Shown here: positions 1 through 64,000 of the stretch, one piece after another
Layout: every line of letters begins with the position of its first letter
Position numbering within the stretch: position 1 is the first letter of the stretch
Assembly (NCBI GenBank): GCA_963781805.1
Contig: CAWAHF010000004.1
Location: 1,774,219-1,838,218, forward strand
DNA from: an uncultured Bacteroidales bacterium
GTDB taxonomy: Bacteria > Bacteroidota > Bacteroidia > Bacteroidales > UBA10428
Length of the DNA stretch: 64,000 bases
Reading direction: 5' to 3'
Notes under the pieces: generated by a model
Seen by the model: the letters and a program-made list of their open reading frames with translations, nothing else
The model's database searches: none
What the model was told of the DNA's origin: nothing
Position numbers and translations under genes: made by a program

Positions 1-933
1 AACAGAAGTAAAATTTACTATGGTTTCCAGTACCCGGTCTTTTATCTCATTCGCTGTGGGATTTAGTTCTTTCGTGGTAAATTGACCATGTCTTAAATCA
101 ATCCTTTCAAAGACCATCAAATAGAGATTGAATATTATTTCCAGGCTTAATTGATATCTTTTTGAAAGATTGGGTTCTACTTTTTTAATGATATCAAAGG
201 TTTCCTGTTTGAATTTTTCAGCAAGATGATAATATTCGGACACAAGATTCCGGAATCTTTCATCAACGGTACCGCTCCTCGCAAACTGGCTAAGCAATTC
301 ACGTGACAGACCATGTTTAACAATAAGTTCATCAGCAAAATAATTCAAATTATTATTTTGATCTTTCTGAAAATCCCGGATAATATGAACCAGGTAACTG
401 AAAACAGCACAAGGTCTGGCGACTTTGGCCACATCAAAAGCTGGAGGATTATATTTTCCATTTTCCCGATTTATGCCACATAGATGAACAAAAATTGCAG
501 CGGGTGCGACTGAAGCACCCTCGGCATAATTAAGAAATTCATCCATAGATGAAAATCCATTATTATGGATATCAAAAACCATAGCTTTGGCAAAGTTTTG
601 CAGAGGCCACAACGGAATACTATACTCAGTTAATGTCTCTGTTAATTCTTCCTGCAGCGGATTACACGGATTCATGTTTTTAATAACACTTATCCAATGT
701 TCAACATCACTGAGAAACTTCTCTTTTTCACTCTCATGAATAGCTTTGTTAGATGCTTTATGATTGTCAATAAGATCATCAATGGCACGCATGAATTTGT
801 AACATGTTTTAGCCGCGCAATACCTGTCATAGTCCCAAAAACGAGCTGCAATAAGTATATTCGGGTGATCCTTTATCTTTTCAAAATCAATATCATTGAA
901 TATATCGAGAAAACTTTGTTGGGTAAGTATCAT
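1..933 (-). CDS. crtB: Phytoene/squalene synthase family protein (3' end truncated by window edge)
   Basis: Not in the ORF track because it has no stop in the window. Manual translation from ATG at 933: MILTQQSFLDIFNDIDFEKIKDHPNILIAARFWDYDRYCAAKTCYKFMRAIDDLIDNH...YLVHIIRDFQKDQ. It has the DDxxD motif and a second RDxxxD-like motif, and lies directly downstream of crtI on the same strand. Confidence 0.8.
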   Translation of the reverse strand, partial: MILTQQSFLDIFNDIDFEKIKDHPNILIAARFWDYDRYCAAKTCYKFMRAIDDLIDNHKASNKAIHESEKEKFLSDVEHWISVIKNMNPCNPLQEELTETLTEYSIPLWPLQNFAKAMVFDIHNNGFSSMDEFLNYAEGASVAPAAIFVHLCGINRENGKYNPPAFDVAKVARPCAVFSYLVHIIRDFQKDQNNNLNYFADELIVKHGLSRELLSQFARSGTVDERFRNLVSEYYHLAEKFKQETFDIIKKVEPNLSKRYQLSLEIIFNLYLMVFERIDLRHGQFTTKELNPTANEIKDRVLETIVNFTSV

Positions 934-1019
934 ATTTAATTTGTAATTTTTAGTTGAAAAAACACTTCAAAAATCAGACCGAAATTAGCCACAATTATAT
1001 CAATTCCTTTAAGTGAATA

Positions 1020-2522
1020 TTAGTTTTCCTTGAAATCTGAATAACTGCTTAATATCCGCTCAGATGTTAACTTTGCAGAAAGCAGTACCAATGGAATTCC
1101 ATTTCCCGGATGTGTACTTCCTCCGACAAAGAACAGGTTTTTGTATTTTTTATGCCTGTTTTTTGGACGAAAATAGCCCATCTGCATAATATTATGATTC
1201 AGACTTCCAAAGGTAGCTCCCCTGGAAAGGTTAAATGCATTCTGCCAGGTTGCAGGAAGATAGCAAATTTCAAACTTGATATTTTCTTCCAGATCTTTCA
1301 TTCCAAGTTTGTGTAAACGGGCAATAACGCTGGCTCTGGCATCACTTCGCATCTTGTTCCAATCCTGCTGATATTTTCCATCCAGATGGCTTACCGGAAC
1401 AATAATTGATAGTGTGTCTTCTCCATCAGGTGCCGCAGAAGGATCTGACCTTACCGGAGCATGAACATAAAAACTTGGTTCGGTTGAGAGCGATTTCTTA
1501 TCAAATACCAGTTTCAGATTTTCATGATACCTGTCCGAAAGAAAAACACTGTGATGACCCAACTGAGGATATACCTTTTTAACACCCCAGTGAAAAACAA
1601 TGGCCGAACAGGTGTACTTTTTCTTATCAATTTTTGCTGATAAGGACTTATCCGGTAAAAGCTCCCGATAAACATAAGGCAGATCGGCGTTTGCAACAAT
1701 CACATCGGCTTTTACCAGGGTGCCATCTTTCAATAATACACCTGTTGCTTTTTGTGAATCTGTTTCTATTTTTTCTACCGGAGTTCCTAAAACAAATTTT
1801 ACTCCCAATCCTTCCGCAACAGAAATAAGTTTATCAACTACGCTCGACATACCCCCTTTGGCAAAGAATGAACCTTCTATCAACTCGGCGGCCGGTATCA
1901 TTGAAAAAAGTGCCGGTGCCTTCTCCGGATTCTGACCTACATAAATATTCTGGAAGGTGAAGGCTTTTTTCAGAAAGGAATTTTTAAAGAACTTCTTAAT
2001 ATAGATTACATGCCGGATATAGGTTTTAAGTTTAATCAACAGAAGGACATTTTTTAAATTAGCAAATTGAAAAAGATTCTCAAAATTACGTCCGATTAAC
2101 TCATTGATCGCCAGCAAGTATTTTTTATATCCTTGTGCCAAATACAACAGGAATTTTTGAAAGCTTCCGGGTTCAATCAATTCAAGCTGATCCTGCATTT
2201 TATTTAGATTGGAGGAAAATGCAAGTTTGTTGCCATCACCAACATAAAGTGTATAAAGCGTTTCCAGGGGAATCGTATCAAAGCTGTCCTCTAATGTTAT
2301 ACCAAGTGATTTAAAAACATCTCTGTAAATATTTGGCATTAAAAAAATAGTAGCGCCAATATCGAACCTGTGCCCGTCACGAACAACTCTGCCACATCTC
2401 CCTCCAGGGCTTACATTTTTTTCAAAAATAGTAACATCAAAACCATTCTTTGCAAGAAATATTGCAGTTGTTATACCCCCCACGCCGGCACCGATTATTA
2501 CAGCAGATCTGTTTTTCTTCAT
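1020..2522 (-). CDS. crtI: Phytoene desaturase family (CrtI/CrtN) FAD oxidoreductase
   Basis: N-terminal VIIGAGVGG Rossmann motif, GHRFDIGATIFLMP, C-terminal LFFVGGSTHPGNGIPLVLLSA carotenoid-desaturase signature; adjacent synthase. Confidence 0.85.
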   Translation of the reverse strand: MKKNRSAVIIGAGVGGITTAIFLAKNGFDVTIFEKNVSPGGRCGRVVRDGHRFDIGATIFLMPNIYRDVFKSLGITLEDSFDTIPLETLYTLYVGDGNKLAFSSNLNKMQDQLELIEPGSFQKFLLYLAQGYKKYLLAINELIGRNFENLFQFANLKNVLLLIKLKTYIRHVIYIKKFFKNSFLKKAFTFQNIYVGQNPEKAPALFSMIPAAELIEGSFFAKGGMSSVVDKLISVAEGLGVKFVLGTPVEKIETDSQKATGVLLKDGTLVKADVIVANADLPYVYRELLPDKSLSAKIDKKKYTCSAIVFHWGVKKVYPQLGHHSVFLSDRYHENLKLVFDKKSLSTEPSFYVHAPVRSDPSAAPDGEDTLSIIVPVSHLDGKYQQDWNKMRSDARASVIARLHKLGMKDLEENIKFEICYLPATWQNAFNLSRGATFGSLNHNIMQMGYFRPKNRHKKYKNLFFVGGSTHPGNGIPLVLLSAKLTSERILSSYSDFKEN

Positions 2523-2796
2523 TATAGTCTCCTACATTTTTCAACATGTCAAAATAACGAATAATTCAAAATGGAAGCAATGAAGAAAACAAAATAATCT
2601 TATAATTTTTTTCCGATTTACCAGATATTTCAATGCCTTGAACCAATTTATCTTGAACCATATAAAAATCAATTTGTTAGTATAAAGACAATAACTATTG
2701 TTTCAGGTTGCATTTAAATTCCTGAAATTTCAAGAATTAGATACAGGTTGTCATACGGAGTATGAAGTTTTTATTCGTAATGCTTGAAAGAAGCAA

Positions 2797-2804
2797 TATA
2801 TTTG
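2797..2804 (+). promoter_or_regulatory. Bacteroidota sigma-A -7 element (TATATTTG) for aconitase
   Basis: Exact TAnnTTTG match 29 bp upstream of the ATG. Confidence 0.65.
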
Positions 2805-2832
2805 CAAAAAATAATACAAAAAACAAAAGAAA

Positions 2833-5094
2833 ATGATTTTTGACCTTGAGATGATTAAAGATGTCTATACTGATTTTAAAAATCGCGTGGACGTTGCAGC
2901 CAGGCTGACTGGCAGGCCATTGACACTATCAGAAAAAATATTGTATACACATCTGTACGGGGGAATGGCAACCCAACAGTTTGTGCGAGGAAAAGATTAT
3001 GTTAATTTCACACCCGACCGGGTTGCTATGCAGGATGCGACAGCCCAGATGGCATTGTTGCAGTTCATGATGGCTGGAAAGAATAGGGTAGCCGTTCCGT
3101 CAACTGTTCATTGCGATCATCTGATCCTTGCTAAAGAAGGAGCTTTAAAAGATCTCGAGACATCTAAAATAACAAACAGGGAAGTTTTTGATTTTTTGTC
3201 ATCCGTATCCAGCAAATATGGTATTGGATTCTGGAAACCGGGAGCCGGTATAATTCACCAGGTGATACTTGAAAATTATGCCTTCCCCGGAGGAATGATG
3301 ATAGGAACAGACTCTCACAGCGTAAATGCAGGTGGACTCGGGATGATTGCTATTGGAGTTGGAGGTGCTGATGCCGTAGACGTAATGGCCGGAATGCCCT
3401 GGGAATTAAAATTTCCAAAACTTATTGGTGTAAAGTTAATCGGAAGATTAAACGGATGGGCATCTGCAAAGGACGTTATCCTGAAAGTTGCAGGTATTTT
3501 GACGGTGAAAGGCGGTACCGGAGCAATTCTCGAATATTTTGGCGAAGGAGCAAAAAGTATTTCGTGCACAGGAAAAGGGACTATCTGCAATATGGGTGCT
3601 GAAATAGGTGCAACCACATCGGTATTTGGTTACGACACTAAAATGGCTGAGTATCTCAGAGGGACCGGCAGAAGCGAGATTGCTGATTTGGCAGATAACC
3701 TGAGCAATTATCTTACAGGAGACCGTTCAGTCTATGAAAATCCAGAAAAATATTTTGATCAGGTGATTGAAATTAACCTGTCGGATTTGGAACCACATAT
3801 AAATGGACCTTTTACACCAGATTTGGCAACACCACTTTCACAATTTGCCAAAGCTGTAAAAGAAAACGGATGGCCCGAAAAACTTGACGTCGGACTTATC
3901 GGTTCATGTACAAATTCATCCTACGAAGATCTTACCCGGGCTGCTTCACTGGCCCAGCAGGCTAATGTTAAAAAACTAAAAGCAAAATCAGAATTCACTG
4001 TTACCCCGGGTTCAGAACAGGTAAGATTTACAGCCGAAAGAGACGGACTATTGGATAAATTTGAAAAAATGGGCGGAGTGGTCCTTGCCAATGCCTGTGG
4101 CCCCTGTATCGGACAATGGGCAAGATACGGCGCTGAAAAACAGGAAAAGAACTCCATCATGACTTCTTTCAACAGAAACTTTGCAAAGCGGAACGATGGA
4201 AATCCCAATACACACGGATTTGTTGCATCACCGGAATTAACCACTGCATTCGCCATTGCAGGAACACTCTCATTCAATCCAATGACAGATTATCTTGTAA
4301 ACATTGATGGTGAAAAGGTAAAGCTGGATGAACCCAAAGGATTCGAAATGCCTTTGAATGGATTTGATGTAAAAGACAGAGGATACCAGGCTCCTGCAAA
4401 AGAGGGCAGCCAGATTAACATAGAAGTGAAATCCGATTCCAACCGGTTGCAATTACTCACTCCTTTTCAATCCTGGAATGGGAAAGATATTACGGATCTT
4501 AAGGTACTTATTAAGGCCAAAGGTAAATGTACCACTGATCATATTTCCATGGCTGGCCCCTGGCTGAGATTCAGGGGACACCTCGATAACATATCTGACA
4601 ATATGCTAATAGGTGCTGTGAATTATTTCAATAATAAAACCAACTCGGTAAAAAACCTGATGACCGGACAGTACGATGAAGTTCCAAAAACACAGAGGGC
4701 ATATAAGCAGAAAGGCATAGGAACTATCATTATTGGTGATGAAAATTACGGTGAAGGTTCATCGCGAGAGCATGCAGCCATGGAACCCAGGCATATGGGA
4801 ATAAAAGCAGTACTGGTTCGTTCGTTTGCGCGAATACATGAGACTAATCTTAAAAAGCAGGGTATGCTTGCTCTGACTTTTGCTAATAAAGAAGATTATG
4901 ATAAAATTAGAGAAGATGATACAATAGATATTACAGGTCTTGCACATTTTGCACCAAACAAGTCACTCAAACTTATTTTACATCATACCGACGGATCGGT
5001 TGAGGAATTAACGGTGAACCATTCCTACAATGAAAACCAGATAGAATGGTTTAAAGCAGGATCAGCATTGAATCTGATAAGAAAGCAACAATAA
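2833..5094 (+). CDS. acnA: Aconitate hydratase (mitochondrial-type, 753 aa)
   Basis: [28 protein letters not shown] and [11 protein letters not shown] (Fe-S cysteines), [10 protein letters not shown] swivel motif. Confidence 0.95.
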
Positions 5095-5108
5095 TAATCT
5101 TTGAGAAC

Positions 5109-5135
5109 TCTCCAAAAGATTGGAACTTTTGGAGA
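5109..5135. terminator. Perfect 10-bp hairpin between aconitase and miaA (terminator or mRNA stabiliser)
   Basis: TCTCCAAAAG-N7-CTTTTGGAGA; U-tract is poor. Confidence 0.4.
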
Positions 5136-5147
5136 ATTGAATTTAAC

Positions 5148-6059
5148 ATGCCCGACAAAACACTAATAGTAATTGCAGGTCCCACCGCTGTAGGTAAAAC
5201 TTATGTTGGAATTGAGTTGGCAAAACAATTTAACACAGAGATAATCTCATGCGATTCACGACAAATTTATAAGGAGCTGAATATAGGAACAGCGATTCCG
5301 TCAGAGGAATTACTGAAAGAAGTTAAGCATCATTTTATTCAAAGCAAATCCATTCATGCATATTACAACGCAAGTATGTATGAATCTGAAACAATGGAAT
5401 TGCTTGATATCCTTTTTAAAAATCATACTATTGTGCTAATGGTGGGCGGTTCGGGATTATATATCGATGCAGTGTGCAAGGGCATTGATGATTTACCGGA
5501 TATTGACAAAGAAATCAGACAACAGTTAGCTGATCGTATGGAAAAGGAGGGAATTGAAAGTCTGCGCCTTGAATTAAAAAGACTAGATCCTGAATACTAT
5601 CAGCAGGTTGATTTGAGGAATTATAAAAGAATTCTTAAAGCTCTTGAGATAACTTTAATGACGGGTAAGCCTTACTCTGCCTTTCTCACGAACACACACA
5701 AAAAAAGGCCTTTTCATACGATTAAAATCGGGTTGAATATGAAACGTGAAGAACTTTACCAGAGAATAAATCATCGCGTTGATGTCATGATTGAATCCGG
5801 TTTGGTTGATGAAGCCAGAGCGCTCAGGGCATACAGTCATCTTAACGCTTTAAATACGGTAGGTTATAAAGAAATATTCCGGTATTTCAACAAGGACATT
5901 TCCCTGGAAGAAGCAATTGACCTGATCAAACGAGATACCCGGAAATATGCCAGACGCCAGCTTACCTGGTTTAGAAAATATAAGGATATAGAATGGTTTG
6001 ATCCGAAGGATATTGAAGAGATTTTCGCCTTTGTAAATGCAAATGTTTCAAATGCATAA
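5148..6059 (+). CDS. miaA: tRNA dimethylallyltransferase
   Basis: GPTAVGKT P-loop, DSRQIY, VGGSGLY, TRKYARRQLTWFR. Confidence 0.97.
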   Translation: MPDKTLIVIAGPTAVGKTYVGIELAKQFNTEIISCDSRQIYKELNIGTAIPSEELLKEVKHHFIQSKSIHAYYNASMYESETMELLDILFKNHTIVLMVGGSGLYIDAVCKGIDDLPDIDKEIRQQLADRMEKEGIESLRLELKRLDPEYYQQVDLRNYKRILKALEITLMTGKPYSAFLTNTHKKRPFHTIKIGLNMKREELYQRINHRVDVMIESGLVDEARALRAYSHLNALNTVGYKEIFRYFNKDISLEEAIDLIKRDTRKYARRQLTWFRKYKDIEWFDPKDIEEIFAFVNANVSNA

Positions 6060-6255
6060 TGGCTATATTTTCAGACTACGTATTAATTCAGGAACGATTT
6101 AAATTTATGCAGACGCTGTTAATCCATTTTTTTATTTCACAGAAATTTTCACCTATTTATTTTCCCAATCCACTTTAGGATAAAGCTATATACTACTGTA
6201 ACTTATTTTATTCAAATTAATTTCTTAATCAGGCCGAATTTTGAAATGATATTTT

Positions 6256-6263
6256 TACATTTG
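6256..6263 (+). promoter_or_regulatory. Sigma-A -7 element (TACATTTG) for prs
   Basis: TAnnTTTG match upstream of prs. Confidence 0.6.
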
Positions 6264-6305
6264 CAGCGCAAAATTTTCATAACCATAAAATAAAAACCAC
6301 TTCAA

Positions 6306-7244
6306 ATGAAAATTAAGGCCCCGATTAAGTTTTTTTCCGGTAGGGCAAGTACCGATCTTGCCCAAAAAATAGTAAAAAGTTTTGGTACCGAATTGGGCAG
6401 AACATCTGTTCTTGAGTTTAGCGACGGAGAATTTCAGCCATACTATGAAGAATCGGTAAGAGGATGTATCGTATTTATTGTACAGTCCACTTTTCCGCCT
6501 TCCGACAACCTGATGGAACTATTACTCATGGTTGATGCAGCCAAACGGGCATCTGCCTATAAGGTAGTGGCTGTTATGCCGTACATGGGGCTTGCACGTC
6601 AGGATAGAAAAGATAAACCCAGATGTGCAATTGGAGCAAAACTGGTAGCCGATCTGTTAACTACTGCTGGTGTCGACAGGGTGATGACTATGGATTTACA
6701 TGCAGATCAGATTCAGGGTTTTTATAATGTACCGGTGGATCATCTCTACGCATCTACCTTGTTTGTTCCGTATATCAAAAGTCTGGGACTTGAAAATATG
6801 GTTATTGCGGCTCCTGATATGGGAGGAACCAAAAGGGCAAATGCCTATTCAAGATTTCTGCAAACCGAAATGGTAATTTGTTACAAACTGAGGAAAAAAG
6901 CGAATGTGGTTGAAGAAATAAGAGTTATTGGAGATGTGAAAGGTAAAAATGTAATCATTGTTGATGATATGATTGATACGGCAGGGACCATTTGTCTGGC
7001 AGCCAACCTGATGAAAACTCAGGGTGCAAAAAGCATCCGGGTCGTTGTTACCCATCCTGTTTTTTCAGGTCCTGCTTACGATCGTATTGATTCCTCAGCC
7101 ATAACCGAAGTTGCTGTTACTGATTCCATCCCCCTGAAAAATCATATTGATAAGATAAAAGTTCTCTCAGTTGCAGACTTGTTTGCCGATGTTATACATA
7201 AAGTATATAAATATAGATCAATAAGTTCGAATTTTGTTGTTTAA
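6306..7244 (+). CDS. prs: Ribose-phosphate pyrophosphokinase
   Basis: FSDGE, ARQDRK, DLHADQIQGF, IIVDDMIDTAGT PRPP-binding motif. Confidence 0.97.
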   Translation: MKIKAPIKFFSGRASTDLAQKIVKSFGTELGRTSVLEFSDGEFQPYYEESVRGCIVFIVQSTFPPSDNLMELLLMVDAAKRASAYKVVAVMPYMGLARQDRKDKPRCAIGAKLVADLLTTAGVDRVMTMDLHADQIQGFYNVPVDHLYASTLFVPYIKSLGLENMVIAAPDMGGTKRANAYSRFLQTEMVICYKLRKKANVVEEIRVIGDVKGKNVIIVDDMIDTAGTICLAANLMKTQGAKSIRVVVTHPVFSGPAYDRIDSSAITEVAVTDSIPLKNHIDKIKVLSVADLFADVIHKVYKYRSISSNFVV

Positions 7245-7248
7245 TTAC

Positions 7249-7256
7249 TATATTTG
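7249..7256 (+). promoter_or_regulatory. Sigma-A -7 element (TATATTTG) for rplY-pth
   Basis: TAnnTTTG match about 100 bp upstream of rplY. Confidence 0.6.
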
Positions 7257-7352
7257 CACGCTTTTTAAACAATGAGTGTGATGGGGAATAATAACCTCTC
7301 TGCATTGATGATTCCAGGTAGCACGTGAAATTAATTGTTTAAATAAATATAT

Positions 7353-7985
7353 ATGAAAACTTTCGATATTAGTGTTAAAAAAAGAAGTGAATTAGGAAAA
7401 AAGGTTACCAAAAAGCTTAGAGCTGAAGGAAACGTACCCTGTGTTATGTATGGTGGAGGAGAAACCCTTCATTTTTATGCTCACGAAAACAGTTTCAGAA
7501 ACCTTATCTATACACACCATGTTCATATGATAAATTTCGATATTGAAGGCAAGCTGCATAAAGCAATATTGAAGGAAATTCAGTTTCATCCGGTGTCCGA
7601 TAAAATTCTTCACATCGATTTTATAGAGATATCTGATACCAAACCGGCAGTTGTTGATATACCTGTCGAACTGATTGGAAATTCTATTGGGATTAGAAAC
7701 GGTGGTAAGCTGCGCCAGCGGAGAAGACTGATTAAGGTAAAGGGACTGGTATCGAAGATGCCCGATGTACTGGAAATAGACATTAGCGATCTGGACATAG
7801 GTGAGTCTTTAAAAGTAAGGGATTTGAAATACGACGATCTTGAATTGCTTGATCCGCCTCAGTCGATGGTTGTTGGTGTGATATCATCTCGTATTGCAGC
7901 TAAGGGTATGGCACCTGCTGCTGTTGAAACACCCGAAGTTGAAAAACCTGAGGAAGAAGAAGCTAAAGACGAAGCTGAATCATAA
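7353..7985 (+). CDS. rplY: 50S ribosomal protein L25/general stress protein Ctc
   Basis: LRAEGNVPCVMYG, EIQFHPVSDKILHIDF, acidic tail; conserved prs-rplY-pth order. Confidence 0.95.
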   Translation: MKTFDISVKKRSELGKKVTKKLRAEGNVPCVMYGGGETLHFYAHENSFRNLIYTHHVHMINFDIEGKLHKAILKEIQFHPVSDKILHIDFIEISDTKPAVVDIPVELIGNSIGIRNGGKLRQRRRLIKVKGLVSKMPDVLEIDISDLDIGESLKVRDLKYDDLELLDPPQSMVVGVISSRIAAKGMAPAAVETPEVEKPEEEEAKDEAES

Positions 7986-8007
7986 TTTTAAAATTTAAAT
8001 ATCAGCC

Positions 8008-8571
8008 TTGAAGTATCTTATTGCAGGTCTTGGAAATATTGGTACTGAATATCAAAATACAAGGCATAATATAGGATTCAGAATATTGGATGCCCTGACT
8101 TCGGCATCCAATATTAGTTTTAGCACCATGCGATATGGTGCTTTATCCGAATACAAGTATAAAGGCAGAATTTTAATCCTTCTTAAACCTTCCACATACA
8201 TGAACCTTAGTGGAAAAGCAGTAAATTACTGGCTACAGAAAGAAAAAATTCCGGTTGAAAATCTATTAGTGCTGGTAGATGATGTTGCCCTTCCTATCGG
8301 AAAACTCAGGTTGAAGCCACACGGCAGCGATGGCGGTCACAATGGCTTATTAAACATAAACCAGACACTTGGCCACCAAAATTATGCCAGACTTAGATTC
8401 GGTATTGGCAGCGATTTTGATTTTGGTACCCAAATAGATTATGTACTGGGCAATTGGACTCCGGAACAGGAGAAAATACTTCCTGAAAAAATTAAAACTT
8501 CCATTGACATTATTCATAGCTTCACTAAGATTGGTTGTGAAAAGACCATGAATATTTTCAATCACAACTAA
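8008..8571 (+). CDS. pth: Peptidyl-tRNA hydrolase (TTG start)
   Basis: GLGNIG-x-Y-x-TRHNIGF, [17 protein letters not shown]. Confidence 0.97.
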
Positions 8572-8687
8572 TATTTTCTATGTTTACATGAAGGTTTGAC
8601 CGGATTAATGAATCCTACTAAGGAATTAACAAGTTAAAGTTTTGTTAATTTTATATCACTCACCTAATTTTATCTTAATTTCACCAT

Positions 8688-9980
8688 GTGAACAACGGAA
8701 TGAATAAACATACCCTTCAGATCATTGTTTTTCTTACTGCGATTTCTGTAATTGGTATTATTGTAACGCAAACGTTCTGGATAAGAAAATCAATTATAAT
8801 AGCACAAAAGCAATTTGATCACAGAGCCGATAAAGCCCTTGGCGATATAGTTGATGAGCTGAAAAATTATACCGACACCAGTTTTAGAATTTCACACAAT
8901 TTACCGCTACATAAAGCAAGTGAAAAATCAAGTACAATCTTTGATGTAATTGATACATCAGTGCTTAAATCCATTATGACCAAATATATCAATTATCATA
9001 TGTTAGGCAGCGATTATCAGTATGCCATTGTGAGAACTGCTGATGATTCCATAATATTTTCAACACCCGATTATAAAAAAATAAGAAGTAAGAGCGAACC
9101 ATATAAAGCATGTCTTTCGTGCATTTGGAAAGAAGAATATTTTCATCTTTCACTTTGCTTTAATAACCGGAATAAGGCAATTTTACTTGGACTCTCAAGC
9201 TGGTTGTTTTTATCTTCCCTGTTCATTTTAATTATTATCTTCAGCTTTTCATTTATCATATACACTATACTCCGGCAAAAGAAACTGTCTGAGCTCAAAA
9301 ACGACTTTATAAACAATATGACCCATGAGTTCAAAACACCTATCTCAACAATTTCGCTGGCTTCGGAAGTCCTGGTAAACTACGAGCCTGAAATGCCGGT
9401 TGAACGGGTAAAAAAATATTCTCAAATAATTTTCGACGAGAATCAGCGTATGAGAGACCAGGTGGAACGGGTGCTCAACATGGCCCAACATGAAAAAGGC
9501 GAATTGAAACTCACCAAAACACAGGTGGATTTACATGAGCTGATTCTGAATACCTCAACTATCGATTTCTTTGAAAGCAGCGATAAAAAGCTGAAAATAG
9601 AATTTGCATTTAAAGCCAAAAAACACACGTTGTATGCAGACGAACTTCATCTGGTCAATGTGATAAAAAACATTATAGAGAATGCCTATAAATATTCGGG
9701 TGATCATCCCAAACTCGAAATTTCAACTTCCGATTTTCAAAATGGTATTTTAATTTCCTTTAAAGACAACGGAATAGGAATGAGCAACGAAACGCAAAAG
9801 CACATTTTTGAAAAGTTCTATCGCATACCAACAGGAAATGTTCATAATGTAAAAGGGTTTGGACTGGGACTTTATTATGTTAAAACTATGGTAGAGGCTC
9901 ACGGAGGATATATCAGAGTATCGGGTGAATTGAACAAGGGTAGCCGGTTTGATGTTTATTTACCTGAAAATTCAAGATAA
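8688..9980 (+). CDS. Membrane sensor histidine kinase (RprX/PhoR-like)
   Basis: Two TM segments, H-box THEFKTP, N-box NIIENAYKY, DNGIG and GFGLGL G-boxes. Confidence 0.93.
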   Translation: MNNGMNKHTLQIIVFLTAISVIGIIVTQTFWIRKSIIIAQKQFDHRADKALGDIVDELKNYTDTSFRISHNLPLHKASEKSSTIFDVIDTSVLKSIMTKYINYHMLGSDYQYAIVRTADDSIIFSTPDYKKIRSKSEPYKACLSCIWKEEYFHLSLCFNNRNKAILLGLSSWLFLSSLFILIIIFSFSFIIYTILRQKKLSELKNDFINNMTHEFKTPISTISLASEVLVNYEPEMPVERVKKYSQIIFDENQRMRDQVERVLNMAQHEKGELKLTKTQVDLHELILNTSTIDFFESSDKKLKIEFAFKAKKHTLYADELHLVNVIKNIIENAYKYSGDHPKLEISTSDFQNGILISFKDNGIGMSNETQKHIFEKFYRIPTGNVHNVKGFGLGLYYVKTMVEAHGGYIRVSGELNKGSRFDVYLPENSR

Positions 9981-9988
9981 AACCCTGT

Positions 9989-10696
9989 TTGGATATGGCA
10001 AAATCGAACGGCAAAATACTATTGGTGGAGGATGATAAAAATCTTGGATTTATTATTAAGGACTTCTTAGAGATGTCCAACTACCATGTAATTTTGCGTG
10101 ATAACGGACAGAACGGACTAAATGAATATTTAAAAAACAGCTTTGATCTGGTGCTGATTGATATTATGCTTCCCAATGTAGATGGTTTTACCGTTGTGGA
10201 AGAAATCCGGAAAAAGGATTTTCATACTCCGGTTATTTTTATTACTGCAAAATCAATGAGCGAAGATAAAATCAAAGGATTTAAAATCGGAGCCGATGAT
10301 TATATTACAAAGCCTTTCAGTACCGAGGAATTATTGCTCAGAGTGAATGCTGTATTAAGGAGAACCCGTTTGCAACTGCCCGGAATTAATGAAGATTTAA
10401 AATATAAAATCGGACATTATCTTTTTGATTATAAAAATCTTTTGCTTTCATCACCAGTTTCGGAACAACGACTTACAAGACGCGAATCGGATGTTTTAAA
10501 CCTGTTGTGTATTCACGTAAATAACATAGTGCGCAGAGATGTAATGCTAAAAACTGTCTGGGGTGAAGATGATTATTTTATGGGTAGGAGTATGGATGTC
10601 TATATTACCAAACTGCGTAAATTATTAAAGGAAGATTCTTCGGTTTCTATCATCAATATACATAACACCGGATTTATGCTCGAGGTGAAAAATTAA
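9989..10696 (+). CDS. OmpR-family response regulator (RprY/PhoB-like)
   Basis: LLVEDD, DIMLP phospho-acceptor, GADDYITKPF, winged-helix MDVYITKLRK. Confidence 0.93.
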   Translation: MDMAKSNGKILLVEDDKNLGFIIKDFLEMSNYHVILRDNGQNGLNEYLKNSFDLVLIDIMLPNVDGFTVVEEIRKKDFHTPVIFITAKSMSEDKIKGFKIGADDYITKPFSTEELLLRVNAVLRRTRLQLPGINEDLKYKIGHYLFDYKNLLLSSPVSEQRLTRRESDVLNLLCIHVNNIVRRDVMLKTVWGEDDYFMGRSMDVYITKLRKLLKEDSSVSIINIHNTGFMLEVKN

Positions 10697-10705
10697 AGAA
10701 GAATC

Positions 10706-10975
10706 TCAGTTGATAATTATCTTTCCTGTAAAAAGAAAGCTAAAATCAGTATTAAATACTTTGTAAAAATAGCTCCCTTTTTTAAGCTGCCCGCTGCCAA
10801 GGATAAATTTATTGGAAATGATATTTGAATAGCTGTAGACTTTGGTGCCGTTTAGGTCGAATAATTCCAGCGAACATGGTTTCCCGAGGTTTTCAGGAAT
10901 GGTAATAATCGTATAAGCTGAAAACGGATTTGGGTGTACTTCCACGGCTTTATAGCCTATATTAATTGATTCCAT
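10706..10975 (-). CDS. Stand-alone T9SS type A C-terminal sorting domain protein (no signal peptide)
   Basis: VHPNPF...LELFDLNGTKV...LKKGSYFYKV...GKIIIN matches the Por secretion CTD pattern. Confidence 0.7.
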   Translation of the reverse strand: MESINIGYKAVEVHPNPFSAYTIITIPENLGKPCSLELFDLNGTKVYSYSNIISNKFILGSGQLKKGSYFYKVFNTDFSFLFTGKIIIN

Positions 10976-11052
10976 GACTTTTCATTTTAATTTCAATAAA
11001 TCATCTGCAAAGCGTGTGCCAATTTTTTTTGTTAACATTCATTATCTTGTTT

Positions 11053-11109
11053 CAAAATTAAATGGTATTAAGTTATTGATGATTAAAACAAAGTTAAGGT
11101 TGCGTTAAA
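11053..11109 (-). promoter_or_regulatory. Pho-box-like 11-bp direct repeats plus -7 element for the CTD-only ORF
   Basis: Minus-strand TTAAC/TTAAC/TTAAT start at 11108, 11097 and 11086; TAATTTTG at 11060-11053. Confidence 0.55.
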
Positions 11110-11114
11110 TTAAT

Positions 11115-12699
11115 CCGTAACCCGGTATGGAAATTACGTAATATGAACACCAAGCTTATCAATTAGGTTTTGTGTCTTGCTGGTAACTTCTGAGAGGCAC
11201 CAGTTTTGATTGATTTTTATTTTTTTTATAGCGGCCAGGTTCAATAGTATATCCTTTGGTGAATATCTTTTGAGCAGTTTCTTTTGCAGTAGAATATTGT
11301 ATAAGTAGTAATACCATTTCAAAGCCATAAAGGAGATGAACATCCAGCCTTGCAGAGCCATTTCATTTTGCATATAAGAGCTGTCAGCTTTTAAAATGTT
11401 CTTCATGGCATCAATCATTGTTTCGACCTCGCCTCTTGTCTTGTAAGTTTTATATATTTCTTCGGCAGATTTGTCTTTAAGGTTTGAGATGAAGGCCACG
11501 GTTCCGAAAGTTTTAAGCCTTAGCTTAAATTTTTCCAAACTATATTTTTCCGGGTGGGTTTGTATGCGTGTCAGGTAATCGTTTTCTTCTTTTGTCTTTA
11601 ACGATGAATCATAGAACAGGTATAATTCCCGGCCTTCCAATTCAATTTTGTTGAACCAAATAAAACGCTTCATATATTCAAAATACCCATCAAACCCGCT
11701 ATTATCATTAGGTTGGATTACATCGTAGTTTATTTGTGGGTTGCTCCGCCTTAAGGGGATAACGTAATCCAGACCTAAAGTATCCATTGTCTCCAGATTA
11801 TCAGCTGAATAGAAACCTTTGTCAGCAATCACAACAGCATTGGCAATGCCTGCTTCCTGAACCGTTAGCTTAAATGCTTTGACATCTCTAATATTTCCGG
11901 GTAAAAGGCGATAAAATACCGGGGTTTTTAATGTGCTTGAGAACAAGAACAATACATTTAACTGTGGGTCGAAAACCTGCTTTGAGTTATAACCAATTTT
12001 TGCGCTTTCAATGTTTTTTGAATGGGAAACAAAATTGGTTCCATCAAAAAGAATATAATCGTCATTCCTGACAAAGGCTTTCATATACTCAACTACTGCC
12101 CCCCTGTCATTACCTATTTTCCTGTACAACGCCGAAACCCTTTTTTCGCCAAGGGTGACCGTGTTGAATAGTTCTGAAAGAAAGCTGTTCTCAAAATGGA
12201 AAGCCGTATTCTTAATAGGTGGATTAAACAATAAACGTATAAAGCCCAATGAGAAGATATCTTGCCAAATCTCAGGAAAAACCTGTTTCAAAAAAGTGAT
12301 ATCCTCCGAGAAACTCTCCATTACAAAGGAGGAAGCCCCATATTCTTTCACTTGCAAGGGCTGGTCAAAAAAGGAAGTGAAATTTCTTTGGAGTTTATAT
12401 TTGCTTGATTCCACGAATCCATTTTCTTTAGTAATCCTTCCCAGAAGCCTGCCTGTAATCTTTCTTGCTCTTTTCTTTTCGGGATCCCATTTACTGGAGA
12501 CTTCATACAAATAGTACTTGTCTTTGATCCTTCGGAGTTCAGTCCCCGGTTTTTTGTGGGTTAAAGCCCACTCTGGGTGTGGTGAATTTTTCATAATATT
12601 ACGTATATACGTAATAGCAAATATCCGAAAAAATACCTGAACCGCAAAACAATTCAGGCTTTTTTATTAACTATTACGTATTTTTATGCTGGGTTACAG
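11115..12699 (-). mobile_element. IS1634-like insertion sequence (IS4 superfamily), apparently intact
   Basis: Imperfect 14-bp TIRs CCGTAACCCGGTAT (11115) and rc CTGTAACCCAGCAT (12686-12699); 6-bp direct repeat ATTAAT at 11109-11114 and 12700-12705; single transposase. Confidence 0.88.
11134..12594 (-). CDS. DDE transposase, IS1634-like
   Basis: LFDGTN, VIADKGFYS, YKTRGEVETMIDAMK (Y-2-R-3-E-6-K IS4-superfamily signature); N-terminal YYLYEVSSKWDPEKKRARK. Confidence 0.92.
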   Translation of the reverse strand: MKNSPHPEWALTHKKPGTELRRIKDKYYLYEVSSKWDPEKKRARKITGRLLGRITKENGFVESSKYKLQRNFTSFFDQPLQVKEYGASSFVMESFSEDITFLKQVFPEIWQDIFSLGFIRLLFNPPIKNTAFHFENSFLSELFNTVTLGEKRVSALYRKIGNDRGAVVEYMKAFVRNDDYILFDGTNFVSHSKNIESAKIGYNSKQVFDPQLNVLFLFSSTLKTPVFYRLLPGNIRDVKAFKLTVQEAGIANAVVIADKGFYSADNLETMDTLGLDYVIPLRRSNPQINYDVIQPNDNSGFDGYFEYMKRFIWFNKIELEGRELYLFYDSSLKTKEENDYLTRIQTHPEKYSLEKFKLRLKTFGTVAFISNLKDKSAEEIYKTYKTRGEVETMIDAMKNILKADSSYMQNEMALQGWMFISFMALKWYYYLYNILLQKKLLKRYSPKDILLNLAAIKKIKINQNWCLSEVTSKTQNLIDKLGVHIT

Positions 12700-12793
12700 A
12701 TTAATTTTTAAACCCGGGTAACTAATGATTATATTAAAAAATCTGCATTGGTTCAACCCAATACAGATTCAAATAATTAATTTCAAATTAAGT

Positions 12794-13843
12794 TTATATC
12801 TTATATCTGAAGGTGATTCTGGCTACAATATCTGCTTTTCTGTCAGGAACTGAACCTTCGGGACTGTATCCATTAATCCAGATATTTGGAATAATGTTGA
12901 TATTTTTTACCGGTGTATAATCTATCCCGAAAACCATAAATGTTTCGAGATAACCAACATCTGTTTTTGTATCCTCATTATAAAAATCTATTCTGTAAAA
13001 GCCATTCAGTTTTTCTTTAATCAAACCTCCCCGTGCGAATAATGACAAGCCAAACACAGATTTTTTGGTACCGGAAGTATCGCTGGCAGAAATAACAGTA
13101 TAAGGTTCAGCACCTACAACAAATTTTTCATGTTGATACCCCAGAAATCCTTTTAAAATATAATTATATGTTTTATCAGATTGTCTTTCATAATCGCCAT
13201 AAGCCTGAAACATAAGCTTTTTGTCCCATAAGGTCCCATACACGGTTCCATAAATTCTTTTGTAGTTATTATTCTCAATAGAGGTGGATTTACCGTTTCC
13301 AACCATCAGATAGTAATTGATATCATGCGTAATTTTTCCCGTTAATGCAATTCCCACATCGTTAGAGCTTGCCTGTTTATGAAAATCAAGAATGGTTTTT
13401 TCCACACTTCGATAAGACCAAACCTTTTCTGAAAAGGTTGCAAAAGTGGGAGTAGTTTGTGCTCCGAAAATCAGGCTTGACCCTTTAAAAACATCATTCC
13501 ATTGCAACAATGCATATTTAATGTAAACGCCCCGGGTATCTTTTGATGGAATGGTAAAACCGTCATTGCCTTCAAGCATTAATTTGGCATAAAATTTACT
13601 ATTGAACGAGTATTCATAACCCAGATTGAATCTTCTGATTTCAATCGCGGTACCTTTCTTTTCTGTTTGCTGATATTGTCCGGAACCTTTGAGTAGTGAA
13701 CCTGTATCGCCCCCGAGTTTATAATAGTAATCGCCAAAAAACTCTCCGATAACTTTACCTTTCGGTTCATCTTTAACTTCCTGAGCATAAAACTGTGGAT
13801 TCAATAATAAAATCAATCCGAGAATAATTAGATTTCGTTTCAT
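12794..13843 (-). CDS. Outer-membrane beta-barrel porin, probably phosphate/anion selective (OprO/OprP-like role)
   Basis: Signal peptide, alternating beta-strand pattern, terminal RITFRYKI; divergent from pstS. Confidence 0.65.
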   Translation of the reverse strand: MKRNLIILGLILLLNPQFYAQEVKDEPKGKVIGEFFGDYYYKLGGDTGSLLKGSGQYQQTEKKGTAIEIRRFNLGYEYSFNSKFYAKLMLEGNDGFTIPSKDTRGVYIKYALLQWNDVFKGSSLIFGAQTTPTFATFSEKVWSYRSVEKTILDFHKQASSNDVGIALTGKITHDINYYLMVGNGKSTSIENNNYKRIYGTVYGTLWDKKLMFQAYGDYERQSDKTYNYILKGFLGYQHEKFVVGAEPYTVISASDTSGTKKSVFGLSLFARGGLIKEKLNGFYRIDFYNEDTKTDVGYLETFMVFGIDYTPVKNINIIPNIWINGYSPEGSVPDRKADIVARITFRYKI

Positions 13844-13963
13844 AGTTATTTTTTTAATGTTTAAATATTGTCTTCAATGATTATTTATTTCTTTTGAAAT
13901 TCGACACTAAAATAAGGAATAGACTTTTCCCAACTACACCCTAAAGTGAATTATAAAGTTTTA

Positions 13964-13991
13964 TTAATATTCAGTTAACATTGCCTTAACA
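13964..13991. promoter_or_regulatory. Pho-box-like repeats (3 x TTAAy, 11-bp period) in the porin/pstS divergent region
   Basis: TTAAT 13964, TTAAC 13975, TTAAC 13986. Confidence 0.6.
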
Positions 13992-14107
13992 ATAATTTCA
14001 GAAATAGTTATTCAATTTTCCTTTGTAAATGACTGAATTTATAGCCCTTATAAAATTACATTTAAATCTGTTCTGATTTCTTCCATCCATTTTTTCAGCT
14101 TTTTCAG

Positions 14108-14174
14108 TTAATATCAACTTAACATAAGCTTAATTTTCTGATAACCTGTTTCATAATTGATAGGTGTAATTTTG
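14108..14174 (+). promoter_or_regulatory. Pho-box-like repeats and -7 element for pstS
   Basis: TTAAT 14108, TTAAC 14119, TTAAT 14130, ATAAC 14141 (11-bp period); TAATTTTG at 14167-14174. Confidence 0.7.
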
Positions 14175-14198
14175 AACTGAAAACCAAAATTCAATATC

Positions 14199-15137
14199 AT
14201 GAAGAAAATAAAAGTTATTCAGATTTTTTTTGCAATAGTATTATTAGCAGCTTGTGGAGGAAATAAATCAGCGAAAAAGGAATCGATGAAAGGAACTATC
14301 AATATTGATGGTTCAAGCACAGTATATCCTTTATCTGAAGCTGTGGCTGAGGAATTTCGTACATCGTATCCAGACGTTAATGTAGCTATCGGTTCATCCG
14401 GAACCGGTGCAGGTTTTAAAAAGTTTGCCCGCGGTGAAACCGATATCTCAGATGCCTCCCGCCCGATTAAGGAAAGCGAAGTGCAGGCATGTAAAGAAAA
14501 CAATATAAGCTATAAGGAATTAACTGTAGCGCTCGACGGAATATCCATCATGGTAAATCCTGAAAATACATGGATTGAGAATATTACAACCCAGGAATTA
14601 AAAAAGATTTGGGAACCTAACAGCACGGTTAAAAAGTGGAGCGATATTCGTCCCGATTGGCCCGCCGAAGATATTCACCTGTATGGTCCAAATACAGCAC
14701 ATGGCACCTACGATTTCTTTACGGAAGTCATACTTGGTGAATCAGGAGCAAGCCGTTCCGATTACAATGCTGTGGCCGATTACAATGTAGGTATTCAGGG
14801 AATAAGCACGGATAAATATGCGCTTGGATATTTCGGTCTGGCGTATTACGAAGAAAACAAAGACAAATTAAAACTGGTGGGTGTGGATAATGGAAACGGA
14901 CCTGTAAAACCGTCGCTTGAAACCGTAAAGGACGGAACCTATGCACCATTGTCCAGACCGCTGTTTATTTATATTAACAGTGCATCAGTACCCAAGAAAG
15001 AATTGGTCGAATTTGTAAATTATTACATTAAAAATTCAGGACAGCTTGCCAAAGAAGTTGGTTATATTCCGCTCCCTCAAAGTGAATACGATGATCAATT
15101 AGCCAGCTTTAGCCAGTTTACTGCCATGACCAAATAG
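14199..15137 (+). CDS. pstS: Phosphate ABC transporter substrate-binding lipoprotein
   Basis: Lipobox [35 protein letters not shown]. Confidence 0.95.
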
Positions 15138-15147
15138 TCAGTATTGC

Positions 15148-16044
15148 ATGGATGCCATTTTCAGAATGAGAAAATTAAAAGAGATAATAATAGAAAAGGC
15201 ACTGTTATTCAGTGCCTTAATTACTATTTTTACCACCCTTGGAATTATCTGGGTTCTCTTTGCTGAATCTTTCTCTTTTTTCAGAGAAGTTTCAATAATA
15301 GATTTTCTCACCGATACCAAATGGACCCCTTTATATGCCGAAAAACATTTTGGCATTCTTCCCCTGATTACAGGGACCCTTCTTACGACTTTTATCGCTG
15401 TTGCCGTCGCACTGCCCACCGGATTGACCATTGCAGTTTACCTGAATGAATATGCGCCGGCAAGATTCGGCAAATCAATCAAGCCCATGCTAGAGATTCT
15501 GGCGTCGGTTCCAACCGTAGTCTATGGCTATTTTGCGCTGATTGTGGTTACGCCGTTTCTTCAAAAAATTTTCCCGATGATGTCGGGTTTTAATGCGCTC
15601 TCACCCGGAATTGTTATGGGGATTATGATCATCCCTTTTATCTCATCCTTAAGCGAGGATGCATTGCGGGCAGTGCCGAATTCATTGAGGGAAGCAGCTT
15701 ATGGTATGGGGTCAAGCCGCTTTCAGACTTCATTCAAAGTGTTGGTTCCAGCTGCTTCATCGGGAATTATTTCTTCGGTGATTCTGGCATTATCAAGGGC
15801 CATAGGTGAAACGATGATTGTAGCCATTGCTGCCGGACAACAACCCCGTTTAACGTTGAATCCGCTGGTACCAATTGAAACCATTACTACCTATATTGTT
15901 CAGGTTAGTTCGGGCGATGTTCCCAATAATTCCCTGGAATTTAAAACAATTTTTGCAGCCGGTTTTTCCTTGTTCATTCTCACCTTCATTTTGAATAATA
16001 TCAGTTTCTGGATTAACAAAAAATTCCGCCAGCAATATGAATAA
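15148..16044 (+). CDS. pstC: Phosphate ABC transporter permease
   Basis: LASVPTVVYG, EAAYGMG EAA motif, SRAIGETM. Confidence 0.95.
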   Translation: MDAIFRMRKLKEIIIEKALLFSALITIFTTLGIIWVLFAESFSFFREVSIIDFLTDTKWTPLYAEKHFGILPLITGTLLTTFIAVAVALPTGLTIAVYLNEYAPARFGKSIKPMLEILASVPTVVYGYFALIVVTPFLQKIFPMMSGFNALSPGIVMGIMIIPFISSLSEDALRAVPNSLREAAYGMGSSRFQTSFKVLVPAASSGIISSVILALSRAIGETMIVAIAAGQQPRLTLNPLVPIETITTYIVQVSSGDVPNNSLEFKTIFAAGFSLFILTFILNNISFWINKKFRQQYE

Positions 16045-16894
16045 CAGCGCTAAAAACCGTTTAAAGGATAAGATTTTCGGGTATCTTGGTATAGGCGCCA
16101 CCTTGTTTGGCGTAATTGTTCTGGCTGTTTTCCTGATAAATATCCTGGTAGACGGAGTTCAACGATTAAATCTGTCATTTCTTTCAAACCTTCCATCACG
16201 GTTTCCTGAAAAATCGGGTATTTTAACAGCCTGGACCGGTACCTTATGGATTTTGGTTCTGACCGCGTTTTTTGCTATCCCGATAGGTATGGCAGCAGGA
16301 ATATATCTTGAGGAATATGGTCAGAAATCACGGTTATTTAACTTCCTCGAAATTAACATTGCCAATCTTGCCGGTGTTCCATCCATCATTTATGGAATAC
16401 TTGCACTTGAAATATTTGTCAGGATGTTAAAACTGGGTGGTAGTTTGTTAACCGGAAGTTTTACACTGGCGTTATTGATCCTGCCGATTATCATTGTGGT
16501 AACACGCGAGGCCATTAGATCTGTACCCCAATCATTGCGTGATGCTTCTTATGCTTTGGGCGCTACAAAATGGCAAACGATACAGCGGCAGGTATTACCG
16601 GCATGCAAGAGCAACATTGTAACGGGTGTAATTCTGGCAATGGCAAGGGCGATTGGTGAAACTGCACCCTTAATAGTGATCGGAGCGCTGGCATATGTGC
16701 CCTTTATCGCCAAATCACCCATGGACGAATTTACCGTTTTGCCCATTCAGATTTTCAACTGGATTTCAAGACCTCAGCACGGATTTGTCATCAATGCTGC
16801 AGCGGCAATTATTATCCTGCTTTTAATTACTTTTTTAATGAATGGAATCGCCATTTATCTCAGAAACAGATGGCAAAAGAAAATGAAGTGGTAA
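16037..16894 (+). CDS. pstA: Phosphate ABC transporter permease
   Basis: [27 protein letters not shown]. Confidence 0.95.
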
Positions 16895-16916
16895 CAAACA
16901 TGAAAATATTAAAAAA

Positions 16917-17762
16917 ATGAATTTTACATCGGAAGTTATGGCTTTTCAAAAAGAAACAGATAAGGAACCTACAGGTTTTTCAATTGCAGAAGCTAAGGAA
17001 ACAATCCCTACATCAAAGCTGGAAGCAAAAAATATAAAAGTTTTTTATAACGAACTTCAGGCGTTGAAAGATATCAACATGAGCTTTCCTGAAAATACGG
17101 TAACTGCATTTATTGGCCCTTCCGGATGCGGAAAATCTACCTTCCTGCGATTGTTTAACCGGATGAATGATTATATCAACGGATTCAGAATGGAAGGTGA
17201 GATTCTGATGGACCATATAGATATTTACAAGGAGAAAATCAGTATTGAACAGTTGCGTAAAGATGTTGGCATGGTGTTTCAGAAACCCAATCCATTTCCA
17301 AAATCAATCTTTGAAAATGTTGCTTACGGACTGCGAATAAAGGGAGAAAAAAATAAATCGTTTTTGCAGGAACGTGTCGAAATGGCATTGAAACAGGTGG
17401 CGCTTTGGGATGAAGTAAAAGATGATCTTAAAAAGAATGCACTGGCATTAAGCGGCGGACAACAACAGCGCGTTTGTATTGCAAGGACACTTGCCGTGGA
17501 ACCAAAAGTGATTCTGATGGATGAACCTACCTCAGCTTTGGATCCCATCTCTACCTCAAAGATCGAGAATCTGATTTTTGAATTACGCGAAGACTATACC
17601 ATAATTATTGTGACCCATAATCTTCAACAAGCTGGAAGAATCAGTGATTATACCGCTTTTTTTTACCTGGGAGAGCTGACTGAAATGGGAAGAACCGGTG
17701 ATATATTTACCAATCCGAAAAACAAACGTACCGAAAATTATATCACCGGCAGGTTTGGTTGA
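16917..17762 (+). CDS. pstB: Phosphate ABC transporter ATPase
   Basis: [42 protein letters not shown]. Confidence 0.97.
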
Positions 17763-17800
17763 TCGTATAATGATAATTAAAAATAAATACCTACAATAAA

Positions 17801-18526
17801 ATGGCAATGATTCCAATTGAATATGAATTAGATCGGTTAAAAGAAATTATTTTCGAAATGTTCGATCTGGTGAAAACTCAAATCACCGAAGCAAAAAGCT
17901 CACTGAGCGAGATAGATAACGATCTTGCCGAATCAATTATCAGGCGGGAACTGCGTGTAAATGCCCTTGAAATAACAATTGACAGGGAATGCGAAAATTT
18001 GCTTGCCTGTTACAATCCGGTTGCAGCCGACCTCAGATTCGTAATGTCTGTGCTAAAGATCAGTGAAAGCCTGGAACGTATCAGCGACCATGCCTATAGA
18101 ATTGCAATGTATGTACTTGGAGGAGATGTAAAAAAAGATGTTCACCTGTTTAAAAATCTATCTATGGGTGAATTATTCGATACCGTAGACACAATGATCG
18201 ACCACGTAATTGAAGCTCTGGAAAAGCAGGATACTTCCATTGCAAAAAAAACATTCAAGCTGGATAAAATCATCGACAAAGCGAAAAAGGATGCCCCGGA
18301 TATAATTAAAAAATCGGTAAAAGCAGATTTCAATAATCTGAAAAATGCATTACACCTGTTTAGTATTATCGGTAAACTTGAACGGTGTGGCGATTTACTT
18401 AAAAATATTTCGGAGGAGATTGTTTTTTATATTGAGGCGGAAATCCTTAAGCATCAAAAAAGAAATAAAAAAATCAGAAAACGAATTGAAAAGACTGACA
18501 AACCTGAGGAAACACAGGAATCTTAG
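17801..18526 (+). CDS. phoU: Phosphate signalling protein PhoU
   Basis: PVAADLR, LERISDH, LERCGDLLKNISE repeats; last gene of the pst operon. Confidence 0.93.
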   Translation: MAMIPIEYELDRLKEIIFEMFDLVKTQITEAKSSLSEIDNDLAESIIRRELRVNALEITIDRECENLLACYNPVAADLRFVMSVLKISESLERISDHAYRIAMYVLGGDVKKDVHLFKNLSMGELFDTVDTMIDHVIEALEKQDTSIAKKTFKLDKIIDKAKKDAPDIIKKSVKADFNNLKNALHLFSIIGKLERCGDLLKNISEEIVFYIEAEILKHQKRNKKIRKRIEKTDKPEETQES

Positions 18527-18588
18527 ATGATTATATCAATAAAAAGGTATTTACAGATTTAGTTTAAAAATCATTTTTGCAATTTCGA

Positions 18589-20007
18589 TTATTTAGTTAA
18601 CAATACTTTACTTTTAAGTTTATTTCGCAAATCCATTAATTCTTTTCCAATTCCGACTTTATAAATATGCGGATTTTCAAAACGTTTTATCTCATCCGGG
18701 AAAAGTCCTAATCTGGTGCGGACATATGAGGCAATTTCACCTGCCGTTTTTCGTGGATCAATTATTTTCCCTTTTTCCACAACTTTATTAATAATTGATT
18801 CCGGGTTTAGCTGACTTACCTTCGAGTTCATTTCCTGATGCAACGGATGATAGATAACATCCGGAACCTTGATATTCATCAGTTCGATACCATCAGCCTG
18901 AAACAATCCATTTTCAGGATTTTTGTATCTGATCAGATTTTTTATTCCGGGCAAGGTCATTTTTGAGATATTATCCGATAGCTTCATGGTAGGATTCCCC
19001 GCTATCTGCGACAATTTATACACTCCATCCAGCGAACCGTCACCCTTACCCGTAACGAGGGCTGTTCCCACACCAAATCCATCCACCGGTGCATGCTGTT
19101 CCTGCAAACTTCTTATAACATATTCATCCAGCTGATTTGAAACCATAATTTTCACATAATTCAGACCAGCCTCATCAAGCTTTCTTCGTGCCATCCTGCT
19201 CAGATAGGCTAAATCGCCGCTATCTAACCGGATTCCAACCAGTTTCCCGCCTTTGGCCTCCAGTTCTTTGGCAACTTTTATAGCATTTGGAATACCTGTA
19301 TTCATTGTGTCATAGGTATCCACCAAAAGAACTGCATTTTCAGGATATTGTGTAGTAAACGACCGAAATGCTTCAAGTTCGCTCTCAAAGGTTTGTACCC
19401 ACGAATGTGCCATGGTACCAGTGGAGTGAATTCCTAACTGCTTCGCGCTGTATACATTCGATGTACCGTCGAAACCTCCGATTATAGCGGCTCTGCTTGC
19501 ATGAATGGCTCCCAGTCCCTGCGCACGACGCATTCCAAAATCCAGCAATAGCTTTTCACCTGCCACCAGACGCATTCTTGCTGCTTTGGTTGCTATTAGT
19601 GATTGAAAATTCAACATATTTAAGGTGATAGTTTCCAGAATCTGGGTTTCAATAATATCTCCCTCAACTCTGAGCACAGGTTCTTCAGGAAATATGATCT
19701 CACCCTCATTAACCGAATAAATATCCCCATTAAATTTGAAACTCTTTAGAAAATTTACGAACCTTTTATCAAAACCAATGGATTCCAGATATCCCCAATC
19801 TTCCTTTTCAAAACGAAAGTTCAGGATGATTTCCAACAAATTGTCCAGGCCTGCAAATACTACAAAACCTCCATTATACGGATTCTTTCGAAAGAAATAA
19901 TCAAAACCCGCTCTTACAGGCTGCTTTTGCGAAAGAAAATACCCCTGTGCCATGGTGAGCTCGTAATGGTCGGTAAAGAGTCCGTTGTATTTCAGAGTTG
20001 TTGACAT
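18589..20007 (-). CDS. pncB: Nicotinate phosphoribosyltransferase
   Basis: FTDHYELTM, DFGMRRAQ, GTMAHSW, LVDTYD, GIRLDSGDL, GFGVGT. Confidence 0.95.
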   Translation of the reverse strand: MSTTLKYNGLFTDHYELTMAQGYFLSQKQPVRAGFDYFFRKNPYNGGFVVFAGLDNLLEIILNFRFEKEDWGYLESIGFDKRFVNFLKSFKFNGDIYSVNEGEIIFPEEPVLRVEGDIIETQILETITLNMLNFQSLIATKAARMRLVAGEKLLLDFGMRRAQGLGAIHASRAAIIGGFDGTSNVYSAKQLGIHSTGTMAHSWVQTFESELEAFRSFTTQYPENAVLLVDTYDTMNTGIPNAIKVAKELEAKGGKLVGIRLDSGDLAYLSRMARRKLDEAGLNYVKIMVSNQLDEYVIRSLQEQHAPVDGFGVGTALVTGKGDGSLDGVYKLSQIAGNPTMKLSDNISKMTLPGIKNLIRYKNPENGLFQADGIELMNIKVPDVIYHPLHQEMNSKVSQLNPESIINKVVEKGKIIDPRKTAGEIASYVRTRLGLFPDEIKRFENPHIYKVGIGKELMDLRNKLKSKVLLTK

Positions 20008-20013
20008 GTATAT

Positions 20014-20352
20014 TTAAAATTTATGACGATGTTTAGCTATCACCCTATAAAACATATCTCTTATGGGTTCCGGTATCAGAATTAAACAATAAAGAATTGG
20101 CATTAAGCCATTAAGTTTTCTGGTAATTCTTAACAAAGCATGCGTTTTGATATAGAATTTACCATCCTCTACCAAAACAACCGATTCATCATAATTTTCA
20201 GGCAATCCGTACTTCTTAAGTAAGTTACCCCCCTCTGGAGAATATATAGATAAAAACCGGTATTGGTCCTGTTTTACATGTTTCAGAATAAATTTCATGC
20301 TTTTAGTGCATAATCTGCAGGTATCATCCATAAGAATAACTGATTCACTCAT
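20014..20352 (-). CDS. DCC1-like thiol-disulfide oxidoreductase (DUF393)
   Basis: DDTCRLC (DxxCxxC), ESVVLVE, RDMFYRVIAKHR. Confidence 0.85.
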   Translation of the reverse strand: MSESVILMDDTCRLCTKSMKFILKHVKQDQYRFLSIYSPEGGNLLKKYGLPENYDESVVLVEDGKFYIKTHALLRITRKLNGLMPILYCLILIPEPIRDMFYRVIAKHRHKF

Positions 20353-20408
20353 CTTTCGTTTCGAACTCCATCAAGCCTTTAAATTATTCTAGTCTTAAAA
20401 ATTGGTAT

Positions 20409-21827
20409 TTAGGATTGATTCCCAACACTAATCACAACATTCTTATTTTTCTCCGGTTTTCTGTCATGAAATTTATCCACATAAACAGTTCTGACATTCA
20501 CAAATTCCCGGATACCGTTAACCGAAAGTTCCCTTCCATATCCTGAGTGTTTGGTGCCTCCAAAGGGTAGCCTTGGATCCGATTTTACCAGGGCATTGAT
20601 AAACACAGAGCCATCATCAAATTCGGGCACCAGTTTTTCCGCTTTGTCCAAATCATCGGTAAACAATGAAACACCTAATCCGAATCTGGATTGATTGGAA
20701 AGCCTGACAGCTTCGTCAACATCGTTGCAAACAATAACCGATGCAACAGGTCCGAATACTTCTTCATCGAATGCTGGCATACCAGGTTTTACATTTAACA
20801 GTAATGTTGGAGGATAGACTGCTTTATCCGGAAAACCTCCTGTAATTATTTTTGCACCGCTTTTTATGGATTGCTGCACCTGGTTTTTAACGATATCAGC
20901 CTGCTGAATGCTTGATAATGGCCCCATATCAACAGATACATCCAGTGGATTACCCAGATTCAATGCGTTTATTTTCTGGTTAAAAAGATAAATGAATTGA
21001 TCGCTTATTTTTTTATGCAGGATAAAACGCTTTGCCGCAATACAGCTCTGACCAGCATTTTGCATTCGTGCCGTCACACCAATTGTGGCGGCTTTTTCCA
21101 CATCGGCATCGTCCAGCACAATAAACGCATTGCTGCCTCCCAGTTCAAGAACCGATTTTTTAATTAGACTACCTGCCAGACCGGCAACTTTGCTCCCTGC
21201 CATTTCGCTTCCCGTAAGTGTTACAGCTTTAATAATATCGTTTTCGATGACTTTTTTTACCCTGCCTGAATCAATCACGAGGTTCTGAAATACGCCTACG
21301 GGAAATCCCGCTTTTTCAAAAAGATTTAAAATGGCCCTGGCACACATTTGAACATTAGATGCATGTTTCAGAAGCGCTACATTGCCGGCCATCAGCGTTG
21401 GAGTAACAAACCTGAAAACCTGCCAGAAAGGATAGTTCCAGGGCATGATGCCCAGAACCGTTCCAATCGGATCATATCTTACATAAGCCATATATGCACC
21501 GGTGGCAACAGCTTCTTCATGCAGTAATATGGGAGTATCATTGGCATAATATCTGCAAACCCATGCACATTTTTCAACTTCAGCCTGAGCCTCAAGAATG
21601 GTTTTCCCCATCTCTTTGGTAATGGTGCGTGACAGCGACTCAACATTTTCAGTTAACTGCTGCGCCACATTCAGCATAAGATCCTTCCTGTACTTAAAGG
21701 AAGTCTTCCTCCAACTTTCAAAGGCTTTCTCTGAATGAAGTATACAACTATTTACTTCTTCATCAGAAAATACATTGAACTCTTCAATTAATTGATTATC
21801 GTAAGGATTTATGCTTTTCAGTATCAT
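20409..21827 (-). CDS. gabD: NAD-dependent succinate-semialdehyde dehydrogenase family
   Basis: [58 protein letters not shown]. Confidence 0.8.
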
Positions 21828-21967
21828 GACTCAGGAATTTTAATTGTTCTTATAAATTTTGCTAATTCTAATTTCGTACCAACAACTATTCTACCTATGA
21901 AGACTGCTCAATAATGTAGATAAATTTCGGGTTGTAAAATTATTAAAGTTAATCTATCATTGGGTTC

Positions 21968-22190
21968 CTAAACACTACAGAATGAGAAACATATATAATC
22001 CGCTATATGAAAATCTTCTATTCTAACTAACAGCTGTCCATTGAAAATGTTATAAAAATTAACCCATATAGTGAAATCATTTTTGAACAATGAGCCAGGA
22101 TTATTCCCCATTAAAACAGTATCCTGTTGATTTCTTTCACAACCTTGAGAAAGGTAATCCACAAAAAAAGAAAGGCAAAAGCTTTTTCAT
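21968..22190 (-). pseudogene. Probable frameshifted lipoprotein remnant
   Basis: ATG at 22190 reads MKKLLPFFFCGL; removing one base joins it to SQGCERNQQD (lipobox-like) of the 21968..22162 ORF. Confidence 0.35.
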
Positions 22191-22275
22191 ACAAAATGTT
22201 CACTAAATAAAAACTAACCTTATGCTTAATTGTTTTTTAAGAAGTAAATGAAAATAATCAATCTAATAGAAAAAA

Positions 22276-22464
22276 ATGCAGGCGGATACAAAGATTAATG
22301 GAATTATGCCGGTTCTGGGATTCGGAACATGGAATATATCCGGGAACAAATATATTGAGAGTGTTTGTGATGCATTAAATATGGGTTACAGACATATTGA
22401 TACGGCACAAATGTAAAATGAAGAATATGTCGGGATAGGCATTGCCATGACAGATATTGACAGA
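22276..22464 (+). pseudogene. Aldo/keto reductase 5' fragment with internal stop
   Basis: MQADTKINGIMPVLGFGTWNISGNKYIESVCDALNMGYRHIDTAQM*NEEYVGIGIAMTDIDR: AKR GFGTW and GYRHIDTA motifs; TAA at 22414-22416. Confidence 0.8.
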
Positions 22465-23070
22465 TAGCTTACCGAATCGATTTTCAGGCGGGAGTTCCGT
22501 GTGAATGCCCTCGAAATTACGATTGACTGGGAATGCGAAAATCTATTTTCCTGTTACAGTCCCGTTGCAGCCGATTTGAGATTTGTTATGTCTGTGTTAT
22601 AAACAGTGAAATCCTGGAACGAATTAGTGACCATACTTACAGAATTGCCATGTATATTCAGGATGGAGAAGTAAAAAAAAGATCCTCAGTTGATTAAAAA
22701 TCTGAAAATAGAAGAATTGATTAATACCGTTGACTCAATGATAACTCATGTGGTTGAAGCGTTTGATAAGCTGGATACCACGATTGCAAAAAAAACTTTC
22801 AAACTGAATAAGATCATTGACTAAGCAAAAAAAGATGCTCATGATATTATCAATATATCGGTAAAGGAAGAATTCAATAATTTGAAAAATGCATTACACC
22901 TGTTTAGTATCATAGGGAAACTTGAACGATGCTGTGATTTATTTAAAAATATTTCAGAAGAAATTGTTTTTTATATTGATGCGGAAATTCTTAAACATCA
23001 GAAACGAAATAAGAAAATCAGAAGACGGATGGAAAAGACCAACAAAATGCAGGATACTCAAGAATCATAA
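22453..23070 (+). pseudogene. phoU: Degenerate second copy of phoU lacking the N-terminus
   Basis: Aligns by eye to 17801..18526 (RREFRVNALEITIDWECEN...PVAADLRFVMSVL; KNALHLFSIIGKLERC...TQES). Stops at 22465, 22600 and 22822, with frameshifts including an A8 tract at 22673. Confidence 0.9.
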
Positions 23071-23269
23071 ATGGTTGTCTTCATATGCCATTAACCTTAT
23101 TGATTGATGAAAAAACCATTCATTCGACAGGAAATCTTCCGGATTAAAATGAATTTCAGCAACTAACACGCATTTAACACAGTGTAACGCATGCCAGCTA
23201 ATTGTTCTGATACAATATACTATTGTTTAATTGCCACTAACACCGCTTGTTAGTTACTTTATCAAAACA

Positions 23270-23301
23270 TAAAGGGAATGACTATATCATCATTCCCTTT
23301 A
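23270..23301 (-). terminator. Intrinsic terminator after the large T9SS gene
   Basis: Perfect 12-bp IR TAAAGGGAATGA-N8-TCATTCCCTTTA, T-rich downstream on the minus strand. Confidence 0.7.
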
Positions 23302-23325
23302 TTAAAACCAATGAACTAACTTATG

Positions 23326-26280
23326 TTATTCCTTAACGAACCTTAATATATAATTATCTGTTTCATTAATTAACTGTATTATATACAATCCTTTAACAAG
23401 CTCATTTGTGTTTACCTGAAAAGCATTTGTACTATTCACGGTTTGTTTTGAAATGACAACTCCAAACTCACTAATTATTTTTAAAACGCCGGTAAATTGT
23501 TTATTAAATTCAATGTTCAAATTATTGGTTACCGGATTAGGATAATATTTAATTGATGAATTATCGGTTATGCCAGATACACTGGTTAGGATAGTTAAGT
23601 TGATTGTAATAATGCTATCGCAACCTGCGGCATTGGCTATGGTATCGGTATATGTACCGGAAACCGTCCAAACCTTACCGCCAGGAGAAGTGTAACTACT
23701 GTTAACCGATTCGGTAATGCTGCCGGTAGTGCTTTCCAATATGGTCAGATCAATAGTAATAATACTATCGCATCCTGCTGCATTGGCTATGGTATCGGTA
23801 TATGAACCGGTAACCGCCCAAACCTTGCCGCCTGGTGAAGTGTAACTTTCACATGCCGATTCGGTAATGCTGCCGGCAGTGCTTTCCAATATGGTTAGGT
23901 CAACGGTAATAATGCTATCGCACCCTGCTGCATTAGGTATGGTATCGGTATAGTTGCCGGATGTTGTCCATAGTTTACCACTGGGCGAAGTATAGCTATA
24001 GCAATTCGAAGCGTTAATACTGTTTGCACTTGACAAAATGGTTAGATTTACCGTTAATATACTATCACAACCGATAGCATTAGGTATGGTATCAGTATAG
24101 ATACCGGTTGCAGTCCAAACCTTACCGCTGGGCGAAGTATAGCTATTGCAATCCGAAGCGTTAAAACTGTTTTTACTTGACAGAATGGTTAGATCTACCG
24201 TTATTATACTATCACAACCGATAGCATTAGGTATGGTATCAGTATAGATGCCAGATGCTGTCCAAACCTTACCGCCTGGTGAGGTGTAGCTATAGCAATC
24301 CGAAGTAGTAATGCTGTTTGTTGTGCTTTCCAATATAGTCAAATCAATCGCTATTATACTATCGCACCCAATTGTATTGGGTATGGTGTCGGAATAGGTA
24401 TCGGTTGTAGTCCAAACCTTACCACTGGGCGAAGTATAGCTGTCACATGAAGATGTTGTAATGGAAGATGCTGTACTTTCCAGGATCGTTAAATTTAAAG
24501 TAATTATACTATCGGTACCGGCAGAATTAGGAATAGTATCAATATACTCTCCTGATAAGGACAATACATCGCCATTAAAATTGTACTCATAACAAGCAGC
24601 AATAGTAACAGTACCTGTATTATTTACATGAAGAGCCTGTTCAACATCCATAGCCGCATTCACAGTATCATTACCTGCCTGGGAAGCTGTAATTGTTGTT
24701 ATTCCTATCCCTGCAATCGTTATTGTATTTCCTGAAATAACAGCAACATTTTCATCGGAACTTGAGTATGCTATCTCCAATTCAAGATCGGAAACTGCTG
24801 TCAGGTCAAAATCCGCATCACCAAACAATACATCCGATAAAGAGTTGAAAGTAATAGCTTGATCAAGTTTCAAGGTTGTCGCGGAGATTGGATTATTTGT
24901 TGACGGACTTACATTATACAATTCCGAACCAGCGCCGCCAGAATATTCACATACATGCACCTGGTAATCTGTTACTGCTGACAACCCGGTCACGCTTACA
25001 TTGGTTCCTGTTCCGTTGTAGACACAATACCAGCCCGAAGAGCCAATTTGTGTGCCATTTTCAAAAACAGTATTGGCTGTATATGTAGTCCCATTTTCAG
25101 GTGCAGCATCGCCTGAATTACCTTCCTTTATAAACACGGCACACTTTGTTCCGTTTCCTCTTGTCCAGCCTAAGTCCATCGTATTTTTAGTAATATTGCC
25201 TGCACCAGTTTCGCTTGCCTGGGCAGAGGGTACACTTAAAATATAGAGATAGGAACTTTTTACCGGATTTCCGGTCAACGCACCGGTAGTTGCCACCGGA
25301 GTGACTTCAAATGCAATATATTTATCATTATCTACGGATGTGGTAATGTATTCTGTTGCAGTAGCGCCACTAATTGATGCTGTATTGGTCCCGGATACAT
25401 CATCTGCCCGGTACCATTTAAATGTGGATGTCCCTTCCGTATCGACCTCATCATCGGAATATGAATAGGAGCCGGTTAAAGTACTTCCAACGCCGGCAAT
25501 ACCGCTAATTGAAACATCCGAAGCAACCGGGGAATTATTGGGATTATATGCTTTATATCCGGCATAAACCGTGGTATTGGTTTTTGCATTTCCAATAGGA
25601 TATTCCCCATAATATTGAGAAGAATTATTATGAACACCGTTAAATATAGGGCTTGAAGGTATCGTAACATCAAGCGTATATGTTGATCTAAAACTATAGC
25701 TTGCATCAGTTTCAACCGGCATAAGATCAACATACCCTTGATAATTTGCATTTGTACTGTATGTATAAACGCACCAGCCCAAAAACAAGACACTTCCGCC
25801 ATAAGTTTCAACATATGATTTTACTGTTAAGTCCACATCACCATAATGTGCATTATACTCCTGAGTAGAATTTCCACTTCCTGATAGTAATAGAACATCA
25901 TAGTATTGAATTTCTACATCTGAATCAATGTCAGTTGATATTACCAATGATGCGTTATACCCTCTTCCAACCAATGTATCCCTTAATATCGTACACCTGC
26001 TCAAGTTATCAGAAGTATTAAAAATACCTATCGTAGCATTTGGGGTAGAAGATAAAAAATTTACCATATTGTCCAATAATTGAACATTGTCAGGTGAATT
26101 TATTAAATCAGTACCATAATTTACTTCAACACTACCCATATAAGGCATACCACAGTATAGAACTTTTCCATTACCATAGTCCCAGCCTACTATGGCATGT
26201 TGCGGCCCGGCAATCATTTCCGGCATAAAAGAAAAGATACTTAAAAACACCAGAAGAATTTTAGTAAAGATTTTTTTCAT
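23326..26280 (-). CDS. Large T9SS type A-sorted surface protein (GATase/ThuA-like domain, Ig/FN3-like domains, 7 x ~49-aa GCDS repeats, CTD)
   Basis: Signal peptide; GSTLTGSYSYSD..EGTSTFKWYR Ig-like domain; SSSDENVAVISGNTITIAGIG Big-like domain; repeats CxSYTSPxGKVW...GCDSII; C-terminal YYPNPVTNNL...KGLYIIQL...FVKE. Confidence 0.85.
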   Translation of the reverse strand: MKKIFTKILLVFLSIFSFMPEMIAGPQHAIVGWDYGNGKVLYCGMPYMGSVEVNYGTDLINSPDNVQLLDNMVNFLSSTPNATIGIFNTSDNLSRCTILRDTLVGRGYNASLVISTDIDSDVEIQYYDVLLLSGSGNSTQEYNAHYGDVDLTVKSYVETYGGSVLFLGWCVYTYSTNANYQGYVDLMPVETDASYSFRSTYTLDVTIPSSPIFNGVHNNSSQYYGEYPIGNAKTNTTVYAGYKAYNPNNSPVASDVSISGIAGVGSTLTGSYSYSDDEVDTEGTSTFKWYRADDVSGTNTASISGATATEYITTSVDNDKYIAFEVTPVATTGALTGNPVKSSYLYILSVPSAQASETGAGNITKNTMDLGWTRGNGTKCAVFIKEGNSGDAAPENGTTYTANTVFENGTQIGSSGWYCVYNGTGTNVSVTGLSAVTDYQVHVCEYSGGAGSELYNVSPSTNNPISATTLKLDQAITFNSLSDVLFGDADFDLTAVSDLELEIAYSSSDENVAVISGNTITIAGIGITTITASQAGNDTVNAAMDVEQALHVNNTGTVTIAACYEYNFNGDVLSLSGEYIDTIPNSAGTDSIITLNLTILESTASSITTSSCDSYTSPSGKVWTTTDTYSDTIPNTIGCDSIIAIDLTILESTTNSITTSDCYSYTSPGGKVWTASGIYTDTIPNAIGCDSIITVDLTILSSKNSFNASDCNSYTSPSGKVWTATGIYTDTIPNAIGCDSILTVNLTILSSANSINASNCYSYTSPSGKLWTTSGNYTDTIPNAAGCDSIITVDLTILESTAGSITESACESYTSPGGKVWAVTGSYTDTIANAAGCDSIITIDLTILESTTGSITESVNSSYTSPGGKVWTVSGTYTDTIANAAGCDSIITINLTILTSVSGITDNSSIKYYPNPVTNNLNIEFNKQFTGVLKIISEFGVVISKQTVNSTNAFQVNTNELVKGLYIIQLINETDNYILRFVKE
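23580..24620 (-). repeat. Seven tandem ~147-150 bp coding repeats
   Basis: Recurrent actatcacaaccg/catcc and ggtatggtatc units encoding GCDSII/DTIPN. Confidence 0.85.
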
Positions 26281-26745
26281 AATATAAAGATTTTAGTTAT
26301 TACTTTAATTTCGCTTAATTGACTTTATTCTTATTCATTAAATGAGAGAGGGATTCTAAAAAAATGAGAGGTATTAAAAAAGAAACTGCTGACCAGATTT
26401 ACTTGAGAATAACGAACATTTTAAAATTTCAGTCTGAAATATAACTAATACTCACATAAAGTTAAGGAATGAAAAGTGCAAAAAATCATTTAAACAGATG
26501 ATTGTTGTCACCAACAAATAATGATTTATACTATCCTTTCAACGGGAATTATTAAACAGTTAAAAAGCCGAATAATATAAGCTAAAATACTTATAAATAA
26601 TATTTTATAACTTTCGTGCAATTATCCATATTTGCGAAATATATGTGCCTTTAGAGAAATAAGTAAGTATGTTTGGATGTTCAGTGGTCATTAGCGTGGC
26701 GAATTGAGACAATTAATTACAATGAAATTTTTAATATACATATTA

Positions 26746-26763
26746 TGTACATATATTTGTACA
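26746..26763 (+). promoter_or_regulatory. yefM-yoeB operator (two TGTACA cores, 12 bp apart) overlapping a -7 element
   Basis: TGTACA at 26746 and 26758; TATATTTG at 26752-26759. Confidence 0.75.
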
Positions 26764-26782
26764 AATAAAAAAAAGGTTAATT

Positions 26783-27037
26783 ATGCTAACGACTACAATT
26801 TCAGATTTTAGAAAAGACATTAAAAGCTATTTAGATAGGGTTACTCAAAACTTTGAAACACTTATTATAAATAGAGGCAAGGATAATGGAGTTGTTGTAA
26901 TTTCATTATCTGAATATAATTCTTTATGCGCAACGCAACATGAGTTATCTTCAAAGGCTAATGAGAAACGGTTAGATTCTGCAATTGAAAAATTAAAAAA
27001 TGGTTCATCTTTTTCAAAAGAATTAATTGAAGAATGA
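26783..27037 (+). CDS. yefM: Phd/YefM antitoxin
   Basis: ISDFRKDIKSYLDRV...LIINRGKD...VVISLSEYNSL; 4-bp overlap with the toxin. Confidence 0.9.
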   Translation: MLTTTISDFRKDIKSYLDRVTQNFETLIINRGKDNGVVVISLSEYNSLCATQHELSSKANEKRLDSAIEKLKNGSSFSKELIEE

Positions 27038-27291
27038 AATATACATTTGTAGATGAATCTTGGGACGACTATTTGTATTGGCAGAAAACCGATAGACAAA
27101 TGGTTAAAAGAATAAATGAACTACTTAAAGATATTTCCCGTAATCCATTTTCCGGAATTGGAAAACCTGAACCTTTAAAATATAAATACAAAGGTTTTTG
27201 GTCAAGGCGAATAAATGAAGAACACAGGTTAATTTATCAATATAGAGAAGGTGAAATTCTAATAGCAAAATGTAGATTTCATTATGATTAA
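27034..27291 (+). CDS. yoeB: Txe/YoeB toxin
   Basis: WDDYLYWQ, GIGKPEPLK, WSRRINEEHRLIY, CRFHY. Confidence 0.95.
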   Translation: MKYTFVDESWDDYLYWQKTDRQMVKRINELLKDISRNPFSGIGKPEPLKYKYKGFWSRRINEEHRLIYQYREGEILIAKCRFHYD

Positions 27292-27318
27292 ATTTAAGGA
27301 TAACCAAGTGTTAACAAA

Positions 27319-27431
27319 TGGTGACATGCATGTGGATTTCTAAAGGATTTTATTCTTTTGTGGCACGTAAAAATAACTTAGCTGTAAACTGATAAGTTAT
27401 CCACCCATACTCCACGCACGACACGTTACCA
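27319..27431. repeat. Degenerate attC-like imperfect palindrome downstream of yoeB
   Basis: TGGTGAC (27319) ... GTTACCA (27425) outer arms; inner IR ATAACTTA-N12-TAAGTTAT. Confidence 0.4.
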
Positions 27432-27563
27432 CCAAATGTTAGAAACAAGCAGCAAAAACCACGGACTTTAAAGATATATATAAGAGAAAGCAAAATAAAG
27501 AAGCCCTTTTTGAAACAATCAAAAAAGTAAGAGAGAAAAAACCAGGCAGAGATAATTAATACT

Positions 27564-30116
27564 TTGGAAAAAATATTTAAGACAGAAAAATATAGCGGTT
27601 TGTCCGAAGAGCAAGTCAAACAGAAGCTTGAAAAAGAAGGCTTTAACGAACTTCGTTCTTCGAAGCCAAAAGGCATATGGCACATCATATTTGGCGTAGC
27701 AAAAGAACCGATGTTCCTGTTATTGGTTGCGTGTGGCACACTATATCTTTTGCTTGGAAATGTTCAGGAGGGTTTAATGCTTTTGGGGTTTGTTTTTGTA
27801 ATTATGGGGATAGAATTTTACCAGGAGAAAAAAACAGAAAAAGCCCTGGACGCATTGAAAGACCTTGCCAGCCCAAGAGCATTAGTTATCAGAAATGGAA
27901 TTGAAAAAAGGATACCCGGCAAAGAAGTAGTAACAGATGATATTGTAGTGTTGCAAGAGGGCGACAGAGTTCCGGCCGATGCACTCGTTTTGTCGTGCAT
28001 TAACCTTATGGCTGATGAGTCACTGCTCACCGGAGAATCCGTTCCTGTCATGAAAAGGGAAGGAAAGGAAGGTGATTCGGATTTTAGCCCTGGTGGCGAT
28101 GATATTCCTTATGTTTTTTCAGGTTCAATGATTGTTCAGGGAAATGGCGTAGTGAAAATTGTGGCAACGGGACTGAACACCGAAATTGGAAAGATTGGAA
28201 AAGCATTGGAATCGGTAAAAGAAGAGCCTACAAAGTTAAAAAAAGAGATGGGCATTCTGGTAAAGCGTTTGACAATTATTGGAATTGCGCTTTGTGTATT
28301 GGTTGTTGTTGTTTATACGTTAACCAGAGGTGATTTGCTAAACGGATTTTTGGCAGGCATTACATTAGCAATGGCAATGCTTCCGGAGGAATTTCCTGTA
28401 GTGCTTACTGTATTTCTTGCACTAGGCGCATGGCGTATGTCAAAAAATAAAGTATTGACCCGAAAGCCGGCTGCCATTGAAACACTTGGATCGGCAACTG
28501 TATTGTGTACGGATAAAACAGGAACTCTGACACAAAATAAAATGACTGTTACCCGATTGTACAATGGGAGTGATTTTTATACCGTTTCTGCTAATTCAGA
28601 ATTTCCGGAACCATTTCATGAGATAATAGAGTACGGAATTTTATCGAGTCAGGTTAATCCTTTCGATCCGATGGAGAAAGCCATTGTCAGCGTGGGTGAA
28701 AAGTTCCTTCAAAATTCAGAGCATATTCACACAGATTGGTTAATGGAAAAGGAATACCCTTTGACAAGGGAAATGTTGGCTATGTCGAGAGTATATAATA
28801 GTACCGGAACAAAAGGCAAAATAATTGCAGCCAAAGGGGCGCCTGAAACCATATTTGACCTTTGCCATCTTGATATTAACATGAAAGGCAACTATGAAAA
28901 GGCTGTTACTGAAATGGCTTCAGCCGGATTAAGGGTGCTGGGTGTTACGAAAGCAACAATAGAGCCCGGGAGTCTTCCAAAAAAACAGCACGATTTCAAT
29001 TTTGAGTTTATAGGATTAATTGGGCTGTCAGACCCTATCAGGGAAAACATACCCGGTGCAGTTGCCGAATGCTACAAAGCCGGTATCAGGGTAATAATGA
29101 TTACAGGAGATTATTCGCTGACAGCCATGAGCATTGCAAAAGAGATAGGGTTGAAAAATCCCGAATTATGTATTGAAGGTGATGAGTTGAAGGAAATGAC
29201 GGAAGAGGAACTTAGCAAGAGGATAAAAAATGTGAATGTCTTTGCCAGGGTTATTCCGGAACAAAAACTAAAAATTGTCAATGCATTAAAGAAAAACAAT
29301 GAAATAGTGGCTATGACAGGCGATGGAGTAAATGATGCTCCGGCACTGAAAACGGGAAACATCGGAATCGCTATGGGAGAAAAAGGAACTGATGTGGCAA
29401 GGGAAGCCTCCTCGCTGGTATTGATGGATGATAATTTTTCCTCTATTGTAGGAGCCGTAAGGATGGGCCGTAAAATTTTTGATAATCTGCAGAAAGCTTT
29501 GGGATATATCTTTGCCATTCATGTCCCGATTGCAGGATTATCTTTAATTCCAGTTTTATTTGCCGATATGCCGTTAATTCTGTGGCCTGTGCATATAGTA
29601 TTTCTTGAACTGATAATCGACCCGGCTTGTTCAGTCATTTTTGAAGCCGAAAAAGAAGAAATGAATGTCATGTCGCGACCGCCAAAAAATATTGACGAAC
29701 CCTTTTTTGGTGCAAAAAAAATAGTATTAAGTTGCGTACAAGGTGTGGGAATCTTAATTATTTGTCTTCTCGTTTATTTTATTGGTCATAAAATGGGACA
29801 CACCGAAAAAGCTGTCAGGACATTTACCTTTATTACCTTGATAGTCTCAAACATCGCTGTCATTTTTTCAAATCGTTCCTGGACCTCTAATATCTTCAAA
29901 ATTCTCGTTACTCCTAATAAAGCTGCTATATGGATTGTTGGCGGAGCCGTTCTGTTTCTGATTCTCATCCTCAATATTCCTTTCCTACGGGACCTGTTCC
30001 AATTTGAAAAAATAAGTATCATAGAAATAATAATTTGTTCCTTAGCAGGTCTTTTTAGTGTTACCTGGTTTGAATTATATAAACATTTTAAACTGGTTAA
30101 AAACCCACTTCGATAA
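27564..30116 (+). CDS. Cation-transporting P-type ATPase (type II-like; TTG start)
   Basis: LTGES, PEEFP, DKTGT phosphorylation site, KGAPE, MITGD, GDGVNDAP. Confidence 0.93.
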   Translation: MEKIFKTEKYSGLSEEQVKQKLEKEGFNELRSSKPKGIWHIIFGVAKEPMFLLLVACGTLYLLLGNVQEGLMLLGFVFVIMGIEFYQEKKTEKALDALKDLASPRALVIRNGIEKRIPGKEVVTDDIVVLQEGDRVPADALVLSCINLMADESLLTGESVPVMKREGKEGDSDFSPGGDDIPYVFSGSMIVQGNGVVKIVATGLNTEIGKIGKALESVKEEPTKLKKEMGILVKRLTIIGIALCVLVVVVYTLTRGDLLNGFLAGITLAMAMLPEEFPVVLTVFLALGAWRMSKNKVLTRKPAAIETLGSATVLCTDKTGTLTQNKMTVTRLYNGSDFYTVSANSEFPEPFHEIIEYGILSSQVNPFDPMEKAIVSVGEKFLQNSEHIHTDWLMEKEYPLTREMLAMSRVYNSTGTKGKIIAAKGAPETIFDLCHLDINMKGNYEKAVTEMASAGLRVLGVTKATIEPGSLPKKQHDFNFEFIGLIGLSDPIRENIPGAVAECYKAGIRVIMITGDYSLTAMSIAKEIGLKNPELCIEGDELKEMTEEELSKRIKNVNVFARVIPEQKLKIVNALKKNNEIVAMTGDGVNDAPALKTGNIGIAMGEKGTDVAREASSLVLMDDNFSSIVGAVRMGRKIFDNLQKALGYIFAIHVPIAGLSLIPVLFADMPLILWPVHIVFLELIIDPACSVIFEAEKEEMNVMSRPPKNIDEPFFGAKKIVLSCVQGVGILIICLLVYFIGHKMGHTEKAVRTFTFITLIVSNIAVIFSNRSWTSNIFKILVTPNKAAIWIVGGAVLFLILILNIPFLRDLFQFEKISIIEIIICSLAGLFSVTWFELYKHFKLVKNPLR

Positions 30117-30365
30117 ATTCACTGTTTTAAAATTTGACTAAAACAAATGATGATGGACAATACCGTCAGTTTCAACATCGTTATCGGTAATTGAATCACA
30201 CCCCTTTTCAGTCACTTTTCGGCGATTTACAAAAATCAATTCTATAAAATAAGATAAGATATATCTACCGGAACAGGTGATTCATCTCATCCTTAATAAA
30301 CCTATATTATTGTTTTTACTTCGTAGACTCATGTTTAATTGATTTAAATAAAAATAAATACATCT

Positions 30366-30869
30366 ATGAAATACAAACGATTAAAAATGTGTGTGTTTTT
30401 ACTGTCAGGTTTAAGCCTTGCAGTATTGCAGGCACAAGAAGCTATCCCCGCTTCAGGTGGAGACGCTGCCGGTAACGGAGGCTCAGTGAGTTATTCCGTC
30501 GGACAGATGGTATATACTACCCACTCAGGAACAACAGGAACATTAGCCCAGGGGGTGCAACAGGGCTATGAAATTACGGTTGAAACAGGTATTGAAAAAG
30601 CTGAAGGAATTAGCCTTACTGTTTCGGTGTATCCTAATCCAACGGCCGATTATCTTACGTTGAAAGTAAGGAATTATACGAATGAAGAGCTGATTTATCA
30701 GCTTTACGACATAAACGGAAAGCTTCTGGAAAGTAAAAAACTTACTGAAAAAGAAACAAGCATTTCGATGGGTAATCTTTTGCCCGCATCCTATTTTCTG
30801 AAAGTTGTACAGCTGAAGCATGCTTCGTCTCAACAAGAAATAAAGACATTTAAAATCATTAAAAATTAA
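30366..30869 (+). CDS. Small T9SS type A-sorted protein
   Basis: Signal peptide, SGGDAAGNGGSVSYSVGQ...QGVQQ, then CTD VYPNPT...YDINGKLL...YFLKV...FKIIKN. Confidence 0.88.
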   Translation: MKYKRLKMCVFLLSGLSLAVLQAQEAIPASGGDAAGNGGSVSYSVGQMVYTTHSGTTGTLAQGVQQGYEITVETGIEKAEGISLTVSVYPNPTADYLTLKVRNYTNEELIYQLYDINGKLLESKKLTEKETSISMGNLLPASYFLKVVQLKHASSQQEIKTFKIIKN

Positions 30870-30907
30870 TGAGACAGTATTTTTGAAAAAAATACGTAGT
30901 CGAATTA

Positions 30908-30956
30908 ATCCCGATAGCGCAACTTGTCCCGCACTGAAAGTCGGGAGCGTATCGGA
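30908..30956. repeat. REP-like palindrome interrupted by a second hairpin
   Basis: ATCCCGATAGC [GCAACTTGTCCCGCACTGAAAGTCGGGAGCG] TATCGGA. Confidence 0.5.
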
Positions 30957-30989
30957 AACAAAAAGTATTAATAATCAATAAAATATAAT

Positions 30990-33809
30990 ATGAAAAAATT
31001 ATTTACAATTTTAGCTGCAGTATTGTTAACCGCAGCAGGATGGGCCCAAAGCCCGGGGAAAATGAGTTATCAGGCAGTAGTAAGAGATGCAAGTGATAAT
31101 CTGATACCAAGTACAACAGTGGGAATGCAAATTAGCATACTGCAAGGCTCAGCAAGTGGAACAGCAGTTTATATCGAAACACAAACTCCAACCACCAATG
31201 CCAATGGTTTACTGAGTTTAGAAATAGGAACAGGAACTACCAGTGATGATTTTAGTAGTATCGATTGGTCGGTAGGTCCCTATTTCATTAAAACCGAAAT
31301 GGACCCAACAGGCGGAACAAATTACAATATTACAGGTACAAGTCAATTATTAAGTGTGCCTTATGCCTTGCACGCCAAAACAGCAGAAATAGTTACAGGT
31401 ACAATTACCGAAACTGACCCAACTTACACTGCAAGTGAAGCAGCCAATATCACAATCTATGATATTACTAATTTGGGTAACTTGTCCGGCGCCAACACCG
31501 GCGACCAGGATTTAAGTTCTTTTGCAGTACAAACTGCATTAGAAGATACCGCGTCAGCTATCAGATCAGCTCTATCCAATGTCAGCGGGTCTATTAGTAT
31601 TGAAACAGATCCTGCTTTTGGAGCAAGCGACGCAGCCAGTATTACTGCAGGGGATATTACAAAATTAGGTAACCTATCGGGCTTGAACACCGGCGATCAA
31701 GATATTTCAGGAATTGCCACCAACGCAAATGCTATTTCTACCATTCAAGGGGAAAAGACAAATCAAGATGCAGCTATTGCAGCTAATACAGCAAAAACAG
31801 GATATACCGAAGCCCTGGTATCGGCAAATACTGCCGTGGCATCCAACACAGCAAAAACAGGAATATCTGCACAACAAGCAGGTGATATCACTGCAAATAA
31901 TGCTAAAACTGGTTATACAGAAGCTTTGGTATCAGCAAATGCAGATGTTGTTGCAAATACAGCAAAAACAGGAATTACAACTGGACAGGCAAATGAAATT
32001 ACAGCCAATACTGCGAAGGTTAGCTACCCTGCTGCTGATGCAACAAAACTTGCAGCAATTACAGGCGCCAATACAGGCGATCAGGATATTTCCGGCATAG
32101 CAACCAATGGTTCATCAATTACAACTCTTCAAACAGAGCAAACCACGCAGAATACTGCTATTGCGTTGAATACAGCAAAAACAGGAATATCTGCACAACA
32201 AGCAGGTGATATCACTGCAAATAATGCTAAAACTGGTTATACAGAAGCTTTAGTGTCAGCAAATGCGGATGTTGTTGCAAATACAGCAAAAACAGGAATT
32301 ACAACTACACAGGCAAGTGCTATTATAAGCAATACAGACGACATTGAAACCAATGCTTTTGCAATTTTAGATGAAGTTGCCCGCGCCACAGCAACCGAAG
32401 GAATAACTGTAGATGATATAGCAATACTCGAAGTGGGACAAGTTTCACAGGATCAAGCTATTGCTTTAAACTCTATAAAAACAGATATTAATTCAGACGG
32501 CATTACAGTCAATACTGTCACAATTTTAAATGAAGTTGCCCGCGCCACAGCAGCCGAAGGAGTGACTGCAGATGATATAGCAATACTCGAAGCAGGCCAA
32601 GTCTCACAGGATCAAGCTATTGGTTTAAACTCTGTAAAAACAGATATTAATTCAGCCGGCATTGAAACCAATGCTGTCACAATTTTAAATGAAGTTGCCC
32701 GCGCCACAGCAGCCGAAGGAGTAATTGCAGATGATATACTTATACTCAGAGATGTGCATATCACTCAAGAAACAGCTATTGCATTAAATACTGCAAAAAC
32801 AGGCATTACAACCGCACAAGCAAATGAAATTACTGCCAGTACTGGCAAAGACACCACAGGCATTTACCATGCTAATAGAGTAGCACTTGATTTGGTTTCA
32901 GGCACAAACACCGGCGACCAGGATTTAAGTTCTTTTGCAGTACAAACTGCATTAGAAGATACCGCGTCAGCCATCAGATCAGCGATTCCCGATGTCAGCG
33001 GGTTTTTAACTTCTGAAACCGACCCTGTGTATGGTTTATCGATAGCTGCAGGCATAACAGGAGCCGATACAACCAACTGGAACAATGATTTGGTAGATGA
33101 TGCTGATGCTGATACCACAAATGAAATACAAAATATCAATCAGGTTTTGATAAAAGGAAATGATGCAAATGGTAACAACCTTGTTAATACGGGGAAAATA
33201 GGTGTGGGAACGGCTTCACCTAATGCAGAATCATCCATGGAAATAGCAACTGCCCTTCCGGTTATTTTTCCTTCAATGACACAGTCAGAAGTTAACGCAA
33301 TTGCTACTCCTGTAGAGGGCATGGTTCAGTTTAATGCAGACGCTCATAAGTTGCAGGTGTATGCTATGCTCACCGACAATGCATCTGTTTTAAATGAGAT
33401 ATTCCTGAACAATAGTTCAGGTCCTTATAATTTTATACTGGATCAATCGATTACTTCTCCCATTGATGGACAAGTGGTTGCGATTGAAATAATGTATAAG
33501 GATGTTGATGGAGGGGAACCTTTCGTTGATTTTTTTGTAAATGGTGAATACCAAGGTATGCAGTTAATGCCTAGTTATACACAATTTACCTGGCATACAT
33601 TTACAATGTCAACGCCGGTTCAGGTAACTGCGGGTATGCCGTTTTATATTGAATTCTTCGGACCTGGAGTTGATTTTCATGAATTTGCGACGAATAGTAA
33701 TTATCCCGGTGGGTCAGGATGTTGTTTTGCTTCTGGCGACGATGATTTATTGTTCAGGGTTCATATTCAGCCTAACGCTGGTTCTTATGGATGGCAGAGT
33801 ATGCATTAG
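30990..33809 (+). CDS. Secreted fibre-like repeat protein (939 aa) without a T9SS CTD
   Basis: SPI signal; QSPGKMSYQAVVR...SVPYALHAKTA N-domain; NTGDQD, ANTAKTG and EVARATAAEG repeats; GKIGVGTASP; distinct C-terminal beta-rich domain. Confidence 0.75.
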   Translation: MKKLFTILAAVLLTAAGWAQSPGKMSYQAVVRDASDNLIPSTTVGMQISILQGSASGTAVYIETQTPTTNANGLLSLEIGTGTTSDDFSSIDWSVGPYFIKTEMDPTGGTNYNITGTSQLLSVPYALHAKTAEIVTGTITETDPTYTASEAANITIYDITNLGNLSGANTGDQDLSSFAVQTALEDTASAIRSALSNVSGSISIETDPAFGASDAASITAGDITKLGNLSGLNTGDQDISGIATNANAISTIQGEKTNQDAAIAANTAKTGYTEALVSANTAVASNTAKTGISAQQAGDITANNAKTGYTEALVSANADVVANTAKTGITTGQANEITANTAKVSYPAADATKLAAITGANTGDQDISGIATNGSSITTLQTEQTTQNTAIALNTAKTGISAQQAGDITANNAKTGYTEALVSANADVVANTAKTGITTTQASAIISNTDDIETNAFAILDEVARATATEGITVDDIAILEVGQVSQDQAIALNSIKTDINSDGITVNTVTILNEVARATAAEGVTADDIAILEAGQVSQDQAIGLNSVKTDINSAGIETNAVTILNEVARATAAEGVIADDILILRDVHITQETAIALNTAKTGITTAQANEITASTGKDTTGIYHANRVALDLVSGTNTGDQDLSSFAVQTALEDTASAIRSAIPDVSGFLTSETDPVYGLSIAAGITGADTTNWNNDLVDDADADTTNEIQNINQVLIKGNDANGNNLVNTGKIGVGTASPNAESSMEIATALPVIFPSMTQSEVNAIATPVEGMVQFNADAHKLQVYAMLTDNASVLNEIFLNNSSGPYNFILDQSITSPIDGQVVAIEIMYKDVDGGEPFVDFFVNGEYQGMQLMPSYTQFTWHTFTMSTPVQVTAGMPFYIEFFGPGVDFHEFATNSNYPGGSGCCFASGDDDLLFRVHIQPNAGSYGWQSMH

Positions 33810-33849
33810 TAACACGAATTATTTACGAGTTAAGAAAATTTACTTTTAT

Positions 33850-33880
33850 AAGGGCCCTTCAGGAATGAAGGGCTCTTTTA
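33850..33880 (+). terminator. Intrinsic terminator after the fibre gene
   Basis: AAGGGCCCTTCA-GGAA-TGAAGGGCTCTT followed by T-rich sequence. Confidence 0.7.
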
Positions 33881-33959
33881 TATTTATAACAGCAAATCTC
33901 CCGGCTAAGCGAGGTCTGCAACTTCTATTCACCCAATCTGGTCCAAGATTATGAAAAAC

Positions 33960-34168
33960 AAAAAACTGGTTCAGGCTTAACGAAGTGTAGCTTGGACCTT
34001 TTTTGTTTTTGTGCTTACAGTCACCTGCCTTGTCAAAATTTGTAACTGCAACGCATTAAAGAGTTAAAAACCTTCTGCCCCCTCACATGGCGAGTCTGTG
34101 AGTTGTTCCTTTTCTGACGCTGGCATTTTGTCCGTGTCCTACCCTGCACATGTAAAGATTTATAACTT
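33960..34168. repeat. Dispersed non-coding repeat, copy 1
   Basis: 33960-34109 matches 37994-38143 with about 12 mismatches in 150 bp; 34142-34168 matches the second module at 38165 and 38931. Confidence 0.9.
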
Positions 34169-34345
34169 ATGCAGACATCAATTCCAACCTTTATGATAGA
34201 TGAAGCAAAGGTTTTCCCGAAGGAGGTAAAAAGCATTTAAGTGGTGACCCACAACGAGAGGCCGCTAAAGATGAGGTAAAATTGCTTCGTCGGGAGAATG
34301 ATGATTTTACAAAAGCATGCTTTTATTCAGCTTCCGGAATTAATA

Positions 34346-34681
34346 TTAATTGACACTCAAATCAACAATTTCTGCCTTGGGTGCATTTTTTCTTACGGAA
34401 GCAATTCCATTATCCCGCCCCTGCGTTGAAGTGTACATTTGACTTGTGCCAATAATTTGAGTATTAGCAGCAGTCAGATTAAAATAATAACTTCCGTCTT
34501 TAGCTACTTCTGAAATGAACATTTTCTTTTTAGAGCAATTGGCCTTAACTGACACTATTCCGTTTTGGCAAGCCGATTTTGATGTATAGCCCTGGCTCGT
34601 CATTATGATCTCTCCGTTTGGAGCTTTTAGATTAAACATGAAGTTTTCGTCTACTCTTTTAGAAATTTCAAATTTTACCAT
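34346..34681 (-). CDS. YegP family (DUF1508) protein
   Basis: Two repeats FNLKAPNGEIIMTSQGY and FNLTAANTQIIGTSQMY. Confidence 0.92.
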   Translation of the reverse strand: MVKFEISKRVDENFMFNLKAPNGEIIMTSQGYTSKSACQNGIVSVKANCSKKKMFISEVAKDGSYYFNLTAANTQIIGTSQMYTSTQGRDNGIASVRKNAPKAEIVDLSVN

Positions 34682-35221
34682 GATTGTTGAATTTTAATGT
34701 TTTCTGACTATGTAATAAAGGTGAGCATTTCTATAAGGAATAGTATTACATAATATTGAAAATATGTTATATGATTCACACATTTGAAAAGAGTTACCAT
34801 GTAAATAAATTTTAGCCAATTTAGTTCGCAATTCCCCCGCTGGCGCTCTCCCGGCATATTCTGTCGGGATATTTAGCGTGTCTTTAATTTTCCCTGTTAA
34901 ATATCATACCAATTCATGATATGTGTCATCCTAAATAAAGTTTTGTTCGAGAATAATAAGCTAACTTTAATACTTAACAGATAATTCTAAACAAAATGAA
35001 GGAAGGAAGTTGAGAAACCAATGTAATTAAACAAGTGCCTTGCTTTTGTTAGTAATCGTATCTTCAATACTACAGACACAAAAACAATTACCACCTTAGG
35101 AAGAAAAATTTTGGGAAGCTTTTGCTCTGTAACTTATTACTTTGGATAGATGGTTTATAAAACTAATACCGGAGCAATAGTTTCGATAAACAAATTAATT
35201 AAATAAATTAATGAGATAAAA

Positions 35222-36565
35222 ATGAAAATTTTAAGTTTCATAAGTATGGTGATATTTATGAGTTTTTTTTTTCTGCTTAACAATAGTTGCCGGAAGGACA
35301 TCTGCGATAATACTATAAGTAAAAGTGTTTACACAATCGCAGTACTTTCCGACATTCACTACATGGATCCCTCATTGCTGCCGGACACTGGCAGTTCAGC
35401 ATTTAAGGAGTACCTGAAAACCGATGGAAAACTCCTTGCCGAAAGTGATGCGATCATGAAAGAGGTTATTTGGGAATTGCTCAATGCAAAACAAAAACCC
35501 GACCTTGTACTTATTCCGGGCGATTTGACAAAAGACGGTGAATTGGTCAGCCACCAGTCGGTTTCCAAATACCTTTCCGAGTTAATAAACGCAGGCATCA
35601 AAGTGAGGGTAATTGATGGTAATCACGATATAAATAACCAGCACCCTTATATGTACATCGGCTCCACTACCCAAAAAGTGGCAAATATTGATGCAGACGG
35701 ATTTAAAACTATTTATGAAAACTGTGGCTACAGCGATGCGCTTTATACAGACCCCAGCTCGCTCAGCTATGTATCTGAACCTCTGCCTGGTCTGTGGCTT
35801 ATTGCGATCGATGCCTGCAACTATTGGGATGGCATTCCTTATAATTTAATGACAGGCGGGAGTATAAAGCAGGAAACAATGACCTGGATATTGCCACGCT
35901 TAGCCGAAGCAGAGGCTAAAGGGAAAACTGTATTCGGAATGATGCATCACGGGATACTTAATCATTTTACAGATGAGGATAGCCTGTTTAAAGGATTTGT
36001 AGTGGATCGATCGTCAACGGTATCCGACTCGCTCATGACCGCAGGATTAAGGATCATGTTCACCGGACATTTTCATGCCAACGACATTGTAAAAAAGACA
36101 TCTGGCAATACATTTTTATTCGACATTGAGACAGGTTCTACCGTTTGTTATCCTTGTCCGTACAGGATGATAACCTATTTAAAGGATTCGGCCCTGATCA
36201 TTTCAACTAATATCATTACACAAAATGATTACCCGTTACCCGGAGGACAAACATTTTCGGATTATATTACGCAAAAGGCCTATGTTAACCTGGATAGCCT
36301 GTTAACCAGGGCTTTTACCAGTTCTAATTGTACCTACGAAACGGCCAGGATATTTGCTCCCCGTATCAGGAATGCAATGATGGCTCATTTTGCAGGCGAC
36401 GAAAGACTCTTTTCGACCCACGAGATGGACTCGATCGATCTAACAATTACCCGGTTAGGGTCAAACTTTTCATGGCTCCGCACATATTGTATCAGCCTAT
36501 GGAACGATTTGCCTCCCACTGACAATTCGTTGATGATTTACCTGAAATCGGGTGCTTCGTATTAA
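35222..36565 (+). CDS. Calcineurin-like metallophosphoesterase, lipoprotein
   Basis: Lipobox NNSC; SDIHY, PGDLTKDG, GNHD, MHH, TGHFH motifs. Confidence 0.88.
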   Translation: MKILSFISMVIFMSFFFLLNNSCRKDICDNTISKSVYTIAVLSDIHYMDPSLLPDTGSSAFKEYLKTDGKLLAESDAIMKEVIWELLNAKQKPDLVLIPGDLTKDGELVSHQSVSKYLSELINAGIKVRVIDGNHDINNQHPYMYIGSTTQKVANIDADGFKTIYENCGYSDALYTDPSSLSYVSEPLPGLWLIAIDACNYWDGIPYNLMTGGSIKQETMTWILPRLAEAEAKGKTVFGMMHHGILNHFTDEDSLFKGFVVDRSSTVSDSLMTAGLRIMFTGHFHANDIVKKTSGNTFLFDIETGSTVCYPCPYRMITYLKDSALIISTNIITQNDYPLPGGQTFSDYITQKAYVNLDSLLTRAFTSSNCTYETARIFAPRIRNAMMAHFAGDERLFSTHEMDSIDLTITRLGSNFSWLRTYCISLWNDLPPTDNSLMIYLKSGASY

Positions 36566-36801
36566 TTAGTGCTTGCCCGAAAAGTCCAGTGTCGGTTAAG
36601 AAAATGGAGTTTTCTTGCCGACACCAGGTAAGTATAATTGGATGTTATGTGACATTAAAAATAAATGATTCATATAATTCGAAGAATATTACCAGAATAT
36701 TACCCATGGATCATTGTGTAATCAAGCAGAATGCTGCCGTTTGAAAATATTTAAACTATAAAAATAAGGGAAGAAATAACCTTTAATAAAAATTATTTAT
36801 C

Positions 36802-37890
36802 ATGAAAATAAAAAGAAATCTATTCCTGTTTTTTTTATTTGCAATTGCAAGCCTTATTGTAATCCCTTATGGATGCAAGAAAAATGATGACACGCAGGGG
36901 CCAACGCCTGTTAAAAAAAAGTATGTCTGGGTTGTAGGAGCTGTTGACAGCACATCTTACGGAAAGATTTTGTTTTCATCGGATGGAGGTGATACATGGT
37001 TAAGACAGGGTGAAGGATCGGCTGCTTTACAGGGAACTCTTTTATTTGATGTGTGGGCTGTCGATACAAATGATGTGTGGGCTGTCGGTATTAATAGCAG
37101 CATCATAAAAACCAATGATGGTGGCAATAGATGGGTTCGCATTACAAGTCCAGAAATCCCGCCGGCTATAGTTTTTCAATCCATTTCCATGGTTGGAAAC
37201 AATGATATCTGGATATGCGGTGAGAGCGGAACTGTAATTAATTCAAGTAATGGGGGAAATACCTGGACCATTTTTGACCCTAATTTCTTTCACAATGGAT
37301 TGATGCAGGGTATTTATGCCATAGATGCACAAACAGTCTATGTAGTTGGAGGTTATCGTATAAGTAACGGGGCCAAGGGTTTTATAGCCCATACGGCAGA
37401 TGGAGGTCAAACATGGGATTCTATCATCCCTGAAAATAATTATAATCGGAATGAATGGCTTGGGGTAAAAGCGACCGATAAGAACCATATTGTTGTTTAT
37501 GGAAAGAGTGCACATTATGTATTTAGTAATGATGCCGGAGCAACGTGGAAAAATGATTCGGTACCTGACACCGGTGGCGGTGGTATAGGAGGAGCCGACA
37601 TGAATTGTCTCGCTATGATAGATGCACAAACCTGGTGGGGAGCATTTGACTATGATGTCATTTTTATCACTACTGATGGCGGTACATGGACAAAACAAAC
37701 TTCAGCGGGACCAGGCGCTATGTGGCTTTATGGAATTGATTATTATGACAGGAATTTGGCTGTTATCGTTGCTTTAAGTAGCGTGTTACCGACTGGCAAG
37801 ATCATAAAAACCTCCAATGGAGGTGATGTTTGGGAATTAAAATATAATTCCAGGTCAGCGTTATTCAAAATATCCTTTATTAAAAATTGA
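36802..37890 (+). CDS. YCF48-like/BNR-repeat beta-propeller lipoprotein
   Basis: Lipobox YGC; Asp-box repeats SSDGGDTW, TNDGGNRW, SSNGGNTW, TADGGQTW, SNDAGATW, TSNGGDVW. Confidence 0.8.
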   Translation: MKIKRNLFLFFLFAIASLIVIPYGCKKNDDTQGPTPVKKKYVWVVGAVDSTSYGKILFSSDGGDTWLRQGEGSAALQGTLLFDVWAVDTNDVWAVGINSSIIKTNDGGNRWVRITSPEIPPAIVFQSISMVGNNDIWICGESGTVINSSNGGNTWTIFDPNFFHNGLMQGIYAIDAQTVYVVGGYRISNGAKGFIAHTADGGQTWDSIIPENNYNRNEWLGVKATDKNHIVVYGKSAHYVFSNDAGATWKNDSVPDTGGGGIGGADMNCLAMIDAQTWWGAFDYDVIFITTDGGTWTKQTSAGPGAMWLYGIDYYDRNLAVIVALSSVLPTGKIIKTSNGGDVWELKYNSRSALFKISFIKN

Positions 37891-37993
37891 TTTCGGCTAT
37901 TACTTTGATAATGAACCCGAATTGAAATTGCTTCTAGACAATCGAAAACAATAGTTAGAAAATAGAAATTAAACGCCTGGCTGGCGCGGGCCC

Positions 37994-38217
37994 AAAAAAC
38001 TGGTTCAAGCTTAACGAAGTGTAGCTTGGACCTTTTTTGTTTTTGTGCTTATAGTCACCTGCCTTGTCAAAATATGTAATTGCAACGCATTAATGGGTTA
38101 AAAAACGTCCACCCCCTCACATGGCGAGTCTGCGACTTGTTCCCTGACTGGTGCGGATATTTTGCCTGCACAGGCACAGATTTATGACTCCTTTCCCTAC
38201 TGCCCTGCCCCTGCAAT
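37994..38217. repeat. Dispersed non-coding repeat, copy 2 (longest)
   Basis: 150-bp module shared with 33960; 53-bp module shared with 38931. Confidence 0.9.
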
Positions 38218-38228
38218 TTTAGAAAAGT

Positions 38229-38243
38229 TACCAATATTTGGTA
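38229..38243. promoter_or_regulatory. Likely antitoxin operator palindrome
   Basis: TACCAA-TAT-TTGGTA, 22 bp upstream of parD. Confidence 0.5.
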
Positions 38244-38265
38244 TATCTGAGAAAAATATGAAGAC

Positions 38266-38517
38266 ATGAACAAGAATACGTCAATATCACTTGGAGATTA
38301 TTTCGAAACTTTTGTTCGAAGGAGTATTTCAATAGGTAGATTTAAAAATGCGAGTGAAGTGATACGAGCGGGTTTGAGATTATTGGAAGAAGAAGAATCT
38401 AAAGTTTTGGCATTAAAAACTGCTATTCAGGAGGGTATTGACAGTGGGATTGCCTACGACTTTGATTCACAAAAGCATCTTGATTCTGTAAAAGTAAAAA
38501 AGAGATTGAATGGCTAA
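38266..38517 (+). CDS. parD: ParD-like ribbon-helix-helix antitoxin
   Basis: NTSISLG...GRFKNASEVIRAGLRLLEEEE; overlaps the toxin start. Confidence 0.88.
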   Translation: MNKNTSISLGDYFETFVRRSISIGRFKNASEVIRAGLRLLEEEESKVLALKTAIQEGIDSGIAYDFDSQKHLDSVKVKKRLNG

Positions 38518-38809
38518 ATACTTCCTGACCAACAATGCCGTTGACGATTTGACTGAAATATGGAATTATACTTTTGATGAATGGTCGGAGCAACAAGCTG
38601 ATAAATATTACTACCTGTTAATTGATAACTGTAAGGATATTGCTCAAAATCCAAAACTTGGGAAAAACTATGCTGGGATTATGACAATTTTGTTTGGATT
38701 AAAAGTAACAAGATATATTATTTTCTGCAGGAAATTAAGTGCGAACGAAATTGAAATTACAAGGATTCTACATGAAAGAATGGATTTAAAAAGTAGAATC
38801 AAAGAATAA
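38510..38809 (+). CDS. parE: RelE/ParE family toxin
   Basis: YFLTNNAVDDLTEIWNYT...WSEQQADKY...IEITRILHERMD. Confidence 0.9.
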   Translation: MAKYFLTNNAVDDLTEIWNYTFDEWSEQQADKYYYLLIDNCKDIAQNPKLGKNYAGIMTILFGLKVTRYIIFCRKLSANEIEITRILHERMDLKSRIKE

Positions 38810-38869
38810 AAAACTACACTCAATCTAATAGAATGCTCCGTCGGATAACCTGACGGAGTGCGCCTTTCA

Positions 38870-38899
38870 CCTGTCTGTCTGCCTACCGGCAAAGGCAGG
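38870..38899. repeat. CCTGYC...GGCAGG REP-like hairpin
   Basis: CCTGTCTGTCTGCCTACCGGCAAAGGCAGG; related copies at 39222 and 40259. Confidence 0.55.
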
Positions 38900-38930
38900 T
38901 ATGCAGCTGTTCATTAGGATTTGGGACAAC

Positions 38931-38985
38931 ACCCTGCAGAGGCAAAGATTTATAACTCCTTTCCCTCCTGTCCTGCTCCTGCAAT
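38931..38985. repeat. Dispersed non-coding repeat, copy 3 (short module only)
   Basis: ACCCTGCAGAGGCAAAGATTTATAACTCCTTTCCCTCCTGTCCTGCTCCTGCAAT resembles 38165-38217. Confidence 0.85.
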
Positions 38986-39309
38986 GTACTAAACTTTGTT
39001 ACCTCCCGAAAATTTGTTTTTTACCGAATTATCATTTGCTTTTATTTCCCGTACAGAAAGTTGGAAATTGAAGAAAGTAAGGATCGGGCACGAAAATATA
39101 ACAACCGCCGTAATATACATGCATATTTCAAACCATGAATTAAAAAAGTTATATGAAAATTAAACGCAATTTGCTGTATACCTATAGAACAATACCATGA
39201 TTGGTTAGAGATGGAGCCGCTCCTGCCTCTTGGCAGCCAGGTATTACACTGATTGAACAGATTTGTACTGATCTGTGATCATCTGTGATATCAGCGTTCC
39301 AATAACGAA

Positions 39310-39942
39310 TTATTCCTTCGTTCCCAAAATTCTTATCATCTCATCCGAAGTAACAATTTTTGCTCCCTTCGTTTCGAGTTCCAGCAATGTGCTGTTGAAT
39401 TTGTCCTCGCCTCCTACGGCTTTGGTGGCATCTTTTACTAGATAGGTGTTGTATCCCAGTTCCAGTGCATCAAGCGTGGAATATCTTACACAAATATCTG
39501 CTGCCAGTCCGGTAATGGTAAGCGTATCTGCTTTTTTCCAGGTAAGATACGCATGTAAACCTGTGGCTTTTTTGTGCAGGTTATCATAAAACCCGCTATA
39601 GCTGTCAATCCGGGCATCCGTTCCTTTCTTAATAATCGATGCTAACTTTTCCACATGAAGTTCATCGGCAAAGTTGGCGCCTGTGGTATGCTGCACGCAA
39701 TGATCCGGCCACAACACCTGTTCTGCCCCGTCAAGATCAACGATATCGCCCGGTTTTTTATTCGGATGATTTGAGGCAAAACTGCCATGATTTGCAGGAT
39801 GCCAGTCCTGCGTAGCAATTACCAGTTCGAAATATGGCTGCAACTTATTTACCACCGGAACAATGATATCGCCTTCAGCCACGGGTAACGAACCTCCCGG
39901 CAGAAAGTCGTTTTGGATATCAACCATCAAGAGTGCATTCAT
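39310..39942 (-). CDS. pncA: Nicotinamidase/pyrazinamidase
   Basis: VDIQNDFLPGG, TQDWHP, WPDHCVQ, KKG...DSYSGF, GLAADICV. Confidence 0.93.
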   Translation of the reverse strand: MNALLMVDIQNDFLPGGSLPVAEGDIIVPVVNKLQPYFELVIATQDWHPANHGSFASNHPNKKPGDIVDLDGAEQVLWPDHCVQHTTGANFADELHVEKLASIIKKGTDARIDSYSGFYDNLHKKATGLHAYLTWKKADTLTITGLAADICVRYSTLDALELGYNTYLVKDATKAVGGEDKFNSTLLELETKGAKIVTSDEMIRILGTKE

Positions 39943-40245
39943 AATTTCCTTAGTTATAGATTACCCTGATTTCTGTCTTTTAATAAATAACAATTGTGCC
40001 GGTTGAAAGGTTGTGATATTTCCTTGCCGTTTCATCCTTTTGGAATCTTATCTCCGGCATTTCAATAGATATCATGGGCTACGAGGTGTCGCCAGTAGGA
40101 TTGGGAGATTGGAGGTTCTTTCCGCCACCAAGGCGCTTATGCCCGAAGTTTGTACCCGGAATTAGCTTAACTATTAGGCTGATTATATTAATTTTGTAAT
40201 TATCTGTATTATAATAGTGTTATGTCAATATTATCTTGTCATATA

Positions 40246-40394
40246 GTCACCCTGAACTCCTGCCTGGCTGGCCTCGGCAGACAGGTGATTCAGGGTCTTT
40301 GGAAAATTAAGGAGATTAGCTTCGCGCTGAGCCTTTCAGGGTTCCGAATTACCTACCCGCCGCTTAAGCTTTGTCAGGCGGGAGTCCGGAATGA
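40246..40394. repeat. Convergent pair of REP-like palindromes, each with a nested hairpin insert
   Basis: GTCACCCTGAACT[27 bp]TGATTCAGGGTCT and TTCCGAATT[ACCTACCCGCC...GGCGGG]AGTCCGGAATGA. Confidence 0.65.
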
Positions 40395-40465
40395 ATTAAC
40401 CGTTTTTTAATACATGCCATAACACTAGTTCATTTTGATTTCAACATCAGTAAAAAATTTAAAAA

Positions 40466-40933
40466 ATGGCTAAAATAAGCGCTGGTATATTGGTCTACCG
40501 AAAAAAAGATAAAGAGTACGAAGTCCTGCTGGTTCATCCGGGGGGACCCTTTTGGGCAAAAAAAGAATTAAATGCCTGGTCGGTTCCAAAAGGTGAAGTG
40601 GAAGAACAGGAAGAAATCTTTAAGGCTGCATTACGCGAGTTTAAAGAAGAGACCGGATTCGAAGCTGTAGGTGAGTTTATAGCACTCACTCCGGTAAAAC
40701 AACCCAGCGGGAAGATGATTTATGCCTGGGCGGTGGAATCTGATTTTGAAGCAGAGAAAATCGTCAGCAATGAGTTTGAAATGGAATGGCCTCCAACATC
40801 GGGAAAATACAAAAGATTTCCGGAAATTGACCGTGCGGGATGGTTCACATTTGCCGTTGCACGTAATAAAATTGTGAAAGGCCAGATACCTATCCTTGAA
40901 GAGCTGGCAGAAAAACTTTGTAAAAGAATGTAA
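40466..40933 (+). CDS. NUDIX hydrolase
   Basis: HPGGPFW, Nudix box PKGEVEEQEEIFKAALREFKEETG. Confidence 0.9.
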   Translation: MAKISAGILVYRKKDKEYEVLLVHPGGPFWAKKELNAWSVPKGEVEEQEEIFKAALREFKEETGFEAVGEFIALTPVKQPSGKMIYAWAVESDFEAEKIVSNEFEMEWPPTSGKYKRFPEIDRAGWFTFAVARNKIVKGQIPILEELAEKLCKRM

Positions 40934-41006
40934 TGCTTTGAATGATATTTAACCGTCGTAACTTATAAAAAGGTACATGAATACTGTCGTCAAAAGTCAA
41001 AAACCA

Positions 41007-43157
41007 TCAGGCCGGTGATTCTATATTTTTCAATAAGACCAGTGACCGGGGCTCCATTTTATAAGCATCCCTGATCTTTCTTCCGCTCCCGGTAACTTCA
41101 TTCGTAAAGGTATCTATCAGCAGGCTCCACTCATTGTTTAAATCTTCATTAGGCAGTGCAAATGAAATAGGTTCCCAGTAGCTGTTAACTATTATGAGTA
41201 AGGTATCATGTTTTATCAGCTCACCATATTTATTTACTTCCGAAATCAGGGTCCCGTTCAGCAACATTCCCATGCATCTTATAAAGCTGGTATCCCACTC
41301 TTCTTCTGTCATATCTGTACCATCTGTATTCAGCCACCGGATATCCCGTATTTCTTTTCCATAAATTTTACGGCCTTTGAAATAACGTCGTCGATGCATC
41401 ACCGGTTGAATTTTACGAATATTAATTATCTTACATGTAAATTCGAATAGTTCTTTCTGCTTTTCATCCCAGTCCCAATTCATCCAGGTAAGTGGATTAT
41501 CCTGACAATATGCATTGTTATTCCCCAACTGGGTACGGCCATATTCATCTCCATGACTGATCATGGGCACACCCTGGCTTACCATGAGGGTTGCCAGAAA
41601 ATTCCGTTTACGCCGTTCACGAATTGCAATGATCTTTTCATCTGCCGTTGGCCCTTCAACTCCTGTATTCCAACTTAGATTGTGGTCTTCTCCATCGTTG
41701 TTTTCCTCTACATTGGCTTCATTATGCTTTTTATTATAGCTTACCAAATCATGAAGAGTAAATCCATCATGACAAGTGCAAAAGTTAATACTGGCCGAAG
41801 GCAGTTTCCCATTATCCTCATATAAATCGCTGCTTCCGCTCAACCTGTAGGCAAGTTCTTTTACCTGACTTTCATCGCCGCGCCAGAATTTCCTTACCGA
41901 ATCACGGTATTTGCCATTCCATTCTGCCCATAATACCGGGAAACCTCCCACCTGGTATCCTCCTTCTCCCAAATCCCAGGGTTCGGCAATTAGTTTGCAT
42001 TGGGAAATAACCGGATCCTGGTGAATAGTATCGAGAAAAGTTGATAACATGCCCACCTCATATAAACCACGGGCCAGCGCTGACGCCAGATCAAAGCGAA
42101 ATCCATCCACATGCATATCGTTCGCCCAGTATCTCAGGCTGTCCATAACCAGTTGCAAGGTACGTGAACTAAGCATGTTCATGGTATTGCCCGTTCCGGT
42201 GTAATCGGTATATAACCGTTTATCTTCTTTATTAAGACGGTAATAATTAAAATTATCAATTCCTCTGAAGCTTAAGGTAGGACCAAGATGATCGCCTTCG
42301 CAGGTGTGATTGTAAACCACATCCAGGATAACCTCAATTCCTGCCTTATGAAAAGCCTTCACCATTTCTTTAAATTCTCCAACCTGTTCTCCATGGGTTC
42401 CCGAAGCGCTGTATTCGGCATGAGGCGCAAAAAATCCAACGGAATTATATCCCCAGTAATTAGTTAGTCCTTTATCGAGTAAGAATTTGTCGTGCACAAA
42501 ATGATGTACCGGCATGAGTTCCACTGCCGTTATGCCAAGTTGTTTGAAATAATCGATAATTACAGGAGAGGACAGTGCCTTAAAGGTTCCTCTTTCATTC
42601 TCAGGAGTTTGTGGATGTTGTGCCGTAAAACCTTTCACATGCAACTCATAGATTATGGTATTGTGCATGTCGGTATTTGGCTTCTTATCATCCTCCCAGT
42701 CAAAATGTGTATCAATAACCACACATTTCTTCACCACATCTGCGCTGTTTCGTATATCCTTTTTTAAATCGAAATTTTTCATAATCGATTCTATCGGGTA
42801 TCCGAACATTTTTTTTGATATTTCCATCCGTCCTGCGATGGCTTTGGCATAGGGATCTATCAATAATTTATGCGGATTGAAACGGTATCCTTTTCCGGGC
42901 ATATACCGGCCATAGACACGATAACCGTATAACTGACCGGGTTTAATATCGGGCAGGTATATGTGCCAGATATGATCCGTCACTTCGGTCAGATTAATTT
43001 GTGTATATTCTTCAGTCTCGTCTGGTGAATGAAATAAACATAACTTGACCGCAGTGGCATATTCACTGAACAGGGTAAAATTTACTCCCTGCCCGTCGTA
43101 ATTAGCTCCCAGTGGATAAGGTACTCCCGGCCAAATCCGTCCTTTGTAATTTTCCAT
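41007..43157 (-). CDS. glgX: Glycogen debranching enzyme/isoamylase
   Basis: NYWGYNS, DVVYNHT, GFRFDLAS, AEPWD, HDGFTL. Confidence 0.95.
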   Translation of the reverse strand: MENYKGRIWPGVPYPLGANYDGQGVNFTLFSEYATAVKLCLFHSPDETEEYTQINLTEVTDHIWHIYLPDIKPGQLYGYRVYGRYMPGKGYRFNPHKLLIDPYAKAIAGRMEISKKMFGYPIESIMKNFDLKKDIRNSADVVKKCVVIDTHFDWEDDKKPNTDMHNTIIYELHVKGFTAQHPQTPENERGTFKALSSPVIIDYFKQLGITAVELMPVHHFVHDKFLLDKGLTNYWGYNSVGFFAPHAEYSASGTHGEQVGEFKEMVKAFHKAGIEVILDVVYNHTCEGDHLGPTLSFRGIDNFNYYRLNKEDKRLYTDYTGTGNTMNMLSSRTLQLVMDSLRYWANDMHVDGFRFDLASALARGLYEVGMLSTFLDTIHQDPVISQCKLIAEPWDLGEGGYQVGGFPVLWAEWNGKYRDSVRKFWRGDESQVKELAYRLSGSSDLYEDNGKLPSASINFCTCHDGFTLHDLVSYNKKHNEANVEENNDGEDHNLSWNTGVEGPTADEKIIAIRERRKRNFLATLMVSQGVPMISHGDEYGRTQLGNNNAYCQDNPLTWMNWDWDEKQKELFEFTCKIINIRKIQPVMHRRRYFKGRKIYGKEIRDIRWLNTDGTDMTEEEWDTSFIRCMGMLLNGTLISEVNKYGELIKHDTLLIIVNSYWEPISFALPNEDLNNEWSLLIDTFTNEVTGSGRKIRDAYKMEPRSLVLLKNIESPA

Positions 43158-43725
43158 AATCTTTTTTCCACGTTATTAAGTTGCCGATTGAAATTGCAAT
43201 CATAAACACTCTGTATTAAAAATCCTGCTAATAATAACTTCGCTTTTATTCTATTTAAATGTTTAAATACGATCAGATCATTACCCAACAACTAAAATTA
43301 TTTTTTTTATTACTTATGGTTATCATCTGTTGTGCCAATAATATCACCTCTCTTTGGTTATAAACAAAAATAAGATAACTAAATAAAAGAGTTGTGATCT
43401 TTTTAACAGAATATAATAAATAACCCTTTACACTAAGGATATGTTCCCGTATTGTGAGATGTTTTTTTTATGAAAAAGCTGAAAAAGCAATGATATAAGA
43501 TTGTAAATTGCTGATACTTAAAATATTTTTTGAAGATGGTTCAACCTAATTATGCTATATTCTTGTTGTAATACATGATACCGAACAATAATAAAAAGAA
43601 AATCTATTTTCATTCGGAACATTGAACGTTTATAGAAATAATTCATTATTGTTAATTTTGAAAGTTTATTAGCATTAGGAAAATCAACTAAATGAACCAT
43701 CATATAGTGACTAACCAAATCACAC

Positions 43726-45573
43726 ATGATAAATTCTGATTTTTTAAGAAATTTAGGAGCCTCGGTAAACAAGGACAGGACTTGTGATTTTAGCTTATGG
43801 GCACCCTTTGCAAAACAGATTTGGCTTTGCCTCTTGCATCCGCATCAGAAAAAAATTGAAATGCATCAAGACATAAAGGGATACTGGCACTTAAAACTGG
43901 AAAATTGTATCGCCGGAACACATTATTTATATCAATTGGATGATAAGTTTCCCCTGCCCGATCCAGCATCACTATGTCAACCACTTGGTGTTCATGGACC
44001 CTCTGAAGTTATCGACCTTGAAAAATTTAAGTGGACCGATGGTGATTGGCAAAATATTCCGCTCGAACAAATGATATTTTATGAACTTCATACAGGGACA
44101 TTTACCGAAGAAGGAAATTTCGATGGAATAATTCGTAAGCTTGATTATTTGCTTGATCTGGGAATAAATACCATTCAGTTAATGCCGGCTGGCCAGTTTC
44201 CGGGTGCAAGAAACTGGGGATATGACGGTGTTTATCCCTATGCCGTTCAGCAATCTTATGGCGGTCATGAAAGCCTGATGAATCTGGTGAATACATGTCA
44301 TCAAAAAGGCATAGCAGTATTTCTGGATGTGATATATAATCACCTAGGTCCGGAAGGAAATTACCTCCATGAATATGGGCCATACTTCACAGAACGATAT
44401 AAAACCCCCTGGGGAAAAGCAATTAACTATGACGACAAATATTGCAATGGTGTACGAAATTATGTTATTCAAAATGCGCTCATGTGGCTTAGGACTTTTC
44501 ACTTAGACGGATTGCGTCTGGATGCAGTGCATGCGATTTATGATTTTGGCGCCAAACATATCATGCAGGAACTGGCTGATCAGGTAAGCCTGCTAAACCA
44601 TCAAACCGGGAAAAAGCATTACCTCATTGCCGAATCGGCGCTGAATGACAGCAGGTATATAAATCCGCCTGAAATAGGAGGTTACGGGCTTGACGCCCAA
44701 TGGAACGATGATTTTCATCATAGCATGCATGCGCTGGTAACCGGAGAGCAAAATGGATACTATATCGATTATTCGAATCCCTTCATGCTGTTAAAAGCTT
44801 TTACTAACGGTTATGCGTATGAAGGTGAGTATTCTGAATTCAGAAAACGAAATTTTGGGAACAGCAGTCAACCAAATGAGGGAAATCAGTTTATAGTATT
44901 CTCTCAAAACCACGATATGGTGGGAAACAGAAAATTTGGTGAACGGTTTAGTGCTCTGGTGAGCTTCGAAATGCTGAAAGTAATAGCAGGAGCAGTTTTT
45001 GTCAGCCCGTTCCTTCCCATGCTGTTTATGGGGGAGGAGTATGGTGAAAAAAATCCGTTTCTTTATTTTGTTAACCATAGTAATGAAGTGCTGAATAAAC
45101 TTGTGCGTCGCGGAAGACTAAATGACTTTAAATCATTTTACCCGGGAGATAATAAGCCTGCACCCGATCCGGCAGATGTGAATACGTTCACCCGAAGCAA
45201 ACTCTCCTCAAATCCTTTAACCAACAAAGAGTCCAAAGCGCTATTTAATTATTACAAAACACTTATCCACTTGAAAAAGACACATCCGGTGTTACGTCGG
45301 GCCGATAAAAAACAGATTAAGGTTACTCTGGAAAACAAGATTTTTACCATCGAACGCTGGAACGCAGAATCACAAATTATTTGTTGGCTGAACTTTAGCA
45401 ATAAGTCTGTTAAAATGAGCCTGCCTGAAACTATTGACGGAAAAACTGCAAAATTAATCCTTTGCTCCTCCGATAAAAGTTGGAATGGTGTGGGACAAGA
45501 GGTCCCAATGAACATAACCGGCAGGGAAAACGTTAACCTAATGAAGGAATCGATGCTCCTTTATTCAATTTAA
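43726..45573 (+). CDS. treZ: Malto-oligosyltrehalose trehalohydrolase
   Basis: RNWGYDGV, NHLGPEGNY, LRLDAVHAI, QWNDDFHH, QNHDMVGNR. Confidence 0.92.
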   Translation: MINSDFLRNLGASVNKDRTCDFSLWAPFAKQIWLCLLHPHQKKIEMHQDIKGYWHLKLENCIAGTHYLYQLDDKFPLPDPASLCQPLGVHGPSEVIDLEKFKWTDGDWQNIPLEQMIFYELHTGTFTEEGNFDGIIRKLDYLLDLGINTIQLMPAGQFPGARNWGYDGVYPYAVQQSYGGHESLMNLVNTCHQKGIAVFLDVIYNHLGPEGNYLHEYGPYFTERYKTPWGKAINYDDKYCNGVRNYVIQNALMWLRTFHLDGLRLDAVHAIYDFGAKHIMQELADQVSLLNHQTGKKHYLIAESALNDSRYINPPEIGGYGLDAQWNDDFHHSMHALVTGEQNGYYIDYSNPFMLLKAFTNGYAYEGEYSEFRKRNFGNSSQPNEGNQFIVFSQNHDMVGNRKFGERFSALVSFEMLKVIAGAVFVSPFLPMLFMGEEYGEKNPFLYFVNHSNEVLNKLVRRGRLNDFKSFYPGDNKPAPDPADVNTFTRSKLSSNPLTNKESKALFNYYKTLIHLKKTHPVLRRADKKQIKVTLENKIFTIERWNAESQIICWLNFSNKSVKMSLPETIDGKTAKLILCSSDKSWNGVGQEVPMNITGRENVNLMKESMLLYSI

Positions 45574-45586
45574 AATCAATATTTTT

Positions 45587-47578
45587 ATGGATGGAAGAAA
45601 ACGTGTGATCATCGAAAATGTAAAGCCTCAGATTAATCATGGGCTATATCCCTTAAAACGGATTGTAAAAGACAAAGTAAATGTTAGTGCAGATATTTTC
45701 TGCGACGGGCATGATTCCATCCGGGCCGAACTGCTTTACAGGCATGCTAAGGAAAAAAACTGGCATATTAATGAACTAACACAAAAGCCAAACGATTCCT
45801 GGTCAGGATATTTTTTAACCGATAATCCCGGAGAATATATTTACACTTTACAGGGTTGGGTTGACAGAGCCAGTACATGGTTTTATGATATCATGAAAAA
45901 AATTCAGGTAGAAGTAGAAATCAAAAGCGATATTGAGGAAGGCATCGATATCATACAATCCATCTTTACAACCTATAAATCGTTGGAACAACGCGATACA
46001 ACCTATTTAAAACAAGTATCTGAATTGTTTTCTTCAAATCAAAGTCTTGAAGAAAAAACAGAACCAATTATAAATAATAAATTATTTGGTGTTTTGTTAA
46101 GATATCCACTCAGAAATTATATTACCACTTTTGAACCTGAACTAAAGGTAATTGCAGAACGCCCAAAGGCCAGATTCAGTACCTGGTATGAATTTTTTCC
46201 ACGGTCGCTTATTGGTGAGGTTAAAAATCACGGTACGTTCAAAGACTGTATCAGTCGCCTGGAATATATTGCAGATATGGGATTTGATATTGTTTACCTG
46301 CCCCCAATACATCCAATCGGAGAAACCAAGAAAAAAGGCAAGAATAACACTCCGGAAGCCATGACTGGAGATCCCGGTTCACCCTGGGCAATTGGCTCTA
46401 AAGACGGCGGACATAAAGCTGTTCATAAAAAACTGGGGACACTCGATGATTTCAAGGAGTTGGTGTTGAAGGCTAAAGAATATAATATAGAAATTGCACT
46501 GGATATTGCTCTGCAATGTTCACCCGACCATCCTTACCTGAAAGAGCATCCGAAATGGTTCAGGCACAGATCCGACGGAACCATACAATATGCCGAAAAT
46601 CCCCCAAAGAAATATGAGGATATATACCCGTTTGATTTTGAGAGCGATGACTGGGAAGCTCTCTGGAATGAACTGAAAAGTATTTTTACTTTCTGGATAG
46701 AACAGGGAGTAAAAATATTCCGGGTAGATAATCCGCATACAAAGTCCATAAGATTTTGGGGCTGGCTCATCACAGAAGTTCAAAAGGAACATCCTGATGT
46801 GATTTTTCTGGCTGAAGCCTTTACCAGGCCAAAAGTAATGTATCAGCTTGCGAAACAGGGTTTCACACAATCATATACCTATTTCACCTGGCGCAATACA
46901 AAACGTGAACTGATTACCTATTTTGAAGAACTCACCCATTCCGATATAATTGAGTACTTTCGACCGAATCTTTGGCCAAATACACCGGACATACTTCCGG
47001 AGTTCCTTCAGGTATCCGGCAAACCGGGATTTATTATCCGCAGCATATTGGCAGCTACATTAAGCGCATCTTACGGAATATACGGCCCGGCTTTCGAATT
47101 AATGGAAAATATACCCAATAATTATGGGAGTGAAGAATATCTGAATTCTGAAAAATATGAAATTAAAGACTGGGATATTCATGCAAAAAACAGTCTCAAA
47201 CCCTTGTTAAAAAGAGTGAACAGAATCAGGCATGATAATCCCGCCCTTCACAACAACCGATCGCTTCGCTTTTACGAAACAGAAAATGAAAACCTGTTGG
47301 CTTATAGTAAATCTACTGAAGACTTTTCAAATATCATACTCGTGGTAGTGAATCTGGATCCCTACCACACACATTCAGGATGGATACATTTTCCCGTGGC
47401 TGATTTTGATGTGCAAGAACATGAATCCTACCAGGCACATGATCTGTTGGGGGGATCATTTTATTTGTGGAACGGAATTGTAAATTTTGTAGAATTAAAT
47501 CCCGGAGTTTCACCTGCGCATATTTTCAGTATACGCCGTAAAGTGCGAACTGAGCGTGATTTTGACTATTTCTTGTAA
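45587..47578 (+). CDS. glgE: Alpha-1,4-glucan:maltose-1-phosphate maltosyltransferase
   Basis: WYEFFPRS, GSPWAIG, ENPPKKYEDIYP, FRVDNPHTK, LAEAFT, NTPDIL. Confidence 0.95.
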   Translation: MDGRKRVIIENVKPQINHGLYPLKRIVKDKVNVSADIFCDGHDSIRAELLYRHAKEKNWHINELTQKPNDSWSGYFLTDNPGEYIYTLQGWVDRASTWFYDIMKKIQVEVEIKSDIEEGIDIIQSIFTTYKSLEQRDTTYLKQVSELFSSNQSLEEKTEPIINNKLFGVLLRYPLRNYITTFEPELKVIAERPKARFSTWYEFFPRSLIGEVKNHGTFKDCISRLEYIADMGFDIVYLPPIHPIGETKKKGKNNTPEAMTGDPGSPWAIGSKDGGHKAVHKKLGTLDDFKELVLKAKEYNIEIALDIALQCSPDHPYLKEHPKWFRHRSDGTIQYAENPPKKYEDIYPFDFESDDWEALWNELKSIFTFWIEQGVKIFRVDNPHTKSIRFWGWLITEVQKEHPDVIFLAEAFTRPKVMYQLAKQGFTQSYTYFTWRNTKRELITYFEELTHSDIIEYFRPNLWPNTPDILPEFLQVSGKPGFIIRSILAATLSASYGIYGPAFELMENIPNNYGSEEYLNSEKYEIKDWDIHAKNSLKPLLKRVNRIRHDNPALHNNRSLRFYETENENLLAYSKSTEDFSNIILVVVNLDPYHTHSGWIHFPVADFDVQEHESYQAHDLLGGSFYLWNGIVNFVELNPGVSPAHIFSIRRKVRTERDFDYFL

Positions 47579-47589
47579 TACCTCCTGTT

Positions 47590-50500
47590 ATGAAAACGAA
47601 GAGAAAACAAAATACATGGTATAAGGATGCCATCATTTATCAGCTTCATGTTCAGTCGTTTTTCGATAGTAATAACGATGGTACCGGGGATTTTCCCGGC
47701 CTGATACAAAAGCTGGATTATCTTGGTTCGCTTGGAATTAATACGTTGTGGCTCCTACCATTTTATCCTTCGCCGCTTAAAGACGGAGGTTATGATATCT
47801 CGGATTTTGCTTCCATTCATCCCGCTTATGGCAAGCTCAGCGAATTCAAAAAGTTTATTCGTGAAGCGCATAAAAGAGATATTCGTATCATCACGGAACT
47901 GGTTCTGAATCACACTTCTTCGCAGCACAGCTGGTTTCAGAGAGCGAGAAAATCAAAACCGGGAAGCAATTACAGGAATTATTATGTTTGGAATGACTCA
48001 CCTGACAGGTATCCTGACGCAAGGATTATTTTTCAGGATTTTGAGATTTCAAACTGGTCATGGGATACTGAAGCCAAGGCTTATTACTGGCACAGGTTTT
48101 ATTCACATCAACCCGATTTGAATTTCGACAATCCTGCCGTAACAAAAGAAGTTTTCAAACTGATTGATTTTTGGTTTAATATCGGTGTTGACGGATTACG
48201 CCTGGATGCTGTTCCATACCTATTTGAACGGGATGGGACAAATTGTGAAAACCTGCCAGAAACACATACGTTTCTAAAAAAACTCAGAGCTTATATTGAT
48301 GAAAATTTCGATGATAAAATGTTACTGGCAGAAGCCAATCAGTGGCCTGAAGATGCCAGACAGTATTTTGGCAACGGAGACGAATGTCAGATGGCGTTTC
48401 ATTTTCCACTGATGCCCAGGTTATATATGGCCATGAAGATGGAAGATCGTTTCCCGGTAGTAGATATTCTCGAACAAACCCCGGAAATACCTGAAAACTG
48501 TCAGTGGGCCATTTTTCTTCGAAACCACGACGAACTCACCCTCGAAATGGTATCGGATGAGGAGCGTGATTATATGTACAAGAGTTTTACCAAAGAACCT
48601 AAGCAAAGAATAAACCTGGGTATCAGACGACGTCTGGCCCCTCTGATGGATAATGACAGACGGCGGATTGAAATGATGAATATTCTGTTATTTTCGTTGC
48701 CGGGAACCCCTATCATTTATTATGGCGACGAGATTGGCATGGGCGATAATTATTATCTGGGCGACAGGTATGGTGTAAGGACTCCTATGCAATGGACCTC
48801 CGACAAAAATGCAGGATTTTCACATTGTAATCCTCAGCAACTGTTTTTACCCGTTATTCTTGACTATGAATATAATTATGAAGCAATAAATGTTGAAAGT
48901 CAGGAACGCAATTATGCTTCCCTGCTTTGGTGGATGAGACGAGTCATTGCTACCAGGAAAAATCACAAAGCTTTTAGCCGGGGAACTATTCGATTTATAA
49001 ATTCCAACAATCCGAAAATTCTTTCGTTCATCCGCGAATACGAAGATGAAGCCATCCTTGTCATCATCAATTTGTCACGATATTCTCAGGCCGTTGAACT
49101 TGAACTGGAGGAATATGCAGGATATACACCCATTGAGGTTTTCAGCCAGAATCATTTTCCGATAATAGGTAAAAATCCTACAACATTTACATTGCAATAC
49201 CGGGATCATTTCTGGCTTGAACTTACAAAGGTGGAACAAGCCGAATACTTTCAGGGGAACAAATCCCAATATATGAAATTTTCCAGAAAAGAATGGAATT
49301 CGCTGGGTACAGAGTTAACCGTAAAAATAAGGAAGTATTTCATCGAATACATGTTGCATAGCCGATGGTTCAGAGGTAAAGCCAGAAAGATTAAAGGCTT
49401 AACCCTGCTTGATGTATTTATTCTAACTAAGGAAAACTTTAATACATATTTGTTCTTTGCACAGATGGACTATGTTGACAGTCAGTCAGAAAATTATGTG
49501 CTTGCTGGTAAACTGGCTTTCAATAAAGAGGCTCACGACATTCAGAAATCATATCCGCAGGCTGTGATTGCAATGGTTGAAGCAGAGGATCGGAAAGGTA
49601 TTTTCTATGATGCAGCATTTAGTGAATCGTTTCAGCAATTGGCACTGCAGTTAATCTTTGCCCGCGGTAAAATAAAGGGTCAACATGGAGAATTAACTGG
49701 CTCTCCGGGAAAATATCTGCGTAAAAATCTCCAAAAAACAGAAATGCCATTAACTTCAAACCTTCTGGGAGTTGAACAATCAAATTCCTCCATCCTCTAT
49801 AACCAGCGTTTCTTTCTTAAATTTTACCGCAGTCCCGATGAAGGTAGTAATCCGGAACTGGAGATTATTCAAAACCTTACCGAGAAAACATCCTTCGAAA
49901 ACCTGCCACCTTATGCAGGTACGTTGATATATAATCGCAATCCGTCCGAAAGTTATTCCCTGGGTATTCTTACCGGATTTATTCCCAATGAAGGCAATGC
50001 ATGGGAGCTTACCGAAAGATTTAACGAACAATATTTTGAGAACATACTTATCCACAGACAGCAATTCAGCGAACCGCCGGGTTATATTCCCGGAATGATG
50101 GAGGATTATGAGCCCGATGACTCAAAATTGTTAAAAGACCTCGCCGGCTATTTCTTTGTGGAAATGATAGAAAAGCTTGGACAAAGAACTGCGCAAATGC
50201 ATAAGGGACTTGCTTCAATAACAAGTGACGATTTATTCAAACCAGAGAACTTTTCATTATTGTATCAAAAGTCAATTAACCAGAGTTTCAGAACCCTGAT
50301 TAAGAAGACGAATGCGGAATTTCGAATAAACTTTAAGCAACTTAAGGGGCAGACAAAAGAATTGTGTACTAAGGTATTAAGTAACGAAGATATGTTGCTC
50401 GCAGTAATTAAAAATCTTCTCGAGTCAGAAAAAATAAGATCACAGAAGATACGGGTTCATGGCGATTATCATTTGGGACAGGTATTATTTACCGGTAAAG

Positions 50501-50931
50501 ATTTTATTATTATTGACTTTGAAGGAGAACCCGCGCGTTCCCTGAGTGCACGTAAACTTAAATATTGTCCGTTTAAAGATGTGGCGGGAATGTTACGATC
50601 ATTTCATTATGCCATCTATATGGCCTATTTCAAGATGAAAACCAGGGAATCGGAAATCACCTCTATTCTCGAACCATGGATTGAGCATTGGTATCATTTA
50701 ACATGTTATCATTTTCTTAAGTCCTATCTGGAAGAAGCAGGAAATGCGCCTTTTATTCCTGAAAAAGAATCACAAATTGAAAGTTTACTAAATCTGTTTC
50801 TGATTGAAAAATCAATTTATGAAACAAGCTACGAAATAAACAACCGGCCTGACTGGTTGATTGTGCCTCTCAACGGACTTGATAAAATAATTGATAACCT
50901 GGCCGCCACTGCAAAAATAGTTGAGGAATAA
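47590..50931 (+). CDS. treS: Trehalose synthase fused to maltokinase (TreS-Mak)
   Basis: GH13 motifs LDAVPYL, LAEANQW, LRNHDELTLE; C-terminal kinase EQSNSS, RVHGDYHLGQVL, IIDFEGEP. Confidence 0.93.
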   Translation: MKTKRKQNTWYKDAIIYQLHVQSFFDSNNDGTGDFPGLIQKLDYLGSLGINTLWLLPFYPSPLKDGGYDISDFASIHPAYGKLSEFKKFIREAHKRDIRIITELVLNHTSSQHSWFQRARKSKPGSNYRNYYVWNDSPDRYPDARIIFQDFEISNWSWDTEAKAYYWHRFYSHQPDLNFDNPAVTKEVFKLIDFWFNIGVDGLRLDAVPYLFERDGTNCENLPETHTFLKKLRAYIDENFDDKMLLAEANQWPEDARQYFGNGDECQMAFHFPLMPRLYMAMKMEDRFPVVDILEQTPEIPENCQWAIFLRNHDELTLEMVSDEERDYMYKSFTKEPKQRINLGIRRRLAPLMDNDRRRIEMMNILLFSLPGTPIIYYGDEIGMGDNYYLGDRYGVRTPMQWTSDKNAGFSHCNPQQLFLPVILDYEYNYEAINVESQERNYASLLWWMRRVIATRKNHKAFSRGTIRFINSNNPKILSFIREYEDEAILVIINLSRYSQAVELELEEYAGYTPIEVFSQNHFPIIGKNPTTFTLQYRDHFWLELTKVEQAEYFQGNKSQYMKFSRKEWNSLGTELTVKIRKYFIEYMLHSRWFRGKARKIKGLTLLDVFILTKENFNTYLFFAQMDYVDSQSENYVLAGKLAFNKEAHDIQKSYPQAVIAMVEAEDRKGIFYDAAFSESFQQLALQLIFARGKIKGQHGELTGSPGKYLRKNLQKTEMPLTSNLLGVEQSNSSILYNQRFFLKFYRSPDEGSNPELEIIQNLTEKTSFENLPPYAGTLIYNRNPSESYSLGILTGFIPNEGNAWELTERFNEQYFENILIHRQQFSEPPGYIPGMMEDYEPDDSKLLKDLAGYFFVEMIEKLGQRTAQMHKGLASITSDDLFKPENFSLLYQKSINQSFRTLIKKTNAEFRINFKQLKGQTKELCTKVLSNEDMLLAVIKNLLESEKIRSQKIRVHGDYHLGQVLFTGKDFIIIDFEGEPARSLSARKLKYCPFKDVAGMLRSFHYAIYMAYFKMKTRESEITSILEPWIEHWYHLTCYHFLKSYLEEAGNAPFIPEKESQIESLLNLFLIEKSIYETSYEINNRPDWLIVPLNGLDKIIDNLAATAKIVEE

Positions 50932-50952
50932 AATTAAGGAAAAGGGAATATT

Positions 50953-52983
50953 ATGACAGAAAAAATTAAATCCAAAAAAAAGATTGACATCAGGAAAAAA
51001 AAGACTCCGGCACCAAAAGTAAATCAAAAAGATGAAAAGATTATCCTGAAAGGAAGAGAAAAGCCAGGTTCTCAAAAAATATTATATGATACTGATTTTA
51101 TTTCTGATTATGATATTCATCTGTTCAGGGAAGGAAAACATTTCTCACTTTATGAGAAACTGGGTTCACATACCTACCTGCATAAAGGTACGGAGGGAAC
51201 ATTTTTTGCTGTCTGGGCGCCCAATGCAAAATCCGTATCATTAATCGGCGATTTGAATGACTGGACCCCGGGAGTTCATCCGCTTCAACCTAGAAGTGAT
51301 GAGTCAGGCATATGGTGCGGATTTGTTCCGGGAATCACACAGGGAGAATTATATAAATATCATATTGTATCAGCTAACAATAATTACACGGTTGATAAAA
51401 CCGATCCTTTTGCAAATTATTTCGAGAAACCGCCAAAAACATCATCCATTGTCTGGGATCTGGATTATCAATGGAACGATCAGAAATGGATGAAATCACG
51501 CAAAAGCAATAATTCCCTCAAAGGACCCATATCGGTTTATGAAATTCATCTTGAATCGTGGAAACGGGTGCCTGAAGATATGAACCGTTACCTCTCCTAC
51601 GTAGAAATGGCAGAGCAACTGGCTGAATATATCTCGTATATGGGATATACCCATGTTGAGCTGCTGCCAGTGATGGAATATCCGTTTTCTGGTTCATGGG
51701 GTTACCAGGTTCTAGGATTATTCGCACCAACCAGTCGTTTTGGCTCACCTGAAGACTTTATGCATTTTGTAGATATCCTTCACCAACATAACATCGGAGT
51801 GATTGCAGATTGGGTCCCTTCTCATTTTCCGGGAGATTTACACGGAATCCATTATTTTGACGGAACCTTTCTGTTTGAGCATGAAGATCCCCGTCAGGGA
51901 TTTCATCCCGACTGGAGCAGTTACATCTTTAATTACAGTAGAAATGAAGTCAGAGAATTCCTGATTAGCAGCGCCCATTTCTGGTTGGATAAATATCATA
52001 TTGACGGTTTGCGGGTGGATGCGGTTGCGTCGATGTTATACCTTGATTATTCACGCAAAGAAGGTGAATGGATACCTAATGAATATGGTGGCAGGGAAAA
52101 TCTGGCAGCTATTACTTTCATACGCGAACTGAATGAATCCATCTATACGCGTTTTCCCGATGTGCAAACCATAGCTGAGGAATCAACTGCCTGGCCTATG
52201 GTAACACGTCCGGTTTATACAGGAGGTCTGGGTTTCGGAATGAAGTGGAATATGGGATGGATGCACGATACCCTTGACTATTTTTCTACTGAACCTATCT
52301 ATCGAAGCTATCATCACAACAAACTAACATTCAGTATCTGGTATGCTTTTAATGAAAATTTCATGTTGTCGTTGTCACATGATGAGATGGTGCATGGAAA
52401 AGGATCGCTGATGGACAGAATGCCGGGAGATATCTGGCAGAAGTTTGCCAATATGCGGTTGTTATTCGGGTATATGTTCGCCCATCCGGGAAAGAAAACA
52501 CTTTTTATGGGAATGGATATCGGACAATGGAATGAATGGAACTATGAATCGAGTCTGGATTGGAACTTGCTTGAATATGATACACATAACGGAATTAAAA
52601 TGTGGGTAAAAGAGCTGAATGAAACCTACAGGAAGTACCCTGCCCTGTTTGAAGTTGATTTTAATCCTGAAGGATTCAAATGGATTGATGCAAATGATGC
52701 GCAAAATTCCATTATTAGTTTCATTCGTTACAGCAAGGATAAAAAAAATACGGTAATTGCGGTTTGCAATATGACTCCCGTTCCCCGGTATAATTACAGG
52801 ATTGGAGTGCCGCAGGAAGGATACTGGAAAGAAATCCTGAACAGTGATGCCAAAAATTATGGGGGTAGCGGACAAGGAAACTTCGGCGGGATGGACGCAG
52901 TTCCCGTATCGTACCATAATGAAGATTTTTCGATCAGCATTACCCTGCCGCCACTGGGTATTGTTTTATTCACAAATGATTAG
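50953..52983 (+). CDS. glgB: 1,4-alpha-glucan branching enzyme
   Basis: FAVWAPNA, SWGYQ, RVDAVASMLY, AEESTAW, SHDEMVHGK. Confidence 0.96.
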   Translation: MTEKIKSKKKIDIRKKKTPAPKVNQKDEKIILKGREKPGSQKILYDTDFISDYDIHLFREGKHFSLYEKLGSHTYLHKGTEGTFFAVWAPNAKSVSLIGDLNDWTPGVHPLQPRSDESGIWCGFVPGITQGELYKYHIVSANNNYTVDKTDPFANYFEKPPKTSSIVWDLDYQWNDQKWMKSRKSNNSLKGPISVYEIHLESWKRVPEDMNRYLSYVEMAEQLAEYISYMGYTHVELLPVMEYPFSGSWGYQVLGLFAPTSRFGSPEDFMHFVDILHQHNIGVIADWVPSHFPGDLHGIHYFDGTFLFEHEDPRQGFHPDWSSYIFNYSRNEVREFLISSAHFWLDKYHIDGLRVDAVASMLYLDYSRKEGEWIPNEYGGRENLAAITFIRELNESIYTRFPDVQTIAEESTAWPMVTRPVYTGGLGFGMKWNMGWMHDTLDYFSTEPIYRSYHHNKLTFSIWYAFNENFMLSLSHDEMVHGKGSLMDRMPGDIWQKFANMRLLFGYMFAHPGKKTLFMGMDIGQWNEWNYESSLDWNLLEYDTHNGIKMWVKELNETYRKYPALFEVDFNPEGFKWIDANDAQNSIISFIRYSKDKKNTVIAVCNMTPVPRYNYRIGVPQEGYWKEILNSDAKNYGGSGQGNFGGMDAVPVSYHNEDFSISITLPPLGIVLFTND

Positions 52984-53266
52984 CAGTTGACAGATTGGTT
53001 AGAAAATTACAAGAATTGCATAAAATCCGGTTATGGCTTATGCTCATGAATAATCTTATACCTTTATAATCGCTACCTTCAATTCCTGTAAACACTTTTT
53101 AAAATGACAACAAATCTGATCTAAGAGCAATTCCCCGGAGGGATACCTATGTCTATATTCCTGACCTTAGAAAATCAATTCTTACAAATTAATTAAATTA
53201 CAAAATATTAAAAATAGAAAAAAGCCTTTATCTTCGGAATTATTTGCACATGCACCTTAGAAACTC

Positions 53267-54787
53267 ATGAAAGTAAGGAAAGATATGTCAGAACGAAGTG
53301 CAGGTATACTGATGCACATTACTTCGCTTCCCGGAAAATTCGAAATAGGAGATTTTGGCCCCGAAGCATATCGATTTGCAGATTTTCTTAAAAATCATGA
53401 TCAAAAATACTGGCAAATGTTGCCGCTAAACCAGGTTTACAGGGATGGCGGCTATTCCCCATACAGTTCGCTGTCTGCATTCGCAGGAAACATCTACCTC
53501 ATCAGTCCTGAATTGCTGCTGGAACAGAATCTGATAACTGAATTACCTGTTGGTAACAAGCTCCATACCTCCGACAAAGTGCATTATGAACGAATAGTGC
53601 AAATAAAAGAGACCGTCATTGATGAAGTATATAAAAATTTCAAAACAAGGCCGTTCAATACCCTAGCCAGAAATTTCGAAGAATTTTGCGAAAAAGAGGC
53701 TTTTTGGCTAAATGATTATGCGCTATTCGTATATCTGAAGAAAACACAGGGTATGATTCCCTGGAATGACTGGCCGGCCGAATTCCGCGACCGGGACGAA
53801 AGGGTTATGAAAATGGTGGTTAAGGAAAATGCCGATAAAATTGAACGTGAAAAATTTGCCCAGTTTTTGTTTTTATACCAATGGAAAGAGCTAAAATCAT
53901 ACTGCAATTCCAGGGAAATAAAAATTTTCGGCGATATTCCTATTTATGTCAATTACGACAGTGCGGATGTATGGTCGCACCCTGAATTATTTAAGCTCGA
54001 TAAAAACAGGATGAAGTTGGCAGTCTCAGGTGTTCCGCCCGATTATTTCAGCAAAGAGGGTCAGCTTTGGGGAATGCCAGTGTTCAATTGGGCCGTGATG
54101 AAGAAGGATGGCTATTCCTGGTGGATCGACCGTATCAAAAAAAACCTGGAACTGTTTGACCTGCTGCGGCTCGATCATTTCAGGGGATTTTCAACTTTCT
54201 GGGAAGTCCCGGTAAGTGAAAAAACTGCGGTAAACGGAACATGGATAAAGGGTCCGGGCGCCGACTTTTTCAATGCACTTAAAAAAGTATTTCCTGAAAT
54301 GCCGTTTGTGGCTGAGGACCTGGGGGATGTAGATCAACCTGTTTATGATCTTCGCGATAAATTCAAATTACCTGGAATGAGGGTACTTCAGTTTGCTTTT
54401 GGAAAAAACTTTGAAAAATCACATCATATTCCACACAATCATACTTACAACAGTGTAGTTTATACCGGCACACACGACAATAACACCACCAGGGGATGGT
54501 TTATGAACGAAACAGGTAAAATGCAACGTAAACACCTGAAAAGTTATATTGGTAAAAAGATACATAAAAGAAACTGTCATTGGCAGCTCATCCGAATGAC
54601 ATACGCTTCAGTAGCAAAACTGGCAATAATCCCAATTCAGGATTTCATGGGCATGGGGGCAGAAGCACGAATGAATATCCCTTCTACAGAAAATCACAAT
54701 TGGTTGTGGCGTTTATCTGAAAAATATCTGACGCCAGGCATCAAACGAAAAATTAAAAAACTTGTGAAGACATATGGGAGAGGGTAA
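53267..54787 (+). CDS. malQ: 4-alpha-glucanotransferase (GH77)
   Basis: GILMHITSLP, GVPPDYFS, LRLDHFRGF, AEDLG, YTGTHDN. Confidence 0.95.
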   Translation: MKVRKDMSERSAGILMHITSLPGKFEIGDFGPEAYRFADFLKNHDQKYWQMLPLNQVYRDGGYSPYSSLSAFAGNIYLISPELLLEQNLITELPVGNKLHTSDKVHYERIVQIKETVIDEVYKNFKTRPFNTLARNFEEFCEKEAFWLNDYALFVYLKKTQGMIPWNDWPAEFRDRDERVMKMVVKENADKIEREKFAQFLFLYQWKELKSYCNSREIKIFGDIPIYVNYDSADVWSHPELFKLDKNRMKLAVSGVPPDYFSKEGQLWGMPVFNWAVMKKDGYSWWIDRIKKNLELFDLLRLDHFRGFSTFWEVPVSEKTAVNGTWIKGPGADFFNALKKVFPEMPFVAEDLGDVDQPVYDLRDKFKLPGMRVLQFAFGKNFEKSHHIPHNHTYNSVVYTGTHDNNTTRGWFMNETGKMQRKHLKSYIGKKIHKRNCHWQLIRMTYASVAKLAIIPIQDFMGMGAEARMNIPSTENHNWLWRLSEKYLTPGIKRKIKKLVKTYGRG

Positions 54788-54841
54788 AGTTCTGTCTGTC
54801 TGTTTTTTCAAAACAAAAAAGTTGGCATGGATATACGTTTT

Positions 54842-55078
54842 TTAAACCAAATGTTTATTTCGAAAAGCGATACCAGATCCTGATTTGAGGTATTTTTCAA
54901 ATTCAAATGCTCTATACTTATCTGAGAACGTGATAAAAGTTATTAATTCAACTGGGAGTTTATCCTTGGTATAATGAACCTGACCATTTTTGTGTCTGAT
55001 TATTCTATCGTCTAGGTTGTTGGTGCAACCTGTGTAATATGTCTCGTCTTTGCATCTTAAAATATAAACATACCACAT
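54842..55078 (-). CDS. Stand-alone GIY-YIG nuclease (78 aa)
   Basis: YVYIL...YYTGCTNNLDDRIIRH...EKYLKSGSG. Confidence 0.9.
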   Translation of the reverse strand: MWYVYILRCKDETYYTGCTNNLDDRIIRHKNGQVHYTKDKLPVELITFITFSDKYRAFEFEKYLKSGSGIAFRNKHLV

Positions 55079-55098
55079 AATTATGTACTGAGTAATAG

Positions 55099-55266
55099 GT
55101 GGACTGTGTCCACACGCTGTTGCTGAAGCTCACCTCCGCATAAAGCTTCGGTGAATAGTGGACTGCGTCCACCGTAGCTCACCGAAGATTTAAGATAAAT
55201 ACTAAAATTATATTTATAGCTCATTAATATAGACGAAGCTCACCTCCGCATAAAGCTTCGGTGAGC
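55099..55266. repeat. Cluster of REP-like hairpins between ssrA and GIY-YIG
   Basis: Identical 30-mers GAAGCTCACCTCCGCATAAAGCTTCGGTGA at 55125 and 55235; GTGGAC-N3-GTCCAC at 55099 and 55158; inverted partial copy at 55177-55187. Confidence 0.85.
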
Positions 55267-55269
55267 GAA

Positions 55270-55668
55270 GGTGGAGCTGCCGGGAGTCGAACCCGGGTCC
55301 AAACAGGAAACCCATAAGATTTCTACATGCTTAGTTTATTATTGATTTTCGTGAACAGGCCGGGAACAAACACCCAATCTGAACCTTATCCCCTGTTGTT
55401 TCGCCTGGTTATCGGGGTATTTACCAAGACTATCCCTGTTTTCGTGTGCCTCTTAATCCTGTCCCTCAAGGAGTAGGTACCGGAGAAGCAGCCTGTTCCG
55501 ATCACCTTGAACCGGAATTACGCCATAATCTACTGTTATTCGATTAGGCAGCAAGCGCGTAATTTGTTTCGCCACTTAATGTTTTGCACCGCAGTTTAAC
55601 GGGTTACTGTGCGTTGCCCGGCATGCTTGCTTACCTGTTTATCCTGCTGTCAAATCCATTTCAACCCC
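55270..55668 (-). ncRNA. ssrA: tmRNA
   Basis: 5' GGGGTTGAAATGGATTTGAC; 3' GGGTTCGACTCCCGGCAGCTCCACC; tag ORF at 55573-55544 = GETNYALAA*; -7 element TAATTTTG at 55688-55681. Confidence 0.96.
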
Positions 55669-55873
55669 ATAAGCAATGTGCAAAATTACTAAAATCAAAC
55701 CATATCCGGGCGTATTCATCGATAAATCTTGTTATATAGAAATAAGAATTACTTATGTTTGGCGGATTCAATGAAATGCTGAAAAGTATTTATTTAACAT
55801 GTTTTTAAGAAATTAATTGAACTTTTTTCCTATAAAAGACGTTACCTTTACTCTGACAGAAAAATTATTCAGT

Positions 55874-56254
55874 TTGATTAGAAAAATAAGTCATATTATT
55901 GTTTCAATATTCCTGTTTTTTGCTTTTGCAGGTGTTACCGTAAATAAACATTATTGTGACGGTCATATATATTCGTTGAAAATCAATCATCAATCCAAAA
56001 AGTGTTGTGATAATAATAATTGCGGACATTGCAAAGATGAAACCATTGTAATAAAAGTTCATAATAATTTTTTACCCGAATTCCAGTTACGTCTTAATTC
56101 TGATCAGTTTCCAATTAACCTGTTTTGGACAAAGAAAGCCGAATTTGCAGAATCATTAGTAAGCGTAAACTCTGCAAATTTGTCCTCTTATAATGATATT
56201 TCTCCTCCCACAACCTCAGTAAACATCTCTTTGCTACAAAACTTTCTCTTATAA
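55874..56254 (+). CDS. HYC_CC_PP-type Cys/His-rich protein upstream of the metal RND operon
   Basis: KHYCDG, KKCC, GHCKD, SPP motifs; TTG at 55874 chosen over the ORF-track start 55817. Confidence 0.7.
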   Translation: MIRKISHIIVSIFLFFAFAGVTVNKHYCDGHIYSLKINHQSKKCCDNNNCGHCKDETIVIKVHNNFLPEFQLRLNSDQFPINLFWTKKAEFAESLVSVNSANLSSYNDISPPTTSVNISLLQNFLL

Positions 56255-56480
56255 GATTTTTTCGTTACGTAATACCAACTTGTTTCGGTTAACTGACTAA
56301 TTTTTTGGAGTGTATTTCCAATAATTTCTGTAATTCCAATCAATTTACTTTTTCATTGATTCATTCGTCCGGAAATTATTCATCTAAAAGTCTTTTAACC
56401 GGTGTGTATTTAAGTTGGTATTATGCCAATCATTCTATTCATCTAAACTTAGTTGTTACTTAATTATAAATCTTGTAAGC

Positions 56481-59400
56481 ATGCTAAATAAAATAATCCG
56501 GTTCTTTCTGGAAAATAAGCTGGTGACTTTTATGTTGCTGATAACATTAATTGTATGGGGTATTATTTCAGCTCCATTCAACTGGAAGATCGGCTTTCTT
56601 CCCCGTGACCCGGTGCCGGTGGATGCAATCCCGGATATTGGAGAAAACCAGCAGATTGTCTATACTGAGTGGCAGGGACGCTCCCCCCAGGATATTGAAG
56701 ATCAGATCTCATATCCGCTTACTACAGCGCTTTTAGGTATTCCCGGGGTAAAAACCATCCGAAGTAATTCTATTTTTGGTTTGTCAAGCATTTATATCAT
56801 TTTCGATGATGATATTGAATTTTACTGGAGCCGGACACGAATTCTGGAAAAGTTGAACTCCTTACCGTCAGGTATTTTGCCCGATGGAGTCACACCCACA
56901 CTCGGCCCTGATGCGACAGCGCTTGGGCAGATTTACTGGTATACACTGGAAGGCAGGGATAAGAACGGAAATCCTTCAGGAGGTTGGGATCCTCAGGAAT
57001 TAAGAACAATTCAGGATTTTTATGTAAAATATTCTCTTACCTCTGCCAAAGGGGTTTCGGAGGTTGCATCTATCGGCGGTTTTGTAAAGGAATACCAGGT
57101 AGATATCGATCCGAATGCCATGAAAGCTTATGGGGTAACTGTTGCCCAGATAATGCAGGCTGTCAGGAAAAGTAACCTGGATCTCGGTGCAAGAACGATT
57201 GAATTTAACAGGGCAGAATACCTGGTCAGGGCGCTGGGCTACATCAAAAGTCTGAGTGATTTGGAGGAAAGCGTGGTCACAGTGCATGATAATGTTCCTG
57301 TGCGAATTAAGGATGTAGCCAAGGTGAATTTTGGACCGGCAACCCGCCGGGGCGGTTTGGACAAAGGCGGAGCCGAAGCAGTGGGAGGAGTTGTGGTAGC
57401 CCGATATGGATCCAATCCAATGGAAGTAATTACTAATGTAAAGGAAAAAATTGCAGCTATCTCGCCTGGTTTACCAGTTAAAAAACTGGCAGATGGAACC
57501 ATTTCCAAAGTCACCATTGTTCCTTTCTATGATCGTACCGGATTAATCAAAGAAACACTTGGCACGCTTAACTCGGCGCTCACCGGTGAAATCCTTATAA
57601 GTATTATTGTGGTCATCATCCTTATGATGAATTTACGAGCGTCTGTGCTTATATCCAGCCTTTTACCTATTGGAGTGCTAATCACATTTATTGTTATGCG
57701 CAGGTTCCATGTTGATGCCAATATAGTGGCATTGTCCGGTATAGCCATTGCTATTGGGGTAATGGTTGATGTTGGGATCGTCTTTACAGAGAATATCGTA
57801 CGACACCTTGATATGCCTGAGAACCTGGGGGCGAGGGGAAAAAACCTTCTCAACGTGATATACAGTGCGACAGTTGAAGTGGCATCGGCCATTATGACAG
57901 CCCTGGCTACAACTATCGTGAGTTTTCTTCCCGTTTTTGCCATGCAGGCCGCTGAAGGAAAGCTGTTTAGACCATTGGCATTTACCAAGACATTTGCCAT
58001 ACTGGCATCGCTGGTTATCGGTATTATCATCATTCCCGCTATGGCTCATATTATATTTTCTATCCGTTTTGATAAAAAGAGGATATCACGGATATGGAAT
58101 TATTCTCTCATTGCCGCCGGGGTTAGTTTTATCATTGTATTCCATGTATGGATCTCCCTGGCCCTGGTGGCTTTTGGTGTAAATAACCTTATGGAATACA
58201 GGTGGCCTGAAACCAATAGAAAATTTGTAAACTATATAAACATAGGTATTGCACTTAGCATAGTGGTATATTTTCTTACTTCAGAATGGATGCCACTTGG
58301 AGCTCAGAACAGCACATTTATCAACTTCGTGTTTGTGCTGGCTATCCTGGCTGTTGTTCTTGGCATTTTAATGACCGTCGTTCATTTTTATCCTGCAATT
58401 CTGGCATGGTGCCTTGATAATAAATGGAAATTTCTGTCTATACCCATTGTGTTGGTTACATTTGGGATACTTGTGTGGCAGGGGGCCGATAATATATTTG
58501 GGTTTTTACCTCTAAAATTGAAAGAAACAAGTGGCTGGCAGGCAATTTCACGAACATTTCCGGGCGTGGGAAAAGAGTTTATGCCATCGCTGGATGAAGG
58601 GTCTTTCCTACTCATGCCCACTACCATGCCACATTCGGGCATAGAAGAAAATATTGAAGATATACGTTTACTGGATATAAAGGTGAATTCAATCCCCGAG
58701 GTGCAATCCATTGTCGGCAAATGGGGACGTGTAAGTTCCGCGCTCGATCCGGCGCCGATTTCCATGTATGAAAACCTGGTCAATTACAAACCTGAATATA
58801 TCCTTGATGAAGATGGCCACAGGATAAGGTTCAGGGTTGATAAAGATGGTTTTTTTAGTTTGAACGATACGCTTAAAAAGGTTTATTTAATAAGTAATAT
58901 CGATCATAATAAAGTTGATTTAAGTAAGGGTTTGAAATATGACAACCATAAAAAATTGGTAATGATTTTTATGGACAGGAAATGGCAGGATGCAACCCCT
59001 GTTATGAAAAATATTATGTTACAGCAATTAACCACAAATATAGATGATTATTTAGTCAAGGATAAAAAAGGTGAATATTTTCGTAACTGGCGGGACCATA
59101 TTCATTCACCTGACGATATATGGCAAGAAATCGTGAAGCAGTCAAACCTGCCCGGTTTAACTTCAGCGCCCAAACTTCAACCTATTCAAACAAGGCTGAT
59201 CATGTTACAGACTGGGATGCGTGCACCCATGGGTGTGAAAGTATACGGCCCTGATTTGCAATCCATCGAGAAAACAGGATACGAAATTGAAAACTTGTTG
59301 AAAAATGTCCCGGGTGTTGAACCTACATCGGTTTTTGCCGACAGGGTGGTTGGCAAGCCATATCTTGAAATAAGAATTGACCGCAAGGCTATTTCCAGGT

Positions 59401-60416
59401 ACGGTCTTACGATTGAAGACATGCAGATGTACATCAGCAGCGCCATCGGTGGGATGAAGCTTACCACTACTGTTGAAGGCAGAGAGAGGTTTCCTGTCCG
59501 GGTGAGGTATGCGCGTGAATTAAGGGATAACCCGGAAGAATTGAAAAGTGTTTTAATACCCACTCCTTCTGGGGTACAGGTACCTTTGGGTGAACTGGCC
59601 GAAATAACATATACCCGTGGCCCGCAAATGATTAAAAGTGAGGATACTTTCCTGGTTGGATATGTAATATTTGATAAAAAACCCCAATATGCCGAAGGGG
59701 ATGTAGTTGACAATGCCCAGGCTTATTTAAACGAAAAATTAAAAGAAGGAGAATTGATGCTGCCTGCCGGTGTAAATTATAAATTTACAGGAAATTACGA
59801 GAACCAGATAAGAGCCACAAAAAGGCTAATGATCGTCGTTCCTGTTTCTTTAATTTTAATATTTCTTATCCTTTATTTTCAGTTTAAATCTGTTACAACC
59901 TCCGGAATGGTATTTTCCGGAATATTTGTAGCATTTTCAGGTGGGTTCCTGATGTTGTGGCTTTACAGTCAGGGATGGTTTCTGAATTTTTCTGTTGCAG
60001 GGATGAACATGCGAAACTTGTTTCAATTGCACACCATTAACCTGAGTGTGGCTGTCTGGGTAGGCTTTGTTGCCCTGTTCGGCATTGCTACCGATGATGG
60101 AGTAATTATGGGAACCTACCTGATGCAGGTATTCGAAAAAGAAAAACCCTCAACTCTCGCTGCGGTAAGGGAATCAGTGTTGCATGCCGGCATAAAAAGA
60201 GTACGGCCCGCAATGATGACAGCCTCCTGTGCAATTATTGCATTGATACCGGTGCTTACTTCAACCGGAAAAGGGGCTGATATTATGGTTCCTATGGCTA
60301 TACCCTCTTTCGGTGGTATGATCCTCCAGGTAATGACCATGTTTGTAGTACCGGTGCTTTACAGTATGTGGCAGGAGAAGAAAATTAAGAAATACAATAG
60401 ACATATAAAGAATTAA
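56481..60416 (+). CDS. cusA: CusA/CzcA heavy-metal efflux RND permease
   Basis: PVDAIPDIGENQQIV, GPDATALGQ, GFVKEYQV, RVRPAMMT. ATG MLNKIIRFF at 56481 is the likely start (the ORF track extends to 56415). Confidence 0.92.
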   Translation: MLNKIIRFFLENKLVTFMLLITLIVWGIISAPFNWKIGFLPRDPVPVDAIPDIGENQQIVYTEWQGRSPQDIEDQISYPLTTALLGIPGVKTIRSNSIFGLSSIYIIFDDDIEFYWSRTRILEKLNSLPSGILPDGVTPTLGPDATALGQIYWYTLEGRDKNGNPSGGWDPQELRTIQDFYVKYSLTSAKGVSEVASIGGFVKEYQVDIDPNAMKAYGVTVAQIMQAVRKSNLDLGARTIEFNRAEYLVRALGYIKSLSDLEESVVTVHDNVPVRIKDVAKVNFGPATRRGGLDKGGAEAVGGVVVARYGSNPMEVITNVKEKIAAISPGLPVKKLADGTISKVTIVPFYDRTGLIKETLGTLNSALTGEILISIIVVIILMMNLRASVLISSLLPIGVLITFIVMRRFHVDANIVALSGIAIAIGVMVDVGIVFTENIVRHLDMPENLGARGKNLLNVIYSATVEVASAIMTALATTIVSFLPVFAMQAAEGKLFRPLAFTKTFAILASLVIGIIIIPAMAHIIFSIRFDKKRISRIWNYSLIAAGVSFIIVFHVWISLALVAFGVNNLMEYRWPETNRKFVNYINIGIALSIVVYFLTSEWMPLGAQNSTFINFVFVLAILAVVLGILMTVVHFYPAILAWCLDNKWKFLSIPIVLVTFGILVWQGADNIFGFLPLKLKETSGWQAISRTFPGVGKEFMPSLDEGSFLLMPTTMPHSGIEENIEDIRLLDIKVNSIPEVQSIVGKWGRVSSALDPAPISMYENLVNYKPEYILDEDGHRIRFRVDKDGFFSLNDTLKKVYLISNIDHNKVDLSKGLKYDNHKKLVMIFMDRKWQDATPVMKNIMLQQLTTNIDDYLVKDKKGEYFRNWRDHIHSPDDIWQEIVKQSNLPGLTSAPKLQPIQTRLIMLQTGMRAPMGVKVYGPDLQSIEKTGYEIENLLKNVPGVEPTSVFADRVVGKPYLEIRIDRKAISRYGLTIEDMQMYISSAIGGMKLTTTVEGRERFPVRVRYARELRDNPEELKSVLIPTPSGVQVPLGELAEITYTRGPQMIKSEDTFLVGYVIFDKKPQYAEGDVVDNAQAYLNEKLKEGELMLPAGVNYKFTGNYENQIRATKRLMIVVPVSLILIFLILYFQFKSVTTSGMVFSGIFVAFSGGFLMLWLYSQGWFLNFSVAGMNMRNLFQLHTINLSVAVWVGFVALFGIATDDGVIMGTYLMQVFEKEKPSTLAAVRESVLHAGIKRVRPAMMTASCAIIALIPVLTSTGKGADIMVPMAIPSFGGMILQVMTMFVVPVLYSMWQEKKIKKYNRHIKN

Positions 60417-60486
60417 CAAGAAATACTTAATATGTTGTAAGTCAATTAATTTATGTTTGTTTTTAATGAATTTCAAAGACTAAAAT

Positions 60487-60888
60487 ATGGATAAAAAGGA
60501 ATATATCGAAGCAAAAGAGTTGAACGTTTACAAATTAGCACGTCAATTATCCACTTTGGCATGGAAAATATATGAAACATTAGACTGGCAGGATAAAAAA
60601 AACATGGGGGATCAATTTATTTCAGCTATTGATTCTATTGGGGCTAATATTATTGAAGGTTATGGGAGATACCACTTTCTTGATAAAATAAGATTTTATT
60701 ATATCTCAAGAGCATCACAAAATGAAGCTATATTTCACTGGCTTGAACTTCTTCTGGAAAGAAATAAAATCCAACAAGGACCCTTCGAGGAGATGGTAAT
60801 AATAGCAAAAGAGCTTCAAATCAAGCTAAATAATTTTATCTCTTCAACATATAATCAATACAAAAAATCAAAAGATGAAAAAAAATAG
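60487..60888 (+). CDS. Four-helix bundle protein (23S rRNA IVS-protein-like)
   Basis: LNVYKLA...QFISAIDSIGANIIEGYGR...FYYISRAS. Confidence 0.85.
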   Translation: MDKKEYIEAKELNVYKLARQLSTLAWKIYETLDWQDKKNMGDQFISAIDSIGANIIEGYGRYHFLDKIRFYYISRASQNEAIFHWLELLLERNKIQQGPFEEMVIIAKELQIKLNNFISSTYNQYKKSKDEKK

Positions 60889-62128
60889 TTCTTTCTATTT
60901 CTATTTATTTCTATTCATTTCTTTATCAATAAATGGAATAAGCCAGGAAATATTAGATAGTTACTTATTTGAAGCCGCCAATAACAACCCCGGTTTAAAG
61001 GCTAAATTCAGTGCATATATGGCGGCGCTTGAGAAAATACCGCAGGTTGGCGCTCTGCCCGACCCTCAGATTACATTCGGGTATTTCATACAACCGGTTG
61101 AAACCAGGATTGGGCCGCAAAAAGCACGTATTTCTGCTTCGCAAATGTTTCCATGGTTTGGGACACTTGGAGCCAGGAAAGATGTTGCCACTGAAATGGC
61201 AAAATCGAAATACGAACAATTCCAGGAGGCCAAATCAAGATTATTTTACGATGTAAAATCAACCTGGTATAACCTGTATTTTACACAAAAGGCTATGGAT
61301 ATTACCAAAGAGAACATCGATATCCTGACTACATTTCGTAAACTGGCTTTAATTAAGGTAGAATCAGGATTAGCCTCATCTGTGGATGTGCTAAGGGTAG
61401 AGATGGAGAAAGCAGATTTGGAAAACCAGCTTGCATTATTAAAGGATAATTATTTCGCAATGCAAACCGGATTCAACAATCTGTTGAATATACATGAACA
61501 AAGACCGGTGAGTCTTCCCGACTCTCTCGTCAATACCAGCATAGATTTAACACAGGAAGCTATCCGGGACAGTATCCGGAACGGAAACCATCAAATACTA
61601 CAGACGGAATTTATGCAGGCTTCTTACGAAAAGCAGGAACTTTTGGCAAAAAAAACAGGAAAACCAAATCTGATGCTGGGATTCGATTATGTGATTGTAG
61701 GGAAAAGTTCGAATCCTATGGCAGACCCTTCAGAGTCCGGGAAAAATGCATTTGTATTTCCGATGGTAGGCATCTCTGTACCCTTGTACCGTCAGAAATA
61801 CACGTCTATGGTCAAAGAAGCTACGTTGATGCAGGAATCGACAGAAAATGAAAAACTGGATAAGACGAACGTTCTGGAAACCACCTATGAAAAGGCCAAT
61901 AAAGACTATATGGATGCAGACAGACGTATCCCACTGTTTCTTGGACAGTCAGGCAAAGCCGTTACAGCTATGAACATCCTGCAAACTGCCTATGAAACCG
62001 ATGGAAAAAATTTTGAAGAAGTACTGCGAATGGAACGTCAACTCTTAAAATATAAACTTGAACTTGAAAAAGCACGTGCAGATAAAGACGCAGCCATTGC
62101 CTTTATTTATTACTTAATGGGAAAATAA
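60875..62128 (+). CDS. TolC-family outer-membrane efflux protein
   Basis: AANNNPGLKA, QVGALPDP, QMFPWFGT; position in an RND operon. Confidence 0.9.
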   Translation: MKKNSSFYFYLFLFISLSINGISQEILDSYLFEAANNNPGLKAKFSAYMAALEKIPQVGALPDPQITFGYFIQPVETRIGPQKARISASQMFPWFGTLGARKDVATEMAKSKYEQFQEAKSRLFYDVKSTWYNLYFTQKAMDITKENIDILTTFRKLALIKVESGLASSVDVLRVEMEKADLENQLALLKDNYFAMQTGFNNLLNIHEQRPVSLPDSLVNTSIDLTQEAIRDSIRNGNHQILQTEFMQASYEKQELLAKKTGKPNLMLGFDYVIVGKSSNPMADPSESGKNAFVFPMVGISVPLYRQKYTSMVKEATLMQESTENEKLDKTNVLETTYEKANKDYMDADRRIPLFLGQSGKAVTAMNILQTAYETDGKNFEEVLRMERQLLKYKLELEKARADKDAAIAFIYYLMGK

Positions 62129-62146
62129 AATTTAAAACGATTAGAA

Positions 62147-64000
62147 ATGAAAACGAAAATAAATTTTAATAAGCGCGATTATAAAATTATTGGAATTACC
62201 TTAATTGCAGGTCTTTTTTTGGGTTGGTTGATATTTCATGGTTCAAAAAATGAAGCTGTGGCTGAGCAGACATCCCGGGAACTCACCAATGAAAATAAAA
62301 TGATCTGGACATGTTCGATGCATCCACAGATACGAATGGACCATCCCGGTAAATGTCCGATATGCGGCATGGATTTAATTCCACTTCAGCAATACAAGAG
62401 TGACGAATCCGAAATTTCACCTGATGAAATAGAGATGACGAATGCTGCAATGAAAATTGCAGATATACAAACCATAATTGTTAAACGGGCATATCCCGAC
62501 AAAGAAGTCTACCTGCTGGGCAAAATCAAGCCGGATGAACGGAATATAGCCGAGTTGACTGCGCGGTTCGGAGGACGTATTGAAAAACTATTTGTGAATT
62601 TTACCGGACAGCATGTGGCAAAGGGTGAGAAACTTGCAGTGATTTATTCTCCTGCACTTATCACAGCGCAAAAAGAATTGCTCGAAGCGGAGGAATACAA
62701 ATTAAGCAATCCGGACTTGTATAAAGCTGCACGGGGCAAATTGAAGCTTTGGAATCTGTCGGATGATCAGATTGATAACATTGAAACGAAAGGGGAAGTA
62801 CAAAATAATTTTGACGTACTTTCTCCTATCAGGGGAACTGTAACCCGCCGCAATGTGGCAATTGGAGATTACATAAAAGAAGGCACTTCTTTATTCCAGG
62901 TGATAGATCTGAAAAAAGTCTGGGTGATGTTTGAAGCTTATGAAAGCGATCTTCCCTGGATTGGATTAGGAGACAAAGTTGATTTTTCGGTTCAATCGCT
63001 GCCCGGTAAAGCCTTCAGCGGACATGTAAGTTTCATAGATCCGGTTATTGATCCTAAAACCAGGATCGCACAGGTGAGGGTTGAAGTTCAGAATCCCGGT
63101 CTTAGCCTGAAACCTGAAATGTTTGCCAATGGTACCGTAATATCCACAATTGCAGGAAACAAAAAAGACCTTATGATACCAAAGACAGCTGTACTTTGGA
63201 CAGGAAAACGTGCAGTGGTTTATGTAAAAGTTCCCGGAAAGGTACAACCGACCTTTAAATACAGGGAAATTATTCTGGGCCCTTTAGCAGGTGAATTTTA
63301 TGTGGTAAATAAAGGCTTGCAGGAAGGGGAAGAAATAGCAGTTAACGGCGTATTTAAGATTGATGCTGCTTCCCAACTGGCAGGAAAACCAAGTATGATG
63401 AATCCATCCTACGCCAATGCTTCGGATGGCAAGATTGAAGGCGGTGCCGGATCTGCGGGAAGTATGCCCGGAATGGATTTGGGCAGTACGTCCGCTAAGG
63501 AAAATCCTGTTACCTCTGAAACCAAACAGGTTACCGATATTAAAAAAAATGACAGGGTCTATATAAAGAGTAAAAAGAATGAAATAGATCCTCAGTTCAA
63601 ACAACAACTTACTGAAGTATATAAAACTTATCTACCCATGAAAAATGCGTTTATTAAATCTGATCCGAAGGAAGTAACTGAAATAGCCTTAAAAATTGTT
63701 AAAACGCTGAACAAAGTGAACATGGAACTGTTAGAAGGTGAGACACATATGGTTTGGATGAATCAGCTGAAAGAACTGGATAAAAGTCTGAAAAAGATGT
63801 CGCAAAGCGCTGATATCGCCGAACAACGTGAAGCATTTGCTGCATTTAACCTCACTTTTTATCAATCGGTAAAAGACTTTGGACTGGAAGGTGTGACCAC
63901 CTATTACCAATACTGTCCGATGGCTGTAGAACAAAAAGGAGCATACTGGTTCAGTGAAAACAAGGAAATAAAAAATCCCTATTTCGGAGATGCAATGCTG
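62147..64000 (+). CDS. cusB: CusB-like RND periplasmic adaptor with heavy-metal-binding and DUF3347-like domains (truncated by window edge)
   Basis: Manual translation from ATG 62147, open to the edge: WTCSMHPQIRMDHPGKCPICGMDL, GRIEKL, LKPEMFA, YYQYCPMA...NPYFGDAML. Confidence 0.9.
   Translation, partial: MKTKINFNKRDYKIIGITLIAGLFLGWLIFHGSKNEAVAEQTSRELTNENKMIWTCSMHPQIRMDHPGKCPICGMDLIPLQQYKSDESEISPDEIEMTNAAMKIADIQTIIVKRAYPDKEVYLLGKIKPDERNIAELTARFGGRIEKLFVNFTGQHVAKGEKLAVIYSPALITAQKELLEAEEYKLSNPDLYKAARGKLKLWNLSDDQIDNIETKGEVQNNFDVLSPIRGTVTRRNVAIGDYIKEGTSLFQVIDLKKVWVMFEAYESDLPWIGLGDKVDFSVQSLPGKAFSGHVSFIDPVIDPKTRIAQVRVEVQNPGLSLKPEMFANGTVISTIAGNKKDLMIPKTAVLWTGKRAVVYVKVPGKVQPTFKYREIILGPLAGEFYVVNKGLQEGEEIAVNGVFKIDAASQLAGKPSMMNPSYANASDGKIEGGAGSAGSMPGMDLGSTSAKENPVTSETKQVTDIKKNDRVYIKSKKNEIDPQFKQQLTEVYKTYLPMKNAFIKSDPKEVTEIALKIVKTLNKVNMELLEGETHMVWMNQLKELDKSLKKMSQSADIAEQREAFAAFNLTFYQSVKDFGLEGVTTYYQYCPMAVEQKGAYWFSENKEIKNPYFGDAML

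Follow-up and report, generated by a model that had tools for sequence, protein, structure and literature searches.

The window, that is, the whole stretch of 64,000 nucleotides of DNA analysed here, contains two open reading frames on the plus strand and in a common frame, which encode a protein of 167 residues and a protein of 939 residues, referred to below as the partner and the fibre (Table 1). The spacer between the two genes, at 30870-30989, is 120 nt here, which is unusually long (other loci mostly have 4-15 nt), and it contains a stable hairpin that has two further copies in the genome (96% and 90% identity); this hairpin is a dispersed repeat and probably lies outside the partner-fibre system. 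The surrounding genes encode a P-type ATPase, toxin-antitoxin proteins and a phosphoesterase, and no phage genes were seen near the pair in the window.

Table 1. Features of the partner-fibre locus. Positions are those of the window; residues are those of the respective protein.
Feature	Position	Strand	Basis or remark
Partner gene, 167 aa	30366..30869	+	ORF
Partner signal peptide (residues 1-23)			
Partner conserved module, about 64 residues (residues 24-87)	30435..30626	+	alignments A1 and A4
Partner T9SS type A C-terminal sorting domain, CTD (residues 88-167)	30627..30866	+	PF18962 and TIGR04183, both over curated cut-offs
Hairpin in the partner-fibre spacer	30906..30955	+	folding: MFE -25.7 kcal/mol, z -3.25
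CTD-less fibre gene, 939 aa, MAT-like chimeric fibre family	30990..33809	+	ORF
Fibre conserved N-terminal domain (residues 20-140; KMSYQAVVRD...SVPYALHAKTAE)	31047..31409	+	homologues and AF2
Fibre repetitive stalk (ETDP...NLSGxNTGDQD, NTAKTG, 53-aa units)	31410..33086	+	tandem and direct repeats
Fibre C-terminal region, putative tip	33087..33806	+	no recognised family; single copy in genome
Terminator-like hairpin, then T-run	33850..33877	+	closes the two-gene unit

The signal peptide of the partner has n, h and c regions and was judged by eye to end in LQA before QE; in the AF2 model it contains a helix at residues 4-17. The module that follows includes GGDAAGNGGSVSYSVGQMVYTT...QGVQQGYEI, and the remainder of the protein matched two profiles, Por_Secre_tail (PF18962; residues 88-155, E = 4e-11, 43.5 bits with a threshold of 27) and TIGR04183 for type A sorting domains (residues 88-166, 33.7 bits with a threshold of 23). 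More than 3451 homologues of the partner, about 162 residues long and about 60% identical, were found, and the CTD is present in all of them. The consensus of the module is GGxAxGxGGSxSYSVGQVVYTTxTGTxGSVAQGVQQPYEI, and its core motif across subfamilies is [ST][IVL]G[EQ]-x(11-14)-[ST][QE]G[FVL]QQ[PSA]. The module profile from alignment A1 matched 4325 cluster representatives at E<=1e-3, and among the best 150 of these 4325 matches nearly all proteins were 159-175 residues long with the module at residues ~22-90; the partner family has a fixed architecture. The partner has the features of a type A cargo, namely a CTD over the curated cut-off, an N-terminal signal peptide (by eye), and a translocon and a sortase encoded in the same genome (SprA, TIGR04189, 2603 bits; PorU, NF033707, 1307 bits). 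When the partner was modelled alone with AF2, the CTD was predicted with a pLDDT of 80-96 and the module with a pLDDT of 50-68; the strong conservation of the module together with its low confidence in isolation fits a segment that may fold on a binding partner.

The fibre starts with a Sec signal peptide, MKKLFTILAAVLLTAAGWA followed by QSP, and because Cys is missing from this peptide the fibre is not a lipoprotein. Profile searches gave neither a CTD nor any other Pfam match at E<=1, and the sequence contains neither a lipobox nor a beta-barrel or autotransporter barrel domain. The stalk is built of internal repeats (3 x 159 nt, 6 x 72 nt, 2 x 185 nt, 2 x 137 nt and 4 x 51 nt). The initial annotation had described the locus as a small gene consisting of a signal peptide, a short domain and a type A CTD, beside a co-oriented gene for a Sec-exported, fibre-like protein with no CTD at its C-terminus, and the ORFs and the Pfam and TIGR04183 matches bear out this description.

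More than 5265 homologues of the N-domain of the fibre (the first ~140 residues) were found with 60-81% identity, and their C-termini are unrelated. AF2 predicted the N-domain as a beta-rich fold, a beta-sandwich, with a pLDDT of 77-90. Homologues with 70-80% identity in the N-domain bear Fib_succ_major, DUF1566, Peptidase_S74, YadA head, LamG or collagen modules, and the obligate-trimer modules among these (collagen, S74 and YadA) suggest that the fibre family is trimeric. The putative tip of the fibre in the window had no match in Pfam, PDB or the phage records, and a tblastn search of the genome with fibre residues 701-939 found only the fibre itself. The four fibre tips of this genome differ from each other: one is Fib_succ_major-like, two are C1q/TNF-like (by eye), and that of the window is unclassified.

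The fibre-like architecture, with the S74, collagen and YadA-type modules of the homologues, is the sole feature that would suggest a prophage or tailocin remnant, in which a phage tail fibre would lie beside an accessory gene. However, neither the N-domain nor residues 141-939 had a match by tblastn against 50,697 phage records, the PHROGs matches were marginal and, like the PDB sequence searches, yielded nothing useful, both proteins have Sec signal peptides, and phage genes are absent from the neighbourhood. We regard such an origin as extremely improbable, and the earlier term 'tail-fibre-like' holds only for the architecture of the protein.

The fibre showed a weak similarity to the mosaic adhesive trimer (MAT) fibres of Bdellovibrio. 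The profile NF053851 (Bdello_MAT_N) matched fibre residues 11-85 at profile positions 3-78 of 162 with 39.4 bits (E = 5e-10), below its cut-off of 60 bits, and all four fibres of the genome matched profile positions 2-80 with 18-44 bits, likewise below the 60-bit cut-off. The two kinds of fibre share a Sec signal, an invariant base domain at the N-terminus, a long repetitive stalk of trimer type and C-terminal tips that can be exchanged (S74, TNF/C1q-like, lectin-like), and each kind occurs as several paralogues per genome. They differ in that the match of the Bacteroidota fibres is confined to the first half of the profile, that these fibres belong to another phylum with hosts that are not known predators, and that a dedicated partner gene with a T9SS tag accompanies them, while the T9SS is absent from Bdellovibrio. 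These comparisons weakly suggest a relationship between the fibre family and the published MAT fibres, which had been missed in the first reading of the locus. The idea that the partner module represents the second half of the MAT N-domain, which is absent from the fibre, was rejected, as the partner has no match to NF053851. Caulton et al. 2024 (PMC10769870) expect of the N-domain of MAT fibres that it 'would presumably tightly bind a surface element', which agrees with a base domain that is bound by a partner.

Gene-neighbourhood statistics for the SYQAVVR domain confirmed the statement in the initial annotation that this kind of pair recurs in Bacteroidota with a conserved N-domain and variable C-termini. 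The adjacency was almost obligatory: the partner was directly upstream of the fibre on the same strand in 73 of the 77 loci on genome contigs that could be tested, mostly at a distance of 4-15 nt. When 401 genomes of the phylum were sampled, a narrow profile of the module gave 24 matches in 18 genomes, and since all 24 directly precede a match to the fibre N-domain on the same strand, the pairing is far beyond chance. All four fibre genes in the genome of the window are paired with a partner. One partner can also head an array of two to four fibre genes, the N-domains of which are 82-100% identical within the array and the remaining parts 27-75% identical.

Fibre matches overlooked by the narrow profile had a small gene with a CTD directly upstream in 50 of 78 cases, and a broad profile found the module in 14 of the 18 genomes with seemingly orphan fibres. 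Of the 29 matches to the broad profile, 27 had a fibre gene at most 2.5 kb away on the same strand, and many of them were directly downstream. In diverged lineages, the partner is located downstream, or a type B CTD replaces the type A CTD; the pairing thus persists through deep divergence and altered gene order. No partner was within reach for about one-fourth of the diverged fibre genes sampled, the broad module profile had no match in four genomes with fibres (G071, G215, G107 and G039), and at least one large module protein (G191:C8) had no fibre gene nearby. Two candidates were rejected during this survey: an apparent Rosetta-stone fusion of module and fibre (G275:C17) consisted of two separate ORFs, and a 305-aa ORF that recurs upstream of the fibres in one family was a housekeeping dGTPase-like gene and not a partner. 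The distribution of the pair supports a functional unit of the two genes that is conserved across Bacteroidota as GTDB defines the group, and also the view that the partner follows the constant N-domain, not the variable tip, of the fibre. A mirror-tree comparison with the fibre N-domain gave Mantel correlations of 0.80 for the module and 0.72 for the CTD, which does not discriminate because neighbouring genes have a common history.

The sorting domain attached to the module varied. The commonest form has the module with a type A CTD. A type B CTD (CHU_C, 83-99 bits) follows the module in proteins of 167-172 residues and in proteins of 281-404 residues with SprB repeats, and a further form has an insert of ~450-570 residues between the module and a type A CTD. 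Some module proteins (G167 and G191) have a dockerin-like end and no recognisable CTD. In the sequences compared, the module stays the same and the T9SS signal attached to it changes, and the link between the partner and the T9SS is robust because CTDs of both type A and type B occur on one module. No secretin was found in the genome of the window; with no lipobox and no beta-barrel domain in the fibre either, the T9SS is therefore the sole known dedicated outer-membrane route for the fibre.

These variants bear on whether the partner works in the periplasm as a chaperone or assembly factor, in which case the module would transiently cap the fibre N-domain, either against premature aggregation or to nucleate trimerisation, with the CTD as a means of disposal. 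Small genes beside fibre genes in phages often encode chaperones, and this parallel with the tail-fibre assembly proteins of small neighbouring genes would favour such a role, as would the low AF2 confidence of the module alone and the short spacers, which suggest coupled translation. However, phage fibre chaperones work on the variable C-terminal tip, unlike the partner, which tracks the constant N-domain, and two T9SS signals have been recruited to one module, with large SprB-repeat passengers between module and CTD. The dual signals and the large surface-type inserts indicate a surface role rather than that of a disposable chaperone, which we consider improbable.

The closest counterparts of the partner by architecture are A-LPS-anchored type A cargo proteins such as RgpB and PorA, which likewise have a passenger between a signal peptide and a type A CTD. 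PorA of P. gingivalis (PGN_0123, 246 aa) is the 'smallest verified type A cargo', ends up bound to A-LPS at the surface, and signals to PorY through its CTD (PMC12152298). The partner is smaller than PorA (160-170 aa as a whole, with a passenger of only ~64 residues), and it differs from both PorA and RgpB in being linked to a CTD-less fibre gene and in having a type B CTD in some lineages. The signalling of PorA as a small type A cargo raises the alternative that the partner is an independent cargo or signal, i.e., a PorA-like regulatory ligand or secreted peptide that shares its expression with the fibre without binding it and that might, for example, couple fibre expression to the status of the T9SS. 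But the activity of PorA is in the CTD, whereas the conserved and lineage-tracking part of the partner is the module, and its CTD is exchanged between type A and type B. The number of partner copies also follows the fibre loci (four pairs in one genome), which would be odd for a regulator, and we think this alternative quite improbable.

The reading that we prefer, with a probability of roughly 0.55, is that the module binds the N-domain of the fibre and that the CTD serves to export the complex via the T9SS, to anchor it, or both. The two genes would then give a two-component surface fibre, in which the 939-residue protein would be a MAT-like chimeric trimeric adhesin with a constant base, a repetitive stalk and an exchangeable tip, and the 167-residue protein would be its adaptor in trans. 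The fibre would enter the periplasm via Sec without an outer-membrane export signal of its own, and the module of the partner, after removal of the signal peptide, would bind the constant base domain. The CTD of the partner would then guide the complex across the SprA translocon, give way to a cell-surface anchor, or both; type A CTDs would be cleaved by PorU, with linkage to lipopolysaccharide, and type B CTDs would involve an anchor of the PorP/SprF type. The fibre would be attached by the N-terminus, so that the binding tip points outward. Since the T9SS joins cargo to the surface via the C-terminus of the cargo, this topology would be out of reach for a fibre with a CTD of its own, and a C-terminal CTD would be lost from many of the tips because those tips end in the self-cleaving S74 chaperone. 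We infer in this way the physical binding, co-export, anchoring and stoichiometry of the partner and the fibre.

The earlier proposal that the small protein carries or anchors the fibre through the T9SS gains from the conserved unit, the tracking of the N-domain and the T9SS link, but not from structure prediction, in which no docking signal was obtained. An AF2 model of a read-through pseudo-fusion (the partner, the natural 40-residue spacer with stops as Gly, and fibre residues 1-160; paired and block alignment A3) had a module pLDDT of 35-41, below that of the module alone, and gave no support for 1:1 docking, although this is a weak test and not a refutation, as the model was monomeric, kept the signal peptides and came without PAE, and the real binding partner is probably a trimer. 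When the fusion model was searched with Foldseek, PDB and BFVD yielded nothing but generic Ig/FN3 sandwiches. Further points against the preferred reading are the diverged fibre genes and genomes in which no partner was found, the module proteins that end without a recognisable CTD or have no fibre gene nearby, and the display of MAT fibres by Bdellovibrio, which does without a T9SS.

The partner may alternatively be an anchor only, exported alone via the T9SS to serve as a docking peg at the surface, where the fibre would arrive by another route, or through vesicles or lysis, and then bind it. The adjacency of the genes and the tracking of the N-domain fit this equally well, the A-LPS-bound PorA is a precedent for such a small type A cargo, and Bdellovibrio bacteriovorus displays its MAT fibres at the surface without any T9SS (PMC10769870). 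However, no other route is visible in the genome (no secretin, lipobox or autotransporter barrel), and a peg would leave unexplained why the fibre has a Sec signal without an outer-membrane export signal, so that we find an anchor-only role unlikely.

Within the preferred reading of an adaptor in trans, we put forward more tentatively that the partner is itself a T9SS signal in trans, which would clamp the base of the fibre trimer and drive the hetero-complex through SprA, after which the sortase would leave the complex tethered by the partner. To our knowledge, the T9SS exports only cargo bearing its own CTD, and a demonstration of T9SS export of a CTD-less protein by association is not known to us and was not found in the literature searched; no description of the pair itself was found in the literature searched. 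Hitchhiker export is established elsewhere, as in the Tat export of signal-less HybC with HybO and in the EsxA/EsxB pairs of the T7SS. The likeness to the proposed logic, a single signal-bearing subunit in a pre-assembled complex, is one of working principle and not of family membership, as those systems use other machines and another membrane, and we know of no case in which such a mechanism has been demonstrated for the T9SS.

Two further systems are comparable in part. SprB with SprF and the PorP-family anchors for type B CTD adhesins in Flavobacterium johnsoniae is also a T9SS-dependent adhesin, the display of which needs a dedicated protein encoded by a neighbouring gene, and some partner variants bear the CHU_C type B CTD and SprB repeats; however, the SprB adhesin bears the CTD and its neighbour is an outer-membrane anchor, whereas here the neighbour bears the CTD and the adhesin has none. 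Two-partner secretion (T5b, TpsA/TpsB) likewise relies on an adjacent gene pair to display a large filamentous adhesin, but the present pair has no Omp85/POTRA transporter and no TPS domain, and its partner is a small soluble T9SS cargo. No Pfam or NCBIfam match to a TpsB Omp85-type transporter or a TPS domain was obtained for either protein, and the partner consists of the CTD beta-sandwich and the module in the AF2 structure. The pair is not a member of the T5b family, and the expression 'two-partner' in the initial annotation can be kept as an analogy only, because nothing in the pair resembles T5b secretion.

If the proposal is correct, a trans-acting T9SS signal would constitute the first reported case of hitchhiker export via this system, and the kind of surface element that grips MAT fibres by their N-terminal domain would be identified. 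The pair is also a candidate answer to the question raised by the MAT-fibre paper as to what keeps the invariant N-domain on the cell surface. The adaptor family, with thousands of sequence clusters, would lend its CTD to a CTD-less fibre, and so widespread an adaptor would show how the T9SS displays proteins that need a free C-terminus. A small adaptor of a ~64-residue module and a CTD could also serve as a compact surface-display tool in Bacteroidota. The many exchangeable tips (lectin-like, C1q-like and S74-capped) hint at a wide and as yet unexplored range of adhesins in Bacteroidota of the environment and the gut.

The two co-oriented ORFs of the initial annotation, the partner gene and the fibre gene, were both found with exact coordinates. 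In the partner, a signal peptide (residues 1-23, ending LQA/QE) precedes a module rich in glycine and threonine (residues 24-87, GGDAAGNGGSVSYSVGQMVYTT...QGVQQGYEI) and a type A T9SS C-terminal sorting domain (CTD; residues 88-166; PF18962, 43.5 bits with a cut-off of 27; TIGR04183, 33.7 bits with a cut-off of 23). The fibre starts with a signal peptide without a lipobox (MKKLFTILAAVLLTAAGWA/QSP), followed by a conserved N-terminal domain ending at about residue 140 and a stalk with several internal repeat families. The C-terminal ~240 residues had no relative in Pfam, PDB or phage searches, and no CTD was found in the protein, as the initial annotation had stated. The partner-fibre spacer is unusually long (120 nt; mostly 4-15 nt in other loci) and contains a stable hairpin with two further copies in the genome (C4:974908-974957, 96% identity; C4:4199842-4199882, 90%), which we take to be an inserted small repeat. 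This insertion, which may be REP-like, could lower read-through into the fibre gene. About 150 nt past the fibre stop codon begins a direct repeat of 172 nt (88% identity; 33959-34130 and 37993-38164); the pair and toxin-antitoxin genes at 26783-27291 both lie at the edge of the variable, cassette-like region that carries it. A prophage origin of the pair was excluded because the gene context is non-phage and matches were absent from the 50,697 phage records searched.

Features of the gene pair in the window and variant module proteins in other genomes (G, sampled genome; C, contig; L, extracted locus)
Feature	Position	Remark
Partner gene, 167 aa	30366-30869 (+)	ORF
Hairpin, 50 nt	30906-30955	partner-fibre spacer; MFE -25.7 kcal/mol, z -3.25
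Fibre gene, 939 aa	30990-33809 (+)	ORF
Terminator-like hairpin	33850-33877	3' of fibre gene
Large module proteins, 571-721 aa	L016:2138-3922; L067:1170-2963; L169 (G275:C17); L170 (G191:C8)	
Dockerin-like-ended module proteins, 288-303 aa	L160 (G167:C1:43900-45300); L167 (G191:C2); L168 (G167:C1:2249900-2251300)	

Recurrence of the pair, described in the initial annotation, was borne out by gene neighbourhoods. Among 80 close-relative genome loci fetched with the fibre N-domain, 77 had sufficient upstream DNA, and the partner stood directly upstream on the same strand in 73 of these, usually with a gap of 4-15 nt. In an evenly drawn phylum sample of 401 genomes, a narrow module profile matched in 18 genomes, and all 24 matches were directly upstream of a fibre N-domain match. 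The fibre N-domain itself was present in 81 of the sampled genomes, the surplus being diverged subfamilies with partners that are invisible to the narrow profile. For 50 of 78 diverged fibre genes inspected, the gene directly upstream codes for 148-253 aa with a signal peptide, a similarly patterned short module and a Por_Secre_tail CTD. When 18 apparently orphan fibre genomes were searched again with a broad module profile, the module was present in 14, and 27 of the 29 matches lay within 2.5 kb of a same-strand fibre gene, many immediately downstream. On one contig (G363:C7), an 869-aa protein (L085:367-2973) that, by eye, appears to end in a type B (CHU_C-like) CTD precedes the fibre gene, and the fibre's actual module partner follows directly downstream (G363:C7:313870). 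Each of the four fibre genes in the window's genome has its partner; the tips vary, with two that by eye are C1q/TNF-like, one that is Fib_succ_major-like, and the window's, which is unclassified. An array of 2-4 fibre genes may also have a single partner at its head, the N-domains within it being 82-100% identical and the remainders 27-75%; it is thus the constant base, not the tip, that the partner accompanies. Partner and fibre almost certainly form a real functional unit.

A search with fibre residues 1-140 matched more than 5265 proteins; over these 140 residues, identity is 68-81% for the best 120. The variable C-termini that the initial annotation had noted for this domain were also found, homologues ending in Fib_succ_major, DUF1566, Peptidase_S74, YadA head, LamG, collagen and other domains. 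Fib_succ_major is the commonest tip; it is listed among the domains that diversity-generating retroelements target in microbiomes (PMC4159848, PMC5758913), which would fit ligand-binding tips. The NCBIfam profile Bdello_MAT_N, the N-domain of the mosaic adhesive trimer (MAT) fibres of Bdellovibrio, matches residues 11-85 at 39 bits, under its 60-bit cut-off, and all four paralogues in the window's genome match profile positions 2-80 at 18-44 bits. From the architecture and this weak similarity we therefore regard the fibre as MAT-like and as only a putative member of the MAT family proper. The collagen, S74 and YadA modules of homologues argue for a trimeric family. One ORF of 692 aa (L169, G275:C17:32500-38500, minus strand) has the fibre N-domain not at its N-terminus but near its C-terminus (residues 536-653); the architecture may be inverted, the fibre may be truncated, or the start codon may be an artefact. 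We file the pair as a MAT-like fibre with a T9SS cargo, both of known kinds; full-text literature searches found no description of such a pair.

Close homologues of the partner number more than 3451, nearly all of ~162 aa, ~60% identical and CTD-bearing. A module-only profile matched 4325 cluster representatives among 1.84 billion, and almost all of the best 150 had a 159-175-aa partner architecture. The module always directly follows the signal peptide, and the part downstream differs among variants. Its commonest end is a type A CTD; a type B CTD (CHU_C, 83-99 bits) is found in proteins of 167-172 aa that belong to one family and in SprB-repeat proteins of 281-404 aa. Large T9SS proteins carry a ~450-570-aa insert before a type A CTD, and stand before fibre genes or arrays in Winogradskyella and Psychroserpens; the one in G191:C8 has no fibre gene in its vicinity. 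A third, rare kind of end is a dockerin-like repeat (DFNADGAITVADFNFY...DANLDKQVTVADFNLYQ), in proteins without a recognisable CTD or Pfam match. That one module has recruited two different T9SS signals ties its role to T9SS, and this is the strongest evidence obtained for the tie. PorA is an example of small type A cargo that becomes A-LPS-bound at the surface (PMC12152298). A PorA-like signalling role for the partner fits poorly because the conserved part here is the module, not the CTD.

AF2 modelling of the partner alone (85 sequences) gave pLDDT 80-96 for the CTD and 50-68 for the highly conserved module. The ORFs share a frame, and a pseudo-fusion of the partner, the translated spacer and fibre residues 1-160, modelled from an alignment mixing paired and block parts, predicted a confident beta-sandwich for the fibre N-domain (pLDDT 77-90), for which Foldseek returned generic Ig/FN3 matches only. 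The module fell to pLDDT 35-41, so that 1:1 docking was unsupported in what is a weak test, being monomeric, without PAE and with signal peptides kept. A chaperone role would agree with the module disorder and the tight coupling of the genes; it accounts poorly for the tracking of the N-domain and the surface-type inserts.

The window's genome encodes SprA (2603 bits) and PorU (1307 bits). Because a search of this genome found no secretin, and the fibre has neither lipobox nor barrel domain, the genome has no known dedicated outer-membrane route other than T9SS. A partner acting only as an anchor is compatible with all observations bar this one, as it leaves the fibre no other export route. 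T9SS joins its cargo via the C-terminus of the cargo. A fibre of MAT type would require a free C-terminal tip, and the self-cleaving S74 chaperone at the end of many tips would remove a fibre-borne CTD. A separate CTD protein gripping the N-terminal base would resolve this conflict between C-terminal attachment and a free tip. According to Caulton et al. (PMC10769870), the MAT N-domain presumably binds a surface element still unidentified. We consider it somewhat probable (roughly 0.55) that binding of the fibre base by the partner is what links the fibre to T9SS, and more tentatively, at odds below even, suggest that the CTD-less fibre may be taken through T9SS as a hitchhiker on its bound, CTD-carrying partner.

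Follow-up and report, generated by a model that had tools for sequence, protein, structure and literature searches.

A composite intergenic repeat of terminator-like hairpin, decayed REP and a sequence beside a promoter-like repeat at the edges of gene modules in a Bacteroidales genome

The window analysed here, a 64,000-nucleotide stretch from the 6.3-Mb genome of an uncultured Bacteroidales bacterium, contains a region in which copies of an intergenic repeat stand between genes of mixed orientation (GC 32–42%), including a yegP/DUF1508 gene, a BNR/YCF48-like gene and a parDE toxin–antitoxin pair; pncA and a glycogen debranching enzyme gene flank the region. A sequence-only reading had described the repeat as one dispersed element made of two modules (A and B here) that occurs three times and may delimit exchangeable cassettes. 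Its alignments were reproduced. The A copies at 33960–34109 and 37994–38143 differ by 12 mismatches and no gaps, the hairpin GGTTCA(G/A)GCT-N11-AGCTTGGACC with its T-run is present at 33968–34011 and 38002–38045, and the three copies of B are all direct. The homology of A reaches 172 nt (33959–34130 against 37993–38164, 88% identity), and B2 and B3 are 89% identical. The full unit, however, is present twice, one of these copies being truncated, and the third site consists of B alone. Dispersal holds for the hairpin part, which has 13 copies in the genome (nhmmer), but not for the other ~120 nt of A or any part of B, which have no further copies in the 6.3 Mb. The repeat is not coding, as had been proposed, because 12 of the 13 codons that differ in the antisense ORF frame are non-synonymous. 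The flanks of the repeat copies have nothing in common, and blastn gave no match indicating a plasmid or phage origin.

The unit is a composite of three parts rather than a single element (Table 1): a hairpin segment (hp), a decayed REP inside the spacer that follows (A-mid), and the remainder of A together with B. What had been read as one element or one recombination site is a patchwork in which a terminator-like hairpin family is combined with a spacer and a decayed REP of the RAYT type. The same reading had named, as a finding that would speak against it, that the copies match the end of a known IS or gene family; this is partly so, as the minus-strand stem that it flagged is a member of a RAYT-flanking REP family.

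Table 1. Features of the repeat locus, in window coordinates. G004 is a metagenome-assembled genome (MAG) of another genus; C6 and C40 are two of its contigs.
Feature	Position	Strand	Remarks
hp copy 1	33926–34020	+	R1 covariance model 95.7 bits, full length; nhmmer E 6e-22; fold −19.6 kcal/mol
A-mid copy 1	34012–34130	+	Spacer confined to the locus; sole genomic match is copy 2
Decayed REP in A-mid copy 1	34078–34109		CCCCCTCACATGGCGAGTCTGTGAGTTGTTCC; aligns with RAYT-flanking REPs
B1	34141–34167	+	First 27 nt of B; truncated at the exact start of the block in common with G004:C40 (34169)
yegP/DUF1508 block	34169–34898	−	Gene 34346–34681; 82–94% identical to G004:C40
hp copy 2	37969–38054	+	R1 covariance model 73.5 bits
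A-mid copy 2	38046–38162	+	Matches copy 1
Decayed REP in A-mid copy 2	38112–38143		CCCCCTCACATGGCGAGTCTGCGACTTGTTCC
B2	38163–38217	+	Full copy; 92% identical to B of G004:C6
parDE module	38212–38823	+	Promoter/operator; parD 38266–38517, parE 38510–38809
Filler	38824–38930	+	107 nt; two small hairpins, CTCCGTC..GACGGAG and CTGCCTACCGGCAAAGGCAGG; unlike A
B3	38931–38985	+	Continues directly into P; the B of G004:C6 likewise
P	38986–39185	+	Promoter-like: TTTG box, ~19-nt spacer, TAnnTTTA-like box

The hp segment, the first ~95 nt of the unit, belongs to a repeat family that model R1 detects patchily, in co-oriented clusters: of the 77 genomes of the bacterial family 11 have it, and of the eight genera seven. 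Copy 1 lies between a convergent 939-aa gene and yegP and comprises an upstream half-site (CTGGTCCAAGATTATGAAAAAC), arms at 33968–33977 and 33989–33998 and a T-run at 33999–34011; copy 2 has arms at 38002–38011 and 38023–38032, a T-run at 38033–38045 and a degenerate upstream half-site. The two lie 117 and 79 nt, respectively, past a stop codon, the latter that of the BNR/YCF48-like gene. Most copies begin 0–30 nt past the stop codon of an accessory gene in the same orientation, and the family looks terminator-like for this reason; the genes 5′ of the copies include immunity genes behind Rhs tips and genes for RelE/ParE, HicA-like and LemA proteins and aldo-keto reductase. The 10-bp stem, followed by TTTTTTGTTTTTG, folds at −19 kcal/mol on the plus strand and −10 to −14 kcal/mol on the minus strand. 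It is 87% paired, and one pair is U.G in 10 of 11 copies, so that the plus-strand fold is 5–9 kcal/mol more stable than its complement. Covariation is slight (compensatory change at two pairs, a score reached by 27 of 500 shuffles). The layout is that of an intrinsic terminator, a stable stem-loop with a U-run directly after it, just 3′ of co-oriented genes, and its position, strand asymmetry and T-run indicate that hp is most likely the intrinsic terminator of the upstream gene. The family also shows nested hairpin insertions within hp copies, and an hp element has cut one RAYT gene short. We rejected hp as a candidate REP for the r2-type RAYT, since that RAYT has a different flanking REP of its own (CCCCAMTRGCGCGCGTTTAAC...).

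The stems in the two A-mid copies align with CCCC..CTGGCGCAAG-N-CTTGTGCC repeats, a family with ~11 clear copies in 6.3 Mb in addition to the two decayed ones in the window. Inverted pairs of these CCCC-tagged REPs (715257/715914, 809824/810481 and 5577521/5578212) flank three RAYT genes (715319–715840, 809886–810407 and 5577593–5578177), which encode IS200-like Y1 HuH transposases, the flanking copies reading CCCC..CTGGCGCAAGCGTCCGCTTGTGCC. The tag consists of CCCC, 2–5 nt and then CTGG or ATGG, analogous but not identical to GTAG/CGTC tags. In an alignment of 18 sequences that includes both window copies, the hairpin is 94% paired with compensatory changes at six of 10 pairs, and none of 500 shuffles equalled it. 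From sequence and architecture, the stem in A is a decayed orphan REP of the CCCC-tagged, RAYT-flanking family. Neither of the window copies flanks a RAYT, their stem sequence is not the same in the two copies, and both lack 2 nt of the stem, for which reason the REP in A is probably inactive. Their nearest relatives are five copies on another contig of the MAG (C68), each just 3′ of a small gene. The yefM–yoeB palindrome at 27.3 kb was rejected as a family member, not being of the CCCC–CTGG type.

P, into which B3 continues, is present once in this genome and in at least 41 copies in the MAG, where eight of eight inspected copies are upstream of a co-oriented gene. Window positions 38940–39182 are 81% identical to positions 14982–15225 of contig C6, on which ~130 nt separate an hp copy from B, and B passes directly into P. 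Judged by this arrangement, B is the upstream flank of the promoter-like repeat P. An exact degenerate pattern for B, run against ~185,000 species genomes together with 241 million metagenome records, returned only the MAG, plus chance 18–24-mers; B as a widespread site was rejected, as this exact-pattern scan places it in two genomes only, and Nanoarchaeota matches to the pattern were rejected because they fall in a conserved coding gene. By inspection, no palindrome or core is conserved across B1, B2, B3 and the copy in the MAG. Rfam found nothing in the P copies of the MAG.

The repeat copies lie at the exact edges of horizontally mobile modules, as the sequence-only reading had suspected: B2 ends at 38217, within the left-hand limit of parDE (38212–38219), and the yegP block starts at 34169, one base past the end of the truncated B1. 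The parDE module (~610 bp) has 88–91% DNA identity to parDE in unrelated contigs and genomes, and its homology runs from 38212/38219 to 38810/38823 in all five distinct unrelated contexts examined, none of which has a B-like flank. The yegP core (34296/34338–34792/34802) recurs with 88–90% identity elsewhere, among unrelated genes. A shows no homology above shuffled controls to the stretch before B3. A KLLRRENDD-like peptide had suggested an IS3 OrfA remnant at 34170–34345; we dropped the idea because the stretch lies within the block shared with C40 and is partly yegP 3′ flank at other loci.

Arrays in which homologous intergenic units alternate with unrelated genes do exist in related genomes. 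In G000, G001, G004 and G079, hp and P stand in co-oriented arrays between unrelated accessory genes, and those of G004, the MAG, are without a recombinase with one exception (contig C60). A, B and P are absent from the three same-genus genomes. Because pncA and the debranching enzyme gene are absent from G001–G003, no orthologous site can be defined there. Comparison of empty and filled sites in salt-marsh metagenome contigs, at low depth for this organism, yielded only the filled form and no joints; neither a donor with A–B–parDE nor a same-species empty B–P site was found.

Together, these observations lead us to a reading to which we give an even chance of being right: the locus holds a BIME-like mosaic unit of terminator, REP, spacer and promoter, in the order hp, REP-bearing spacer, B and P, and its copies are recombination scars of module gain that needed no dedicated recombinase. 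The simplest route for the gain of parDE would be homology-facilitated illegitimate recombination. A donor fragment containing A–B–parDE would have been anchored through hp/A homology, and its other end joined illegitimately just upstream of the resident B–P, leaving the donor B (B2) and the resident B (B3) 11% apart. The yegP block may have been joined inside B1 by a comparable route, conserved intergenic units serving as portable homology. The absence of A and B from same-genus genomes argues against a dedicated system. Two points run the other way: the two separate joints at B (B1 and B2/B3) could mark it as a preferred site for something specific, and the arrays of the MAG are more regular than random scars predict.

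We regard it as quite improbable that B, or hp–A–B as a whole, is a site-specific recombination site (attC-, rAID-1- or pdif-like) at which a recombinase encoded elsewhere in the genome inserts and removes single-gene cassettes such as parDE. Direct B copies do bracket parDE, the yegP block adjoins a cut B, and the co-oriented hp/P arrays of the four genomes separate unrelated accessory genes; the genome has 29 tyrosine-recombinase (PF00589) matches, among them five tandem pairs bracketed by hp copies, and rAID-1 provides a precedent for recombinase-linked repeat arrays in Bacteroidales (bioRxiv 10.1101/471110). Against this, B is known from two genomes and has no conserved palindrome or core, the five unrelated parDE contexts lack a B-like flank, and B2 and B3 are 11% divergent. 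The cassettes have their own promoters, and yegP is inverted. The earlier remark that the window has no integrase also holds more widely, there being no tyrosine recombinase within 200 kb, and contig C60 alone has a recombinase at the P arrays of the MAG. Movement of the repeat instead of the genes, with hp–A–B as a non-autonomous element (composite REP/REPIN- or MITE-like) mobilized by a RAYT or another transposase and inserted 5′ of parDE and beside yegP, would fit the two REP-type hairpins inside the unit, the RAYT gene truncated by hp, the nested insertions in hp copies and the co-localization of RAYT loci with hp, six of ~13 RAYT loci having an hp copy no more than 2.5 kb away where ~0.13 would be expected. 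Such an element is nonetheless improbable here: A-mid and B have no other genomic copy, neither terminal inverted repeats nor target duplications bound hp–A–B, the REP in A has probably been inactivated by the 2-nt stem loss in both copies, and the nearest RAYT is ~1 Mb away. As the copies are 11–12% diverged, hp–A–B has not been active recently.

A role of A–B in RNA, either as a cis-regulatory leader (a 5′ UTR on parDE or the P-driven gene) or as a small antisense RNA ending at hp, appears very improbable. The region is conserved and non-coding, hp could end a minus-strand transcript, and B2 lies directly upstream of the parDE promoter. The hairpins of the suggested structured RNA are present, but the global fold of hp–A–B is not (z-score −0.9 on the plus strand and −0.3 on the minus strand). 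Nor was there an Rfam match: with Rfam 15 the sole match in the window at gathering score is tmRNA, and the best matches within 33800–39200 (scanned to E ≤ 10) have E ≥ 1.3, far under threshold. In addition, neither strand of A or B has a TAnnTTTG promoter box, the REP stem is unlike between copies, and the genomes with the closest parDE copies lack B. The null explanation, local segmental duplication through slippage or unequal crossing-over and later drift, with no horizontal transfer and no role for the repeat, would account for the limitation of A-mid and B to a 5-kb stretch and for the direct orientation of all copies. We nevertheless hold it to be distinctly unlikely. Tandem duplication would double the intervening genes too, and the bracketed modules have themselves spread horizontally. 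Divergence among the local copies (11–12%) is as great as that of B from the other genus (8%), which argues against a recent duplication in place, and B2 matches the other-genus copy (92%) at least as well as it matches B3 (89%); 11–12% divergence denotes an old event, yet same-genus genomes are without A, B and P.

If the preferred reading of a BIME-like mosaic is true, the locus is an ordinary yet well-resolved case of REP-type repeats and terminator hairpins building mosaic intergenic regions in Bacteroidota, in which REP/RAYT systems are poorly described. It supplies three usable results: CCCC-tagged REPs that covary clearly and have cognate RAYT genes, a terminator-like family of 95 nt that accompanies accessory genes, and base-precise bounds for a parDE module of ~610 bp with ~90% identity among distant Bacteroidota. 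If conserved terminator–spacer–promoter units anchor module exchange, this would explain recombinase-free cassette-like arrays such as those of the MAG. In a wider and rather unlikely reading, standard intergenic units across this Bacteroidales family, each made of a REP-type hairpin or terminator 3′ of one gene, a spacer and P before the next gene, would serve as portable homology and let single-gene modules be gained, lost and swapped from genome to genome without a dedicated integrase. The modules would be toxin–antitoxin pairs, yegP, GNATs, hydrolases and immunity genes, exchanged by general or RAYT-assisted recombination with an integron-like outcome; contig C40 would be a well-preserved array, and the present locus a decayed example on a small scale.

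Among known systems, integron attC arrays and CALINs (attC clusters lacking an integrase) share with this locus direct repeats around small accessory genes, including toxin–antitoxin pairs, and the arrays of relatives likewise consist of unrelated genes separated by homologous repeats. As in CALINs, no integrase is nearby: no IntI-type gene is linked to any array examined, and the nearest PF00589 match is >200 kb from the window. By inspection, however, B lacks the R″–L″/L′–R′ palindrome and GTTRRRY core of attC, the cassettes have promoters of their own (parDE also its own operator) and are not all co-oriented, and the bracketing repeat is known from two genomes only. The pdif sites of Acinetobacter plasmids are 28-bp XerC/XerD sites in alternating orientation, and these short repeated sites bracket toxin–antitoxin modules in varied contexts. 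The parDE module is similarly placed between short repeated sites, but B has no such dyad and the locus is chromosomal. The defining features of rAID-1 (recombinase-associated acquired interbacterial defence) are a XerD-like recombinase at the 5′ end and, behind it, two or more co-directional low-GC genes with repeated intergenic motifs (bioRxiv 10.1101/471110). It occurs in the same order, Bacteroidales, and has accessory-gene arrays with repetitive intergenic sequences, and several of the hp copies stand 3′ of immunity genes that lie behind Rhs toxin tips; the present locus differs in having neither a XerD-like recombinase nor a co-directional low-GC immunity array.

The likeness to REP/BIME sequences and their RAYT (TnpA_REP) proteins lies in extragenic palindromes that are short and imperfect and bear a conserved, unpaired tag on the 5′ side, in a Y1 transposase gene between an inverted REP pair in the same genome and in orphan copies at gene 3′ ends. 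The tag here is CCCC-N(2–5)-CTGG, whereas described REP tags are GTAG or CGTC (PMC3733652), and each family has only ~11–13 copies as opposed to hundreds in Pseudomonas or E. coli. Both copies in the window are decayed through the loss of 2 nt from the stem, and the unit also includes a terminator hairpin with a T-run and borders on a promoter-like repeat. Among RAYTs, subclasses 2.4 and 2.6 are rich in Bacteroidetes (PMC6006769). In enterobacteria, BIMEs similarly combine hairpins and other motifs into mosaic intergenic units.

Module A was found where the sequence-only reading had placed it: its two copies (33959–34130 and 37993–38164, window positions) are 88% identical over 172 nt, and the count of 12 mismatches in the 150-nt core was exact. 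Read as the antisense ORF, the two copies differ at 13 codons, and 12 of these differences are non-synonymous, so the conservation of A is not explained by protein coding, as that reading had argued. Its description of the repeat as dispersed held for the first ~50–95 nt of A, which recur genome-wide, but not for the other ~120 nt of A or for any of B, of which no further copy was found in the whole 6.3-Mb Bacteroidales genome. The B copies, too, lie where that reading had put them, and B2 and B3 are 89% identical. Sequence near-identical to the window is present in salt-marsh and sediment metagenomes.

Repeat modules and a bracketed gene block in the window (window positions; G004, metagenome-assembled genome of another genus)
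Feature	Position	Orientation	Remark
Decayed REP, copy 1 in A	34078–34109		CCCCCTCACATGGCGAGTCTG(C/T)GA(C/G)TTGTTCC
Decayed REP, copy 2 in A	38112–38143		CCCCCTCACATGGCGAGTCTG(C/T)GA(C/G)TTGTTCC
B1	34141–34167	direct	27 nt only
B2	38163–38217	direct	
B3	38931–38985	direct	
yegP/DUF1508 block	34169–34898		82–94% identical to G004 contig C40
P (promoter-like repeat)	38986–39185		directly 3′ of B3; single copy in the source genome

The recurring portion of A is a hairpin-plus-T-run repeat, hp, with 13 copies in the source genome by nhmmer profile. It comprises an upstream half-site, CCCC-N-CTGGTCCAAGCTTGTAAAAAAAC, then a hairpin, GGTTCAAGCT..AGCTTGGACC, and a T-run. A covariance model, R1, detected hp patchily, in 11 of the 77 genomes of the taxonomic family and in 7 of 8 genera, with 18 copies in G004 (an uncultured Bacteroidales MAG), 12 in the source genome, 7 and 4 in the same-genus genomes G001 and G002, and 6 in another family genome, G079. 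Copies form co-oriented clusters with a spacing of 1–5 kb, and the majority start 0–30 nt 3′ of the stop codon of a co-oriented gene; the genes 5′ of hp include immunity genes behind Rhs toxin tips, RelE/ParE and HicA-like toxins, LemA, aldo-keto reductase and lipoproteins. The stem is 87% paired with slight covariation, and because one pair is U·G in 10 of 11 copies, the plus strand folds clearly better (−19 kcal/mol) than the minus strand (−10 to −14 kcal/mol). Position, polarity and T-run suggest that hp is a putative intrinsic terminator module travelling with accessory genes. Upstream of hp copy 1 in the window, a 939-aa surface-protein gene is internally repetitive at 31461–33034, with several repeats lying in tandem or dispersed (three 159-nt, six 72-nt and two 185-nt units). 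Outside the window, on the same contig (C4), two hp copies (5211385–5212275) carry a ~30-nt hairpin, TCTGCCTTCATTGCATTTCGGCWGACAGGCA, inserted in the 5′ arm of the stem, so that one repeat sits inside another. At C4:5306575–5340473, tyrosine-recombinase genes form five tandem pairs (period ~8 kb, all minus strand), bracketed by hp copies (5302842 and 5344320) and Rhs toxin/immunity genes.

The stem flagged within A is a short extragenic palindrome (REP) and aligns with the family CCCC-N(2-5)-CTGGCGCAAG-N-CTTGTGCC. Inverted pairs of this CCCC-tagged family flank three RAYT-type Y1 transposase genes in the source genome, whose RAYTs are IS200-like, with motifs SHVH/SHLH and YIHNNP/YIHFNP. Across 18 members, the REP hairpin is 94% paired, with an invariant G·T at pair 4 and compensatory change at 6 of 10 pairs, which 0 of 500 shuffles equalled. 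The variant nearest to the window REPs, CATGGCGCAAGTCTGCGACTTGTGCC, occurs five times in a 6-kb stretch of G004 contig C68, each time directly 3′ of a small gene. Both window REPs lack the identical 2 nt of the 5′ arm and are thus decayed duplicates of each other, not independent insertions. The hp repeat is itself probably a REP derivative: its half-site has the REP-family tag and first arm (CCCC-N3-CTGG-NN-CAAGC), RAYT loci lie less than 2.5 kb from an hp copy in 6 of ~13 cases against ~0.13 expected, and one RAYT gene (C4:5303301–5302912) is truncated by an hp element. The RAYT gene at C4:4899386–4899952 contains a 21-nt hairpin insert, CTGCCTGCCGGCAAAGGCAGG, whose sole other genomic copy lies between parE and B3 (window 38879–38899).

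Beyond the source genome, B was found in G004 only by exact-pattern scans that covered ~185,000 species, with one genome each, and 241 million metagenome records. On contig C6 of this MAG, an hp copy, ~130 nt, B and P (there a ~190-nt block) are contiguous and precede an ECF sigma gene; window 38940–39182 is 81% identical to this stretch. B belongs with P. The latter (~150–190 nt) is present at least 41 times in G004, in co-oriented arrays (loci L047–L057 and L088), and all eight copies read with their flanks lie upstream of a co-oriented gene of varied type (ECF sigma, GNAT, epoxide hydrolase, DarT/DarG-like and lipoprotein genes among those 3′ of P). P has no Rfam match; its boxes (TTTG, ~19-nt spacer, TAcaTTTA) resemble a Bacteroidetes promoter in sequence. 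On contig C40 (L088, 1–8600), homologous ~300-nt units, ordered CCCC-tagged REP hairpin, second hairpin, spacer and P, lie between five unrelated co-oriented genes, and this contig with its cassette-like array has no tyrosine recombinase. From the C6 stretch and the C40 units, the full unit is hp/REP, spacer, B (in the window and on C6) and P, in this order. A further repeat family, GATTGAACAGATTTGTACTGATCTGTGATCATCTGTGATATCAGC, occurs at 39243–39299 in the window and in at least nine other copies in the source genome; five of these are clustered at C4:5381029–5381827.

The bracketed genes are mobile modules with sharp limits. The parDE module between B2 and B3 (38212–38823, ~610 bp) runs from the promoter to slightly beyond the stop codon. 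Five separate, unrelated contexts were examined, on contigs assigned to distant Bacteroidota, one labelled Saprospiraceae, and their parDE is 88–91% identical to it in DNA sequence. Homology starts at 38212–38219 and ends at 38810–38823 across these contexts, which points to recent horizontal spread of the unit. On the left the module adjoins B2 where B2 ends (38217); on the right, a 107-nt filler without similarity to A lies between the module and B3. The yegP/DUF1508 block, between A–B copies 1 and 2, begins one base past the B1 cut point and in G004 ends directly at a P copy; its core was found in other contexts at 88–90% identity.

No tyrosine recombinase was found within 200 kb of the window, nor in the G004 arrays except on contig C60. 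B has no conserved dyad, the repeat has neither terminal inverted repeats nor target duplications, and there was no plasmid or phage match. Recent duplication in place of the A and B copies is unlikely, as the local copies have diverged by 11–12%, as much as B between genera, and none of the three same-genus genomes has A, B or P; more probably, the copies arrived separately, with modules. Homology-facilitated illegitimate recombination is an established process in naturally transformable bacteria, and we favour it as the route by which parDE may have been gained. A donor fragment containing A–B–parDE would have been anchored by hp/A homology and its other end joined illegitimately upstream of the resident B–P, leaving parDE between two diverged B copies. 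No donor locus of this arrangement was found. The proposed comparison of empty and filled sites turned up no empty site within the species, and metagenome contigs carried the filled form only.

The idea of a cassette-delimiting repeat is partly supported, since the repeat marks module joints. A dedicated cassette system is not supported, given that REP-type hairpins and a rare spacer combine into a mosaic in this unit. Most worth following are the G004 arrays, recombinase-free and built on homologous intergenic units. We class the locus with the REP/BIME-with-RAYT kind, here in Bacteroidota. Described REP superfamilies have the tags GTAG and CGTC (PMC3733652), whereas the tag here, CCCC..CTGG, is neither. 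The hp/REP–spacer–B–P unit, a putative terminator-to-promoter intergenic cassette, can be likened to a BIME, a mosaic of REPs and other motifs.

Follow-up and report, generated by a model that had tools for sequence, protein, structure and literature searches.

A 149-nt region at positions 40246–40394 of the window (the whole stretch of DNA analysed, 64,000 nucleotides long and corresponding to C4:1774219-1838218, where C4 is the contig) raises the question of how two convergent palindromes both came to be split at the loop by a further hairpin. The first-pass annotation of this DNA had regarded the inner hairpins as separate units placed into the outer palindromes, and uninterrupted copies of these palindromes do exist in the genome (6.31 Mb, 36.7% G+C), in which a BLAST search with the region found about 33 related loci.

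The left unit is made up of GTCACCCTGAACT (40246–40258), CCTGCCTGGCTGGCCTCGGCAGACAGG (40259–40285, 27 nt), and TGATTCAGGGTCT (40286–40298). As originally proposed, 40259–40285 interrupts a palindrome: the arms ACCCTGAA and TTCAGGGT are 100% complementary, and copies without the insert have exactly these junctions. Folded as ssDNA, the filled left unit reaches −14.9 kcal/mol (z = −3.9) and the emptied one −7.4 kcal/mol (z = −3.2). The right unit consists of TTCCGAATTA (40342–40351), CCTACCCGCCGCTTAAGCTTTGTCAGGCGGG (40352–40382, 31 nt), and AGTCCGGAATGA (40383–40394). It is likewise an interrupted palindrome, but the left boundary of its insert had been placed one base too far to the left, as uninterrupted copies of the right-hand site read TTCCGAATCA followed directly by AGTTCGGAATGA, which fixes the junction of the second insert at 40352–40382. 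When the right unit is read on the minus strand (...CCGAACT^insert^TGATTCGGAA, with carets for the junctions), its layout equals that of the left unit (...CTGAACT^insert^TGATTCAGGG). The inserts had been described as two different hairpins; after minus-strand alignment, both belong to a single family that we name iHP (CCYGCCTG-loop-CRGRCAGG, 20–33 nt). The minus-strand form of iHP-B aligns to iHP-A along a CCYGCC stem, a variable loop, GGCRGR and a CAGG tail, and both fit CCYGCC(TG)-loop-(C)GGCRGR-CAGG. Both inserts thus occupy the same site in the same orientation, because the outer palindromes are inverted copies of one unit and the inserts are members of one family. The features of the locus are as follows.

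39310..39942, minus strand: isochorismatase-family gene, outside the element (PF00857, E = 2.5e-23)
40214..40428, plus strand: MITE-1 copy (core 155 bp; 215 bp here including both inserts), bounded by aTAG...CTAG
40214..40229, plus strand: left terminal inverted repeat, degenerate in this copy, aTAGTGTTATGTCAAT (copy alignment; inverted-repeat match)
40245..40258, plus strand: outer hairpin A, 5′ half, with tag AGTC, stem ACCCTGAA, and loop bases 1–2 = CT
40259..40285, plus strand: iHP-A, inner hairpin of 27 nt, loop subtype A (in 16/29 MITE copies, missing in 13/29)
40286..40298, plus strand: outer hairpin A, 3′ half, with loop bases TGA, stem TTCAGGGT, then C
40299..40341, plus strand: MITE central spacer, its final 26 nt (40316–40341) missing in 8 copies (alignment)
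40342..40351, minus strand: outer hairpin B, 3′ half in minus-strand reading, TAATTCGGAA (comparison with copies)
40352..40382, minus strand: iHP-B, inner hairpin of 31 nt, loop subtype B, minus-strand reading CCCGCCTGACAAAGCTTAAGCGGCGGGTAGG (in 11/29 MITE copies, missing in 18/29)
40383..40396, minus strand: outer hairpin B, 5′ half in minus-strand reading, tag degenerate (ATTCATTCCGGACT versus consensus AGTCATTCCGAACT)
40413..40428, plus strand: right terminal inverted repeat CATGCCATAACACTAG (copy alignment; inverted-repeat match)
40466..40933, plus strand: NUDIX hydrolase gene, outside the element (PF00293, E = 6e-14)

The whole 149-bp region is internal to a 215-bp MITE that sits between the divergent isochorismatase-family and NUDIX genes, the start codon of the latter lying 37 nt past the MITE end. 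The genome holds 29 full copies of this MITE-1, which are 131–216 bp long and mutually 90–99% identical, in addition to rare recombinant derivatives (C4:1104830, 3540833). Their terminal inverted repeats, CTAGTGTCATGTCAA...TTGACATGACACTAG, are common to three 1208-bp elements in the same genome that encode DDE_3 (PF13358, 94 bits) together with HTH_32 and HTH_29, which places them in the IS630 family, and since the ends match those of the HTH- and DDE_3-encoding elements, we assign the region to an IS630-family MITE. In the alignment of copies, MITE-1 starts and finishes with CTAG, consistent with a putative TA target duplication laid out as C-TA-(element)-TA-G. An orthologous empty locus was sought in relatives and none was usable, the NUDIX matches in congeners being just 33–39% identical; the best relatives of a gene neighbouring the locus are MAGs with 80% amino-acid identity. 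Within the MITE spacer, TTCAGGGT recurs at 40335–40342 as a third match to the hairpin A arm. A tie between a MITE tandem array and a nearby RAYT gene was rejected, as two unrelated genes intervene. Neither the IS630-type MITE nor the SRM identity of the outer palindromes (see below) figured in the first-pass annotation.

Given this position, the 149 nt might alternatively act as a structured RNA that regulates the NUDIX gene, either as its leader or as a small RNA, and that contains expansion hairpins as optional parts. The predicted RNA fold is stable (−64.9 kcal/mol, z = −4.2) and the region lies 37–220 nt upstream of the gene. However, a search of the whole window against Rfam at gathering thresholds gave no match at the locus (the sole match in the window being the tmRNA at 55269–55668), nothing matched between 39950 and 40500 even at E ≤ 10, and the approximately 30 copies are dispersed beside unrelated genes on both strands and have transposon ends. 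We consider an RNA function of this kind highly improbable.

The outer palindromes resemble a known type of repeat. CGTC-tagged REPs are built from an 8–9 bp stem beginning with A-T and a loop of 4–5 nt (Di Nocera et al. 2013, PMC3733652), and correspond to the SRM/NTS (dRS3-containing) repeats, hairpins whose palindrome is preceded by a GTC tag and followed by a C, and which are recognised by the Ssn GIY-YIG single-strand nucleases (Chenal et al. 2025, PMC11893778). Throughout the genome, the outer family follows the pattern NGTCAY-NNNGAA-CTTGA-TTCNNN-RTC and has in common with those repeats the NGTC tag 5′ of the stem, an 8-bp stem that starts with A-T (or A-C), a 5-nt loop, the trailing C, frequent head-to-head pairs, and covarying stems (here CCT/AGG, GCT/AGC, TCC/GGA, and GCC/GGC). 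At the locus itself, the HGTC(WY) tag is present 5′ of palindrome A as AGTCAC (40245–40250; consensus NGTCAY), the tag of unit B has decayed to ATTCAT in this copy, and the SRM dimensions (8–9 bp, 4–5 nt, then C) are found in the stem ACCCTGAA/TTCAGGGT, the empty-copy loop CTTGA, and the next base C. When the published SRM pattern HGTCWYN(0-2)YYVSBRHN(0-5)WNVSBRGN(0-2)RNCYNB was compared by eye, the 5′ tag and 3′ tail fitted, whereas the V, S, and B positions of the more AT-rich stems here did not; this degenerate pattern is a search device rather than a definition.

A further likeness concerns the nuclease gene that accompanies such repeats. Hairpins of the outer family lie on both sides of a small single-domain GIY-YIG ORF (C4:2891943-2892164; PF01541, 61 bits): one group occupies 2891421–2891790, opposite those at 2892261 and 2892301, eight copies are in tandem on one side, and the whole arrangement spans C4:2891421-2892325. 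Such bracketing of a small GIY-YIG gene is the arrangement that defines Ssn/SRM pairing, and the encoded protein, whose PDB relatives are UPF0213 proteins, is a candidate nuclease. Unlike the published repeats, the hairpins here are built into an IS630-type MITE. To judge from these features, the outer palindromes A and B are inverted copies of one CGTC-tagged REP of the SRM/NTS kind.

The iHPs are repeated, palindromic, and mostly extragenic. Their stem of about 10 bp contains a conserved C·A mismatch and a T·G wobble, and pairing is possible in two registers. The inserts of SRM loops fall into three loop subtypes, namely A (TGGCTGGCCTC), B (TGACAGAGCTTAAGC), and C (TCCCAGAGCTTTATGC), of which the right-hand MITE site holds B in most filled copies and C in the MITE copies 422399 and 4997364. 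Subtype C is present also in a separate element (5979789), and subtype A is found in non-MITE SRMs with other stems as well (C4:1119888, 1856036, 5362665). The 10-mer GGCGGGCAGG occurs 25 times against 0.9 expected, with 20 of the 25 occurrences inside iHP-type hairpins. Within the family, 35 of 77 genomes contain the stem motif CCCGCCTG-N4-18-CGGGCAGG, for which the reversed control gave approximately zero; the iHP loops are species-specific. A likeness of the second insert to a hairpin near ssrA had been pointed out; it holds for the loop motif (GCATAAAGCTT) but not for the stems, which differ. Some iHP-like hairpins are followed by a T-run and are terminator-like. With respect to replication, no strand bias of the iHPs was seen: the leading strand has the α orientation in 32 of 60 cases, a figure of little weight, as the origin and terminus derived from cumulative GC skew are implausible. 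Two other identities were tried and rejected: a PATE (IS200/IS605-derived), as the iHP is a single hairpin whose 5′ flanks vary by context, with no left/right hairpin pair, and a long element between iHP half-sites, as the 10-mer GGCGGGCAGG is almost confined to hairpins.

Whether iHPs were inserted can be judged from filled and empty sites. Nine of the 29 MITE copies carry both inserts, seven carry A alone, two carry B alone, and eleven carry neither, all with identical junctions and, as the first-pass annotation had stated, no target duplication at these junctions. Outer units alone number 40 under the strict pattern and 57 under a looser one, roughly one third of the outer hairpins in this genome hold a second repeat in the loop, and inner units occur in unrelated contexts, so that the two are separable and a single fixed composite is refuted. 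Under the strict pattern, insert lengths are limited to 0, 27, 31, and 32 nt, and pattern searches of the SRM loops of this genome revealed no occupant besides iHPs and no long element. All SRM-loop inserts (about 30 by the looser pattern together with the right-hand MITE sites, counts that vary with the tolerances chosen) lie at GAAYT^TRWTTC, between loop bases 2 and 3, in an orientation that is constant relative to the GTC tag; at least 10 combinations of stem variant and insert subtype share this single position and orientation. Outside this genome, metagenome contigs of varied environmental origin, more than 120 in number, contain the exact empty 26-mer GTCACCCTGAACTTGATTCAGGGTCT, nearly always uninterrupted and usually with sister hairpins of other stems nearby, and 228 of 247 such hairpins in the metagenome sample have a plain 5-nt loop.

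A generic search for hairpins whose joined flanks recur yielded 76 iHP-like hairpins for which a paralogous site is exactly empty. They represent at least 15 unrelated contexts, one example of a host being the 16-copy repeat GATAGCCACAAA^iHP^GRCACAAATTCAC. One iHP is nested in the loop of another (c5812611), and in a congeneric genome a tandem pair of iHPs sits in one SRM loop. Coding sequences are affected too: 22-nt iHPs split RAYT coding sequences at the W-I-D^V-F codons while paralogs are intact (C4:4899461, 5213653, 5221967), and in two genomes outside the genus the 22-mer CCTGCCCGTCCGGTCAGGCGGG stands directly after the catalytic Tyr codon of RAYT genes. Because iHPs break RAYT genes whose paralogs are uninterrupted, the direction of change is insertion. 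On the evidence of these junctions, we regard it as shown that iHPs are discrete insertions, precise, oriented, and free of target duplication, that several events took place, and that the targets include a wide variety of sequences, both here and in genomes of other genera in the family, with the SRM loop as the site used most. That iHPs are independently inserted elements is, in our view, very probable.

Two histories could yield the same states without independent insertion. In one, the composite of outer and inner units would be ancestral and empty copies would have arisen by repeated precise deletion, for instance through replication slippage over the stable hairpin. Hairpins are prone to deletion, the states are all-or-none, and the scatter on the MITE tree suits losses as well as gains. 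The junctions of the left insert (CT^CC...GG^TG), on the other hand, lack direct repeats on which slippage could act, empty outer hairpins are the majority in the genome and near-universal in metagenomes, different inner subtypes occupy one site, and inner hairpins break coding sequences with intact paralogs, all of which makes an ancestral composite improbable.

The distribution over MITE copies deserves caution in this respect. Parsimony on the MITE backbone tree required nine steps for A (shuffle mean 9.8) and eight for B (shuffle mean 9.05), and in the maximum-likelihood tree the studied copy pairs with an empty one (C4:3944725). The scattered insert states show many state changes, but we do not take them as proof of repeated insertion, since the same distribution would result from gene conversion or from precise loss. 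Indeed, the second history holds that one or a few ancient insertions spread by gene conversion or homologous recombination. Such spread would account for the single position and orientation of all inserts, the 90–99% identity of the MITE copies suffices for it, all four A/B combinations that recombination would yield are seen, and rare recombinant derivatives of the MITE are present. It fits poorly with filled hairpins that differ in their covarying stems (CCT, GCT, TCC, GCC) and share a flank of only 5–6 nt, with iHPs in contexts dissimilar to the outer hairpin, and with the existence of several iHP subtypes, and we give it little probability.

Two insertions at hairpin apices within so short a region had originally suggested a structure-targeted mechanism. 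The part of this suggestion that stands concerns SRMs, in which all inserts lie at one loop position; a general apex rule does not. The junction falls in a strong hairpin loop in only 2–3 of 17–18 distinct host contexts, which is not above random genomic sites, and three versions of the test were at best marginal (p = 0.035 for perfect stems of at least 6 bp, otherwise 0.2–0.87). General structure-targeting is unsupported because junctions at strong loops are no commoner than at random positions, and iHPs are found in ordinary coding DNA too, although one hairpin lodged in another is a recurrent arrangement. In SRMs the site is the loop, where sequence and structure are inseparable as a target. 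No target tetranucleotide common to iHP sites was found; across contexts, the base 3′ of the insert (in the SRM-defined orientation) is mostly T, a weak preference in an AT-rich genome.

Insertion could then be blind to structure, the loop inserts having survived because no other part of the SRM tolerates extra DNA. Two points are in its favour: there is no general apex preference over contexts, and SsnA cleavage persists when extra DNA is present at the NTS loop position (PMC11893778), so an insert in the loop need not ruin an SRM. Survival by itself nevertheless predicts several loop positions and both orientations, and fails to explain the one position and one orientation seen over at least 10 independent combinations; moreover, the SRM loops of this genome hold iHPs and nothing else. 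We rate selective survival as the sole cause as quite improbable.

The account that we consider probable as a whole is a three-layer nest of repeats, in which iHPs were inserted in REP loops within a MITE and moved, as we infer, by a Y1 enzyme. In the first layer, a non-autonomous IS630-type MITE would have entered CTAG between two divergent genes. The second layer is the two inverted CGTC-tagged REPs of the SRM/NTS kind inside this MITE, repeats of a type that accompanies small GIY-YIG (Ssn) nucleases. The third is formed by the iHPs, each REP having a single one in its 5-nt loop, placed after loop base 2 in a fixed orientation. A Y1 (HUH) enzyme may move the iHPs in trans as folded single strands, the candidate movers being a RAYT or an IS200-like subclass, both of which are encoded in the genome. 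Y1 chemistry would cut and rejoin DNA without duplications and could allow precise excision, which would explain the all-or-none insert states, and loop inserts would persist because the loop is the one place of an SRM that tolerates extra DNA.

Taken by itself, the involvement of a Y1 enzyme is a tentative proposal. The genome has 13 Y1 matches, which include RAYTs (among them Y715; NF047646, 101 bits) and IS200-like genes. A Y1 gene is present in 24/24 genomes with at least two iHPs compared to 38/53 others (p = 0.0036, with genomes treated as independent of phylogeny). RAYT-like genes alone did not correlate with iHP presence across the genomes (p = 0.07–0.3), and one genome with 26 iHP copies (G062) has no RAYT-like match. 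A search for genes bracketed by iHPs found none that recurs; the hairpins that bracket RAYT genes are CTGGCGCAAGCGTCCGCTTGTGCC or CTGGCGCGCGTTTAGC... rather than iHPs, and they are nearly confined to RAYT neighbourhoods. It is a somewhat more doubtful idea still that iHPs are among the smallest transposable DNAs (20–33 nt, one imperfect hairpin), moved in trans by Y1 enzymes with SRM loops and Y1 genes as preferred sites, and that the C·A mismatch and T·G wobble mark the strand that is moved.

Each layer of the nest has a known relative, namely IS630 MITEs, CGTC-tagged REPs/SRMs, and REP-like hairpins. Nezha in cyanobacteria is an example of an IS630-derived MITE; MITE-1 is like such MITEs in having terminal inverted repeats that match a full IS630 element of the same genome and CTAG flanks (TA target), but its interior is composed of other repeat families. 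The SDR repeats of Nostoc and other cyanobacteria, 21–27 nt long, are reportedly mobile-like and nested, with no obvious transposase. The iHPs resemble them in tiny size, insertion behaviour, and nesting, while phylum and sequences differ. IS1397, ISKpn1, and IS110-family elements such as IS621 target REP hairpins, and an Nf prophage recombinase targets dRS3. These insertion sequences share with iHPs the oriented, site-specific entry into a REP-type hairpin; they are, however, at least 1 kb long and have their own enzyme, whereas the SRM loops here are without a long element. The dRS3 phage recombinase is mentioned by Chenal et al. (PMC11893778).

The closest comparison is with REPs and REPINs and the RAYT Y1 transposases (Bertels & Rainey 2011, PMC3116915; PMC6006769). 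Like REPs, iHPs are short, imperfect, GC-rich repeated palindromes with conserved stems, variable loops, and no target duplication. They also lie within RAYT genes, of which several are encoded here, REPs inside tnpA_REP genes being a trait of RAYT subclass 2.4 in Bacteroidetes and cyanobacteria (Quentin et al. 2018, PMC6006769). In contrast to REPs, no GTAG or GTGG guide tetranucleotide was found at the iHP foot (the consensus is CCYGCCTG...CRGRCAGG, and flanks vary), iHPs flank no RAYT gene (no REPtron), and they are single hairpins instead of doublets. Their 22-nt insertions in RAYT genes disrupt the reading frame, which the insertions published for REPs preserve. REP hairpins at the centre of a longer palindrome have been mentioned in passing for A. 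variabilis, T. roseum, and H. neapolitanus (Di Nocera et al.); what differs here are the filled and empty sites, the fixed position and orientation, the several subtypes, the multi-level nesting, and the occurrence in Bacteroidota. In the literature searched, we found no filled/empty site series for a family of 20–33-nt hairpins in Bacteroidota, no fixed iHP-like site in the loops of Ssn-type hairpins, no frame-breaking inserts at two conserved RAYT motifs (seen here in three genomes), and no nesting of this depth.

For annotation, these nests of repeats can pass for structured RNAs. Hairpins of the type recognised by Ssn nucleases can ride in a MITE, often with a second repeat in the loop, which matters for the counting and modelling of such motifs. 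We know of no transposase for CGTC-type REPs, and the spread of REP-type repeats is, to our knowledge, unsettled. In this genome, filled sites of a 20–33-nt hairpin can be set against empty ones in a naturally occurring series; the junctions are exact, the position within SRM loops is constant, and broken genes give the polarity. REP-type spread therefore becomes testable with oligonucleotides and a few candidate proteins, such as the RAYT encoded at C4:715295-715840, the IS200-like protein at C4:4474061-4474528, and the GIY-YIG protein at C4:2891820-2892180. If iHPs are indeed moved by Y1 enzymes, they would constitute a compact and testable system for REP-type movement, in which two hairpin-recognising systems, Ssn with its SRMs and Y1 with the iHPs, would be layered upon each other.

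The ends of the MITE, the IS630-type element with a 155-bp core that carries the studied nest, are common to three 1208-bp IS630-family elements on the contig of the same genome that includes the window (C4), two of which are identical to each other:

C4:4061177-4062384, 1208-bp IS630-family element
C4:6078399-6079606, 1208-bp IS630-family element
C4:6113545-6114752, 1208-bp IS630-family element

One of these elements abuts a MITE copy and adjoins RAYT-like remnants (C4:4060426-4060911 and 4064147-4064569). Five further MITE copies, among which the insert states are mixed, form a tandem array with a 189-bp period at C4:5574330-5575283 (extracted locus L112, 531-1484), 2.3 kb from a RAYT (Y1 transposase) gene, with two unrelated genes between. 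A 26-nt segment of the MITE centre (TTAGCTTCGCGCTGAGCCTTTCAGGG, window 40316-40341), which is absent from 8 copies, terminates in a third match to the arm of the outer hairpin, the CGTC-tagged REP of the studied copy (TTCAGGGT, window 40335-40342).

RAYT coding sequences are themselves broken by 22-nt GC-rich hairpins in three genomes of two genera, namely our own genome and two relatives from another genus of the same family (G055 and G050):

C4:4899461-4899482, 22-nt hairpin in RAYT coding sequence
C4:5213653-5213674, 22-nt hairpin in RAYT coding sequence
C4:5221967-5221988, 22-nt hairpin in RAYT coding sequence
L108 (G055:C96), about 533-554, 22-nt hairpin in RAYT coding sequence
L109 (G050:C656), 22-nt hairpin in RAYT coding sequence

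Each site falls either in the conserved motif W-I-D|V-F or, in a second conserved motif, immediately 3' of the catalytic Tyr codon, and two of the interrupted genes (C4:4899458-4899952 and that of G055) are intact apart from the hairpin. An intact RAYT gene at C4:5577593-5578174 (L112, 3794-4378) contains an in-frame 33-nt insertion (LAKRSHDAIAS) directly after YIHNN, the codon position of the 22-nt hairpin in other genomes; this insertion does not belong to the iHP family of 20-33-nt GC-rich hairpins.

A further iHP-like hairpin, CCTGCCTTTGCCGGTAGGCAGACAGACAGG, lies 1.3 kb upstream of the studied nest (window 38870-38899, minus strand), and no empty site was found for it. Insertion of an iHP immediately 5' of a T-run produces an intrinsic-terminator look-alike at C4:3907770-3907790 and 6081673-6081693, and paralogous copies of these sites lack the hairpin. 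The minimal 20-nt hairpin CCTGCCCGACGGCAGGCGGG, of which the genome of another relative (G062) has 26 copies, occurs there three times at a 36-nt period inside a TTTGGTGA-type satellite (L110, G062:C177:41560-41800).

Within C4:2891421-2892325, outer-family hairpins, including eight in tandem at a 50-nt period, bracket both sides of a small GIY-YIG (Ssn-like) gene, and all their loops are uninterrupted. The loops of some outer-family hairpins on metagenome contigs (L125, L138, L164, L199 and others) contain further outer-family copies or longer hairpins, with hairpin-in-hairpin nesting of up to three levels on L125. Nesting reaches four to five levels at C4:5812611-5812639 (related copies at 4402317, 3057876, 5644064 and 5811110), where the host sequence encloses the hairpin CCTGCCTAAAATCGGC..GATGCAGG, followed inwards by the palindrome GCCGAAGC|TTCGCGAAGGC, the 22-mer CCCGCCTGACCGGACGGGCAGG and a 29-mer; copies without the inner layers are also present.

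Follow-up and report, generated by a model that had tools for sequence, protein, structure and literature searches.

The 3' ends of tRNA and tmRNA genes are classic integration sites. In IS608, the cleavage site is recognized through pairing with a short guide that lies beside a hairpin. Nucleases of the GIY-YIG type hydrolyze DNA and do not join strands. One published group of such enzymes is that of the Ssn nucleases, single-domain GIY-YIG proteins that bind the hairpin repeats flanking their genes and cut single-stranded DNA site-specifically beside these repeats (PMC11893778). The described example is SsnA from Neisseria meningitidis, with its SRM/NTS hairpin repeats (Chenal et al. 2025, PMC11893778); SsnA is reported to modulate natural transformation via its repeats, and the usefulness of such enzymes as tools has already been shown for Ssn (PMC11893778). 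Another relevant case is that of the GIY-YIG genes of T-even phages, where SegB drives segmental amplification in the T4 tRNA gene cluster (PMC13096335). Thousands of tiny stand-alone GIY-YIG genes are annotated merely as 'GIY-YIG nuclease family protein'. Here we describe one large subfamily of such genes, from Bacteroidota and bacteria of the candidate phyla radiation, that is distributed in a non-random manner: its members are tied to tRNA and tmRNA gene ends and are accompanied by a structured element in which the last bases of the target are repeated.

The tmRNA gene, the leader and the nuclease gene

The locus lies within a 64,000-nucleotide stretch of DNA from an uncultured Bacteroidales bacterium (hereinafter, the window), in which the tmRNA gene was called by ARAGORN and also by Rfam (RF00023, 152.9 bits). 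The order of the elements 3' of the tmRNA is TTCG, hairpin A, AT-rich spacer, M2, hairpin B and the GIY-YIG gene, with a partial second set of hairpins ahead of the gene:

55270..55668, minus strand: tmRNA gene (ssrA), encoding the tag GETNYALAA; the cassette docks at its 3' end, ...CAGCTCCACC (ARAGORN, Rfam RF00023)
55266..55269, minus strand: junction motif TTCG, immediately past the last C of the tmRNA; conserved start of the leader
55238..55266, minus strand: hairpin A, copy 1, GCTCACC-GAAGC-TTTAT-GCGGA-GGTGAGC, inside the first 30-mer
55193..55237, minus strand: AT-rich spacer of leader unit 1, containing TAATTTTA
55168..55192, minus strand: segment M2, an inverted copy of the junction, made up of the tmRNA end TCCACC, TTC and the start of hairpin A
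55158..55172, minus strand: hairpin B, copy 1, GTGGAC-GCA-GTCCAC; 3' arm identical to the terminal TCCAC of the tmRNA
55125..55154, minus strand: second 30-mer, hairpin A, copy 2, with the 5' arm cut short (TCACC only)
55098..55113, minus strand: hairpin B, copy 2, GGTGGAC-ACA-GTCCACC; 3' arm TCCACC identical to the tmRNA end
54842..55078, minus strand: gene for a 78-aa single-domain GIY-YIG nuclease, Slx1/UPF0213-like (Pfam PF01541)

The structured leader, about 110 nt in length, begins precisely where the tmRNA ends and is followed by the nuclease gene. The two identical 30-mers noticed in the preliminary description of this DNA are present at 55125-55154 and 55235-55264, and the repeats at the tmRNA are one full leader followed by a truncated duplicate, that is, one and a half copies, the partial second unit beginning at the second 30-mer and containing neither the spacer nor M2. 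The same description had both 30-mers form GCTCACC...GGTGAGC hairpins; this holds for the copy at 55235, where the complete hairpin, at 55238-55266, has all 7 bp of the stem, a variable tip and, between these, a symmetric G(A/T)A internal loop, but not for the 55125 copy, in which truncation at the tmRNA-proximal end leaves an arm of just 5 bp (GGTGA). The two GTGGAC-N3-GTCCAC hairpins were recovered at 55099-55113 and 55158-55172, compared to 0.01 expected in shuffles of the window, with copy 2 ending 19 nt ahead of the start codon of the nuclease gene, and the resemblance of the TCCACC end of the hairpin at 55098-55113 to the tmRNA end is likewise real. What had been described as an inverted partial copy proved to be a 25-nt inverted repeat (55168-55192 with 55251-55275, 88% complementary), which takes in the terminal TCCACC of the tmRNA and in which the central TAC/TTC is unpaired. 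By contrast, the hairpin at 40356-40381 (CCCGCC-GCTTAAGCTTTGTCA-GGCGGG), previously regarded as related, does combine a GC stem with an AAGCTTT loop but does not conform to the strict pattern of hairpin A and is only loosely similar.

The spacer may harbor the promoter of the nuclease gene, given that TAATTTTA closely resembles TAnnTTTG, the -7 promoter motif of Bacteroidota; a scan for sigma-70 promoters and terminators, which does not model Bacteroidota promoters, yielded nothing useful. The neighbors of the cassette are MalQ, GlgB, an RND pump and a 145-aa protein without a Pfam match, and no tyrosine or serine integrase, transposase or HUH enzyme was found within the cassette or among the flanking genes. 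A search of Rfam, proposed previously as a way to identify the repeats, returned no family for the element: in the window stretch, the tmRNA was the sole family above the threshold, accompanied by two sub-threshold matches at chance level, and over 20 related loci, only tRNA and tmRNA exceeded the threshold.

The product of the co-oriented open reading frame at 54842-55078 is a GIY-YIG protein, as originally suggested (Pfam PF01541, E=1.6e-14; 54.4 bits, with the cut-off at 22.6), with the domain covering residues 1-66 of 78. Y5, Y15, H29 and E61 are invariant among 75 homologs and R25 is nearly so; the GIY-YIG catalytic residues are thus predicted to be intact. The AlphaFold model (pLDDT 97.2) is confidently that of a minimal GIY-YIG fold, for which Foldseek finds UPF0213 proteins and Slx1, the latter with a TM-score normalized to the query of about 0.7, and only a weak match to I-TevI (E=1.5). 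The best match among solved structures is PDB 1zg2 (E=2e-17), and the nearest solved relatives are UPF0213 proteins. There is nothing past the catalytic core in the 78-aa protein and no DNA-binding domain. The protein is strongly conserved, with a mean column identity of 69% across phyla, indicative of strong purifying selection, and the subfamily carries a signature of its own, the invariant C-terminal motif EKYLKSGSG. NCBIfam contains no family for this protein, and in the searched phages and plasmids all matches were below 43% identity, so it is not a known phage or plasmid gene.

Docking at tRNA and tmRNA gene ends and copying of the target

The cassette occurs across Bacteroidota and Patescibacteria (ultra-small CPR bacteria), almost exclusively at the ends of tRNA and tmRNA genes. 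Among 40 relatives, 17 of the 31 small GIY-YIG loci have a tRNA or tmRNA gene within 1.5 kb. Of the 80 best homologs at one genome per species, which belong to Bacteroidota and Patescibacteria, 63 have a co-oriented tRNA or tmRNA gene no more than 600 nt upstream, against an estimated chance expectation of less than 0.5% (44 tRNA and tmRNA genes x 600 nt in 6.3 Mb), and for most of the others, a tRNA or tmRNA 3' fragment precedes the leader. Counting tRNA and tmRNA genes together, the module of leader and gene is found after 12 kinds at the least, and at related loci housekeeping genes directly adjoin the cassette. GIY-YIG relatives of 100-120 aa are not located beside tRNA genes among the relatives sampled. 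As proposed at the outset, the small GIY-YIG gene and the palindromes do belong together and are tied to tRNA and tmRNA 3' ends, in Bacteroidota and beyond. No published description of this link was found in the searchable literature, the coverage of which does not extend to subscription journals.

The leader does not merely begin at the gene end but follows it in sequence. In 50 of 62 leaders, the 5 nt that end the adjacent gene are repeated in hairpin B, the last hairpin of the leader, whereas 1000 trials with permuted gene tails averaged 4.1 such matches and never gave more than 9, so the likeness to the tmRNA end first seen at a single hairpin is systematic and beyond chance. The stretch repeated in the 3' arm comprises 5-7 nt from the end of the docked gene, and both arms follow the target, the copied ends including the following:

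TCCACC: hairpin B end at tmRNA, Ala and Arg genes
TCCGCC: hairpin B end at Ser and Asp genes
CCCACC: hairpin B end at Val, Tyr and Met genes
CCCGAC: hairpin B end at Pro genes
CCTGCC: hairpin B end at Trp genes

The leader-start motif T[TC][CT]G is present in nearly all related loci, with a canonical junction in 49 of these, and M2 matches the junction in 44 of the 49 corresponding leaders. The pairing within hairpin A is kept through 21 distinct stems, with 247 Watson-Crick pairs, 9 G-T, 3 C-A and 1 other.

Such covariation amounts to selection on a folded single strand, and this strand could, in principle, be RNA. Under this explanation, the leader is a structured 3' trailer contained in the tRNA or tmRNA transcript, where M2 would be paired to the 3' end of the precursor. 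The resulting fold would be used by the nuclease or by host RNases to mature or control that end, and the gene would serve the host rather than be selfish. The start of the leader exactly at the mature 3' end, the folding of the 222-nt stretch, which is far better than that of shuffled sequences (z = -5.6 as RNA and -5.5 as DNA), and the predominance of G-T over C-A (9 vs 3) among the sense-strand non-Watson-Crick pairs of hairpin A are all in line with this scenario, and the strong conservation of the nuclease, too, would fit a host function. However, the departures of M2 from the tRNA or tmRNA end show the opposite bias, with 15 C-A vs 3 G-T on the sense strand, so simple sense-strand pairing does not explain the mostly C-A mismatches of this segment. 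Furthermore, because a T-run follows hairpin A in most of the Bacteroidota relatives (23 of 32 leaders), this hairpin probably ends transcription of the tmRNA, and such a terminator-like structure would precede M2 and hairpin B. The characterized relative SsnA is inactive on RNA (PMC11893778), pseudogene copies of the nuclease occur, and the occupancy of sites is patchy, with the partner gene differing among close relatives, a variation that an essential maturation step would not be expected to show. Altogether, an RNA-level role appears unlikely.

Copy number, occupancy and a proposed mobile cassette

The preliminary description saw in these repeats a REP-like array that the nuclease would multiply and spread around the genome in the manner of RAYT. 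Hairpin-forming elements beside a nuclease gene are indeed suggestive of such a system, and the genome contains 9 matches to a strict hairpin-A-like motif compared with 0-1 in shuffled sequences. However, some of these 9 dispersed motifs fall inside coding sequences, and all other counts argue against dispersal: the only two copies of the 30-mer in the 6.3-Mb genome, even when up to 6 mismatches are allowed, are those at the tmRNA locus; GTGGAC-N3-GTCCAC occurs 3 times in the entire 6.3-Mb genome; a profile search with the unit gives one strong match and a few weak ones; and the strict junction pattern has just 7 matches among 41 genomes. Whole units are found at the tmRNA, at the tRNA-Ala(TGC) of the rRNA operon and at one pseudo-tRNA end, and nowhere else, the genome contains a single gene of the 78-aa GIY-YIG subfamily, and there is no HUH enzyme nearby. 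Accordingly, REP-like dispersal is ruled out by the genome-wide counts of the 30-mer, hairpin B and the unit profile, nothing supports genome-wide spread of the palindrome by the nuclease, and a REP/RAYT-like system seems exceedingly improbable.

Individual sites are occupied in a patchy manner, also among members of the same genus. Only 3 of 30 tmRNA genes in relatives carry the unit, in three different families. In three genomes of the same genus there is no unit at the tmRNA, and homology to the studied genome stops exactly at the tmRNA end, whereas tRNA-Ser(CGA) is occupied in two same-genus genomes (sister species) and empty in the studied one. In one genome (G035), a unit with an end of the tRNA-Ser type sits in the tmRNA locus. 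The protein tree requires at least 29 changes of tRNA or tmRNA type, and the protein studied here groups (100/86) with a homolog docked at tRNA-Ala(GGC), which likewise ends in CTCCACC. Pseudogenized or truncated copies of the gene are present in G002 and G035.

Leader units are stacked in tandem at many loci. Clean re-insertion of units at a regenerated TCCRCC target was considered as the source of the stacks and rejected given that second units begin at varying points within hairpin A; these variable starts fit slippage or break repair better. Among the same-genus genomes, in which the far flanks are not syntenic, no filled and empty pair with both flanks conserved was found that would mark the right-hand boundary of the cassette.

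A contig from the metagenome of a sibling strain contains the same cassette and the malQ flank, and there 205 nt absent from the studied genome abut AGCTCCACC; therefore, another element does use the tmRNA site. Together with the status of tmRNA and tRNA 3' ends as classic integration sites, and with the longer tRNA or tmRNA 3' fragment that follows the gene in about 20 of 80 related loci, this brings up the possibility that the repeats are att remnants of integrase-driven islands and the GIY-YIG gene is a passenger or leftover. Yet the cassette and its surroundings contain no integrase, the repeated tmRNA end in the window is only TCCAC(C), 5-6 nt inside hairpin B, and the module, with the same leader and gene each time, is present after tRNA and tmRNA genes of 12 kinds, with housekeeping genes adjoining. 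An integration scar would also leave unexplained the target-tracking hairpin arms, the M2 complement and the covarying hairpin A, so this origin appears very unlikely. The foreign DNA in the sibling strain also bears on a different proposal, namely, that the nuclease was recruited by the host as a guard that would cut single-stranded copies of tRNA or tmRNA ends on invading elements (attP regions, or transforming or conjugating DNA) and so modulate integration or transformation. The occupation of favored att sites by a cassette carrying a mimic of the att core is suggestive in this regard, as are the strong purifying selection on the protein and the reported effect of SsnA on natural transformation through hairpin repeats (PMC11893778). 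Nevertheless, a foreign element sits in the tmRNA end of the sibling strain despite the presence of the cassette, and the patchy distribution and decayed copies better fit a parasite, so we regard a guard function as quite improbable.

We favor, with some confidence, the explanation that this locus contains a single copy of a probably selfish, low-copy cassette, with a partly duplicated leader, whose docking sites are tRNA and tmRNA 3' ends. Such a cassette would be mobile or would have been mobile until recently. By analogy with the Ssn nucleases, the enzyme probably recognizes its own hairpins as single-stranded DNA and would act on the hairpins of the leader in that form, cleaving at or near the junction between the tmRNA gene and the leader. 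The target would be set by nucleic-acid pairing or mimicry via M2 and hairpin B rather than by a protein domain. An insertion step is missing from this model because GIY-YIG enzymes hydrolyze DNA without joining strands. Also counting against it are the strong conservation of the protein, the mostly C-A departures of M2 on the sense strand, the variable starting points of stacked units and the lack of the SRM motif of the Ssn repeats. A bolder and more tentative version of the cassette model, which we consider possible but doubtful, is that the leader is an exchangeable address label, with M2 and hairpin B, as complement and copy of the terminal 5-7 nt, directing the 78-aa nuclease to the gene end through pairing or mimicry in single-stranded DNA, and the whole would represent a new class of mobile elements of ~0.4 kb with specificity for tRNA and tmRNA ends. 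A change of a few hairpin bases would then be enough to give a new tRNA or tmRNA target, and the cassette would parallel, with a GIY-YIG enzyme, the guide-directed targeting of IS200/IS605.

If the nuclease indeed reads the hairpin, this would explain site specificity without a DNA-binding domain, reveal another type of resident at the best-known bacterial integration hot spots and point to possible small nucleases that are directed to their site in single-stranded DNA by a short hairpin. On the practical side, genome annotation can easily confuse the leader repeats with REPs, att scars or terminators.

Comparison with known systems

Each of the systems that resemble the cassette shares with it some features only. 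The UPF0213 proteins (BH0048, PDB 1zg2; EF2693, PDB 1ywl) and the eukaryotic Slx1 nuclease domain match the cassette protein best in both sequence and fold and share its catalytic residues; however, the cassette subfamily is shorter and has its own invariant C-terminal EKYLKSGSG, and Slx1, unlike the cassette protein, requires Slx4 and has a zinc-finger domain. The islands of tyrosine integrases also dock at tRNA and tmRNA genes, keep the 3' end of the gene intact and may leave direct repeats of that end, but the cassette encodes neither a tyrosine nor a serine integrase of its own, is only about 0.4 kb long, has hairpin arms that are both matched to the target and is found as a single small module at many tRNA types.

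The IS200/IS605 elements and REP/RAYT systems, whose HUH Y1 enzymes act on hairpins of single-stranded DNA, have, like the cassette, hairpins near their ends and positions beside a short specific sequence, and the pairing of M2 and hairpin B with the tRNA or tmRNA end resembles the guide recognition of IS608. In contrast to these elements, the cassette has a very low copy number and a tRNA or tmRNA gene end as the target, and whereas HUH enzymes form a covalent intermediate, its GIY-YIG enzyme hydrolyzes DNA. As far as REP/RAYT is concerned, there is neither a dispersed palindrome in many copies nor an HUH Y1 (TnpA_REP) transposase.

The Seg genes of T-even phages (SegB) share with the cassette the location of a GIY-YIG gene among or behind tRNA genes and, probably, selfish inheritance, and the nuclease-linked tandem amplification of neighboring segments by SegB resembles the stacked leader units. 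However, Seg proteins possess C-terminal DNA-binding domains and cut double-stranded DNA, whereas the cassette protein is a bare catalytic core of 78 aa; Seg genes reside in phages, whereas the cassette is chromosomal, with all phage and plasmid matches below 43% identity; and Seg genes are not preceded by a hairpin leader matched to the target. More generally, the cassette protein does not have the domain architecture of homing endonucleases, an N-terminal GIY-YIG domain with a C-terminal DNA-binding domain, but it does show the patchy presence at a fixed kind of site that is typical of these enzymes (3 of 30 tmRNA genes; 63 of 80 homologs).

Another close parallel is with the Ssn nucleases (CDD cd10448). 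Both are single-domain GIY-YIG proteins of less than 100 aa without a DNA-binding domain, the 78-aa protein being well within the Ssn size range (single-domain GIY-YIG, <150 aa), and in both cases hairpin-forming repeats that belong to the system flank the gene. The repeats themselves are of another kind than SRM/NTS: the SRM motif HGTCWYN(0-2)YYVSBRHN(0-5)WNVSBRGN(0-2)RNCYNB has 0 matches in positions 54301-55800 of the window and, within 500 nt, 0 among the 80 related loci, with 1 of 80 after shuffling. There are tens to hundreds of dispersed Ssn repeats, compared with 2-4 per genome for those of the cassette, and tRNA and tmRNA genes are not mentioned in the Ssn paper (PMC11893778), whereas the cassette is anchored at precisely the ends of these genes and carries the target end twice, once as a copy and once as the complement.

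The cassette behind the tmRNA gene

The preliminary description placed repeats, hairpins and a co-oriented gene for a 78-aa GIY-YIG protein next to the tmRNA gene, and ARAGORN, Rfam and Pfam bear this out. On the minus strand, the tmRNA terminus reads ...CAGCTCCACC and is followed by the leader, which starts with TTCG, and then by the gene.

Features of the tmRNA locus (window positions, in minus-strand reading order)
55270-55668, minus: tmRNA gene (ARAGORN; Rfam RF00023, 152.9 bits)
55266-55238, minus: hairpin A, 7-bp stem, GCTCACC-GAAGCTTTATGCGGA-GGTGAGC
between hairpin A and M2, minus: AT-rich stretch of 45 nt
55192-55168, minus: M2, 25-nt inverted copy of 'TCCACC TTC GCTCACCGAAGCTTTA', 88% complementary
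55172-55158, minus: hairpin B, palindrome GTGGAC-GCA-GTCCAC
55154-55125, minus: second copy of hairpin A (the second 30-mer), its 5' arm lacking the first bases
55113-55098, minus: second copy of hairpin B, GGTGGAC-ACA-GTCCACC
55078-54842, minus: 78-aa ORF, start codon 19 nt past the second hairpin B (Pfam GIY-YIG, E=1.6e-14)

What had been taken for an array is one complete leader unit and a truncated duplicate. The palindrome GTGGAC-N3-GTCCAC occurs twice in the window, against an expectation of 0.01. The neighbours of the cassette encode MalQ, GlgB, a small protein without a family match and an efflux pump of the RND type, and none of the flanking genes codes for an integrase, a transposase or an HUH enzyme. 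The genome-wide count that the preliminary description proposed recovered, in the 6.31 Mb searched (4 contigs), only the two window copies of the 30-mer, even with up to 6 mismatches; this count rules out REP identity of the repeats and, together with the lack of a flanking HUH enzyme, shows that the suggested parallel with REP/RAYT modules was wrong. The proposed Rfam search was likewise negative, in that no family covers the element in the window stretch or in 20 related loci. The hairpin at 40356-40381, considered related, has the GC stem type and the AAGCTTT loop in common with hairpin A and nothing more; this hairpin, CCCGCC-GCTTAAGCTTTGTCA-GGCGGG, is nested in another palindrome, TTCCGAATTAC...GTCCGGAATGAA.

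In a sibling strain (L148, a JGI metagenome contig of 1317 bp, compared with window 54784-55483), the cassette shows no difference and the malQ flank is 99.9% identical. Upstream of AGCTCCACC, this contig carries, in place of the tmRNA body, 205 nt absent from the window genome, and therefore a second, different element appears to have integrated at the tmRNA 3' end in that strain.

Recurrence at tRNA and tmRNA ends

In 40 related genomes, a tRNA or tmRNA gene of the same orientation often precedes small GIY-YIG homologues, at a distance of 37-160 nt. Two same-genus genomes and G017, from the same family, have tRNA-Ser(CGA) as the partner, and G035 has tmRNA; in G011, also of the same family, tRNA-Ser(CGA) lies just past the GIY-YIG gene, at the contig start. 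A second short GIY-YIG subfamily is partnered with tRNA-Pro, tRNA-Met and tRNA-Val, and no relatives of 100-120 aa adjoin tRNA genes in those genomes. A scan of one genome per species yielded 556 relatives, the best 80 of which (55-79% identity) come from all major Bacteroidota orders, many Patescibacteria and a few bins that carry a Gammaproteobacteria label. In 63 of these 80, the 600 nt upstream include a tRNA or tmRNA gene in the same orientation, with a chance expectation below 0.5% as estimated from the 44 such genes of the window genome; tmRNA and tRNA-Ser are the most frequent partners, and Ala, Val, Pro, Arg, Thr, Trp, Tyr, Met and Asp come next. In the majority of the other loci among the best 80, the leader is preceded by the 3' fragment of a tRNA/tmRNA gene or by a tRNA that went undetected. 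Gene and leader together make up a module that recurs at tRNA/tmRNA ends, and the proposed tie between the nuclease and its own palindromes there was right and extends far beyond the window genome.

Within the window genome, a profile built from seven units gave one strong match, the window locus, and also detected a degenerate unit behind a pseudo-tRNA end (C4:2996241-2996326; C4 is a contig of this genome). The third genomic copy of GTGGAC-N3-GTCCAC (n=3) is directly behind the rRNA-operon tRNA-Ala(TGC), where a compact unit, TTCGTTCACTAAAATGAACTTCGGTGGACACAGTCCAC, with a weak profile score, was found via tRNA trailers; this unit (C4:4299931-4300045, rRNA operon spacer) consists of TTCG, a short hairpin and CTTCGGTGGAC-ACA-GTCCAC and has no gene. 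All three host ends terminate in TCCACC.

A hairpin-A-like motif is also present 70 nt downstream of the tRNA-Ala(TGC) compact leader. In its strict form (GC-rich 6-bp stem around G(A/T)AGC..GCG(A/T)A), this motif occurs 9 times in the genome vs 0-1 in shuffles, the sites including window 63404-63429 and C4:5343523, 3766020, 3813589, 3920549 and 2201266. Two copies have the stems TCCACC/GGTGGA or TCCGCC/GGCGGA, and at least two (63404; C4:5343523) lie, judged by eye, within coding sequence, in the latter case a gene that looks like a primase.

At C4:4683797-4685560 (L003 240-2000), outside the window, an 81-nt pseudo-tRNA-Val is repeated in tandem 14.4 times at 99% identity; it has a real acceptor and D arm, with the anticodon arm swapped for the hairpin TCCCGAC-TGATAA-GTCGGGA. 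This array precedes the real tRNA-Val(TAC), past which follow a terminator hairpin, a gene of the second short GIY-YIG subfamily (89 aa), another pseudo-tRNA 3' part and duplicates of the hairpin and of the 5' end of the 89-aa gene. Genes of this subfamily (L022 in G020, L031 in G004, L023, L028, L030) are often repeated in tandem 3-4 times, and behind every copy lies a pseudo-tRNA with GC-rich hairpins in place of its D, anticodon or T arms; the hairpins of any one pseudo-tRNA have a common stem (e.g., CCCCGCC/GGCGGGG twice). Seven or more tRNA genes of the window genome, among them tRNA-Ser(GCT, TGA, CGA), Pro(CGG), Cys, Asp and Val(GAC) (e.g., C4:4653394-4653900), have in their 3' flanks a long palindromic trailer of another kind (AAAACAAAAAGCCC...GTTGAAAAT...GGGCTTTTTGTTTT), which behind tRNA-Ser(CGA) forms a four-copy tandem array of about 130 nt with pseudo-anticodon-arm hairpins.

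Leader structure and its match to the host gene

Nearly all leaders start with T(T/C)(C/T)G straight after the ...CC of the host gene. Hairpin A has the consensus GCYCNCC-G(A/T)AGC-(variable tip)-GCG(A/T)A-GGNGRGC, with a tip that varies in length and retains pairing. Across 21 distinct stem sequences, 247 pairs are Watson-Crick, 9 G-T, 3 C-A and 1 other, and because pairing persists across so many different stems, the stem is preserved by compensatory change. A T-run follows hairpin A in 23 of 32 Bacteroidota leaders (it is weak in the window), which points to hairpin A as the probable terminator of host-gene transcription; a TAnnTTT(G/A) motif occurs further on in about half of these 32.

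M2 is made up of three parts in order: the four bases that open hairpin A, as their reverse complement; T(T/A)C; and the six bases that close the host gene, again as their reverse complement. This design is found in 44 of 49 leaders when up to 3 mismatches in 13 positions are allowed. Hairpin B carries in its 3' arm a repeat of the 5 nt that end the host gene; this holds for 50 of 62 leaders, compared with a mean of 4.1 and a maximum of 9 when tails were swapped among loci (1000 trials).

Host ends and the corresponding hairpin B
tmRNA / tRNA-Ala, end CTCCACC: GGTGGAG-AAA-CTCCACC
tRNA-Ser, end CTCCGCC: GGCGGAC-ACA-GTCCGCC
tRNA-Pro, end CCCCGAC: GTCGGGG-CAA-GCCCGAC
tRNA-Trp, end CCCTGCC: GGCAGGC-AAA-GCCTGC

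Mismatches between M2 and the host end, read on the sense strand in 62 related leaders, comprise 15 C-A and 3 G-T, and a sense-strand C-A is a G-T on the other strand. By contrast, among the few hairpin A mismatches, G-T prevails on the sense strand (9 vs 3 C-A). Perhaps the bottom strand is folded at M2, and M2 and hairpin A may be read on different strands; the C-A excess may instead reflect elements that recently moved from Ser-type to Ala/tmRNA-type ends.

Signs of mobility, the nuclease and related systems

Only 3 of the 30 tmRNA genes compared carry the unit (those of the window genome, G033 and G035), and these represent three separate families. In the three same-genus genomes, the tmRNA end, ...CTCCAC, runs directly into AAAA..., and similarity to the window genome breaks off precisely where the tmRNA ends. 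The converse holds for tRNA-Ser(CGA), which carries a unit in two same-genus genomes and none in the window genome. Full units flank the gene on both sides in G001, and in G035 TCCGCC and a unit ending in GTCCGC come after the genes, a Ser-type unit within a tmRNA locus. Decayed gene copies are seen in G002 (stop codon) and G035 (second copy), and in about 20 of 80 loci the gene is followed by the 3' fragment of a tRNA/tmRNA gene or by an extra leader. The protein tree, poorly resolved with 78 columns, requires at least 29 changes of host-gene type, and the sister of the window protein (100/86) is docked at tRNA-Ala(GGC), which has the same CTCCACC end. A simple insertion model is made less likely by the differing start points of stacked units within hairpin A and by the failure to find, among the compared relatives, a filled/empty site pair with both flanks conserved. 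That the cassette is selfish and mobile is well supported, albeit indirectly.

In cassette-free relatives (L038 in G019, L051 in G001, L052 in G014, L062 in G017), a long GT-rich palindrome comes after tmRNA, and next to it a small gene starting MFDFEKLEVY, the product of which seems to resemble the four-helix-bundle proteins of 23S rRNA intervening sequences; this would be another small gene recurring behind tmRNA.

The AlphaFold model of the 78-aa protein (pLDDT 97.2) is a minimal GIY-YIG fold that leaves no room for a DNA-binding domain. In structure searches, it best matches BH0048, a UPF0213 protein, and the nuclease domains of Slx1 (query-normalised TM-score about 0.7; profile against 1zg2, E=2e-17). 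In the homologue alignment, Y5, Y15, H29 and E61 show no variation and R25 hardly any, and the subfamily is marked by an invariant C-terminal EKY-K-GSG motif and conserved C9 and C18.

The guide-like match of M2 and hairpin B to the target recalls the targeting of IS608, although the chemistry differs; the role of target matching in the cassette, like the cutting mechanism, is something that we infer. A looser parallel than the Ssn family, the closest published system, is SegB of phage T4, a GIY-YIG endonuclease that is found in a cluster of tRNA genes, is behind segmental amplification (PMC13096335) and includes a DNA-binding domain. Ssn proteins are single-domain GIY-YIG proteins of about 94 aa, with genes flanked by hairpin repeats, that cut single-stranded DNA site-specifically beside a hairpin and do not cut double-stranded DNA or RNA (Chenal et al. 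2025, PMC11893778). The Ssn recognition motif is absent at the window locus, and the report of that family does not mention tRNA or tmRNA (PMC11893778). Ssn repeats are dispersed and present in high copy, unlike those of the cassette, which we provisionally treat as acting in the manner of an Ssn system, with no claim that it belongs to the Ssn family.
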